Source of the DNA: Pelomyxa schiedti
Taxonomy: Eukaryota; Protista; Evosea
Length of the DNA: 64,000 bases
Assembly: GCA_020536535.1 (NCBI GenBank)
Contig: JAHLWZ010000310.1
Span: 5,805-69,804 of the forward strand
Reading direction: 5' to 3'
Shown: positions 1 to 64,000 of the stretch, piece by piece
Layout: each line of letters begins with the position of its first letter
How positions within the stretch are numbered: the first letter of the stretch is position 1
Translations under genes and position numbers: made by a program
The notes under the pieces: generated by a model
Database searches by the model: none
Told to the model about the DNA's origin: nothing
Seen by the model: only the letters and a program-made list of their open reading frames with translations

Positions 1-2532
1 CAATTGTGCTAAGTATTTCAGCACAACAAAGGTTAGCAGGCAGAGATCTTTTGGAGGGTGGCATGACTGTTAGCATTGCGCCAATGTCACTAGGGAGAAT
101 GACATTAGGTACAAGGGAGACCAGAGATGAATTCTGACTTGGCTGTGTAGGCTTGGTATTTTAATGCAGAGAATGAAAGAATTCTTCATACTTGAGGGGC
201 TATCTCTGTTTTGGGGGGTTCCACTGTGGTTCCAGTACTGAGAGGTGCTGATAAGCTAACTGGAGCAGCAGTGGCAAGATTCCTATTTGAGGACTCCAAC
301 AGGATTCGATCGAAATCGTTTTCCAACCAGGTAATTAATTCATATAGCATCAGGGCTCCAACTAACTCCTTTGTCTTCTTGGAGATTCTTTTATTGTGGT
401 GTTAACTTCTTCACTAGAAAACAGTAAAAAATTAAGACCTGGAGGTGATGAAAAAACATTGCGCAGGTGGAAGATTGCTTGACTCAAAAATGACCACAGG
501 AGGAGATTGAGGGTAGGCACAATCAGGACCTACAACACTGTGAAGCCAGGCTTCGACCTACTGATCCAGTGTTTTCTTTATTAGTTATTCCCATTATTAG
601 AGGGGTGAGGCACACCTTTGTAATAGGCAATTTTAGACTGCAGTACACATTCACAGATGGTAATGTGTTAACACTGTCACCATATATAGCACGCAGAGCT
701 TCAATTTCTTCTGTGAATAATGTATTATTGACAAGGTTGGCATTCTTTTGAGTGTCAGATGTTTTTTTCCTTAGCTTTTATTTTTACTTGATTGCTGGAG
801 GAAACACTCCCATTTTCTTCATTTCCATGAGGCACAGAGAGCCCAGAGAGGTAAAATGCACTGCAAATGATATTGGGAATGCTTTCTGATTGCTTGCAGC
901 ATGTTGCAATTACAGCGTGGGAAAACCCAGCTCTGGAAAGAATGTTCATGGCCTTACAGTTGTCATTTCCAAGTTTTTTTCAAATATTCATGGTGGAGCA
1001 TACAATCTTTTGATTTGGGCTTAACTCTTTTTGCAGTATGTCAAGGGAATGGTTTCGACCCTGATCTCCCCGAGTAGGTGGAGGAGTTGTTGACTTGGGT
1101 ACAATAACTACAGGGCTGTTTCCTGCCTCAAATCGTTTTGGCAGAGCTTCCTCTGGCTGAAGGGGTCAACAAATACATTGCAGCAGAATGCTGTTTTTTG
1201 CTTACTAGATTCAGACATAGCCAATCCAAAGCAGTTGAAACTGAGTTGCACTGAGAAGAAGCTTGTTCTGCATGGATTGGAGAAAATCCCATTCGTGTGA
1301 GGACCCGGGCCAACCAAGCAGCATGTTCAGGGGCTATACAATTGCTTCAGTGATGTTTGTGGTCTGTCTAAAGTTACATGTAGGAGATGCCGTCATGGTA
1401 GATGGGACTGTTGCTTTAGCCATGGCTTCAATCGCAGTTCGGGCTTGCTCACTCATGAAAACCTGTTTAACTGGTTAATATGTACTTGAGTTACTTGCCA
1501 ATGGTACCTGAAAGTGTTTGTGTGCATGCGTCTTCTGGGGGATTGCTGCCAGTGCAGCCATTTCAGCAGCTTCTTTTTGTTTAAGTGCAAGGTCTTGCTC
1601 TTTTTTCTCTGCTTCCAGCTGAAACCATATTTCCCTGAATTCCTAAATGGAAATAAGAAGATTCAAGTCTATGGTGAGAGGGGCAGAAACTGGAGCAATG
1701 AGCTGGTGGAGTGGTACATCAGAGCGCAGCTTGAATAACAGTGCCACAGCGGCCGCGTGCCTTGCTTCTTGAACATTACTAGAGCATACTGGTGGTATGG
1801 CTTCCTGGCACACATGACCATTAACATTTTTTCTGTTGTGTTTGCTTGGTTGTATTTTCATTGTTTTTGTGTGAATGAAACAGGCAGTTAAATGGAGGAA
1901 TGCCAAACCACAATGGACTTATCAGGCATCACCAGCGACGCTCTGCATAATAAAGTCGCCGCCGCAGATCCAACACCACAGCCACTGCTGCCACTAACAC
2001 CGCTACCACCACCACTACTGCTACTACTACTACTCGTAGAATGACTCACCACTGTCGCAGATCCGGTGTTGTTCTGCTGCAGCTGCAGCAGCTGCAGCAG
2101 CTGATGCGCAGCAGGGTGCCCGCGCACGCGAGAATATTCCCTGTGTGAGCGAGGGACCGGGATGAGATCTATCCTGAGATTGGACTGGGGCACCCTGAGC
2201 CTGTCGCAGCGCTCGCGCAGCAGCGTCAGGGGCGTCTTGCCGCTCCACGACGCGCGGCGGGCGCGGTCCGCCTCCTGCCGGGCTTGCTGCTGCTGCTCTT
2301 GCTGTTGCTGGAGCTCCATCTGCTGTTTCTTGTGGCTCTTGGCGGCGTACTTGGTGGTGCTTGTTGTTGCTGTTGTTGCTGTTGTTGTAGCGGTGCACGT
2401 GGACGTGGCGGATGGTGGGGAACGACCGCCGGAATTGTGGGACGAGGCGGTGCTTTTGGCGGCAGTTGCCTGCGTTGATTTGGGCGGCTGGGGGGTCGGT
2501 GGCGCCTTGTGCCCTTTGTTACCCTTGGGCAT
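1..2532 (-). CDS. DHX57/DHX29-like DEAH RNA helicase, N-terminal part (runs off the left edge; multi-exon)
   Basis: Low-complexity N-terminus MPKGNKGHK, then WSGKTPLTLLRERC (dsRBD-like), a UBA-like exon ARVLTRMGFSPIHAEQASSQCNSVSTALDWLCLNL, and an RWD-like EEIEALRAIYGD near 690-712. The helicase core is not in the window, so the family is inferred from domain order. Confidence 0.6.
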
Positions 2533-2724
2533 CTCGCCTGACGATCAGATACGCTGCGATTTGAAAATGAAACGTACTCGTTCTAAGCTTTTTGTTCTCC
2601 TAGAACCAGAAGCACAATCAGTTCCCTCCCCCACCAGTGCCCTGAGATAGCAGTGCGAATTTCCATTTCCAGGGGGTTTATTTTGCCTCAAACCGGGAGG
2701 GAAGAAGAAAAAAAGTTTGAGGTG

Positions 2725-5291
2725 ATGGACGAACGAGCGACCCCAAGTTGGTGCCACGACACGCCGGTCCCTGTGTACAACTTGCGCGTTCCGGGTGTCA
2801 CCTCGAGGTTTTTTTTTTTTTAACCGTTTACGTTTGCGTTTCCGTTTCCAGCGTTATTATTAGTGTTGGTGATGGCAAGAAGTATGCAATAGTATTCTAC
2901 AATGGAAGTTTCAACCCATTTCACCCTGGTCACCTGGAGACCCTTATTTTTGCCAAATTGTTCCTTGAGAATGAACTGCATGTTTGTGTTCACCTTTATC
3001 TTTTTTTAACCACTAACCATCAAACAACAAATTAGTATGAAGTTATTGGGGGCTATCTTTCGCCCTGCAGCCCTCTTCATGCTACTAGAAAACTGGGCTT
3101 ACAGAGGTCTTTCTATCTATCCCCAGTATTAATTCCCATAGGAAATAGGCTTGAGACTCGGCACAGGATGAACATTTGCCACCTGGCCGTTGACCCTACT
3201 GGTTGGGTCATGGTGGATCCTTTTGAATCTGTCCAAAACAGGATATGCCCGAAAACTGCATACCTTTCTCTCAAGAAAAGGTTACTTGCCAGTGTACCAC
3301 AACTGTGAGCTGTCTTCTTTCTTGGGCTGTCTTACTTTTTTTCCTTTTGAAGAACATCACTGGATATCACTGTATTCTGGCTTGGAGGGGTAGACAATAC
3401 TTGGTACATGCGCCAAAACAACATTCACCAGTTGGTAGGCAGGGATGTCAGTTAGATAGGTCTAATCTTCAAAAAGTTGATTTTTAGAAAAGGATTCGAG
3501 CAGAGAGCACAAACCCTCAAGTCTCAGCATATGCAATTACATTCAAGGTAGCAAATTACTGAGTTTGTGACTCATTTACCTAAGCAGATTTCCTTCCAAA
3601 CTTTTTTTTGTAGTTGATGTCGATGACAAAGGAATTTCTTCCTCGTCTATTAGGCAGGGGCTTCAATTAGACCAAACTTATCAATGTAATGCCTTATGTT
3701 ATTTCTTCACTGACTTGGTTTTAGCCCTTCCAAGTGTACTACAATACATGAAAGAACACTTCATCTATCACACTCCCCCAGAAGTCTCGTGGGCGAAAAT
3801 TGCTGAGGAGTTGAACATCAATGATCTGTCTCATTCCTTAGTCAATTCAACATCTCTGAAAGATGCAGTACTCTCCCCTGGTATTGAGATAGTCTAATAT
3901 ATTTCAGTCTCCGGCTTCCCTACTACCAGTACTAGAGCAGCTCCTCAAAGCGTGCTCACTAATGCCACAGTCATGTAGACTCATCAAGTTCAATGGGACA
4001 AGAATGGAGCGTTTTAAGGGCTTCAGGTCTGCCATCCTCAGAGTGTCTGATCTTATTTGTTCCGAGGTATCTCCCGGCTTTCACTTTGTCAGTGACAGTG
4101 ATGTAGGGGGAAGAGCAGTCACCTTTGCAACCATCATCATTTGTGATAAAATGTTTTCCAATTCGGAATAGGTATGCCTTCGATCATCACCTCATTTTAC
4201 GAGCTTTTGTCTGCAGAAATGTGGCAGAACACTGGATGCGTGAATTCCTTTTTTTTACGAGAATCGCTCCATCCTTGGTATTCACTCCACTTCCAAAGAG
4301 TTGCTCACTCAGGAGCTCCAAAGGGTTCGATTAGAGTACCTTACTGCCACTTTGCTTCACCGTCTTTAATATTACTTGAGGACTGCAGCGATGCTATTCA
4401 TAAAAAGTAGCCTGTCACGCTGGTAATACACTAACACTTACAGGTATGCTGTAGATGGCTGTTCTCTAGAAGAAGTTCTATGTCTTACTAGAAGCATAGC
4501 TGAGTTCCATGGAGCTTTTTGGAATAATGAAGTTTTCTACAGTTACCAGAAGTACACTAACTTGGGAAAAAGGGCTTTGCAGATAGGAACAACTACCAAT
4601 TTGGATGGGTCAAACCAGCAAATGATGAAGATATGGTGGCGGAAATAATCAAAAACTTCGAGAGATTCAAAGGGGACTTAGACTTGTATCTACTCAAACA
4701 GATTTCTAAAACTCTAACGGAAACGAGGTCCGTTTACAATGAAGATTTCTTTCACTTCTGTAATACACCTACTATTTCCATTCCGGAATTATGCAACCAA
4801 ATACAGGCGAATTCTCCACACACACTAGTCCATGGAGACACATGGATCCACAACTGGTGTATCTTTCCTGACCGACTACCACAATTTGGTTAGTACAGTG
4901 GAATTTTCTTCTTTCCTTGTAAAATTGTTCTCACTAAAAAAAAACAGACATTAATAGTCGGTTTTCTACAACGAACCACGCAAACCCCCCATACCTCCCT
5001 GTGTTCTTTGATTGGCAGACAATAGCCTATGGTTGCCCATTGCTTGACCTTGCAACTGTGGTGGATACCTGTCAGCAATATTCCCCGGCCAATCAGGCTA
5101 CAATTCTATCAGTCTGGTATGACACTGTGTGCCGCTGTGGTGCTGATCAAAAGGCGTTCTCTTGGGACCAGGCACAAATGTTATTCAAATTGTGCAAAAG
5201 ATGGTCTCTTGCTTGCAATGCTGTGGCTCTTGCTCCCCTTGCCCAAAAGACAAAGGACCCGGAAATAGCTGCTGATTTGCTGAACAGATAG
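2725..5291 (+). CDS. Fusion of a NadD/NMNAT-like HxGH nucleotidyltransferase and an EcKL/APH-like small-molecule kinase (multi-exon)
   Basis: FYNGSFNPFHPGH motif; ISSSSIR...LPSVLQYMKEHFIY NadD-type C-terminus; the frame continues into LILLED, TLVHGDTWIHNW and FFDWQTIAYGCPLLDLA kinase motifs. Confidence 0.75.
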
Positions 5292-5399
5292 CAATAGAAC
5301 AAAGGAATGAAGAATACAAAGGGGTAATGCATAAAAGATATATGATATCTTACCGGCTTTCTTTATAAATAACACAGTTTATTGCTGCTCGAGTGGTGT

Positions 5400-6525
5400 T
5401 CAGCAGCATTTTTTCTCCCTTTCAGTTCCAGCCACCTTTACAGTGTCTTTTGGGGGAGGGGGATTATTCTTCAGTTTCACAGCCAATGTTCTCGCAAGTG
5501 ATTCAAAAAGTTGGTCAATACCTGCAGACATGTTTATAGTCGAAACAGGAGTTCAGAAAAAATACCTTCACCTGTTTTAGCAGATGTTTCGAAATAGGGT
5601 ATCTTGGTGGCGTATTGTAAACTAGCAACAAACATCTGGCCTTGCTCAGCTGTTACTACTCTCCGAGGAGCATCAATTTTATTTCCAACTACGGCAATGG
5701 CTAGTTGTCTTGGAATCAGTGGCAGGAACAACAAAAAAGAGAGAGAGGAGGGCAAGATATACCAATTTCGCCATTCACATGAGTTTTTATATCTATAGAT
5801 GTTTATTTCTGAGGAAGTTTCTTGAAGATGAAGAACCTGTGAACCAATCGTTCACGTCATTAAATGTTGTAGAATCAGACACATCAAACTAGAAGAATTT
5901 GGAAGAAAAGAGAGAATAACAATGCTGTACATACAACAATAACTGCAGCTTGTGCTCCTCGATAATACCTTGGAGTTTTAGAAAGAGAATTCACAAACAT
6001 AGATAAGTGACAGTTTATGTTAAGGGCGAGGTTGGATGGAATGATACATAGGAGTCATTGACCGAAATTTCTCTTGTCCAGCAGTATCCCACTACACATG
6101 TCAGTATTCAATAGGTACAATGGAAGCATACAATCTGCATGGATATGTTATTTATCCCAAACGTATGTTGTTAGGAAACCACCTGCAATTTCACTTGCAT
6201 GTCTCCTACAGTACTGAAAAAATAATAAAATTAATCATAATAAGAAAGAAAAAAAAAAGGGGGTCAACAAACATGGATTTTGACAAAAAAGAAGCACCAA
6301 TTGTTGCCAAGTATTCGGTAGAAAATGTTTGATTCACAAATCTACCACTCACGCTGGTCTTCCCAACCCCTGCGTGTCATGTCCGTTACAAAGGCACTGC
6401 CCACCACCACGCACGCGATTGTGGGACGACAAAGCAAGTAAAAGGGGAAAACCAAGCGAAACCATACCCGAGCTCCCTATCAACACAATTTTCGCCGCTA
6501 CGCTGTTGGGATTACCGTGCGACAT
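5400..6525 (-). CDS. Rab GTPase (Rab5/22-like), multi-exon, including a 3-nt microexon at 6132-6134
   Basis: Spliced product: MSHGNPNSVAAKIVLIGSSGVGKTS...ATIGASFLSKS...KLQ|I|WDTAGQEKFRSMTPMYYRGA...VGNKID...FETSAKTG...EKKCC* (CC prenylation motif). Confidence 0.92.
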
Positions 6526-6755
6526 CGTCGTTGTTTTGCGTTTTTCGCCTCTTTCCCCCTCTCTGAACTTCCACTGATCTTGGAACTGTGCACCAACTTT
6601 GACATCTGGGAGATTGCCCTGCAGATCGGACTGCTCTCAGAGACTCCCACCGACACAGGACACTGTTGAATTCGCTCCGTCGGCGGCTCGAAAGTGAGGA
6701 ACCGTTTTGAACGCCAGCGAAAAAAAAGAAAAAAAAACCAACGGTTAACGTCGGG

Positions 6756-8602
6756 ATGGTTATCGTTACGACGGATCTACACTTTGGGCGGCACATAGGC
6801 CCTTGGTCACAAACACCGATCATTAATGCACTCAAGGCAGCCGCAACTTCTCCGCAAGACAAAGTGCTCATTATAGCGGGTGCGAGGGTTTTTTTTGTTT
6901 TGCTTTGTTGTTTTAGGTTAAACATTGCAAAGGGGACTTGGTGGATGATGACTCTCCTGATACTCTTGAATCTGCAATTAACTTTATCAAGACTTTGATA
7001 ACGGATCACAAATTTGTGGTCATTTATACCCCCGGGAATCATGGTGTGGCGCATAACCATTATCCGCATAACCTTGGAACTCAATGGTTAATCGCACTCC
7101 GTAGAAAGGAAGTTCTCTGGCAAGATGCAGAGGCTTTTTGAGCCAATTCAGAACCAATCTGCTTTGCAAGCCTTTGATTTTTCTTATTGTGATACTATCA
7201 CTAGACAAGGAGATGATGTTTTTATCTCGCTTTGTAGTGCTCACCAACTTGTACTCCTGACTCAAAGTTCATACAATTTCTTGTAATCTCCTCCATTAAC
7301 AGTGCCCACGAATTGAAAAGAAGCAACTAAAATGGGCTACGCAAATGCTTCGCTCACTTCACTTAGAATCATCAAGTGCAAGCAGAAGTCGTCTCCACTT
7401 TATAACGCACTACTCTATGTGGTCGGATCCAAACGACACACACCATCTCATGGATTTCCGGGAAACTGTAGAAGACTCTCTCTTGGTCCCATTCAGATTT
7501 TCTTCCGTAATCCATGCACACAGAACGAAGTATATGAACGCCCATCAATTCAAACCCTCTGATTGAAATTCGTAGGTTTACCTATGGTCAGGTGCAACTG
7601 CCCAAGTCACACCAGAAAATTGTACGACTTGCTGCCCCAACACTGAACGGAAAGTGAGTCTTTGTCCAAAACAACTTACAAGAGGGAAACTCACAATCAC
7701 CAGGAAAGAAATCACCTTGTTAGTATGGGCTCCCCAACACTTGGAAACTGAACCGAAAGCAATAAAAGTCAGGATTGAAATGACACTGAAGGGTCACCAG
7801 AAACACCTTGACCCTACCGAGATTATTGATGGCCCCAAAATTCCAGAAACCGACCTGTCCTCTTTCCATCTCCCCACTACCACCATTCCAACAATTACAT
7901 CGAGTCTACCCCCAGTACCGCATGTCGAACCCATCCCATTACCACCAGGATTCAACAGTCTGGACGAAATGATGGAAAAAGCTGCGCAAGATGCCAAAAG
8001 AATGTTTGACAATAGCATAGATTCCTTCAACAAAGGTAGTTGTCCCGATTCTCATCATATGACATTAACACCTACACTTTTTAGCACACCCAGCACCCCC
8101 TCCCACTACAAGCACATCGGCAAGCAGTACAACTCCATCACATAACCCGGATCCACCCCCTCATAACGACTCTACCAATCACGACTCACCACAACCCACC
8201 ACCACGGATCCTTCACGCCAACCACAACCACAACCACAACCACAACCACAATTAACATCAACAACAACACCAACTCCACAAACCCAACCACCATTGGCAT
8301 CAACCCCCACTGCAACACCAAATCCCAGTGGCAGCAACCTAACATACACCACATACCCACAGCAACCCATGGTCATGGGCACAATGCCGCAAATGGGAAT
8401 CGGCATGACACCAATGGGAATGGGGGGGACCATGCCACAAATGGGCATGGGAATGGGAATGGGAATGGGCATGCCAATGGGAATGACTCCAATGGGAATG
8501 GGATACCCCCAACAACGCCAAATGGGTTACATGCCACCTACCACTATGATGTACCCCCAAACCATGAACTACCCAATGGGCTACAGGCCCTATGGTCTGT
8601 AG
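6756..8602 (+). CDS. Calcineurin-like metallophosphoesterase with a Pro/Gln/Met-Gly-rich C-terminal tail (multi-exon)
   Basis: Motifs TTDLHFG, IIAGDLVDD (split by an intron), YTPGNHG, ITHY, VIHAH; last exon ...MGMGMGMGMGMPMGM...GYRPYGL*. Joining the tail to the enzyme is my splice inference. Confidence 0.65.
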
Positions 8603-8763
8603 AGTACATAAAAACAAAACTGTCCCAATTTGTTTTCAAATTAAATGAGCATCATGAGACCCTTAAACACCAGGTCACACTGCTTGTCTCTCACACAAAA
8701 AGTAAAGAAAAAGTGCAATGAAGACTTGTTCTATTTTTTAGTGTGCAGGCAAAACTCCAAACA

Positions 8764-10218
8764 TTACCCCAAATCAGGACCAGCAGTAGCACAACAAAAC
8801 GGGGCTGGTAATGTGATGTTGCATGAAGGATCCACTGGTAACCTCATGGGCCTGCATTCCCGACCAACACACTCCACAAACCCAAGAGATATGAATGTAG
8901 TTGATGAGTAACTTGGTGCGGTATCTGGTATGTATACCTGTGTGCACAGGATTGTTATCGTTAGTTGCGGGGATAAGGCTTTATCTGACTGAATGTGCAA
9001 GAGGGTGTTTTATGAGAACCTGAACGCCTTTCATTAATGATTCAGGTGCATTCAAACAGAGTGCGGCAAGTAGAATTCGAAGAGAATGTTCGTTGTGGGC
9101 ATAAATTGGCCCTATTTGCAAAGACATCGCACCTTCCTAAATGAGGAAAAAAAAAGGTCAAAAGGTTGCGACTCGAAACGGAACAGCAAACCTTGCACAG
9201 AAGACCCTCTGAAGGTTTCACCGGCTTGACGCAAACTGAGTTTGAAAGAAAATGGTCAGCAAGACACACACCATGAGGAGGGCCATCTGTGGGAGAATGT
9301 ATCCATAAGGGAAGATGGCACGATTTGCGAGTATCTGAAAGAAACATACAGAAGAAATTAACCAAGAAAGAAGAGTTTTGTGAAGTAGTTTACACTCGTT
9401 CTGTCTGCTCCAAATGAAAGTCTGTCTGTGTGAGCAAGCAATTTTCTTTCAGCAATCCCAGCCAACCCTTTTGCTTCATCAAGTTCGCTTCTTGAAAAGA
9501 CTGAGAGAGCTGTTCTTTTATTATCAATCACTCAGAGAGGCCAACAAGAAAAAAGGTGTAAAAACCTGAAATTGTCCGCCATATAGAGCCGATTGTGGGT
9601 GTTTTGATCCATGAATCCAATTCGTTTGTAAATGCCATATCCCATTGCCGAGGCATCCAGACCAAGAATTTGAACACCCTGGGAAATCAGAATTTCATCC
9701 GCTTTTCTGACTAGGGCTTCACATATCCCTTGTGAAAAAAGTTTTCCAATAGGATACAGCGGTGACAGCACTTAAACCTTTACGCCTGTGTGCGGAAGTG
9801 ACAATCACAGCAGCAATTAACCCGTACTTTTTGTCATCAGTGATTCCCCCACAAGTGGTTCCAACAAGGAGCCCAGAAACTGTTACAGCTGCCAGGCAAC
9901 ACTGAAGCCAAAGTCACATCGAAGAGACAAAACAAACAGAAGTAAGTAGTGGGTGATGATCACAATTGGGTTGTTTTCCATAAACATCCTCCATGGTCTC
10001 TCACTTGCATGGTTGCACCACCCAACCTGTGTAAAAAGTGAGTTGCGTTGTTTTGTTTTTATTTTGCTGCTCAAGCATCTCATCCCCTCCAAACTCTTAG
10101 CGGTGAATTAAGTGATTGAGCCCACCTCATTTTCCAATGCAATTGCAGCATCGATGTCACTCTCCTGCAACTGCCTTATTCTGTACTCGCTCCCATCACC
10201 GATGCACCACCCTTCCAT
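8764..10218 (-). CDS. GNAT acetyltransferase, two-domain YitH-like (multi-exon)
   Basis: YRIRQLQESDIDAAIALENE|VGW; AVIVTSAHRRKG; GLDASAMGYGIYKRIGF; ends ATAGPDLG*. Confidence 0.75.
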
Positions 10219-10574
10219 CACAATTAAACAAAAAGCTTCGACTCTCCTAAAACCGCCAAAGCGGTTGATGACGCGACAGGCGGCGCAAACTCCAGGGGCG
10301 ATCGACAGTCGCTCCACATCGGTGCAGCAGCAGGGCACCTGCCATTCGCCGGCAGAGGGCCCGCCCCCCTCCTCGGCATCACTCCATATAAGCGCTTGCC
10401 AACCCAGTCAGGCTTTTGCCAGAAAACCAGGCTTCGTCTGGCTTACTCCTTTTCAGAAATGCCTGCTCATATGTGGGTTTTGGGGGATGAAACTCTCATT
10501 TCGTTTCAATAAGTTTTGGTTTTTACAGTGTTGGCTCAGAAGAACACTGTTGGCTGTTGTTGGGTTTTATGTAG

Positions 10575-11330
10575 TTAGCATGGAATTGTCCAAGGGGGAA
10601 CATCACCACCCAAGAGCGTAAAGGAAATTTCTGTTGGGTGAGCAGTGACTGCTTGCACCAGAGAGAAGCAAGCATTGGGGTTGAAGTACTCACAAGTGTA
10701 TTTTGGTTTTTTTTGTGGTGATGTGGTATTACCTGCTGTCTGACTGATGACAGTCGTGGTGTGCCTGGGATTGATTTGATACAGGCCAGAGGAGTGAACC
10801 TGGAGGTTGCAAGATTTTGGTCTTTCCAGAAAGGGGCCGGAGATGGCATAGTTGTGGTGCCAAGGGAAAGGAAATTGCACAATAATAAGATAGCAGGTGG
10901 CCAAGAGCTAGTGGGAACCTCTTTGACTAGTGTGCTGTTTAATCTTCTCTTTGGGAAGTCAGATCACCCTTTTTTGTCTGAGAGGACTGGCATCTTGCTG
11001 AGCTGTGAACAAGACAGTAAGGGAACTTTCTGGTACCTCGTGTGAGCAATGAAATGGAAACCACAGGGTGTCTCAGTGTGTGAGTCAAGTATGACAGCAA
11101 AAAATCTCTCTCTGTTACTCTCAGAGAAAAACAGAGATTTTTCCCATGGAAAAAGCATGAATAACAGAACAGGAATCCTTCAGGCATTCTTTCAAGGCAC
11201 AAGTGAAAGGCGGCACAAGGGAACATGTGTTGTGAATCCATCACACAGGACTTGTCTTGCATTTAACTGTTCCTGAAATGAGTGGATTGAGTGAATGGCA
11301 AAACAACCACACACAACACATATGATGTAA
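10575..11330 (+). pseudogene. Decayed ORF remnant with in-frame TGA codons in CpG-depleted DNA
   Basis: ORFs 10761-11045 and 11049-11276 share a frame, separated by one TGA, and the frame continues NEWIE*MAKQPH. No family recognised. Confidence 0.35.
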
Positions 11331-11828
11331 GGCAGTCAAGACAGACATTACACATGAATGGAATAAAACCAGAAGTAGAAAGAAAACGGACTGGCTGAAA
11401 GAGCTTGAGCTGGACGCTGTGCTCCATTCACAAAAGGTGGTACATCCAGCTCATTGTGAAGAAAAGTAAGGTCAGCCACCATAAAAGAGAACCTTGTTGC
11501 CTTGGAGTGAGTTTGAGCTGCACATAGGGTCAAGTACAGTGGAACACTTCTGTGTTGTGAGGACAAAAGGGCAAAAGGAAAAAAAAAAAGGAATCTGAAT
11601 GTCATTGTGCCATGTGGGATGTGTTCTAGTTACTGTGAACCATCTTCAGCCGCAATGACCCCCTTCATGCACTGTGCGGTTGGAGTTGAGGAGAGGCATT
11701 CACAGTGCTTTTGGACCCACGGTGCTGTGGTTCGTTGCCACACTTTTCGTCCCATCACTGAGTTCGGTGTTGTGCATGTTTCACCTCATTTTTCACCTTG
11801 ACACCACTCACTTCTCGGATTTTTTTCT

Positions 11829-11925
11829 GGCCGGCGCCGGCCGAACCATCGCCAAGACTCGACACCACAAAATCGAAAAACAACAACTTCTTCCCGGAAA
11901 TCGGTCCGGCCGGCGCCGGCTGAAC
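11829..11925. repeat. Pair of GC-rich palindromic 18-bp direct repeats
   Basis: GGCCGGCGCCGGCCGAAC at 11829-11846 and GGCCGGCGCCGGCTGAAC at 11908-11925. Confidence 0.8.
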
Positions 11926-13848
11926 GAATCCCAGATTTGACACCCAATCTTCGTTTTTGTTCCTGACAATAGCCCCACCACTCACAGCACTGGTCGTAGT
12001 CTCTCCAGTTGTTTGTTGTTGTTTCGGTTCACATCCGGAGAAAAGCGTCCTCTGAGACTTGCCAAGGGGTCGGTGGCTCTCCCCCTCAAGACAAAACACG
12101 ACACTGTCCAAAAAACATGTTTTATAGTGCGCGATGGTGCGGTTTTTGTGGTTGAGGGGTGCCAAAAAAGAGTTCATCGGGGGTGGCCCTGTGTTTTTGC
12201 CACCCCTCTCAGGGGTGTGTGGCAAGACACTATTTCGGTTTTTTTGTTCATTTTGTGTCTTTTGCTGCATGTTTTTGTGGTTTTTGCCAAGTGATACACA
12301 GTGCAGCGAAGTGAACTCCCAGCGTTTTATTCGGCCAAGGGAATGTTTTCATTGGGGCATGGGCCCCTGCTCGTATGTCCCACAGATGCTTCCTGGTTTC
12401 CATTGACCGCAGCCAGGGAGAGTATGTATCCCTTTTCTTTTCTGCCCACAGTTTGAAAGTGTGTTTATTCTCAGACACCAACAAAGTTGTGGGACTCGTT
12501 CCCTGTGTGCTTGTTCCTTTCTGCCTTGGTGTTGTGGTTTTAATGTTTCACCACACATGCAACATATAACCCTTGTGATCTGCTGCGTGTTGTTTGTTGG
12601 ATTTTCCCTTTTACTTTGTACAGCATGTGGAAAAACCCTTTGGGCTCAGGGCCTACTTTCTGTTTGCGCAGAAATGTGCTGACCAATGGTGAAAGCTTCT
12701 GCAGAATGTGGTGGATAGTTCGGCTTTGATATTCATGTTAATTCTCATCAGAAAAAGGTTGCAAGTTGCCAACAGTATCATGAATTTGAACTTCCAAGAT
12801 GGATGCGTGTATTTCTGAGATGTCTGTACTGACTCAGAAAGGAAAAACCCACGCCAATGCACTTCAAAGAGTGAATCCCCTGCGTTGTTTCTGCATGAAT
12901 ACAAACTTCCTGCGTGAGTCTTGCATCTCACAATCACTACTAACACTAATACAGTGTTTGTAATGTCCTTCACACCAGCAACGCCATGAGAAGTTTACAT
13001 GTACTTCACATGATGTTATTTTCGGTCTTCAAAGAATCTGAAGCACAGCAGCACAATCTGTAACACCTTCAGTTGTGAAGTAAGTTTACCAGAGCTAGAG
13101 ACTTATGTGTGTATTCTGTGACTTTCCATGCTGTTTTCGAAAGATACTCGATTCTCTGTGGGGTAATGGAAGAATATGGTCACCTGTTTTTCCCACTGGG
13201 GGGTGATTTGTTTATCTTACAGCTTTTCACTTTGTTTGTGCCAACTGTTTGGCAAGAAGCATTTTGGGAATGACAACAAGTCCGCTGTTGAGGCATTAGC
13301 TTATGACCATTAAAACCCTGAATTAACCTGTTCCAGAAAGGCTTAACATGGTCACTGGATGCTTTCCCTGGCATGGCCGAATTGAGGCACCCAGGTTTTA
13401 TTCTCTGTACCCTTGTCATCAGTGTCTGTTGTGTCTTTTTTTCAGAACCTTTTCCCATAGTGCTCCATTTTCCCTCTTGTAGTTTTACACCCCCAGGAAA
13501 AAGCATCCTGCTTTTCTTCAAGGTGGCTTTTTTGCATCTCAGAGTTGTGGTGCCAGTCTAGAAAAGAAAAAACACAATTTTGTCTCCAGTTTTTCTTCTG
13601 GTTGTTGGTGTGCAAGCCATTTTTTTACAAGGTGCAGTGGCACCCTCAACGCAACTCACCCAAGAATCTTCCGAAAACACAAGATGATTCACAACATCCA
13701 ACAGTGAAACCAGGAAAAAAAAACCCCAAACTGAAAAAATGTGAAGCACAGTGGGTGTTGAAACCCCCCACAAGCTGGGAAAAAAGGGTATTTCTCACAA
13801 ACAGGAAGCCTGGTATTAAGGCAAAAGCCTGACTGTGTTGGCAAGCGC

Positions 13849-15021
13849 TTAACTGCTGAACTTTAGGGTGTAAGATTCCTCCAGCATAGGGATAGGCTGA
13901 TGCCACAAACAATTACCAGTGAGGGCATCAAGGAGTGCAATGTAGTCACGTCTTTGGACTGCAATCAACCCATTGTCAACCTTGAAGGCTGTGTCAGCTA
14001 AGTGGAACACAGAGCATGGAGCAACCCAGCCATCAGCATTTGAGAACACTCGCAGGGTGTCAGTGCCACAATCAAACTCACAAAAGTGGCATTCATCAAC
14101 CTTGATTGGAAATGAAGTGCACTTCCTGATCACATTGTTTGTTTCCAAGTTGACCAGGAAAATGTCCCGCTGGCAGGGCACCCGAAAAACCTGTGGTGCA
14201 GCAAGGAATGTGTACTTGTCAGACCAGTAAAAGGAATAACAGGTGTCCGCATGGAACTCTTGAATGATGGAGAACACACCCTGTTGGTACGTTTTCGCCA
14301 GGTCAACAATCCACAGTGCGCGATTGCCCCCTCTCTTCGTCACTGACACCACAGCACTGTTCCCACTGTGCCTGCCCACCATCACATCGATCCAATTCAC
14401 AGCCTCCAACTCTCCAATTGACACCACCCTCACAGGAAATTGCATTGATGGCCTCCTTCCTGTGCTGCTCCCAGTCAGTGGCTTTGGCCTCGGCCACATC
14501 GGGAAGCTTTTCCTGTCCGCCGCGTACACCAACTGCCACCGCTTGTTCCTCACCATCGATGCGTTGCGGGTGTCAAAGGTGCCGTCCCACCGAGCCACCT
14601 CCTGCTCTGTTTCAAGCTCCGCAATCACAGAGTGAGAGGGGAGCTCGACTGGAACAGGAGCTGCGAAGTGATCGCGGTCCACCCACCCGTAAATAAACTT
14701 GGTGCACATCTTCGTTTGGCGCTCAACGTCCACGACGCCAAGTGTGTGTGACACACTCACAAACCACGTGGCTTCCACTTGCCGATACACTGAATCGCGA
14801 GAGCCCACAACGACGCTGTCGCGCACACCCATGATCCAGTTTCTGCCGATTTCGTGGCACAACACGTGGTGGGGAATCACCCGCAAAGGTGACACCGACG
14901 CGCACCGTCCCACAATTCCCCCAGAGCACAGAGCAACGAATTGGTCTCGTGCCCACAAAACGTGGTAGGCAGGTGGCATCGGGGTTACCTGCGAACGACG
15001 GAACAAGAGTCGAAACGCCAT
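13849..15021 (-). CDS. Intronless hypothetical protein (about 390 aa), probably from a lineage-specific expanded family
   Basis: Long uninterrupted ORF; first in-frame ATG at 15021; N-terminal WARDQFVAL...GRC segment and a beta-rich C-terminus. Confidence 0.6.
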   Translation of the reverse strand: MAFRLLFRRSQVTPMPPAYHVLWARDQFVALCSGGIVGRCASVSPLRVIPHHVLCHEIGRNWIMGVRDSVVVGSRDSVYRQVEATWFVSVSHTLGVVDVERQTKMCTKFIYGWVDRDHFAAPVPVELPSHSVIAELETEQEVARWDGTFDTRNASMVRNKRWQLVYAADRKSFPMWPRPKPLTGSSTGRRPSMQFPVRVVSIGELEAVNWIDVMVGRHSGNSAVVSVTKRGGNRALWIVDLAKTYQQGVFSIIQEFHADTCYSFYWSDKYTFLAAPQVFRVPCQRDIFLVNLETNNVIRKCTSFPIKVDECHFCEFDCGTDTLRVFSNADGWVAPCSVFHLADTAFKVDNGLIAVQRRDYIALLDALTGNCLWHQPIPMLEESYTLKFSS

Positions 15022-15271
15022 CAATTCTTCGATTTCTGATGAGGGACTTGGACTCACCTCACCTGAGTGCCCACTGATTGAGGAGTTGAGTGCCAACGCA
15101 TGGAACTACTCTCTCTACTGTATACGAGAGAGTGCCTTTTCAAAAAGCGAAAGTACCGTAATTCACAAAAGAAACTATTGATGAGTAGCGGCAACGAGTG
15201 CAGGTGCCTGGCACACTCAGCAAACTTCAACAAAAAACAAACTGGTTTGTACCCACTGACAACAACCAAAT

Positions 15272-16597
15272 ATGACGACGATGATGCACCGAACGAGCGG
15301 TGGGATTATGGGCGGAGGCGGCGGGGGGGTTGGGCTGAGGTTCACGGTGAGGATCGCGGCGGTCGACCACATACAGCCAGGCCGCGACGTCGAGGTTGCG
15401 TGGTGCCACGGCCTGAGGGCAAGGCAGCGCGGCAGGACCGTCGCCGCTACCGCCTCCTCATCCCCACTTATGGGAGCTACTTGTGGTGTATCTGGCACGT
15501 CACCTGTTGTTACAATGATGACTGGGACTGGTACTGGGACTGGGACTATGAATACAGGAGGTGCTGTTCAGGGTGTGTCTGGTTATTGTTATTACTAACT
15601 TGATTGATGAATTCATAATAATTATTAAGTACGGGGTGAGATTGGGAATGAGATTTTGTTTGGGGAAGGGGGATTTTAAATCAAGCACAAGTGATACGTG
15701 GTTATAATTGATATCCTTCAATTCTTCTAATTTATGTTTAGTTGCAACTGTTGGGGAGGGTGGAGCTGTTGCGAGATGGGGCGGTGGCGGGGAGTCTTTC
15801 AGCGTGGCTATCAACGAACCTGGCTCTAGGAACGCTGGTGTTGTGTGGAGGCTCGCGGCCAATGCTGCACAGAGGGTGGCCAGGATCGTGGGAGTTGGTG
15901 AGGATATGACTGAAGGTGTGATCAAGTTTGAGATGTGGGAGAGGGTGAGGAAATCTGGTGCTGTAGTTGTACTGAAGGCCGCTTCTTCAAAGCTCATTGG
16001 AAAGGTTCCATCTTCCCTCCTTTTTTCTGTATTCACTTTAACTCTACTAAAGGCAAGTCTGGACTTGAGTGAGTTTGTTGATGCCACTAATGCTCCCAAA
16101 TTCATTGACTTCAAGCTTAAAAATGTTTCACCGGCTGTATGCGTTCCCAAAATTACATTTCCGCAAGAAACAGCATTTCTCATTTTCCCACGCAGGTTCT
16201 GTGCCCAAGGTTACTTGTGTACATCACATGCGAGAGGCAGCCCCTTAATGCGCAGCTTGTAGGCCCCCCAATGACAGTCATTGCCCAGCAGCAACAACCC
16301 CTTACTGTCCCACCCCCTTTGGCCACCATTCCCACGGTTACCCCCGCTTCTGCATTACCTTCTGGTTCCAATAACCAACCTTCTGTAAGCACTGTGACCC
16401 CCACGCAACAACCCCAATCACAGAGTCCCTCCGTAATGTATCCTTCTTGTGGCACTGGGTCAGCGTCATCCTCTACTTCTGAACTGAGTTCATCCATTTG
16501 TTCTGCCCCAGTTACCTCTATCAGTACTACAACTAGTCCTGAGCAAATCTCCACCTTTCTTCCTTCACCTGTCACTTCTGCGACCAACACTGAATAA
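15272..16597 (+). CDS. NT-C2 (EEIG1/EHBP1-type) domain protein with a Ser/Thr/Pro-rich tail (multi-exon)
   Basis: LRFTVRIAAVDHI...VEVAW; IKFEMWE...KLIG|KASLDLSEFV, as in NT-C2 domains. Confidence 0.5.
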
Positions 16598-16676
16598 AAT
16601 GCCAACATGAAGTCATTTATAATAGAATTTCTATTGTTATTGTTTACAATTCTGTTGTTCTTTCTTGAAGCCACTA

Positions 16677-17591
16677 TTAACATATGCAGCACTTTGGTGG
16701 GGAAGTGCGGTTTGGTGCCTGGGGTCTCATTTGCCTCACCAATTGGTGAAACACCTCGCGTACATTGACTTGTTCTTTGCAGGAGGTCTCCCTGGTGCAT
16801 TCTGTTAGTTGGTGTGGAAAACCACAAGGGTATTACATAAATGGAATTCCGTAGCTATTTGCCAGGGTGGTTCCTTCAGTGAGGGAAACTTGCCTCTGTG
16901 TAAGATCGGATTTGTTGCCGCACAGAACCATTGGGAACGTTGGGTTCTTCTGAGTCAAGCATTTGTCTCTGTTCATAACATCACCGTAACGCATTGCGGT
17001 TTTTTTAAGGATACCTAATAGCTGGAATGTTTTCAAATGATGACCGAGAATCAATCGCATAAACAATGACGAACCCATTCGCTTCGGCCATATACCTTGA
17101 AAATGTTAAGGCGAGATAGAATGGTTTTCCATAAAGAAGAACTGGCTACTGTTTATACAAAGAACTCGGTTCAGTATTCGGACCTGAAAAGTAATGTAAC
17201 AAAGAAACATTTCATGCTGAATTCAGCACACCAATATCCAAGATATCCAATACACAGGCCGGCTCCTCATCAATGCAAACTCCTTGTCGGTAGGTGTCCT
17301 AAAGAAAGAGTTATTAATACAATAACAGCCTTTTGACATGACCTCATTAGATGGTGCCCACTCTTTTAAAAAAAAAAAACCCAATTATGGCACGCGTAAG
17401 TTCCATAGTATCGTGAAGATGAAGGAAAATGGAGAAATACCCCCAACGAAAGCACCTACACTAAAGGCCACAATCAAAGCCGACTTACCCACACCACGTT
17501 CTCCTTCAACAACTACTTTATATTCCTACATGTGCATCGTCAACAAACTGAACAACCACGTTGATCACACGCAACCAACTTGTACTGCCAT
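16677..17591 (-). CDS. Atypical Ras-family GTPase (multi-exon)
   Basis: MAVQ|EYKVVVEGERGVGKSAL...WAPSNEDTYR...LDILDIGPNTE...GFVIVYAID...VLCGNKSDL...ETSCK...KCCIC*. Confidence 0.85.
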
Positions 17592-17757
17592 CAAAGGATC
17601 AGATGGTCGCTTTCTGTGAACAGTAAAAAATTTTGTCCAACACGTGGACACAACGAAGACGATGAAAACGTAGAGACTATGTCGAGTGTGAGGGGGTTTA
17701 AAAAGTCATCTTACGATGCAAACCAAACACAAATAAATAAAAAAATAAACAAAGTAA

Positions 17758-18439
<682 letters not shown>

Positions 18440-18714
18440 GCTGAGAGGAAACATGGAATGTTAAGGGGAACCTTAACATACCACTTGTCAAATACAATGT
18501 AAAAAGAAGATTATGGCATTTGGCAGTAGTTGCCTGCACACACTTTTTAAGCTCCGCTTTACACATAGGTACAAAATTATAAAAAACAAAGCCTGGAACA
18601 TCAGAGCCCATCCTCAGTGCGACAAGTCCGTATTCCAATTTTTTGGACTCAGACACAGTCGCAGTTGCGGACCAGCTCTTAATCTCTTAAACTACAAAAA
18701 AGCGGTCTGTGTCG

Positions 18715-19860
18715 ATGAGGAGTCGTGAGGCGACGCGGGTCGGTGTGACGGGGGCGTGCGGGCGAATCGGCAGGGTGCTGGCTCGTCACTGGACCTCCCA
18801 CTCCCACAATCGCGATGTCACTCTGTTTGTTCGCGACGAGGAACAGAAGGCCGCCCTCGACGCCGACATCATCGCGTCCGCGGCGCAGTTACCACCAACT
18901 ACTACAACAACTACAACTTGCAGAGTTGTGGACCTGGTCACTTGCACCAACTTGGAGGGTGATTCTGTCCGCTCCTTGCTATTTATTTTATATACGCACA
19001 TATCCATTTACATTGTAATCGCTGACCAGAAGTGTTCTCTGGATTGGATGTTGTTATTCACTTGGCGGCTTTGGTTGATTGCAGCACTGACGCTAGTAAT
19101 GTCCGGCTGTGGAACGGAATTCTACACAACAACATAGCTGCAACATATAACGTATTAAACGCTTGCGTCAAGGCAAAGGTATCTCAACAACAACCCCGTT
19201 TGCCCTGACATGAAATAAACCTAAAAAGAACAGGTCAAGAGAGTGATTCTGGCCTCTTCGAATCACGTGCAACACGGAATCACAATTGGTGACCCAAAGG
19301 ACCCCCGTACTTTGGGCCCAAACAAGCTCGGCGGCAGAAGGATGCATATTGGCGATGATCCATGGCCCGATAGCCTCTACGGTGCCAGTAAACTCTTTGC
19401 CGAAGACCTGGGCAAAGTATATGCACTCCGCTACGGGCTAGAAGTAGTTGCCTTAAGAATTGGCTGGGTCAGAATAAGAGGTAAATATTCACGCCTGTTT
19501 CAACCACTAATTCACAAGTACAGATGATCCCAGCGATTTGCGAGGAACTCCAAGTGAGCCGTTCATGCGGGCCATATACCTAAGCTATAAAGATTGTATT
19601 GGGTTCTTCAATGCTGTATGCCGGCCTCTCCAACCCACAACACTCTGACCTCCTTTCCTATTTCGCATCTAATAAGTTACACAAAGGCCATTGACACGCC
19701 ACTGAAAGGGAAGACACCAAAAGGAATTCCATTCATGTGTGCCTATGCATGCAGCAACAACACACTGAGAGTGTGGGACCTCTCTCAGTCGATATTACGG
19801 CTTGGGTATTCACCCACCGACAATGCTGAGCTGTTTTTCCTCCCCTCTGCAAAACTCTAA
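18715..19860 (+). CDS. NAD-dependent epimerase/dehydratase (extended SDR), uronate dehydrogenase-like (multi-exon)
   Basis: VGVTGACGRIG Rossmann motif; DVVIHLAA; RVILASSNHV; DSLYGASKLFAEDLG (YxxxK); ALRIGW. Confidence 0.85.
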
Positions 19861-19953
19861 GTAACTTAGTTGCACAAAGGGAAGGAGCAAACCAAGTGGA
19901 ATATTAAGAAACGCCTACAAGGAAAAGGAAAAATAAAACAAACAAACAATTGT

Positions 19954-22480
19954 TCACAAATTTTTCAGTACCATATTGAAGGCTTTTTCAACGTGACGGT
20001 TGTGTGAAATACTTGTTTCTACATAGAGCCCTTTTGTATGGGCACCAGAAAACTGAATTGCCTAAATGTTGTTAGTACATCCTATTTACGGGAAAATAAT
20101 TCAGTAGGCACCAGCTCTTTTGGAACAAGTCTCTCTGAGAGGTCGATTTTATTTGCGAGAAGGAGTATAGGGGCATCAGGATTTTTGCTGAACCGGTGAA
20201 TATCATCAACCCATTTGGTGGCATGGTCATAGGTATCTACGTGGATAAGAATACAATCTAAGAATAAAGGCATAAAACCTGGACGCGTTACATCAAACAT
20301 CACAATGAAGCCTTGTGCATATCCAAATACACTACAAACAGTTACATGGATACAGGGATAAATAGCGAAAGCCTTCTTGCCGGTATCCTTAGGAACCAGT
20401 CATGCTTTTTCTTGGATAGAAGTAGCTTTATTCTCTGACGGAGGCGTTAATAGACGAAGGTAAAGAAATTGGTAACAACCTTACCATTCACTTTGCGTAC
20501 TATTGTAACACTTTGATCGGAGTCATGCTCTTGACCCAAAATAAGGGGTGGAGTGCCGTGAACAGCACTGGAAGAGAAAAGGGGTTACTAAAGTGTAAGG
20601 AAGGTTATCAGTAACCAGTGAACCAAGCTAGTTTTCCCTGCGTCATGTCACCAATTGGAAAAAGAAAGATTACCAGTTTTACCTACGTTCTCGTCGCCTA
20701 GAATAACAAGCATGAATGATGAATCGGCAACTTGATCCATCCGGTGTTGCTCTGCCATCAGGTCGGCGTATTTGACTTGCTGATTCGGTTTCACTTGCAC
20801 CCCTTTTGGTAAAGTACGAAGCATATCTATGGGTTCATCACCCTGTTCATGTGGTTCTTCTGTGCGTTCAGCTGCAAGTTGCCGTGTTACTTCGGCCAGA
20901 GTGAAGGTCTTTGCGGCTGGAGTTGGTGAAGACGGTGCAGAAAATAAAGAGAACTTTCCAGTAGGAGTAGATGAGAAGTCCAGGTCAATGAGTTCCTGAG
21001 TAACTACTGGTTTTACCCTTCTGTGCTCATGCGAAGAGGCTGAAGAGGAAGAGTTACTTCTTGTCTTTGGGCTTTCACTGTCACTTGAACTCCTATGTGA
21101 TGGCTTTTCACTTGAGGTTGTAGAACTTTTGTCAGGCTCTGCCTGTACTGACCCACCAGTAATAGGAGCTACCTCTTTGCCACCAATCTCGCTACTTGTT
21201 TTGAGGGTGCTTGGCTTTGGGTCACTGGTTGTTTCCACTGGCTTGCTGTCATTGAGGTCCAACTCTGGAGTACCCTCTGAGCTCGTGTCTTTGTCTCTCT
21301 CTATAGAGATAACGGGAGAATGGCGAGAAGAAAGGACCGGGCTGGATGTTGCGAGACGCCATTGAGGCTTAGTTGCAGTAGGGCTGGGAGGAGTACCAGG
21401 AGCGTTTGATTGGGCAGTAGCCGGACCTGTACTATCCTGTAGTATGTTGGTTGTAGTTGTACCAGTAGTTACAGGAGCCGCTTCTTTCTCCTTGCGCTTT
21501 TCAGTTGCAATATCCACCGACGCAGAAAGCAAATCCGGCTTGTCGCCCTTAAAATCCCTATCTCCCATAATCCGGGCCTGGGTCCGGAACTCGTACAAGG
21601 GAGACGGCATGTTAGCAACCCATAATGCCAAGTCGTCGGTGTCCGTGCAAGCATCAACCACAGCGACCCTGTGACACCTGCACCCGCACGACGCCCCGCA
21701 CTCGCCCCCACCCCCACCACCACCACCACCACCAGCCCCGCTCGATCTCTTCAAACCAGAGGCCCCCCCGCTCGACGAATGATGCCCGTGGTGCGACGAC
21801 GACGACGACGAGTGATGCAGCGCAGACGACGACGACGACGAAGATTTGACGAGGCCGGAGCGAGACGTCGAGGAACTACTACTACTAGTGGGGTTGGTGG
21901 AACGGGGCAGGACCGGGCTGGAGTGCTCCCGGCTGTTGCTCGAGTCCTTTTTGGTTCTGCTGCCCCCGCTGTGGTGGCCGTGGCTGCCGCTGCTGCTGGT
22001 TGTGGCGACGTCGCCGGCGGAGGACACCCGCAGCAACGACGACTTGGAGGTCGAGTGGTGCGTGGCGGTGGGCTCGGGGGACGACGGGTGGTTGCCGAGG
22101 AGCAGGATGAGGTCTCCCCCTCCGCCGGTTCCCAGCGGGGCGCTGGCCGCCCCTGGGGGCCGCTCCCCCGGCTCCGCCTGTACCGTGGCCCCCACTACCC
22201 CGCCGCCGCCGCCGGTGGTGGTGGTGGTGGTAGTGGTGGGGTCCCCCAGCAGGGAACCCGATTGCAAGATGGCAGCGGCCGAGGGGGGGTACGGGGAGGG
22301 GGCTGCGGCGGGGGGTGGGGGGCTCTGGGCGCCGCCGTCGCCCCCGCTGCGGTGGCCGCCTCTTGTGCGCTTGTGGTTATTGGTGTCGGCAGGGTTGGGA
22401 GCGAGCTTGGGGACCACTAGCTGGAGATCGTCCGACGTCGAATCGAGCGGCACGAGTGCCGCTTCAACGCCTGATGACAT
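19954..22480 (-). CDS. Long disordered N-terminus plus a C-terminal divergent Rab-like GTPase domain (multi-exon)
   Basis: About 590 aa Ser/Thr/Gly-rich exon, then LVILGDENV|GKTSL...NGKRIKL...GFIVMFDVT...LLANKID...VETS...VLKNL*. No DTAG motif and no terminal Cys. Confidence 0.75.
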
Positions 22481-22687
22481 TATCTTCGGCTAATCCCCTC
22501 CGACGTTGATTTAGGTGAGCGGTGCGGTTGACAGATTCGAATCTGGGCAGCCTCTGAGCCCGAGTCTTGCTCACCATTTCGGGAGCCGTACCCGTATTCC
22601 GTGCTACACGGTCTTTCGTCGAGGCACAGGGCCAAGAACCTGGAGAGACAGTCTGGTGCAGAAAAGTAACTCAAACGATCACAGACG

Positions 22688-24359
22688 ATGACGGAGTTCC
22701 GGGGATCTCAGGCTGATGAGGTGTGTCGCGTTTGTTGGTACAACAAAGGGGATATTAACAGTTGTGTAGTTGCGAATAATGCAACTTGAGAAAGACCGCG
22801 AGAAAGCTCTGCGGGAATTTGAAGCGAAGAAAAGCGCAATCGAACGTGGTACCTTTGCTTTACTAACTTTTACTTTTACTTTTGTTAACTGTTGCTGGTG
22901 AAGAAAACTCGCAGTCAGTTCTTGTTGCCATCAAGGATAAGTTTGCACACAAGTCCAGCAAAGCCGAGGAGGATTTCCACAAAGAGACTACGGGATTGGT
23001 CACCGCGGAGCAGTATAGGCGAAAACGGCTACTCGCTGACCAGTATCAGGAGGACGCTGAACGCGCCAGGAGGGCTCAGCAAGAAGAGTGCGTATCTCGG
23101 CTGCACTTTATTTATCTTCTTCTTTTAACCCTTTCAACAGAGAGGAAAGAAGAAGAGCTAAACGCTCCCGAACTGAAACGTCAAAACTGAGTTTTAGTGT
23201 GGATGAAGAAAACACTGATGAGGTAGAACCCGGGGAAGAAACTACAAGTGAAGGTGTGTCTACATGAACTCATATTCCATTGTAACATCACGAGGTGCAC
23301 GCTTCCAGCAGTAACAACAACTACATCATCTACATCTACATCTACGCCTGCGCCTGCGCCCACGCCTGCACCTACGTCTACATCAACGTCATCTGCATCG
23401 TCGACAACTACCACCTCTCCGACTCCTGCTGCACCCATCATCAAAATAAAGAAAAACCCACACATCGATACCTCGTTCCTACCTGACAGAGAAAGAGAGG
23501 TTTCTTTTTCCCCAATTATAGTTCCACTAACCCTTTTTAAGTTACGAGCCACTGAGTTGCGAGAGAAGCTTGCAAAAGAGTGGCTTGCAGAACAAGAAAA
23601 AATTAAAAGTAAGTGTGCAACTAAATAAGCCTTCCAGTTCACAATGCACAGAAGAAGTTATTGAAATCACATTCAGCTTTTGGGATGGATCTGGACACAG
23701 AAGGACTTCTAAAGTAGCCTTTCTTGGTTATTGTTTGGGCTTCCTTCTTACCGCTTAGAAGGTACCGAAGGGAACAACTATTGAACAATTCCTTGAGACG
23801 GTCAAGCACGATTTTAAGGAGATTAGGAACGTGAGTAGGAAATTGATGCGGCGAACTATTCTCTTTTCCAACATTAACTTTATTTAGATAAGTGTGGACA
23901 ATCTTATGTTCGTGAAGGAAGATCTAATAATTCCTCGTATGCAACACTTTTTCGTGTTCCGCTCCTCACAACCGTCAGACCACTATTCCTTCTACGACCT
24001 TATTGAGAGCCGGGCCCGCGGAAAGTCAGGCCCGCTGTTCCACTTTGATGTGCACGATGACGTCCGCCTTGTGTCTGATGCCGCCCACGAAAAAGATGAG
24101 GTATTACACTCCTCTGGCCATCTCAGCACTCAAATCAACCACAGTCCCACGCAGCAAAGGTTCTAGAACGCCGCTGGTACGATCACAACAAGCACATATT
24201 CCCAGCCTCCCGGTGGGAGGTTTTCGATCCCAATATTCAACGAGACAAGTAATTTCCTACCCCTCTCCCATTCCATATGCACAACCAATCCCTTATTGCC
24301 TCACCTAACACTAACACTCACACAGGTACACAATACGTGATACATTATCCTCTCATTGA
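22688..24359 (+). CDS. FAM50A: FAM50/XAP5 family nuclear/splicing-associated protein (multi-exon)
   Basis: [87 protein letters not shown]. Confidence 0.95.
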
Positions 24360-24502
24360 ATCAATAAATCAAACCCCACACTTCAGTCTCTGAGCAAAAC
24401 TTTTACTTGCCGCTTTAAGAAACCAACCGTTTTACTGAAAGTAACAAATCCCCTCGGCCTTTTTTGTTGAAAGACCAAAAAAATCACAAAAAACACAATA
24501 CG

Positions 24503-26678
24503 ATGGCGGCTACGGCACCCCCTGTTGCGAGTCTCGACTCGTTAGATCTCAAAGGTGGGTCTATCGTTTCGCGTTTCCCGTTATGCACTTTTTTCTCCTT
24601 TTTTTTTTGGTGATACGCGTGTGGCGTTTGACCTAGTTTCGGCTTTTGTTTTTTTTGCGAGTTAAATGTTTTTTCTTTTCTTTTTTTTTTTTCCCCTATA
24701 GTGTTGCAAGCTAAAAATTTGCCTGTTACTGGGAAGAAGGAGGGTGCCAAGGCCTATGTCAGACTCAACACAAACTTCAGCACACAACAGTGGAAAACCA
24801 AGGTAACAGAGCGGACATCGTTCCCCGCCTGGAACCAAGACTTCAATGTAATGTAAGTGTTGAAATCAATTCAATTACCTTGATGACTGTTTTGTAGGAT
24901 CCCCACAAACATCACTACACTTACAAAGAGAACTATTATTCTCACTCTCTTTGAGAAGCATTCCTTCCCCCGATCCGGTATGGCTCTCCCAGTAATAACA
25001 AAAAAAAGTGATGCAAAACAGATGTTGTTCTTGGCGAAGCATTCTTGTCCCTTGATGGTGCCTAGTTTTTTGCTCATTCTCGTTTTACTAATAAATTCAG
25101 ATACCAACAATAAGGAGATATGGATTCCGCTGGAGAACGAACCAAAGAGAAAGAGGAACCCCGGACACGCTGAACTTCAAATTGCTTTGGCATTCCATGT
25201 CCAAGTATGCTTCCGCACCAATTACCTCTGTAAACCACATACAGGCAGCTGCCCCCCCTGTCCGAAGAATGGAAGATTTGTACACTGTTGGCGCAGTCCT
25301 AGGAAGGTAGCGGTTAATTGTCTTACTTCCTCCCCTAATTTTTCAACAGAGGAGGCTTCAGTGTAGTCTATGAGGGAATTGAAAAGGCAACTGGAAAGAA
25401 ACTTGCAATTAAATACGTTAACAAACTGGACAAAGAGCCGGAAGTAATCAAGCTTCTACAAAGGCACCACCAAGTTGTTTGACCGTTGTGATAAGACTTT
25501 CTAGGGAGATTTCCGTCATGACAAAATTGAAGCACCCAAATATTGTCGAGCTACGAGACGTTTTTGAAACTTCTTCGGAGATCAACATGGTGCTTGAATA
25601 GTATGCCATTTACGAACAATACTTCTGGTGTAACACTTTGTTTTAGTGTGTCAGGAGGAGAGCTCTACGATAAGGTTTCCCTCGAGTAACGAGTCAGTAT
25701 TGACTTCTTTAGATTATCGAACGAGGTTATTATACTGAGAGAGATGCGGCAGGTGTTATAAAGCAATTACTTCAAGCTGCCGAGTACATGCACGGTCACG
25801 GGGTTGCACATAGGTATAAAGAATAAAATTCGCTTCGTTCTAATCCTCACAAACAGGGATCTCAAGGTGTGTGCCACTTTTTATCTTCTGTTTCTTATTG
25901 CATTTTTAGCCGGAGAACTTGCTTTGTGAAGGTGACCTGGTTAAAGTATGCTGGCATTGTGTTGGGCTTAATTCCAACCACCACCATAGATTGCAGATTT
26001 TGGTTTATCCAAGGACTTCACTATGGCTTCAGTGATGAATACTTGCTGTGGGTCTCCATCCTACGTAGCTCCGGAGGTTCTTTCCGGGGCTGCTGCCTAT
26101 GACTGTGAATGCGATATTTGGTCAATTGGTGTAATCGCTTACGTGCTGTATGTTCTTAGCCCCAACTAGCGTCGATTACTTAGCAATCCTTAGTGTCAGT
26201 GGATATCTGCCGTTCTTTGCCGACAATCAGCAAGAGTTGTTTGAGAAAATTCTTGAAGGAGTTTTCCATTTCAGCCAACCCGTCTGGACTGATGTCTCCC
26301 CACAAGGTTCGTTATCCTGCTGCAGTAGTCACAACGAAAACTCACATTGCGCACCTTTTTATAGCAAAGGACTTCATTACCAAGACTCTCACATTAGCCC
26401 CGGCTTCTCGCCCTAATGCCGCCGATTGTCTACGGCACCCATGGCTAGCTGTATGTTCAATAAACATTAATAAAACACACTCCCACTCACTAAACCCCGC
26501 TACAAGCAAAGAACAACCAATACACACGCGAACAACACCACCATCCCACAATACGAGACCGGGGGTCTAACTCAACACACAACAGGGTGCCGCCGCCACT
26601 GCCCACCTTCCCACCACGGCATCAATGTCTGACCTCAGGAGTGGGTTCAACCCCAAGACAAGAGGAAAGGTAGAGTAG
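24503..26678 (+). CDS. C2-domain plus CaMK-family Ser/Thr kinase (many short introns; 10-nt exon 25857-25866)
   Basis: C2: LDLKVLQAKNLP...KTKV...FPAWNQDF. Kinase: GGFSVVY, LAIK, REISVM, HRDLKPENLL, IADFGLSK, CCGSPSYVAPE, DIWSIGV. Confidence 0.9.
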
Positions 26679-27028
26679 AGAAGACTCAGGGTGTGATAAG
26701 AAGGAAAAGAAAGAGAAACAAAGGGAAATTTGATTGAAAACTCGTGGTGTCTCTCATAAAAGTATTAGCGTAACATCACCTTCTCGCCAGGTTTTTGACG
26801 TTAGTTGCGCTAGTTCCCTGCGTGGGTTTGGGGTGATCTGAACGAAAAAGTAAACACAAAAATAAAAAAATCGGTGGTGTGTGATCGGTGCTGCGTAACC
26901 AGGAAGAAAAAAGAACCCCGAAAGGAGACAGTACAAAGGTGAGGTGTGCTTGTTGTGAGTGCCGTGGGATTTAGTGCGCTTTAAGAGAGCGAGGACGTGG
27001 GTGAACGAGCTCAAACGTAGCGTAGAAA

Positions 27029-29080
27029 ATGACAGAGAAAACGCCGCTAATGGCATCGGTGCGCATAGAGGCACCCTCACCACCATCTGACCCGGAGCCC
27101 AATGAGGCCGCGGACACAGAAGAAAGACATACGTCTGCTGCAGTAATTGTAATTCCACAATACGGGTCAGACACCCAAAATGAAGTCGTTGAAAACGGTG
27201 ATGGTCATCACCACCATCACCACCAACACCACCATCACCACGATCGCCACATCGACGTGGTTCTTCCCGCAGAGGAGTCAGTTAATCACGACGATGAAAC
27301 TCCTATCGCTACTGAAAACCACCCTCTCATTGACAATAATCCCTCTGTATCATCAACACCACCGCTACAATCAATCAACACTCAGGGTCTTCTTTCCCAC
27401 AATTCGGACTATAGCAAAAGACTACTCTCCGACGCCGAGACACGCAGGAAGGCGGAAGCTGACACCCGAAGAGGAAGTTCTTCAGTTGGCGCAACTGCGA
27501 ACTTCATCAAGGGCATGCTCGGTGCAGGTATCCTATCAATGCCGAAAGCTTTCGGCGAATCTGGATTGTGGCTGGGGTCAATAGTGCTCCCACTTTTAAC
27601 TGGAATTACACTTTTCTCCATGCTGATTATTATCAAGGTAATTCTTTCTTATGTTGAAAGTACATTTTGACTCTTATAGCTCAAACGTGCAGCCAACCGG
27701 TCGATCTGTGGCACATCTTTTTCTGGTCCAGTTATAACATACCAGGATATTGGTAGAGCAGCACATCCATACGGGAATTGGGTGGTTCTGGTCTCTGTAG
27801 TTGCATTACAACTGTGTTTCTGTACTGGATGGGTTATTGTCATGGTGAACAACCTTCACACTATGTTGCCGGACTTTTCGAGGCTTTTTCAGATTTTTTG
27901 GGTATCTTTTTTTTTGCTCCATTGGACTCTCTCATTTCGACTCTCGCAGCTTCTCCCGATCTTGGTTGGCTTGACATGGATCAGATACATTAAGCAACTG
28001 GTCTATACATCATTTTTTGGGCTGATTGTGTACTTATTTGGAGTTATGGGCGTATCTTACTACTACGGGGTTCCTGACATCAGTGCGGAGTCTTATCACA
28101 ATTCCGTTCTGTTCAATTGGCAACAACTACCTCTCTTCATGACAACTGCTGTATATGCAATAGGTACAGCGATTGTTACACCTCCAACCATTTATGCGAC
28201 ACATAGGGGGCTTCAATGGGGTCGTTTCATGTGAAGCGACTCTGAAAAAGCCGTCGCATGCTCCTGGAATGGTTTCTATCGGGCTACCTTTGTATGCTTT
28301 CAATGTAATGCTATTTGGGGCTATTATGTACGTGTCCGGCTATGGCACGTGCAGTGTTGTTTTAGATTGTTTGCCCGACGATTGGCCAATTATTGTTGTG
28401 AAGGTATTCTGTTTTTCATTTGAAGGCTTTTGTTCCAACTTAATCCAGCACAGTGTGCATTGACACTGGCGCTTATTTTCACATTCCCACTTGGGATGAA
28501 CTACGCACTTGAAATACTTGAAGACGTTCTTTTCAGTGAACGTACTTCCATCATTGTCCGTTGCCTGGAGAGAACTGTATTAGTAGTGTTAGTATGTGCA
28601 ATAGCCTGGGCTGTTCCCGACTTCTCTGTGTTTAGGTACGTCCCTTCCATCTTACCCAAAACTCCACCAACTCTACCTCAGTAACATTGTCGGTTCCATA
28701 CTTCTTCCATTTGTGGGCTTCATCCTGCCCCCTTATTTATTCTTCCGGTGTGTTTTTCCCCTTTTCGATACTCACTTTACTCTTCCCAAGAACAACAACA
28801 CCCGCACTCTGCACTCTCACCACCACTCTTACCGGTCCCATTCTCCCACATGCACTCCTCCCTTTTGTTTTTGGGGTTCACATGGCACTTTAGCTAACAC
28901 CCACACCACACACATAGGTTGTGTATGCCCGCGCAGTGGTGGCATAAAACTGAGTTTGACACCACGTGGAGCTGGGCACAGCGGTGGCTGTGGGCTGTGT
29001 CACTGACTGCAATGTTGATTTTCGGTGCTGCTTTCCAAATCGTTGGTCTATACACCACCATCATTCAAGACTTCTCGTGA
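27029..29080 (+). CDS. AAAP/SLC36-like amino acid transporter (multi-exon)
   Basis: ATANFIKGMLGAGILSMPKAFGESG signature, multiple TM segments, His-rich N-terminus. Confidence 0.9.
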
Positions 29081-29152
29081 CAAGAATTGTTTGCACAGAA
29101 TAGTAACAAAGAGTAGGGCTGGGTTTGTTTTTTTGTTTCCGCTTGGGTTTGT

Positions 29153-31115
29153 TTATGATTTCGTAAGAGCGGCCTTGAGGGCAGCAACCCAGGCCTGTTG
29201 ATCAGCCATGCTGGATGCTTGAAGGTGGAAGTCGCGCCCTGGGGTTCTGTGTGTTGTGTTAGTTGCTGGATCGACATTGAGTGAAGTGTGCGGTTGGATT
29301 TTTGATGTACCTCAGGGTGAAAGAGAATTCACGGCCTGGGGCAATGTCATTTGTTACATCGGCTTGGGAAAGGCTGATAACTCCTTGTGGTGATGTCTTG
29401 GAGTGGTGTGAGTTTGGAAGTGGGTTGGTTCTTCATACCGAGTCCGAGGTTTTGGAGTAAGTGAGGCTCTTCTTATCGGGGTCCAAGTCGAACCACCTCC
29501 TCTGCCACCCTTTGAATGTTCCGCCGGCATCCTTGAACATCCACCCGGAGATCTAAGAGATATCATGAGTGCATACAGATAGTATTATGGTAATACCTTG
29601 ACCGGCTTTGGGGTTGCTGGTACTGCTGGTGTTGGTTGTGCCGGTTGAATAATAATTGGAGGTTGTGACGAGGCAGATTTGCGGGCACTGGAAGTTGATG
29701 GTGATGATACAGGAGGAGAAGTGGCTCTGGGAGGTGGTGAGACATGTCTGGTTTCTTCCGCGGGTGGTGGTGCTTCTGTTGATTTTGGAGGGGGATTTGG
29801 TACTGTCTTGGGTGGAGGGGTGGGCACAGTCTTTGGTGGTGGCGTTGGTGTAGGTTTGGGCTGCGGCAGTGGTTTTTGGGGGGCAGTTGATGTGGATGTT
29901 GTCGTGGTTGTTGGTGTTGGTGCTGTCCATTGTGTAGCTCCTGTTGTGGTGTTGATAAAGAGTTTTCTACCCTCTGGATCTGTAATGGCCTTCCAATCAG
30001 GTGGAAGGGGCTAGAATACATTAATTACACAAGGATTGAGATGAACTGTACCTGCTCTTCTGCTGGTTTTTTGCTCTGAAAAGCCATACTTTTATGAGAA
30101 AAGCGGTTAAAGGAAAGTCAGACGAACCTTTTTCAAGGCTTTGGGGAGATCCCATTGAGTGTAGTTCCCTATTTTGTGACAATAAAAAGCTCTTCCTGAT
30201 TTGTCTGCGCATTCCATCCAGTCGTCTGGATTAGACTATGTTGATGAGACATTGGAAAGGCGGATAATGTAGCACCTCGAATATATCAGGGAAGTGAAGA
30301 ATCAGTGTGGTTACAATATCAGCATGCTGCTGCATGCTCGTTGCAGCGGAGGCGGGGTCTTCTTCCCGAAAGAGCTTAGGATCACCAGTTAAGGTACTTA
30401 TTATTACATAGAATGTGATACCGATGGCCCAATAACAACACCAAGATTGTTGGCATCCATCATATTTGATCTCGATTCGTCACTGGGCGGTGTAAGACAT
30501 GTTAATCTAAACTTGATGTGCGGACCTGACTTTAACAAGGAATCTCACGAGAATTTGCAATGCCGCTCGATTGTTGGCTGGGAGCCCAGTAACAGCAGCC
30601 GTAAGTGCTCCAAGACTACCATTTCTGACTTGTGCTGCAGACGTATTACTATTAGACAGTCCATAGAATAACTCAGTTGCCTACCTAGAGCATCTTTGAA
30701 CGACTTAACTTTGGCAGGCGGGATGACAGGTTCGTCCAGGGCTTTCAAGTACTGTTTGAAGGCGCTTGTAACATCGTGAGGTGAGAGCTCGGCGCCCGCT
30801 GCAGTGCGTATTGCCCTAGCGACGGACGACTGATCCGTCGACGTAGTAGCGTGAATAGCAGTACCAATGCGCTCTACTACAACACGTCCGCCAGAAACCC
30901 GGAAAAGGCCCTCACACGAGGCACCTATGTCGAAAAATGAGGGGGAAAAAAAGAAGAAAGAACAAAAAAAAAAAATGTCCTCTCAAACGGTGTTTTATGC
31001 GCCGTGCGATTACGGAACTTTTTGTGGTTTTACCCCTGCGAACGAAAAACACAAGGTACATACTGGTAGATAATACATCACACACGGCGCCTACCACCTC
31101 GGGCCGGACGCTCAT
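29153..31115 (-). CDS. RhoGAP - Pro-rich linker - PH domain protein (multi-exon)
   Basis: EGLFRVSG (arginine finger), HDVTSAFKQYLKALDEPVIP, NMMDANNLGVVIGPS; C-terminal PH: ISGWMFKDAGGTFKGWQRRWF...QASSMADQQAWVAALK. Confidence 0.88.
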
Positions 31116-31373
31116 CTCACCACCACTGGTTAGATTTTTTGATTTCTTTGTTTGTTTTTACGTCTGCTGGAAAAAACACTCAGATCTCAGAACACAACAA
31201 CGACGCAGGGTTTTCACTCGTGCCAAATTATACGCCGAAATCTAAAACGAGCGCTCCATCATGACAGAGGCTCGTCAGTGTTGTGGTTTGGAAGTTCTAT
31301 TCTCTGATAGAACCAGCACAATAGCCCCATTGTGTGAATAAGGCTGAATATAACTATGAAAACAAACAACAAG

Positions 31374-32569
31374 TCATGCCAGTGAACTGGAAGATACCCT
31401 GTAGAAGAACATGGAATGAGTAAAGGAAAATCTAAAAAATAATGTTGTAGGGAAATACTCTTCAGAATTATCGGCTATGATATCGAAGGTCAAAACAACA
31501 AAGAATCCGATGAAGAACCATATATGAACCCACCAAACATCAGCACCCTTGGTTTCATGGGCTTCCGCCAACTGAGAAAAACAATTAATATGCAGAAAAA
31601 GATAGCGGGGTGGCAAACCAATTCACAGACTACTAGAAATATAAGGTTGGAAACACCAAATGCATACAGAAGCTGTATTCCATATTCTCCCATTAAAGGG
31701 ATTACAAGAGCACCCAGAAGGCCAGATAAAGGTAGAAATAGAGGGATGACCAAGCACAGTATGATTACTATGTACCTCTTGACTGTTTTTCTCAAGCTGG
31801 TGCTCATGGAGACACCCACAAAGCACATTTCTATTGCCAGTGCAAAGGATACAATAGCTCCAGCAGATAGATCAGCGCTGGCACTGAAAGAAATACTGAT
31901 GAGTAATCCATCCAGCACGGAATTCAAGGTAATGGATAGAACTAAGCCCCATGGAACACCCCGCCATCCATATCGAGTAGTCGGTAGAAGAGCAGTATCT
32001 TCAACATCTTGTACACTAGTTCTGCGATTTGTACTGAAGCTACTTAGTACGGTAAAGACCATGAGAATTTAAACACACAAGGAGCCCACGGGTGTGCTTG
32101 CTTGTGCCTTTTTGGATTCTTTTTCGAATTTTTCAGCAAAGTAGTCACTTATTGCCTCGACTGCAAACATAAGAACAACCCCCACCACAAAGCCAATAAG
32201 TTTTGCAGAATATGAAGCTCCCCTAGATGCCCACTTGTTCAAATCACTTTCACTGGCACTTGGATAGTTCCGTTTTGGAACAGCTGAAGTAGTAAGGTAA
32301 GTTGGAATGCCAATAAAATTACACGGTAATTTTAAAATACAACGATATTAATACTAGAAAAAGAATAGCAAAAAACCAGAGGAAAGCAGCACCGGAGCAA
32401 ATTCAGTTGCAATTGCGCACATTACAACCCCGGACGCGAATTGCTGGAGGGCCGCAGATAACCTGGGCCCAGGCGAGCGCCACACCACCACGATGGAGCC
32501 CCCGATCATCGCAATTGTGGGAAACGCAGTCAGAGCCGCCACTGCCTCGTAGTCCGATGCACTCGCCAT
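31374..32569 (-). CDS. ZIP (ZupT/GufA-like) metal transporter (multi-exon)
   Basis: LQQFASGVVMCAIATEFAP; TLNSVLDGLLISISF; ALAIEMCFVG; ELxLAEAHE. Confidence 0.8.
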
Positions 32570-33177
32570 GTGTTGCGCACACAAGTTGGGTGTGTCTGTT
32601 GCTTGTTTTTTTTTTTTTGCTCCTCTATTTACTCACGGTGGTGGGTTGGGTTGCTCGGGAGACCAAGAGAGGGAGAGATCACGATGAACGACGATGATCT
32701 GCGGTGACGAAACGGCGAACGAAAAAGTGCTTTTCTGAATGTTTTGCTGTTTCGGTTCCTTTGCTTTTTCTCCTTGTCTGAACAAAGAGAGGAAAAGAAC
32801 TCCGCGAAATTCCAAATGGCCAGTTGGCACTGATAAGGTCATGATGCCGGCAGGGCACAGCACAAGCAGAACAAAGCCCTAATTGTCCCCGGTGCCCTGT
32901 TGAGGACTTACCTTGTTCTCTTTCCGCAATGGATTCAACGGACACTTCGAGTGGTTGTGGAGGGAGGAATTTTTGAGAGGGTGGTGCCGATGTACGCTCC
33001 AAAGGATTTCAGGTGTCAAATTGTGATTGTGATTTGATTGGCACATCGAGATTCAAAACGTCTGGAACTTTTGTTCATTTCTTTTCCCCGACCGTCGATT
33101 AATCGCTTGCGTGTCGTTTGTCGTGTCGGTGCTCCGGCGGGTCGTTTTTGAGCTCTAAGATCTCACGGGATCGCACG

Positions 33178-36100
33178 ATGGCAACGACACTGCAACAACA
33201 GGTCTGTTTATTGTAGTTGTTTTGAATGACTACAAACCCTCTCTCTTTTTGCTGTTCAATAGGACCCCCTTTCATCATCCTCTGGTACTACGGGCACTAC
33301 CAGTGGTCGTTCGTACGAGAGTGGGGGAAGCGGCGGGGGCGTCGGCAGTGGCATTGGTAGTGTCTATGATGCACCCTATGGAATTCACAAGCACGCGAGG
33401 ATGGGAGATGCGAATGGTGTTATGGCTTGCCTGCTTAGGCACGATGACATTGATGTGGTATTATGCCCTTTGGTTCGTCTCGATTTCTAACATTCCTAAA
33501 GCAGGTACACCTACTTTCACTTGTGACGTTTCTTTGACTTTTTTTCTTTTAAAATTCTCTTTGGTTGCCAATTGCAGCTGGTAGTCTTCATTCCTCATTT
33601 ATTTTGTTTTTAAGCAACCATTAGCCTGTATGTTACTCTGATTTATGAACAATACCCTAATTTTTTTCTTGCTATATGGTTATTCTGTTTTTAGGATGTA
33701 CGCTTTTCTTTAATTTACTGTTTTGTCTAACCTTTTTTTTTTCGTAGCCTGTATGTTCCTATTCCCTGTTCCTCTTGTTAACTTTTGTGTAGTGGGTATT
33801 CTCCCTTTATTTGACTTATTTCTGTGTCTAACTTTCATTTGCCTCTGGATCTTAAGTTCAAAAACGTATTCCCAATTCCTTTGTAATAAATGACTTTCTC
33901 ATTGTTCACAAGGGGGTAAAGTTGCCTTTTTTTTTGTTTATTACTGACCTTAGTTTCCCGTACAACTCTGTACTTTCTCAGCCTGTATGTTTACTTCTCT
34001 CACCTTTTACACCTCTAACAAGTTCCATTCCAGAGGGTACCCATTTTTCCTCACTTTTTTTACAATATTAACTTCATTGTGTTCTCGCTTCAAATATTTG
34101 TAGATGGTATGAGTGTATTTCTTGCAATCTCTAAGAATAAATAGGACACAGCCTTGCACATAGCATGTAGGCTCAATAATTATGATATTGTGAGACTTCT
34201 ACTTTCCCATGGCGCTTCAACAACAATTAAAAACTCTGCCCAAAAAACACCTCTGGACGTGTCCTCAAAGCAGTTTAATGAAAGAGTTAATGGTGGGTAT
34301 TGAACCATTCAATTTGAATCTAACCTTTGACTAGCCTTGATAATTGAGATTCAAAGGTTTCTTCTGTATTCCCATTTTCAAACACAAACCCTGTCCATCC
34401 AGTGATGTGACCAAAAACAAAGAAGGAATTGTAGTTGCAACACCTGCTGCAAGGCCCGTCCAAGAAGTATCATCACCTAGTCTCTCTCAAGAGAGTTATA
34501 GTCCCATCATTGCACCACAAACACCTCCACCAGTAGCATCTCCAAACCCATCACCACAGCCAGAGTTTGATTCCTCTCGATCATTTACATCAGATGAATG
34601 CATGGTACTACATAATGTTGATTTCATATTGCATTCTCACCGTTATTATTAGAATAAGAAAACCGATAAGCATACAGACCCAGAAGGAACAGGGATGATT
34701 CCAAAAGTTGAGAAAAGTGGGGGTGCCACCACGCCTACTATTGCTGACAGTCCACGAGACAGTCCTATGGGTATGGAAAGGAACAGAGCTGCATCAGCAA
34801 TTGGGACTTCAGGAGGATTATGGGATATGAAGATGTATAAACCAATTGACTCTTTTCCAGAGGTACTTTGATCTCCGGCGGTTATCTCTCAAAATATTAC
34901 AGTTTGAAGATCCTACATATGCACCAGCAAAAATTGAAGAAACAAAAAAACAACAACCAAGTCAAGCTCCCCAACCGGTCCAACCAGTGCAACCAGTGAC
35001 TCAAAAGGCCTTACTTACCCAACCATCAACATTCTTCAAAAAATTTTTTGGAGGAGCCATGGTATTTTCTTTCTTAAATGTGACACAACTAATTTTAAAT
35101 TAGACTGACAAACGCGATACACCATCTTCACCAACAATACAACCCCAGCCAACTCCCCAACTCCCACCACCCTCACAAGCAGTTCAAACGCCTCCCGTGC
35201 AATGGGCAGCTACCACACTACCATCAACACCATCCCCTCAATTCCCACTACCACCAAAACCTGTACATCATGCTCCAGTGCTTGGTGTCAACAGAGCCAG
35301 AACATTCCCACAGAAACCATTGCCTCAAAATCCCCCTTTATCGCCTATTGACACAGAGACTACACACGAAAGATCCCATGCACAGCCACCTCCCACACCT
35401 GTGGCCGCACAACCAATTCCAGACAATCTTCCCACCACACAACCAGCCCTTAGCAACGAGGTCAGTACCCAAGAACCGCATGTCGATACTACTGCTATGC
35501 CAGTACCCACCGACCCAAAAGCAGCAATGCCCTTGCAAGCTGATACACATGCTACTCCTGCAACACAGGAAGTCCCCACTCTGCCTCGAACCACTGAACA
35601 AATCTCACCCACGGTTGCACCTTCCCCCTCACCAGTACAAGTGCCGGATGCACCTCCGGTACAACCAGCCCTCACGCAAGTCCTTGAAGCAACCATTACA
35701 GACGCCACGCCTCCTCAAGTACCTCGTGTTGCCATTCCAACTGATGACCCATCCGCACTTTCTCCGACCCTCCCACAGCTTCCTCCACCTCCCCTTCCAC
35801 AACTTCCTATTCCCCCGCTTACCCTAGATATAGCTTTACTTCCACCTCCGCCTCCAGTTCCTACAGGCCTTGTTCAGCCTCTTGGTGTGGCACCCACACC
35901 TCAAGGTTTACAGCAGCCGGGACACACACCAACGCAGATGGCACAGTCACCCTCACCTGTTCTCCACCACCATGGAGTCCAAAGGAATGTCCCACTCCCC
36001 CCAGGCTGGATAGAACGGAAAGACCCCAAAACGGGGGCATTTTACTTTGTAAATACAGTAACAAAGACATCACAGGTACCACCACAAATCTCTTTCGTCT

Positions 36101-37579
36101 TAACTAATTGAGGCAGTGGGCCAGGCCAACCGCTCCCGCTTCCAAACCATGTATCTTTCTAGTCCCAAGATATATTAAATTCATTTTAAAACTTCTCAAT
36201 AGCTATTCCACTTCCTCCTACACCTGTACAGCGGCATCAACCACAAGAGGATTCACAAAATCATCATTTGGCATCATCTGAGACATCAACTTTGGATGAA
36301 ATACAACAAAAACTGGAGTTGTTGAAACAAACTGAATTATTATTGCAACAAAAACAAGTATGAGGTCTGAATTTGGTGGCTTTTTAATCAATACTAGGAA
36401 GAACTCGCTCGAAAAGAACGGGAGCTGGAAGCACGGAAAAACCTAGAGGCAATTCGATCAGCTCAACCAAATTGGCAGATTAATTTTAGCGATCTGGTAT
36501 TACAAGAAAAAATAGGAGAAGGAGGATACGGCGAGGTACTTAACTTTCAGTTTCCAATGCCTTCTAGGACTAATTTGTATGAAGGTATATAAAGGCACAT
36601 GGCAAGGCACAGTAGTTGCCATAAAAACTCTGAAGGGATTTGAGTCCTCACTGAAAGAAATTGCCTCTTTTACGAAAGAAGTGTCAATTCTCAGGTTGAT
36701 TTCTACTTACATCGCACTTCTGACATATAAAAGGACCTTGCACCATCCAAATTTGGTGCTATTCCTTGGTGCCTGTACTGCCCCAAAACTCTGTATGGTT
36801 TCAGAATTCATGCACGGTGGAAGTTTATTTCAATTACTGTACGTGATCACCACCATCCCTTTGTTGACCACAATAGTTATAAAAAGAAAGTGGTACCCAC
36901 ACCTCCAAGAAGACAGATTCTAGCTCTAGATATGGCACGAGGATTAGCATACCTTCACAATTGTCATCCACCAATTATACACAGGTAGAATTTTCGTATC
37001 AACTTATCATAAGAATATTCTGGCAGAGATATCAAGAGCCTTAACATCCTCTTGGACGAAAAAGCAGAACACGCTAAGATATGTGATGTTGGACTTGCTA
37101 GGGTTTTTGATGATGACACCGCCTCACTTATGACGAATGCCGTTGGTACATTCTGCTGGATGCCTCCGGAAATGATGGTGTGCCATATCCAGTTACTCGT
37201 CGTCGATTAATGTCACACAGAAAGGAGAAAAATATAACGAAAAGGCGGACGTGTAGGCTTTCTCTCTCCGAGATGGTGTAATACCCCTATTAACCGTTTT
37301 CCCAGGTACAGTTACGCTTTAGTAGTAACAGAGATGATTACCGGGAAACTCCCGTTTTCCGGGCTGGCACCGGCACAGATAACACTCAAAGTGGCAGTCT
37401 CACAAGAAAGACCACCTCTTCCCACCTCGGTACATCTCTTTCTTAGACTCTTTACCAGTTCTCACTCTTTTCAGTTGAATCACCAGTGGCGGGAGCTTCT
37501 AGTTGCATGCTGGGCCCAAGACCCAACCACAAGGCCCTCCTGCATCGAAATCATTCAGGCACTCACCAGCATGACGTAG
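33178..37579 (+). CDS. Ankyrin repeat - Pro-rich - WW - tyrosine-kinase-like (TKL) protein kinase containing a microexon array
   Basis: ANK: IHKHARMGDANGVMACLLRHDDIDV...DTALHIACRLNNYDIVRLLLSHGASTTIKNSAQKTPLDV. WW: PLPPGWIERKDPKTGAFYFVNTVTKTSQ|W. Kinase: IGEGGYGEVYKG, VAIK, HRDIKSLNILL, ICDVGLAR, GTFCWMPPE. Confidence 0.9.
33458..34144 (+). other. Array of 12 GT-AG introns separating 11 phase-0 microexons
   Basis: Exons CAG 33502-4, CTG 33578-80, CCT 33625-7, GAT 33695-7, CCT 33748-50, TGG 33793-5, TTCAAAAAC 33857-65, GGG 33913-5, CCT 33982-4, AGG 34034-6, ATG 34104-6. Each is flanked by a pyrimidine-rich tract plus AG upstream and GTA downstream. Confidence 0.85.
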
Positions 37580-37741
37580 ACAGAGTACTTCCCCGACCCC
37601 AAATCACTAGAGTGTAACGCACTAACACAAAAAAGGCAAAAATTATCCATCCTATCCTTCTCTCTTTCATACCAACATTATGTGTAAGGGAGTAGTATTC
37701 CTATCAACCCCAATCTGTGGTAATTAACTATCTTTCATTAT

Positions 37742-40700
37742 TTACTTCTTCCTGCTCATAGTCCTTTGCTTCTCGCCGCTCTCCACTATTTTCTGCATCA
37801 AAGGCATGCCCTTTCTTTTCCTGACACTGTCCACATACTTGCGGGCTATGTTAGGAGGCAGGCCAGACTGGTCACTAGCATGCCCGTACTCTATGACCTC
37901 TTCCTCAGTCGTGGGCACAAAGAATGGGTCCTGCTCAATGGTCTCATAGTGGTCAAACACAAGCTGCGGTACTGCCGCCCCTGATGTCTTGGTCCTTATT
38001 TCTGTCGTTGTGATTGTGATTGTGATTGTTGTTTTTGGATTAGAAAATAGGAAGTTCCAAGTGAATGAGTGTTGCAGTTGTGTGGGTGATAGGGATAGAA
38101 AAGGAAAACATAAATGAACTGCAAAAAAAGGAAAATAAATTGGAGGAGAAAGAAAGGGCGGGCACACACCATCACTGAAGCCAAAACTTTCGGCAACAGG
38201 TAGCCAGGCTCTGATAGTGAATATGCTTGTGCTGTCACTAACCTCTTCGCTGAACACTCTCGCTCTTCTTCTATGAAGAACGCCGTATACCTTGCCAAGG
38301 CTGTCCACTGTGTGGAAAATAAGTGTCATTGTGTTTAATGGGTTTTGTAGAGGGTAGTTACTTGGTATTCTTATCTCACATAAGAACAAAGGTTCCATTA
38401 ATCGTATCTGGCAGTCTTGAAGTGCCTGATAATAACTGTGTTAGGACAAGGAGTGATTAATTAGTATTTAACATTAATGCATCCTTCTTTCATTGCAGCA
38501 ACAATCTGCCCGGACATTGGTCCTAGGTGGTCAACTGGAAATATCACAGTGAGACCTTTTTGAAACAAAAACGGAGGCACACATTCAGTAGAGGAAGTAA
38601 GCTCCACCGAAGTGACAATAAATCCAACAGAACACAGAGGTTCACCACAAAGAGGTCCGAAAGATACAGCCATTTGGAATCCGGCAACAAAACTGCTATC
38701 CAGATCACCGAGGGTAACTGAGAAGTTGTGAGCTATTTTAAAGATGTTCAACAGTGCACAATTTGACTTGATTGATGGGGTAACATCCGATGAAGCAGAT
38801 GACGTTGTTGTATGCTCAACGGAAGCAGTGGGGAGAACATCGGTACTTCCTTTCTTTCTTTGCATGAACGGAATCCAATCCCTAGAAGAACGTAAATTCA
38901 TTTTTGTGGAACTATTGTATGAGACAGACGTGAAGTCAGGAACACAATTAAACAAGACATTTGGGCCACTGAAGTGAGGGCCAAGAGACCATATACTAGG
39001 CAGTAGATTAAAAAAGAAATTTGAAGTGAAAAAGAATTCGCACCAGTGTGAAAGTCGCTCCCAAAATGGACCTTCTTCTCTGAACAGGGAAATAAATTCT
39101 TCATAGAAAGCCAGTGCTTCATCTCCAGCAAGTTTCCCCTGTGTGACACTTAAAAATGGAAATTGGCAGGTCCGCCCAGGGCACCTGTTTTCGAAGTGCC
39201 TTTATCTGACTTGTATTATCGTTGATGAATTTAGTGATTTTCTCCGGTAGACGAATTGCTTGTATCTTGAGTAATCCTTGCTTGTTGGCTGTCCAAGTTT
39301 CAACTACGCCAGTGTTCTCAGTGGAGCTCTCAGCATCAGTATCGTCTGTTGTTGCTGTTGTTGTGCTAGCTTCATCTACATGATGGTGTGAGTTAGCTTC
39401 AGTACGCCAACTTTTTACCAGAAACAGTTGTGGGCAATATTGTTTCCTGGAAGGGAACAATTGGATCAGAACGTATTATGTCTATTCGTGCAAATGTGTC
39501 ACGAAGGTCTCTCATGCATCTCTTTTAGAGATTTAAACAAGATGATGGAATTTTGCTGTGGAACCTCTAAGTGCAACTCTCCTGAGGTTAGCAAATTGAG
39601 CTCTCCGGTATGGTGAATAAGAGTTTGACAAGCCGGGTCTGCTTGATTAAGCTGCTTCAATGCGGCAACTAGTTTGCCTCTCTCCGCTTTTTCACTTTGA
39701 GTTGGGTGGTTTATAAAAAAAATGTTGGTATACAAGGATTCCGCGGTTCTAACGCAACGCGTACAATTGGTTTCATCTTACGCTTCAGTTAGCTTCTAAA
39801 AGAAAAAAGAGACATCTTACCATAGAGCTCCAAAGAGGGGGAAATGAAGGAACATCCAAAACAGAGGATATAGTAGCAGTTTTAGTTACTACACCACCAA
39901 GGCCACCTATACCAAAGATATTGCCCGCGTAGGCAACATCTAATGCTTCCAGACTTTGCCCTTTAGCACTTAAGTCAAATTGATCATTAACAGTGCGGTA
40001 CCCATAAGCAAGAACAGGTTTTCAACAGTGGTGGATACAACATATTTACTGGGATCAGTGGGATCATAACGGGGTCCAAGAATAAAAACCTTCATCTGCT
40101 GTTACGTAAAGATCAAGAAAGGAAGGGTTGAACCTTTTTCCCTTTTCTAAGATTCCCACTAAACAAGCGAGCAACTGCAATGAAGACCTCATTTTCTTCG
40201 GAATCAGTACTCACATGCACAGGTATGGCCAATTCTGTGGGGCTAGATGTCACAGGTTCGCTTGGGGGAGATAGAAGTTCGCAGGGCTGTGCAGCTTCCG
40301 TGGACTGAGAGGCTGTTCCCGTCGGTGGGGATGGTTGCTCTGTTGGTATTTCTACAGGTTGTTGTGGTACTGGCTCAGGTGTATGCATTGGTACAACAGT
40401 GCTTGTTTCTATGGGGAAGACAGTTTGTGGTGATGTAATTTCTTGATTGGGGACCCCAGTTGCGCTCTGCATGACATCAATGCTTGCTGTAGGTGTTTGC
40501 GAAGTTGCGGTAGCCTGTTGTGTGGGTGGTGTGAGTGCTTGTAGAAGTTGTACCCTTGGCCTTGCGTGAGGGTCCTTCTGCTTGAAGCAACCTCCTGGTA
40601 AGTAATCCTGACGAGATTAGTGGCAAAAAAAGGATTTCCAAGAAACCTTGTGGATCTTAAACACTTTGGCAATGTATGCTATAACTGGTGCCTCTTCAGC

Positions 40701-42507
40701 TTTAGAGCACTCAGTTATGGCACTCAACGCATTTCTTCTTGTGTTAGTGAAATCGATTTACGACGAAGCCATACTGTATCGCACTGCTAGTTCGAGAAGT
40801 TGACAGTGTTTTCAATAAGAACGGTAATCGTCGCTTCTGACCCTCTTGTGGACAGGGGATTTTTTCAACAATGGTATCTTCAATTGTTGAGTTGTATGTA
40901 GTTATGAAATGAAGTACCAAGGATGGTGGGCGCAATAGGCCACCATGCTCGCATTATGGCTTGTAAACCTTCCCTCTTGTCGGGTTTTGCAAGTTCCTTT
41001 TCGTTAATATTGACATGCTTCAGGGTAGCCAAAATTTTCGCAAGCTTATCAGAATCTCTATTGTTTGGTGATCAGTTGGATTTACTTTCTTTTACCTTAC
41101 GGGTTGATAAAAGAAGCTGTGTATACTTCCCAGATAGGTTTCAGGATAAACAGGGAAAACATTGTAGGTGCAGAAAAATAGGGTCCAAGGCGTTTAAAAA
41201 CGCGTTTGACTTTGGGATCAAATGTGAAATTTCCCCATAAAGTTTGCATAAGAACTTCCTTTCTCATTCCGAGTTTTGTGCTGTACAGATTGGCGAACTG
41301 CTCTAGCCTGTGTTTCGTTAACCACCAAGGCAAAGGATTTTCTTGTACCTGAAAGCCCAGCCATCCACAGCACTTGCAAATATCACATTCCCTTTTTCTG
41401 GCATGAAATAGGAATTAGCTTCCTCCGCTTCTTGTGTATCTAATGAGGCTGATGTCGATGTTGGTGCCGGTGTCGATATCGACGTGGATGTTGAAGTTGA
41501 AGTTGAAGTTGAAGTTGGGGCTGAGGTAGGAGATGAGGTAGCGGTAGATGGGGGAAGAACTTCTGTTTCAGGTTTTGTGTGTGCATGATCCAGATCTCGT
41601 ATAGTTTCTTCATGGTGGAGAGTGCCCATAACAGCATTGACCTAAGTGCTCTCAGATGAAGTTAATACCGCCAGTCCAAAAAATAAAACCTGCTCAAGAA
41701 TTTTTTGGAGGTGGACAAACGCTTCTTGTGGGGAAAGGTGCAGGTCTGTAACTAATCTGTTGATCATGTTGGAAAAGAGTAGTGCATTTCAAGGCACACC
41801 GATCCATTTTATTGATCACCAGCACTGGAGTTAGCTTTTCAGACCAAGCTTGACGCAAGACAGCATGGGTCTGGATTTTGTTCAACCAAAAGTCGAACCG
41901 AAGGGAATAACAGACCTGTATCAAAACCCCTTCAACAGCATCTACCAAGACAAGAGCTCCATCAGTTAACCTCACAGCAGCAGAGACCTCACCTAGATAA
42001 CTTTAAATATGATATAAACCGGGTCCTGGGTTCGCACACCACTAAAATCAACGTGGCCAGGTGAATCAACAAGGTTCATAAGAAACCTCTGTTCGTTTGG
42101 AGCTGTGGATGTAAGTAGTGGGAGGTGAAATCAAGATACACACACTCCCTGGTTTGCTAACATGAAGCAGAGAAATAGCACTAGCCTATTGAAGGTCAAC
42201 AAAAAGTAACCAAAAAAAAGAGTTGTTTTAGGGGAAACTACCTTCATTGTTATCCTGTGTTCCTGTTCATCAGGTCTGAAATCAAGCAGTTTTACCTTAC
42301 CAGCCAACTTTGGAGATATAATCCCATTTGTAGATATCAATGTGTCAGATAGTGTCGTTTTACCTTCAGGAAAAAAAGAGGTGAACCCACAAACCCATAA
42401 CTTCGGTATTGGTTACCATGGTCAACGTGAGCCACGATTGAGAAGTTCCGGATGTTATCCGTAGACGCTTGCAACGACCTCAACGTAGCACCACTCACAA
42501 CCGGCAT
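37742..42507 (-). CDS. EFL1: Elongation factor-like GTPase 1 (Ria1/EFL1), 60S maturation (multi-exon)
   Basis: [83 protein letters not shown]...[11 protein letters not shown]. Confidence 0.95.
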
Positions 42508-43567
42508 TCTTAATTACGTACGAAGACAGGAAAATGATTGCTTGATCAATGGTGAGGAACCGGGACTTGGGGTAAAATACAAAAAACACTGATTTCCTCT
42601 GTGACAACAAGAAACACGTGAACAATGTGTTGCCCACACTGTCGTGTTGCAGTGATTTTAGAAGACGTCACACTCCCGAACAGTGGTGGAATTGTCCTGA
42701 CACCCAAACAAAGCTGCCGCACCCCCGTGATCGAGGCCACACCCTCCCCGTTTTTCTCCCTCCAACAAGAAAAGCATGGTCACACACGACGTTCAGAACG
42801 AAACCCAGCCTCCCCCGAATCGAATTTTTGGTGTGTCGTTTTTCTCGGCTATGGAGCCTTGGTGTGTCCTGGAAACACGCTCCCCGGGCATCCCCATCGA
42901 CGGTCTGCCTGCGCTGCGGGGAAGTGGGAAACACTTCCCGCCAACTTGGAGGCCCCAGTGTGGAGAACCAGGCCCACGCACTTTTCACTTTTGGTGCGTC
43001 CACGCACCCGTCAAAAATCTCTGCGCTTTTCGCACACGCTGGTGCTTTTTCACGCACCAGTGCGTCCCGTTTTCCATTTTCATCATTTTGTTTTTGCAGC
43101 CTTGGAGTGGGGCGGGTGCGTGTGGTTCGACGGCGGTTAATGGCATGGGTGGGTGTGGTTGGTCGGTGTTGCTGGCAACAGCTTGAGAATGAAATGCCAG
43201 TGTACATCGACTGTGGACAAAATAACAAGGAAGTGTGGTGGGCACACTGTGACCCACCACTTTCAAACTGTGACTCCCCACACACAACGGTCGTTTTGGC
43301 ATTTTACCCCAAGTCCCGCTGGATTTTCTTGTCTACCACTACTTCCCATAGTTGCATTTGGGAGGCAAAAAGAGGAGGGAAACAATGGATTTCTTGGGGG
43401 ACATTTGGTCCACGAGCCCAGAGGGATTTCTGCACCGGAGGTGCTTGAAATGTTGAAGGAAATAACTTCTCGAGAACTTCAAGGACCTTGGGAATCACAA
43501 ATTCCGTGTGGGCCCGTTTGGGCTGCCCTTCTTTTTTCCTCTACGCGTGATGATTTAGCGTAATACG

Positions 43568-46500
43568 ATGAGGGCACACGAGGTAACCTGCGTTGTGGTG
43601 GGGGAGAGCGACCACCTTGTGGAGCAGCTGCACGGAGCCATCTGCTGCGACCTCCGAGACCAATCAGCAGCGGCGCCGGGCTGCCACCACCACCCCGATC
43701 GCCGCCCCGCGACGATCACTGTGCCACCCCCCTTTCTCCCCACCACATGTGCTACATCAACCCCACACGTCATTGACATTTATCTGTGCCCTCCTCCTCC
43801 TCGTCGTGGTGCCACGCAAGCCCCCACAGAGGAGGAGGAGGATCCCACAGGGCCGCCGTCCCCCAACCACCACCCCCACCCCCACCACCACAACGTGCAG
43901 ACACCGAACTCCACAAGCACATCGTCGTGGCCGATACAGGGCCCGGCATCATCAGCAGCATCATCACCAGCACGTGCAGGGGATCGCAGGAGCGAGTGCC
44001 CCCAGGGGGCCAGCGTGGGTGCCGAGGAGGTGGTGGTGGTGTGGTGGAAGGGCGACACCGCACAGCCACCACCACCGCAACCACCAGGCAAACAAAGCAC
44101 TTGTGGGATGATGATGGGAATGGCTGCCACTGATGCCGAACCTGATGGTAACAGTAAGGGTGATGAGGATGATGGGACAGGGACTAGTAGTGGGTCTGCT
44201 GCTGCTACCACTATAAATACCGGGACTATTATGACCACCGGCGCAGTGGGAGTGGGTGGGGGAACGAGGAGGGAAGCGGTTGTGGTGTTGCTCCTGGTCA
44301 GGTGCCCCAAAGGAATTCCGGCCGAGAATGTCATTACTGACCTGAGGCGCGTGTACGGCAGCGACGCTGCTATGAAGGCCAACAGGAATTTGTTGATGGT
44401 GGACTGCGGGATTCCTTCTGCGGGCCACAGAAAGGGCGCCCCTCTGGAAATGGCCTTCAGAGTGCGTGTGCGAATCGTGTTTCTAGGTTTATATCTCTTA
44501 CTTTCTATTCACCAGCTCTGTGCATACAAGTTTGTGCAATGGAAGCCGGACTCGAAAACAGCCTTTGTGCAGCAGCTGGTTTCTTTAATTATTGAATCCG
44601 CGAAGGCACAATGCTGCGGTGAGTTGGGATTGTAACTCTTCAGTGTATTCATTCTTCATTCAGATCAAATGGAAATGGAATACATATCGCCTGGCAAAGT
44701 CGGAACAGCACTCGATATTACTGAGATGGCTCCTCCAGCAGTCGACTCCCTCCTGCAGTTTCTAAGTCTAACCCCAGATGAAATGGAAAAGAGTACTTCT
44801 GAGGGGAACGTTGCAGGTCTCACTGAAGCAGCTGCACTACGGAGATGGATTCAGGTGAAAAACTGGCCTGCAGTTAGGGAACTTGTCGGACTGGCACAAA
44901 CCTTGAGAGAACAGGATGTAAATCTTTCGGACTTGGAGTTGAATACTATTCCAGAACAGCTTGTGGGAATATCTTGCCGAATATTGGAACTTAGTGACAA
45001 CCCCATAAGGTACCTGCCGCCATGGTTCTTCCGTTGCAAGATACAGACTGTAGTATTGAGTGACAACTGTCCATTACTGGAATATGTTCCAGCACACCTG
45101 AAGAAGAGATGGCAGGCACTGAAGCATTACCTACTCTTTGGGGAAGAACCTGTACTTCCACGTGGTTCAAAACTCCACAAACTGGTTCTTATTGGTGAAC
45201 CTGGGGCTGAGAAGTCAGCCTTCTTGAAGTGCTTGATGGAAAAGAAGAAAGGAATAAAATCTATTAAACGAAAGAGCAGCCAACAATTCACACAGTCCAC
45301 TCCAGTCATATCAGTACATAAGCCCTTCAAGTTATCTAAAACATCAGTGACCACATGGACAGCATGGGAATTACGTGTGCTGTGCTCACTTCTGGTTTTT
45401 ATTTACTTATTTTTCCCAGGCACAGAGCATCCCTTGTATCCTTGCTTCTTCTGCAGTTACTCTATATTCCTTTTGTTCTTTGATTTCGACAAATTTTTTG
45501 GTCTTAAGGGAGAAGAAAGCAATGTCCACTTCTGGCTCAACGAACTATCTACCTGCCAAAGACTAACGAATCGATATGAGAATGCTGAAGTCATTCTAAT
45601 TGGGTTTTCTGTTCACAAAGGTCGTCATGACAGTAAAGCCATTTATGACAATCTTCTGCACCCTTGTGTGATTTCTCACCTTGGAGGCAACATTTCCTTC
45701 CGTGGCTGTATGATTCTCAATCTGAGGAAAGCAGAGGGACATTTTATTGAATACCCATATACTACATACACTGTGGGCCTTACATCTCTGGAACCAATCA
45801 AAGAAATAAGTCAATTACTGGATCGGTTAGTAGACGATCAGAATGCGCCAATCTCTTCCAGATGGGTCCACTTCTCTACAAGACTCTCACACGTGAAAGA
45901 ACCTGTAATCAGCTGGTCCAAGTTTGTTGCATTGGCCAGAGGCTCTGGTGTCGGGATACAGCAGACATTAAACTCAGATGTGGACATTCAAATGTGCTGT
46001 GATTACTTGTCAGACACAGGAGCAATCATACACTTCAAGCATGAGTACTGGTCATGTTCCAATGGGAACTTGTCACAGTTAGTAGTGTTGAAGCCGGAAT
46101 GGTTCAATGAAATCATGAACGTTGTGACTAATTCTGTTAAGAGACATGTGGATTTTTTGGAAAGATCCCAGCAGTATGGTGTGGATAGAACAGCAACTTT
46201 TTTACGTGAAGTTCCTGGCTACCCTATTCTTCTGTCATTACTCTCATATCTAGATATGGTGCTGCTACATGATCAGATACCGCAACTTTCCATTTCAATG
46301 TTCCGCTGTAACTACTCATTGGATGCCCTCTGGAGCAGCAGCGCAGTTTCCGACAACCAAGCAATTGCGAATTGTATCAGGACAATTGAATTTGGCTCTC
46401 TACACAATAAAATGCTCCCACAATTGATGAATATGCTGTGCCAAGTACCAGGTGTGGAACCAAAGTTGTCTGGAAAAACTGGAGTATGGTTTTCTAAGAG

Positions 46501-47961
46501 CTGCAAGGAAGGAATATCAGAGGACTTGTACCTCAGATCCACTTCTAACAAAGATACCTCGATTGATCTCTTCATGAAGCTAACGTGGGAAAATCATGAT
46601 ATTGATCCACTGCCTAGCTATAGCAGAAATTTGGGTGTGCTTTGCATAATGTGGTTGAATGACTTCTGCAGAGCAAACAATCTTCCAAATTTAGAGCAAA
46701 CATTTTCTTGTGCAACGTGTTTGAGGAAGCGGCTCGAGTCTAAAAATACAATTCTGCCATGCGAATTTCACTCTTTCAAGGAGAGTGAAGTACTCGAAGT
46801 TGTGCAGAATGGCAAGGAAGACCTCATTTGCTCTGTGGGTGGAAACGACCCACTGTACCTGGCAGATACTGCGCCAGAGTTTTCTCTCCTTGTATGCGAG
46901 GACAAGATAAAAACTTCTACCCACGAAACATGCCAGTTGATTGCAAAGGGAAGCGGTGTCTCCACGGCGTTACCAAAAGTTCTGCCAGTTCTATCTGTTT
47001 TAAGGGGTATTCCCCAACATCTCAACGTTGTCAAATACACTGGAGCCTGCATCGGAAAAGAAGGTCATCTCTTTTCGGTAACTGAATCCTTTCCTCTTAG
47101 AATTCCTCCGCAGTTGGAAGCCCTTGGCCTTAAAAATCATAACTCCTTGAACCTGCGGGATTTGATGGAACTGTGCATGCAAAGAGAGAATGAACCCAGA
47201 ACACCCAAAACAAGTTTGGACTGTTTATTTCCAATGTCTCTTAGGGAGAAATTACTCAAAGACGTGGCACGGGGTTTGCATCATCTCCATGCCGAACTTC
47301 CTTTTGTTGTTCACGGTGACCTTGTTGAAGATGGTTCATTATATCACACTAGCTTAACGCTTCTAACCCGCACACCAGGGAATGTGTTGATCTCATCCCT
47401 AGAAGAAACCGGAACTGGGCCATGGGCAAAGGTTTTATATTTGAACCTATATCTGAGCCTCACATAAAAATAGATTGCACATCTGGGTGTGTCACGGCCG
47501 GAAAAGCCGTACCAAAGTGGGCCGTGGTACCACAAGGGTCAAGGCTTGAGTTCGCAACATAACCTCAAGTCTGATCTCCGGAATTTCGGTATGTAGTTCG
47601 CTCTCATCACCCCATGATACCTTACCAAATTCCAAAAGGAATACTGGTTCACAAGGTTGTTTCTATGACCCAGCATCCAGTACACTTCCACCCAACTTGT
47701 AGTCCTCCCACAATCTCTCCTGCTGCAACGCCATTACAACCCGCTGCGCACCCGCCGGCACTGTCCTCAGTACCACCGATTCAACAACGAACAGACACCA
47801 GCAGTCATGAAACCACCATCACAACTACAAATCACACAGCAGCAGAAGTAGGGATACCAGTTTGGGCACAGCAAGTAATTGAGTGCTGCAGTCCCAGTCC
47901 CACATCACAGTCACCACCACCATCATTCCAACACCTCCTCCATATTTGGGGCCACTACTGA
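43568..47961 (+). CDS. Degenerate Roco protein (LRR - Roc - COR - kinase-like)
   Basis: LRRs (LSDLELNTIP, LSDNPIRYLP); KLVLIGEPGAEKS; COR-like YLSDTGAIIHF...VVLKPEWF; kinase-like HLNVVKYTGAC, DVARGLHHLH, VVHGDL, GNVLI. Confidence 0.75.
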
Positions 47962-48248
47962 GGCACAACAAGCAAAATGGGGGAACAAGAAAAAAAAAAA
48001 AAAAGCAGCTTCAGACCTCCCTTTTTTTCATAGACGAGAGGAGGAGGAGGGCAAAGGGGTCTCTCACTCCGCCTGCCATCCCCCATCCCTCGTACAACTA
48101 TCTTTTCAAATTATGCCCGCGGAGTCCAGGAACATCATGAATGGCTTCCTCCCACCAGCGCCCAGGGCAAGACTGCGACAGGTGCCCTTGCAAATTTTTC
48201 ATTGTGGGTGACGTTCCTTTTTTCCGGGTTGAAGTCCTAATTATTGTG

Positions 48249-50017
48249 ATGTCGTCTGCTGCGGTCACCCCCACAAGTGGCGGCGCGGTAGGCACCCCCA
48301 GCTCGGGCACCGAGTCGCCCGGGACGGCAACAGAGCCCGCCACCACCACCACCACCACCACGCCCACAGCAGCGTCGTCGGTGGGGGCGGTGGTCCTGCC
48401 TTCACCCCCGCCCACCAGATTCGTCGGCCACCCACAGCAGCCCACCACCACCACCGGTAGTAGTAGTAGCAGCAGCAGCACGAGCACGGTCACGGGTGGC
48501 GGTGGTATTCCTCCTCCTCCTATGCCCTCTTCTGCTGCTACTAGTGGTGGTGGGGGTGGTGGGGGGGTGGCGAAGGGGGGGATTGGGCGTAAGTTGGTGA
48601 TGGCGGCCAAGGAGAGCTGCACGAGCGTGGCGTGGAGCGGGCTGGTTCAGGGTGAGAACGAATCCTTTTGGGCCTCCCAGTTCCAAAAGTACTTTTTGTG
48701 TATCACACACTTATTATTATGATAATTGATCGGTGCAACGCTGTGTGATTGTAATTTTGAATTGGCGCAAAAAATAGTACCTGGCAATAACTTGTTTACT
48801 CACTCACCTCCATTCATATTCATATTCATCCAGGGCATTTGTTGTTGGACAGATACCTCCTTCTTGTCCACCTCCTGACATAAGCGCAGCGACATCAACA
48901 TCCACCACGACCACCTCAACGGTCTCCACACAACGGGTACTCTCAACTTCTTCGTATTTACTTTCTTGACATGTTGCTAGCAAGATGAGGATGATATGTT
49001 ATTTTTCATCATACAAAAAATCGGGTGAGTTTACCAAATTGATTCGGAAAATGACCTAATTATTCCGTGTGATCACAGAAAAGGAGGAAAACCCGAGGAA
49101 GAAGTGTCTGTAAAAAGAAAGAACTCAAAGACTTTACCAGAGCTGGAGTTTCCTGGTCTTTCTTGGGAAAGTCTGTACCCGTTCCTTACTTAACTCTCTA
49201 ATCGCTCAATAGAATCCTTTTTATTGACTATGATTACGCAATTATTGCACTATTCCTTGACTGTGTATGTTTGCTACAATGAAACTGAAGAAACCAGGAA
49301 ACCTTTTCAAACTCTCAGTGCTGTTCAAAGACAAGTGTACATACATAATCATAAATTTCAAGACTCTGATCTTGTCCAGATTTGCATCACCCACCAAAGT
49401 TAGGATGGATGCTAAGGTAAATACAACATCCCCAGCCTGGCCGTTCCTATATTTCTCTGTTGAAGAGTTCGGCGATGTTTGGCAGGGGATATCTCTCTCA
49501 CAGTACCAACTATCTTCCGTGAACTCTTTTCACCTTAGAACAGGTTTGGAGAGTTCATTGCTGTAGACCTATCAGTTTCCGGCACAGTTTTTGGAATACC
49601 AATCAAAGATCTCAGTATATTCAGAGGAGGAATTGGATTTAGGTTTTCCTTTTTTTCTACTCCCTTCCACTAAATACTTGATTAGCACTATGCAGAAGGT
49701 TTTTACACGGCCTATACGCAGCCCACCTGTAAACACAAATAGCTGGTTTGGGTCCATTATATCCAAGCTTGCCCCTCCGCCACAAACACCAGTCAATGAC
49801 AAGTTTGTGGAAATTAGAGGACCTGGTGGAAAAGGTCTAGTTCAAATGGCCCTTGTAAAACCCTACGGTAATTCTTTTCTTCCTCCTATTATTCAATTCT
49901 TATTGCTTTGGTGCAGATGGGGAACCAAAGATGAATTGTGCACTCACTTTTATTTGTATTCATTACCAGTCCATAGCCCGTGATGTTTTTGACTGGCTGG
50001 ACACTGCCACCGAATAG
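48249..50017 (+). CDS. KIAA0930/DUF2045-like protein (multi-exon)
   Basis: DDMLFF, RKNSKTLP, FASPTKVRMDAK, PFLYFSVEEF, FVEIRGPGGKGLVQMA match my recollection of this family. Confidence 0.75.
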
Positions 50018-50142
50018 TTAATCAAAAAGCGTCCCCACGTAAAAAAAATCCACAAGAACAAGAAGAATTGTATGTTCGGCTTATTAATTTGACAAACTTC
50101 CTGAAAACCATGGTTTTCTATTACCTGAGCTCATTCCTCTGC

Positions 50143-53100
50143 TCAGTCAAGGAATGTATCCGGCTCAATAGCATCCACAGTAGCAATAGGATACTCCTCT
50201 GCCGGACCATCGGGAACTTGTGTGATGATAGTAGCTGTTGGTGTTGCTTCCACAGGCTTTATGATGGATGCACTGAGTTCTATGGGGTGTGTGTTGGGCC
50301 TGGCGCCGAGAGTTACAGTCACTGTGGATAGAAGCTGATATACTTTCTCAATGCTTGTTGTAGCTGTGGTGGCTGCGGCTGTGGATGTGGTTGTTGTTGA
50401 CTCGGATTCTGAAGAACCGGTTTGTTTTGGTGATGAACCATGGCCGAGTGTAAAGGGCTTCTTGCGCCGGATCGCTTGTTGGTCTTCAGTTACCTTAAAG
50501 AGGAATGAATTAAATGATGGTTATTTGGTAATTAATTAATGGGGCACCTCTACTGTTGATGACCCGGAGAGGGAGGAAATAAGTGTGGCTTCGTTCATGT
50601 CGGGTATAAGGAGCCGCATTCGTTTGAAAGATAGTATAAGTGGTATGGATACTCCAGAATCAGGACGGTGCCCCATGTGAGTCCTGCTTTGGGTGAGTAT
50701 TCTATGTGACGGTTCGGGACTAATACCTCATAAACATGTCGTGAGCTAGATTGGAATCACTGAAATAAAACTCAATCTGTTTCCGAATGTCATCCTGATC
50801 TTGGAATGAGAAAGAGTGGTAAAAAAATAAAACTGCAGACATTCTTAGAGCGATCTACAGTAGACCACTTTAATGTCAAAGTGTTGTTCTTTTCATCATA
50901 GTGACTTCCATCGAGGGGCATGTCCTCCATCCAAGTGTTTACTTCAAATCCTATTAAGAGTCAGAGTCGAACCTAAAAACAAAAAGAAACAACCATATTC
51001 CGGGAGGAAAAGCGTAATGTACTTCTCACCCAGTGAAATAATGATAGCGGGGGTGTTCGCTTTTAAAGTAAGGATGGGCATCAAATGTTGAAGAAAATAC
51101 CGGGGCGCTGTTTGAGCAACAATGCAAGAAATAGTTGTGAACTAGAATCACTGGCCTTACGTGCCGCTTGCTTCCGGTCATTACTGGTATTACACATCTT
51201 TGTAAGTTGGATTTCATCGGGAAGGCTGGAAAAGACTGACGCCTCGGCATTCAAGAGGTCCTCATAGAACTAAATACGAAAGATGATCAAGAGGCCATAC
51301 CGCTTTGGAGTTGTCCATTTCGATACTGGCAAGCAAGAAACGGTGTGCAAGGAGGTCGGGATACCTGAATTAATATGAGTCTATCATCGCGACCTTCTAA
51401 AATAATTTACCTCCTGATAGGGGATGTGAAGTGCGTGTAGATATCAACGCCAAGTGCATAATGGTGGGTGTCCACTTTGGTGCCACTGGCGTATTTAGCA
51501 AGCTGGAAAGATTGAGCAGCCAGATGGTCTACAACATCTGAAAGCTCAGGCGATAGTTGAGAAGCGCGTTCACGTGCTCTATCAAGGGATCTGGCATAAT
51601 GATAACTAGACGTGAAATCAATCTTCCCTAATCCCATGTTTTCTAGCATTTGGCTGAATCGAGAGCGCCTGTCAACTTTGGGAGGAGGGTGACTTGAAAA
51701 GTGATTTAGTTTGAAGGGTGAAATTATTTGTGTCATACTGGCGAATAATAGCCATAGGGAAGTGCTTTTGGTTGAACATGGCTACTCTAATGTTGGCTAA
51801 CAACATAAATTCCTCCACTAACTTATTGCTTTCTTTTATGAGATAATGATGAGCTGATACAGGCTGGCCTTTTTCGTCAAGTTTGAACCACAATTTCTTA
51901 TGACTTATTTCGATGCACCCATTCTGCCAAGGTAAGAAAAGTTAGGGTAGGAAAATTCTTACCTCTACTCGTTTTTTTCGAAGTACCATGGCTAAATTGT
52001 TAAGGTTGAGGATGTCACTCACGATATGCTCCACGCTCACTGCTCCAAATGGGCCCAGCATAGGGTTAACCAAATCAGGGTGGCAAGTACTCCAATCGTT
52101 CACAACTCTTCCCTCAATGCAATCCTGCGCCACATCATAGCTCAACTTCGCACAAGACCGAATCTGTTTAAGGTAAATCATGTGCATAGCCAAGCTATGA
52201 ATATACAATGGTTCTTCCAAACCACTCTTGAAGAATTTCTCCAGAGGGTGAAATGACCCATATAGCAGAAAAAGCTAATCTAAAAATTTTATTACCACTG
52301 GGTGTGGTTAAAAAGGTTGATTTAACCTATCTTCATCTGGGTTAAGACTGCAAAGATTGTTTGCCAATGTCTCTGGGAGCATAGGAATGACTCTTTGAAG
52401 TAGATACACACTTGTGCTTCGTTCTTGTGCAACTTTATCAAGAGGGGAACCTGGAGGCACGAAATAGCTTACATCAGCTATGTGCACTCCAACCTTGGGA
52501 GAGGAGTAAATCCGTGTAACTGGACGAGAGAACCGACCTCGAAGTTGCCATCGGGAAGGCTGGTACAAGATAAAGCATCATCCATATCACGACAAGTTAA
52601 GGGATCAATTGTAAAGATTCTGTTGCGCCTTTACTCTTTGAGGGGAAGAAGTGTGTCAATAACCTTTTATTGCGTAAATCTCTTCTTGATGCAATCTCTG
52701 ATGGTGGTATAACCCAAGGAAGTTTAGGAAGAACTTCCAAAGCCCGTGGGGGGAAGGGTGAATCTTCCACGTGGTTTGCCACGAGAATTGACTATCCCAA
52801 AAAAAAAAGGTTAGTACAACCCAAACGAACAGCATCATACTTTTGTTTCTGCTTCAATATCATCACATTGTCCTATAAGCGAAATAAAACTGTGATGGGT
52901 AAACATGATGTCCAGTCTTTATTAATAATACCGAACAGGTGGCCGGCGGTGTTGAGATAACCATGGGCAGTATTTGCCGTGACATAACTTATGTAGGACT
53001 CCTCTCTCAAGGTTCCTTAGATGATCTGGACCCTGTGGTATTCCTAGAGCAGTTTTAATTTCGAACATTCGAATGACTCCAATGGGCAAGTGCTTGTCAA

Positions 53101-55598
53101 TAGGACGGAAAAGTACATAGTTATCCCTCTCACTAAATAAAGTTAAGTGGAGAAGAACATATAAGCAATACACACAGGAATTGGCGGGAATCCATATCAA
53201 GGGGCTCAACGTAACCTACAGTATCCTCTGAATGATGCATCTCATATATCCCCACCACTTTTCCAAGGGGCTGCAAGGTAGTGGTTCGAGCAGCTGTTAT
53301 GAGTTCTTGCTGTTGTAACAGATGTTGCTCACTCGTCTTTTGAGGTGTGGGCTGAGAGACTTTTTCTTCTACTTGGTTTGTCTCTAGATTTGATTGTGCT
53401 TGCAAATCTGGGCATAGTGGTTTGGGGGACTCTGTTTGTTGCGGTTTCTCTGCATTTTCTGGTACTGTAAGGGAGTGAGGAGCCTGTGGCGGGTGAAGGG
53501 GTTCCTGTTCCGTCAGAGGAAGGGAGGGCTGTTTAGGTTCTGGTGCAGGAACTAATTTTTCTTCTGGAGTGAGTGAAAGTTGATTTGTAGGCGAGTCACG
53601 TTGCTCCTCTTCGATAACTTGTTGAGGTAGTTCATTTGTGGTAGACTCTGCAGGTTGAATAGAGCTCAGCATTTTTATCTCTCTTGCTAGCATTTCGTCA
53701 AGATCGCGGTCATTGTTCTCTGTGCAGGTTTCGATTTGACCCTCATCATCGCTTTCCTCCAGCTCCACAACTCCATCTTCCAACTGAGATGTTGAGAGAT
53801 CATTTAAGGAATCGTCTTCCACTTCAACTAAGTTTTCACTGGCATGCTTGAGAGGCTCTGTACGCTAGTAAGCACAAAGTAGAGATGTGACAAAGGGATG
53901 TGTGCCTTCTGGTTGTGCTTTTGATTTCCATGAAGACATGGGATCCAGCTCTAAGACTACTACATCACCATCAAATGCTCGATTGCGGTTCTACACAGCG
54001 GTGAGAAGGTTTTCTTTTTTTGATTTGCGTACTGCAATTGACTCTATGAAAACGTCTTGCGGAAAACCTTCTACTGTGGCATAGGCGTGCATGTAGTTTT
54101 TTGCATTAACACGAAGTGCTCCAAGGACAACGCTTCCCGCCTAGATGGGTGTGAGTTTCTTTAAATTGATTTAGGTCAAACCTTTAATCTTTGCTCAGCG
54201 GTAGCTGAATCAAGATGTTCAGGGAAGAACTTCCGCGCTATAGTTGTTGTTAGATCGCAATAACATAGACAACGCACCATGTTTATTGCGCTCACGATTG
54301 TCAAACGATGGGGAAAATTGATTGGAAGGCATCCTTCGACCACGTGGTCCCTGTTGTTGGAAATTACCATACGGTGCTCCTCTTTGGTTCCAGTATTGCC
54401 GGCCATTCTGATTGTTCTGCATGTAATACATAGGATTGCCTTGCTGAACTGCAGTATTATTTGCATATTGAGGTTGACTAGTCACCTGTTGTGGCTGTTG
54501 CATGATAGTGTAATGCTGTGGAGGGCTTGACAACGACTTTTGAATCAAAAACTGGTTTTGATGAGGAAGGTTGGACTCCTGTTGAGGCATAGGACTGAGT
54601 GTGTGCTGAGGCATTGCGGGCATGGTCTGTTGGGGAGCCATGGCAGTGAAGGTGGATTGGGGCACAGCATTGCATTGAGAAGGAAACACATTATATTGCT
54701 GTTGGGGATAGGCACCTAGCTGTTGCTGAGGAAACTGCTGCTGAGGAAACGAATTATATGCCTGCTGCTGGTTGATGAAAGGCTGCTGCTGTACCGGAAC
54801 TTGCTGCACCGCCGACCTGGAGTTCTGGAACTGACTTGGCATGCTCAGATTAGAATTTGGCTTATGCACAATGGAAATGCAGATGGACTTCTTGGTTTCG
54901 ACGCCCTGCGGCGTGGCCCGTTGCTGCTGCAGCTGGTTCACGAGCTGAGATTGCAACACCTGATTTGGATCCTGCTGGTGGCCCTGGGGTCTCGGCTGAG
55001 ATATAAGAAGGGAATTGGTCTGCTGCTGAAGCTGCTGAGTGTATCCCACAGTCCCCGGCTGCGCTTGCGGGTAGAACCTCTGCTGCGCCTGCCCATAATT
55101 GTAATTCGCGGGGGAAGGGGGAGCGTACTGGAAAGTAGACGGCTGCAACTGCGGCTGCTGGACTTGCATTTGTTGCTGCTGCTGTGGGACATATCCACAG
55201 TTACTAATATAGGAGCTAGTGGGGGCCTGGTAGTTGTAGTTTGAAGTACCACAATTACCCCCTGATGCCATTGGCATGTTTCCGGTTCTCCCATAAGTGT
55301 GGTTTTGTTGCTGCGGCGTGTAGCCGTAATTCGTTGAACAGGCTCCCTGTGGGACCCCCGTGGAATGCTGAGAAGCAGGAGGAAACGACGACGTTTGTGC
55401 GTTTGTGTAGTTGTTGGTGTAGTAACTGTTGGATTGCTGTGGTTGTTGTTGGTTCCACTGAGTGTTTGCGTTCGGGGCGCTGGGGGACATTATGGGAGGG
55501 GGCGAGGGCGAGTAGTAGTACCCCTGTTGTTGTTGGGGTTGTTGCTGGTTGTACGCGGCACCAGAGGTCGCCATCACGTGGCCCCCGCGGTACATCAT
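50143..55598 (-). CDS. DIS3L2: DIS3L2-like RNase II/RNB 3'-5' exoribonuclease with a Q-rich N-terminus and an inserted La motif (multi-exon)
   Basis: No PIN domain; [15 protein letters not shown]; [60 protein letters not shown]...[18 protein letters not shown]. Confidence 0.88.
50452..50794 (-). other. La motif (LaM) coding segment, 3 exons, within the DIS3L2 C-terminus
   Basis: Spliced: [82 protein letters not shown]. Confidence 0.82.
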
Positions 55599-55882
55599 CC
55601 GTAATGGACGCTGGTAGGGCTTAGTCTACGCTATTATGGGCACAGTTCGCGTGTAACTACGAGGGGGGCGCAGGGCGTGGTCGCGGTGGGTATCGAATAG
55701 GCTCTTATCGCGTTCGATCTGATCAGATCAGGAATTGGAACTCCCAGCACCGTGGGATTCTTGAAAGCACTACGCAACAGATGCAACCCATCCTCTCTCC
55801 ACCCTCCCTCCTTCCCAGCTTTGAACCAATCCCCCATCATCAACCAGATAGAGATACGGAACCGAATCGTTGGGTGTAGGGA

Positions 55883-56470
55883 ATGGACAACTTCAAGGAT
55901 GTGCGGGCGGCGATGACGTGGCGAGCGAAGTTGTTTGGGTGCACTGAAGACACTGAGTCCTGTGCGCGTGCATTTGTTGTTGCTGTTATCATTATTAGTC
56001 TAACACTTATTGTGGGAGAGCGTCGCTCTCGTCTAACAGGGCACTTGGGTAGGTTTGTTTTCTTGGTTCTTGCCTTGTGTGCAATATGGGAGGAATGTGG
56101 AATCACTTGGGGAGGGCATTGTTGGTGACAGGTGTGGCAACACTTCCCACTTCCCAATAACTAGAATCCTCAATCCAACGCCTTTTTTTTCTTTGCTCAG
56201 GTGCCAGGAGAATTGCTGTGCGTACACTGCGTTGATGCTGTGTGGCCTCAGTGTAATTGCTTCATGCACTCAAAGGGTCTCAGTAAGGAACAAATATAAA
56301 ATCGAGGTATTGTCTCCTCTTTACCTTTTACCTTGTTTTCAACCAACCAAACATAGGGCAGCTCTCTTGTAGATTTCGGGTTGTCATATTGCTGCTGGTG
56401 TTTTGTTCTATCCCAAAATCACCGTGAGATGTTCCATCCAGATAGGCTCATGGAAGGCAACGCTGTGTGA
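55883..56470 (+). CDS. PLAC8/cornifelin-family Cys-rich protein (multi-exon)
   Basis: WRAKLFGCTED, FLPCVQYGRN, RVSVRNKYKIEGS, CCWCFVLSQNHRE. Confidence 0.85.
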
Positions 56471-56683
56471 ATGTAATCCACGATCGTGGAAAAACTCCTG
56501 TATCTAATTATAATATTCTCATATTCACTTTTCCGTTGAGATGATGTCTCATTTAGCACCAGTAATGCAGATGGGGGATGGAGATGGTGTGCTTCCATTA
56601 CACCGCATAACTCCTACGTAGTAGTTTCCTCTTTGGCTTGGATTTCCAGTAACTGGAATTGCGGGATCTCTATCAATTTCGTG

Positions 56684-58882
56684 ATGGCAACCACGACACC
56701 GAAACTACGAGAGGCGTGCAGGGTACTCACCATCTCACGAGTGTCGTGGGACTACGCCATCCAGCCTGTCCTCGCCAGCTCCTTCCGATCCCTCGAGCGC
56801 GACGACGTGGTGTGGGCGTTCCGCGCGGCCTCGGCCCTGTTCCCCCTCGTCGCCCTCGTGTGCCGCGGCGTCGCCGCCGCCCCCGCGGTGCTCAAGCGCC
56901 CCGGCGACGAGTACCCGGAGCCACACTCGCGACACTGGGACTTGCGGTGCGCGGCCCTCGCGGGGAGCACCACGTGCATCGCGTGGATGCTGAGGCACAA
57001 GCCCACGACCAACAACGCGAAGGACTGCCTGGGGGTGCTGTGGGGGCTCTGCGGCGGCGGTCACCTCGCGCTGGCCAAGCAGCTCGTCGACGGGGACGAC
57101 GCCGACGCTGGGACGGATAAGCGCGGGGCCGGCGGCCTCGGCTGCGATTATGGGCGGAGGGCCAACGCGAGGTGGGTGAGGGAATCAGGGCTGGAGTGGC
57201 CTGTCTGTGCCAACGGGCTCAGGGACGAGGTCAGGGAAGTAGTGGTGACCCGGGGGGGGGATGACACGTTGATGTCAGTGGTGTGTGCGGGTGGGCACAT
57301 CGACACCGCCAAGTGGGTTGTTGAGAGGTTCGGGCTCAAGGAGAGCTGGGAGCTTGCGGCCCCGTTCATGGCCGCCGTGCGCGCTGGGAAGCTCGAGGTG
57401 GCCAAGTGGCTGTGTTCCTCGTTCGGAGTAGTTTGGGCTGTAAACATGCTTGGCCTGAATTATCCAGCTGACCTCAGTGTTGGTGGCGATTTGGAGATGA
57501 TCAAGTGGCTGGTCGAGGTTTTCCCAGACAGCTGGAAATGGGAGAAGGACGCGAAAACGTGCACGCCGCTGGTGCTGTGTGATGTCATGAACAACAGGGA
57601 CATCACACTGAAGGAGAGAATCGAGGCTTTCCAGTGGATCAAGTCCTACTTCTCCTTTGACCAGGAGGCAATCCAGAATGCTTCTCTCCAAAGGATAACA
57701 AACGTGGAATCACTCAAGTGGTTGGTGGAGACTCACGGGGTGGTGCTCAGCGATGCGTTGTTGTCAGTGCTGTGGTGGAAAAGTGTTGAGGGTGTCGAGT
57801 CTGTTGAGTGGCTTGTAAAGCACCACCGAATGTCATTGACAGTGGCTACTTTCGTTGGAGCTTGCAGAAACATCAAAGATGACTTGCACTGTGTCAAGGT
57901 TCTGTCACAGGTTGTTGATCTCCCGCCAACCAGCCCTGATGAGGCTCTTGTTGTAGCCCTCGCCACTGGGAACATGAAAATCGCGAACTGGCTGGAATCG
58001 AGCTTCCATGTCCTGGAGAAAAACATCAAATCCAGTCCAGAAAGGGTAAATTCCACTCTTGGTGAGCTCTGCACGCGTTCTGGCAACCATTGTGACACAA
58101 GGGCCATCAAGTGGTTCTTCCAGCAGGTCCCGGCACCAGTTATTCAGGAGGACACTGTGACTGGTCTGATTTTCAAACGCAGGGTCCGTTTCTCGATCTT
58201 GGAGTTCTTGCTTGGCTTCTTCCACTTGCCAGCCATCTCTTCCTTATGGGCTGAAGTGAGGTGGAGTAAAGTTCTAGTGGTAGCACTTTACACTGGCTGG
58301 AGCCCTCTCACCAGTTTGCTTGTCACACAGGGGGCCTCCCCGTTGAAGAGGTTGCACGTGCCATTATGATGGCTGGATCACATTACTACTCTGGTTCAGT
58401 CATCAAACGCTTGATACAGGAGTATGACATGGGCCAGAAACTGAGAGAATTCGGTGTCATAGCCAAGTTGATTGTAGCAAATAAAACAAGCTGTGCAGAG
58501 TGGTTCATCTCCAACTTTCACGTGTCTTTGGAAGAGGTGTGACTCTGGGGTTAATTAACACAGTTCTCACAAACCCCAAACAACCACCAAAAAAAACCCC
58601 TAGTTAGCTGGCTGTCATGTGTCTCTAGCAATGTGGAAGATGCTTCTCAGGGTGTTCCCAGAAATCACAGCTGACTTTGCATGCCAAAGAATGGCTGGTT
58701 CAACACTGTCATCACCCATTCACATTGAATATGTGAGGAGGAATCTTGGGCTCACACATGATCACATCATGCACTTGGTTCAAGCAAAGCCTGGCCTCCT
58801 ATTCCCTGCTTCCAAAGAAACTGAGTTGTGGCTCCACAAGTACCTCATTTCCCACCACCAACACAAAGAAAGCAACCACTAA
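56684..58882 (+). CDS. Divergent ankyrin-repeat-like protein (lineage-expanded type); start and 3' splicing uncertain
   Basis: Repeats CGGGHLALAKQL, CAGGHIDTAKWV, RAGKLEVAKWL, GGDLEMIKWL, ATGNMKIANWL. Confidence 0.65.
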
Positions 58883-59051
58883 ACCCCGATTAATTACATT
58901 TTTTCATGTTCAGTCAGAGCTCTGCGATCACCCCTTTCCTGAATAACAAAAAGACCGGGAATCTACTGGTTTTTTGAATGGCATGTGTCAATACAGCCCT
59001 GCTCTCACCCCTCATAAACTCCTTGTGAGGTCATTACCACGCCAAAGGTCA

Positions 59052-60251
59052 ATGAGTTCCGACGGCGGAGGGGGCGAAGCGTCGAGGGGTCCGTGCCCCA
59101 AGCGGCCCCGCGTCGTCGCCTCTGCGTCTGGGTCTGGGTCTGGATCTGGAGGTGAATGTGCCGATGACGTGGTGGCTGTGAAACTTCGCCGGGGACACAA
59201 CGCGGAAGGCGTGCGGTCCACGATATCCGATGCAGTTGCTTACTTGGATGTGCTGTCGTTCTCGGCGGAACAGGTGTGTGCGTGCCCCCGCCCTTTCAGT
59301 TTGTTTTCATGCCGAGGAAAGAGCATGAAGGACGTGACTGCTGATATTGATGCACGACTTGATGATCTCAGAGCTTTTCTGGAGAGTAAGGTTGAAAGCA
59401 AAAGAGTTGAATTGAAGAAACAGGCAAGCGAATATTTAAAAGTGTGTATAGGGGGACAATTGGGCATGAATTCAACACAACCTAGATGTCACTTGACAAG
59501 CTTAGAGTGCTAAACACAACTGCCTTCGACGGGAAACAAAGAGTACGTTTTCTTCAATTTGCCTTCCTAATGTCCTCCACTTGAAGCTTTTTTACCCAAA
59601 AGAACGGATGCTGAATATGTTAGGGAAGTCTATAAATGGCATTTCCGTTGTGTATGGTGAGGTTCTTCCTCTTCTATTTTCTTGATTGTTTAACTTGGTG
59701 CAAGGAACACGCATAACAGACCTTCCCATGCCCGTTTTGGTGCACATCATCAAGTATCTACCACCGTATTCTATCGTCGCACTGCGTGCTGTTGGCTTAC
59801 AGTTTTGGGACGCAGTTCGTGAAGGTTCACCGCTCTTCCTTTCACTGCAATTTACTGATGCTGATGTACGCCAGCAACGAGCACTAGATGCATTTTATCC
59901 ACAAATGTTGTACGGACCGCGGACGGCTGGAAGCTGTCGGGAGGCAAAACCATTGAGACTCCAACGGGTGACTTCAAGTTCAAAGTGAGATTCACGCCGG
60001 GAATGAGGGTCGACATCATACTTACCAAGAAGAAGCTCTACGCGCAAGGCAAGGTCTTCACAATCAAAACCACAGGCACAAACAAGGTGCATTGTAGGCT
60101 GTCGCGGTCCGAAGTGGCTGAAATGAGCAAGGGAATGTATTGGACAACCACTCTACAGCAGTTCACCAAACCCCCAGACAGATTCCCCCTCACAATCAAA
60201 GTACTTCAGAACGACTCTGCTGATGACGAGACGTCACGCCTTGATCACTAG
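59052..60251 (+). CDS. F-box domain protein (multi-exon)
   Basis: ITDLPMPVLVHIIKYLPPYSIVALRAV. An intron beginning GTTCAC near 59825 and ending ...ACGCCAG joins it to the 59985-60251 frame. Confidence 0.6.
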
Positions 60252-60325
60252 TAAAAATCTTTCTTAAAAAAAATGTTGCATAGGCAACTCTTGACCAAAT
60301 CAGCTCTGTTTTTTACCTGTCCATG

Positions 60326-61700
60326 TCACTCAAAAGAGTCTATACCCGGACTTTGTGTGGCCTCCACATCTGATCTTGTGTCAGAGTAGGAAGCATCATC
60401 ATCAGGATGCAGGATGGTGTCCAGTTCATCCTGGGACCCTGGGTGACCATGTGATGCTGCCAGCCTGTGCCACCTGATGGATTCCCGCAAGTCCTGTGGC
60501 TCATAGTACAGGCCCAAGTGGTGCTGCGCTAGCAGTGAGCCCGTCATTGCTGCCCTGTGAAGGAGCCTCATTTCCTCTGGTGTGTCTGGTGTGAGCCCAC
60601 CGAGGGATTCCTGCATGCACCACACAAGTTCAGTTGTGGCCCATGTGCACCCTCTGGAGTCAGCAATGCGGAAGTACCTGACTGCCTCGGTTTGGTCATT
60701 GGTCACTCCTGTTGCATCCTGGTAGCAGCGGGCCAGCTTGTATGGTGCATAGGGGTTGCCCAGTTCAGTGGATTTCAGGAAATAACTCATGGCTTTTGGG
60801 CCATCCTCTTCTGTTTCAAAATCCAGGTTGTCTCCATCACCATGATAGAATCTTATGCCAAAGTAGTGCAGGCACCAGTGGTTCCTCAAGTTCAGTCCAT
60901 AAAGCCTATCTCCCTCTGCACTGTCTTCAGCAACCCCAATGCCCCTGCTGTACAGAACGCCAATTAAGAACAGAGCAGTGGAAGAGAGGTCATTGGTTGG
61001 AGGGGAAGTAGTGTCAGGGCATAATCCCGTTAGAACTTTCCAGAGAAACCAGTGGGATGAAGGTGAGCACCGCGAGCAGAGCTTAATGAAAGTAGTCCAG
61101 GGCTCGTCCACTAGTATCGGCTTATCAAATAAATCCGGCTGCATGGCCCATACATATCTCAGCAGTAATAAAGCAATGGCATCGGAAACCACACGCCGGC
61201 CGGTTGTAGTCGAAGTAGTTGGGAGTTGCTTGCAATTAGCAATTTGCTGAGGTGAAAAGGAGATTCCGGCCCTGTTCAGCATTGACCCACACAGCTCTAA
61301 GCACCCGGCATAGTCCCCACCACAGTACCGCGTTATTGCACGCACCGCGATGCCTTCCTCAGCACCTGTTAATTAAGTTTGGGGTGTGGTCAGTAACTTG
61401 GCTATCTCGAGTCATCATCTTCCCAACGCGATCAAAGCAGGCAGGCACACTTGTATCCACCAACAGCGCGGCGGGGCCCACGTCGCGGGGCAGCAGCGTC
61501 ACGCGGCCACACGCGCAGCACGTCAGGCGCGACAGCGTCGGCTGCCCTTGGTTGGTTCCCCTGGCCCCGCACAGTGGTTCAGCTTGGATGGATGCGGTTG
61601 CGCTACCACAGCTGGTACTGGTACTGGGACTGGGACTGGGACTGGGACTGGGAGCGGTGGCGGTGGTCACCGTCATGCGGTCGGCACAGGGCATGCACAC
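60326..61700 (-). CDS. Sel1-repeat protein
   Basis: ALFLIGVLYSRGIGVAED, AMSYFLKSTELGNPYAPYKLARCYQDATGV, AQHHLGLYY, RWHRLAASHGHPGSQ. Confidence 0.8.
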
Positions 61701-62099
61701 ACGGTGGCCGCACTGCGGGGGGCGTCACGTGTGTGTTGTGTTGGAGGGGAGAACAACGACGCGGCGCACACACACACACCTGGAGAGTAACAATGTCGGA
61801 TGAGGCACATTGGCTGCTGTTGCTGTGTTGATGGCTCGATTCACACGCGCACCACGACATTTCCTCAAAGATGTCGTTCCCGTCAGGAAGCGATACGGGC
61901 CGAACTCCAAAAAAAAAAAATCTCAGTTCGATTTGTATGTTATCTCATCGAGTGCGCTCGTATCCGCGATACTAATATCATCATTGAAGTCTGTCAGACT
62001 GAGAATTAAATAGTCCGAGAAAAAAAAGGTTGTTGGAGTTTCGTTTCGAACGAACGTTATGGGACTGACTGCAACACAGCTGGGAATTTTGGGAGCCGC

Positions 62100-62820
62100 A
62101 TGTCCTCAACGACCGGTGGTAGTGGCAGTGGCGCTGATCTGGTGCCGAGCATTATGGGAGACTTGCCCTGCGTGATGACCACGGTCGTGCCCGAAACTTA
62201 TCGCGACATGTTTGGTCACATGTGTGTTTGTAAGGCTAAATAATATAATTAATAATAAACTAATTACAATTTTGAAAATGAGATTATTGTTGGTGATTTT
62301 TTAACTGTTGTTTAAATAGGAACATAAGATATTATATGGCACTGTATGATGAGGCAGAGTGGGAGATGTACACTCACATGGGAATGTCCAAGGCATATCT
62401 GGAAGAACACGGAATTTTCGACCTTACTCACCATGTTCAGTACATACACGAGGTCTGCCACCAATTAATATGTACACGCCCATTGATTTACTATTCAAAT
62501 TCAGGTTAGGGTGGGGCACAGTGTGTCTATTTACTTCCGCGTTTTGGGAAAGTCAATCAGTGCCAAGAGAGTATTTGCCTATTACTTTTTTTGTACCGGA
62601 ACTTACTTCTTACCAGGTTCATGTAATGCTCTTCATGGTGAATAACACAACCAACACTCTTGCATCAACTCTTGAATGTCTGTTCATGCACACCGACCTA
62701 TCGACAAGGAGGTCTTCATGCTTTCTACCCACAATACTGCAGCAGATTAACTCCAGTATCTCCCATGACAAGGCACTGACTTGGGCCGCCCCAGTGTGCG
62801 GGTCCATGGACCCCAAATAA
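62100..62820 (+). CDS. 4HBT-like hot-dog-fold acyl-CoA thioesterase (3 introns)
   Basis: Spliced: VVPETYRDMFGHM|NIRYYMALYDEA...HHVQYIHE|VRVGHSV...MHTDLSTRRS...WAAPVCGSMDPK*. Confidence 0.8.
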
Positions 62821-62853
62821 CAGTCACCCCAAAAAAAAAACTGGTTTTTTTAG

Positions 62854-63864
62854 TTACAGCTCCTGTTGCACGTTGGTTGGCTGGACCAAGAAATATGTCT
62901 GTGTTTTGTAAGAAATTAACATATAGTTAAACTCCAGTTCATACCTTCAAATTTGTCCGGATCCATAACAGTGTGGCCTTTGTTATGAGGTGTTCCCGCA
63001 ACTTGGCAAAGTCCTTTGGTTCTCCCATTTTGCTGAGGAGAGAGTGTGCTGCCTGTTTCGCGGCATCATCAAGTGATGAGGCCTTCACCTCGCCCTGCTT
63101 CCCCACCAGGCTTAGTGCAACATATGTCTTGAACTGTTGGTATGTAAGTTGGAGTTTTTTTTTTGTACTAAATATGAGATAATTCATAGTAGTTAACCTA
63201 GGTTATCAGTTGTTTATACCGTTTCATCCCTTGGAGTTCTCGAAACTGAGGCAATTACTGCAGCACAGCGCACTAAATTGAAAATCTCGGCTGCAAGTAC
63301 ATAATTATAGCCATATTGCTGTACCTCCTTGTCACCCAGGTCCGCGTCTCTTTTCATCTCCTTTTCTGTCCAAACAACCTATGCGATCTTTAACAACGCC
63401 ACAAATCCAGTGATGCACTAAAGTATTATCTTATCTCCCCATAAGTACAAAATACAAACAGTTCAACAAAAAAAAGGGAAAAACAACTGTAACTGTAAGG
63501 TTGAAGTTAAAGAGGGCAGGAAACAAAAAAAAAAGAATCCCATAACCACTACTGTGCACACCACAGGGTGGATCTTCCTATCCATTGTGATGAGGTTCAT
63601 CACCTCGTTTTCCTTCACCTCGGGCCACACCGAGGGCAGCACCCCAGCCCCGGGCACCCCCTCCACGCTCGCCTCCACCGACGCCCCCACGACGTCCGCC
63701 ACCCACGACTCCAGCCACCCCTCCCACTCCCGCTCCTCCACCGCCCGCGAGCCCGCCCCGGACCCGTCGGGGGCCGGTGGGGGCGGCATGGTCGGCAGGA
63801 ACGACGCCGGGGGCACCTGCCCGCTGGGGGGCCGCCACTCGCGCCCCGCTGGCTCCCGCGTCAT
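62854..63864 (-). CDS. Hypothetical protein (multi-exon)
   Basis: GC-rich first exon plus open exons at about 63220-63378 and 62945-63157 bounded by GT-AG; no family recognised. Confidence 0.45.
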
Positions 63865-64000
63865 GCCCCCTCGCACGATGTTTGGGACTGCCCAAGTGTG
63901 CACACTTTTTATCGGGTTTATTAGTTTTCTCAGTCCAGAGACGAGGAACTGAGACGGAAAAAAAAGGCGTTTTCTACAAGACCATCGGCCACGGGGTGCA

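Follow-up and report, generated by a model that had tools for sequence, protein, structure and literature searches.

A predicted stand-alone La motif in an S1-domain loop of DIS3L2-like nuclease genes of Pelomyxa schiedti

The U-rich 3' end of RNA is a signal read by both La and DIS3L2, and the two proteins are commonly set against each other, as La shields such an end and DIS3L2 destroys it. A given 3' end is contested between La binding and attack by exonucleases, and tight UUU-3'OH binding by genuine La requires the La motif together with RRM1. In human, mouse and S. pombe, DIS3L2 is a U-tail-directed 3'-5' exoribonuclease with the domain order CSD1-CSD2-RNB-S1. It is an oligo(U)-binding exonuclease (PMC3884668), and its structures show a funnel, ringed by S1 and both cold-shock domains, that opens onto the RNB active site, S1 contacting both single-stranded and duplex RNA (PMC10023572). 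The DIS3L2 scaffold has also been remodelled in Ssd1, a non-catalytic fungal DIS3L2 relative in which lineage-specific remodelling changes RNA recognition (PMC8934651). A survey of 345 La and LARP proteins from 135 species lists no fusion of these proteins with a nuclease (PMC7928011), and our literature search returned no paper coupling DIS3L2 or RNB with a La motif, absence from the literature being a different matter from absence from the sequence databases. In the anaerobic amoeba Pelomyxa schiedti we find the two combined in a previously undescribed build of DIS3L2, which is real at the level of the DNA and occurs in two paralogous genes.

The first of these genes lies in a window of 64,000 nucleotides (contig JAHLWZ010000310.1, positions 5,805 to 69,804 of the forward strand), by which we mean the whole stretch of DNA that was analysed and to which all coordinates given without a further locus name refer. 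The P. schiedti assembly comprises 52.4 Mb in 5337 scaffolds, with about 7.4 introns per gene, nearly all of them GT-AG (PMC8887013); the genome scanned here amounted to 52,367,397 bases in 5337 contigs. All searches were run exon by exon, on exons read from the DNA and left unspliced. Frame maps, the start of the open reading frame and Pfam matches on exon pieces delimit a DIS3L2-like gene at 50143-55598 on the minus strand, opening with an ATG at 55598 and closing with the stop codon 50145-50143, with a Q-rich N-terminal exon followed by a CSD region, RNB, and an S1 domain carrying a La insertion. The first exon (54219-55598) is a low-complexity stretch of 459 codons rich in Gln, Pro and Tyr, for which Pfam gave no family; such a segment could localise the nuclease to granules. 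Just upstream, on the opposite strand, positions 44669-47467 (+) form an uninterrupted open frame of 932 codons, which is unusual for an intron-rich genome.

Judged by its domains, the gene is a DIS3L2-type nuclease. The RNB catalytic domain (51410-52630, minus strand) is spread over at least five exons, and the RNB profile search suggested in the initial annotation produced Pfam matches on five exon pieces, which cover profile positions 7-310 in order and score up to 95 bits. The catalytic motif DPxxxxDxDD, which had been reported as intact, is present as such near 52600-52570, within the piece 52630-52481. When a late RNB exon was searched against the PDB, the S. pombe, human and mouse DIS3L2 chains came first (E 1e-9 to 8e-7, for this one exon only), with DIS3L1 and RRP44 ranking behind them. 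Upstream of RNB, exon-wise Pfam scanning, an insensitive procedure, gave a partial match to Rrp44_CSD1 (E 7e-4, below the cut-off), no match to CSD2, and no PIN domain on any upstream piece. A DIS3L2-type C-terminal S1 is also present and is split by the insertion, with a Pfam match below the cut-off and two abutting matches to a profile of our own, described below.

The first S1 exon (50994-51059, minus strand, as are all exons that follow) was delimited from its splice sites; it presumably carries the early OB-fold strands, an assignment made by position only, and neither Pfam nor our own DIS3L2 C-terminal profile matches it significantly. Exon A (50841-50950), recognised by Pfam Dis3l2_C_term and by our profile, continues S1 up to the strand preceding the insertion point. 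Exon B (50727-50794) then encodes the first third of a La motif, including most of the residues of its 3'-end pocket, and exon C (50548-50683) its middle. Exon D (50146-50493) is a single open frame, at the start of which the La motif ends: its first part (50455-50493) reads in frame as the last strand and basic end of the motif and resembles the genuine La gene of this genome (C711), and it is followed by a Ser/Thr-rich linker seen in the translation (50353-50454, no Pfam family found) and by the strand or strands that complete S1 after the insertion (50248-50352, recognised by our profile).

The La signature proposed from the initial reading of this DNA is borne out by Pfam for exons B and C and by PDB matches for exon B. 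Exon B matches positions 1-20 of the La family (PF05383) with 38.0 bits (E 1.5e-9), exceeding on its own the family cut-off of 37.1 bits, and exon C matches positions 23-51, collinear with the match of exon B, with 20.5 bits (E 4.5e-4); the objection that no La HMM hit would be found falls with this result. In the PDB exon B aligns most closely with La of Dictyostelium and of Trypanosoma, in the La motif of each, and LARP6 and LARP1 come close behind genuine La. A PDB search with exon C alone gave no match; in the protein atlas its nearest clusters are La. With human La residue numbers (Q20, Y23, Y24, D33, F35) set on exon B in what we take to be their proper places, the register against the La chains in the PDB points to a pocket in which Q20, Y24, D33 and F35 are kept and Y23 is replaced by F. 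To this extent the pocket residues claimed earlier stand; the equivalent of F55, claimed along with them, would lie in exon C, where it is placed by the Pfam register only. No RRM follows the La motif in exon D or downstream, and no other Pfam family was found there. There is thus no La module, and the gene is not filed as a member of the La/LARP family.

The introns between exons A and B, B and C, and C and D measure 46, 43 and 54 nt and, read directly on the minus strand, are all GT-AG; they lie in phase 0 after exon A, phase 2 after exon B and phase 0 after exon C, with the frame kept throughout. They are typical of this DIS3L2-like gene, as its nine upstream introns (44, 47, 43, 39, 46, 46, 31, 41 and 43 nt) are likewise GT-AG and span 31-47 nt. 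The shortest of the gene, at 51270-51300, is a predicted GT-AG intron of 31 nt between two exons supported by homology. Retention of any one of the La introns leads to a frameshift or a stop, and the only alternative that stays in frame is the skipping of exons B and C together, so that an isoform without La is possible. The La exons would presumably be included constitutively in the mRNA.

The position of the insertion within S1 was established by profile matches on either side of it. Exon A matches positions 30-56 of the 87 of Pfam Dis3l2_C_term (E 0.0035, below the cut-off). The S1 tail was recognised neither by Pfam nor by the PDB nor by a two-sequence tail profile, and a larger DIS3L2 C-terminal profile was therefore built from the last 230 residues of 105 DIS3L2 proteins, gathered in a search whose query was an open DIS3L2 frame, free of introns, on a metagenome contig. 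Applied to the three minus-strand frames of the region wherever they are open, this profile assigns exon A to positions 312-342 and the tail (50352-50248) to positions 343-381, so that the two matches abut at 342/343. Both score individually low in bits. The score of exon A was equalled by none of 2000 shuffles, as was that of the 72-residue tail piece (50361-50146; 0/2000), and the 35-residue core of this piece was equalled by one of 2000. Aligned with a mouse-genus DIS3L2, exon A and the tail match on either side of a loop of six residues that links the two final strands of S1. Because they both abut and flank that loop, we place the insertion, consisting of the La motif and the Ser/Thr-rich linker (about 125 residues), within it. 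The resumption of S1-like sequence after La, asserted in the initial annotation, is upheld by the continuation of the profile match and by the shuffles, and so, with the exon structure and the Pfam La matches, is its broader proposal of an in-frame La motif within the S1 region of DIS3L2. We regard the resulting architecture, a stand-alone La motif predicted in a loop of the DIS3L2 S1 domain, as very likely.

The genome holds five RNB loci. The one closest to the window gene, with 62, 68, 41, 33 and 37 % identity over the RNB exons, is located on C1074 (L015 3346-5203, minus strand); its catalytic motif is intact, and direct reading and Pfam indicate a second DIS3L2-like gene whose S1 loop holds, at the corresponding site, a degenerate La motif. 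In this paralogue the S1 part is followed, within a single open exon of 210 codons, by a Pro/Thr-rich linker and then by most of a La-like motif, a segment that is collinear with exons B and C of the window gene and matches Pfam La below the cut-off (E 0.002). The exon ends at the codon boundary where the window gene has its third La intron; here the intron is 44 nt long and GT-AG, and the next exon encodes the end of La, a linker of about 300 residues, an S1-like tail and the stop, the La motif being flanked by very long Pro/Ser/Thr-rich linkers. Our DIS3L2 profile finds the tail in the right place, weakly (82 of 2000 shuffles were as good), and has no match to the S1 part. According to our reading of the alignment the pocket has drifted, with Q20 replaced and D33 changed to E. 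An AlphaFold model of the La segment, computed from a four-row alignment, was all-helix with a pLDDT of 68 and was judged unreliable. As a second gene in the same genome is built alike, the La-DIS3L2 build is real and kept; the insertion is also old, since it predates the duplication that gave rise to the strongly diverged C1074 copy.

Besides the window gene, the Pfam scan of the genome found La only on C711 (L001 1440-1800), in a genuine La gene with a La motif and RRMs, and no LARP was seen, the exon-wise scan giving a lower bound in both cases. The C711 gene has a 48-nt phase-0 intron at the codon boundary homologous to the third La intron of the window gene, so that this phase-0 position is common to genuine La and to both nuclease-borne La motifs, and the exon downstream of it begins with sequence very like that at the start of exon D. 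This one intron position in common suggests that the insertion probably arose as a DNA-level copy of a La gene with its intron carried along, an origin that we infer, the remaining La introns not being common to the C711 gene and the window gene.

Compared with the DIS3L2 of human, mouse and S. pombe, the Pelomyxa gene has an RNB domain with an intact motif, a partial CSD1 match below the cut-off, a DIS3L2-type S1 and no detected PIN; it differs from them by its S1 loop, which is about six residues long in the mouse genus and about 125 here (La plus linker), and by the long Q-rich exon added at its N-terminus. Animal DIS3L2 proteins resemble the Pelomyxa gene in having a long insert within CSD1. 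With genuine La and with LARP1, 4, 6 and 7 the gene has in common a La motif with conserved pocket residues, whereas the Pelomyxa motif has no RRM, and hence no La module, and is embedded in another domain of an enzyme. A different gain of an RNA-binding domain is seen in metagenomic DIS3L2-like proteins (P0023, P0026, P0029, P0030, P0032 and P0058), which have an N-terminal RRM in place of CSD1, confirmed in P0026 at residues 9-77. They resemble the Pelomyxa gene in adding an RNA-binding domain to the DIS3L2 scaffold; theirs is an N-terminal RRM that replaces CSD1, in contrast to a La motif inside S1. Ssd1 has lost catalysis and uses an alternative surface, whereas the Pelomyxa gene keeps its catalytic motif intact and has gained a foreign domain.

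Pfam La was absent from all of the 120 DIS3L2 relatives listed, a mostly animal set that does not reach the Amoebozoa. A phmmer search with exon D against a large protein library that excluded P. schiedti proteins gave no match, a result that has no bearing on rarity, as this exon is poorly conserved. When metagenomes were scanned with an RNB exon, the 80 loci obtained were nearly all intronless bacterial RNase R with no La nearby (tblastn), which is uninformative for amoebae; two of the 80, bacterial in type, came from human-gut metagenomes.

In DIS3L2 the funnel for RNA is rimmed by S1 and the two cold-shock domains, so that the inserted La motif would be expected at its mouth, tied tightly through its N-terminal side and loosely, through a flexible linker, at its other end. 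There it could serve as a further reader of 3' ends on RNA, U-rich ends being the likeliest, raising substrate uptake by capturing the 3' end before it passes into the funnel and then handing it on. The hand-off step must be assumed, because the La motif and the RNB active site cannot occupy one 3' end simultaneously; we infer this step, as we do the specificity of binding and the location of the motif at the mouth of the funnel. Capture of the 3' end is favoured by the terminal-nucleotide pocket kept in the window copy, and is opposed by the lack of an RRM, by the drifted pocket of the paralogue and by the competition of two sites for one 3' end. As the pocket positions of the C1074 copy are degenerate, reading of 3' ends may also not be the conserved function. 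We hold a capture role to be possible, at somewhat short of even odds. The genome contains at least five loci for tailing enzymes of the Cid1/TUTase type. In a more specific and rather unlikely version of the proposal, the La motif, tethered to the nuclease, would compete with free La for U-ended transcripts that are nascent or misprocessed (U-tailed RNAs, products of Pol III) and pass those it catches directly to the funnel of DIS3L2, the choice between protection and degradation becoming an intramolecular hand-off. For the reading as a whole, that of a functional P. schiedti gene for a DIS3L2-family 3'-5' exoribonuclease in which a La motif and linker in the S1 loop would serve as a 3'-end reader, we estimate a probability of roughly 0.6.

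The same La motif could instead be a general anchor for RNA or protein, holding a structured RNA body or a partner without U specificity and aiding recruitment or processivity, as La motifs do in some LARPs, with the 3' end meanwhile threading into the funnel. This is consistent with a La motif that stands alone without an RRM, with the close match of exon B to LARP6 and LARP1, and with a paralogue in which several pocket positions have changed and the motif and its place have been kept; however, the window copy keeps the contacts to the terminal nucleotide, which would be unexpected for a purely structural or protein-binding role, and we consider an anchor somewhat unlikely. It is also conceivable, if improbable, that the motif is a gate or auto-inhibitor that sequesters U-ended RNAs or occupies the funnel mouth, so that decay would be confined to some substrates or to a regulated state. 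Competition between La binding and exonucleases for the same 3' end is established knowledge, and a La motif tethered directly to S1 on its N-terminal side, with a flexible linker on the other, would be well placed for such a function. Nothing in the sequence indicates a regulatory switch, however, and the retention of La by two old paralogues fits a gain of function equally well.

The remaining explanations concern the gene itself rather than the role of its La motif. A cassette of La exons that is mostly skipped, or a decaying remnant translated without function, is suggested by the possibility of omitting exons B and C in frame and by the degenerate motif of the paralogue, yet in that paralogue a single exon encodes both La and the S1 part, the frames of both copies have stayed open despite roughly 35-65 % divergence in the RNB exons, and the window copy passes the Pfam cut-off on 20 positions alone; a cassette or remnant therefore has, in our view, a small chance of being correct. 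It had also been foreseen that the La exons might belong to a separate transcript. An ATG overlapping the donor site of exon A could indeed open a short frame into exon B, as would suit a separate small gene for La lying within the 3' end of the nuclease gene, and an assembly chimera would create a similar appearance. Against such artefacts, the same arrangement occurs on two different contigs, exon D joins the end of La to the S1 tail without an intron, and S1 is incomplete without this tail; above all, S1 and La share one exon in the C1074 copy, which for the architecture rules out a chimera, a nested gene or a mis-joined model. An artefact is accordingly very improbable indeed. Returning to the La motif as a 3'-end reader on a DIS3L2-family exoribonuclease, this remains the reading that we prefer.

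A La motif that two old paralogues have retained, and that is predicted to lie at the rim of the funnel of DIS3L2, provides a ready-made experiment, which could show how 3'-end recognition modules cooperate or compete and whether a La motif works without its RRM. It also offers a clean example of a domain inserted into a loop of an OB-fold, with an intron carried along. If the proposed surveillance role, which we regard as rather unlikely, were true, the Archamoebae would have fused a classic protector and a classic destroyer of U-ended RNAs into a surveillance device made of a single protein.
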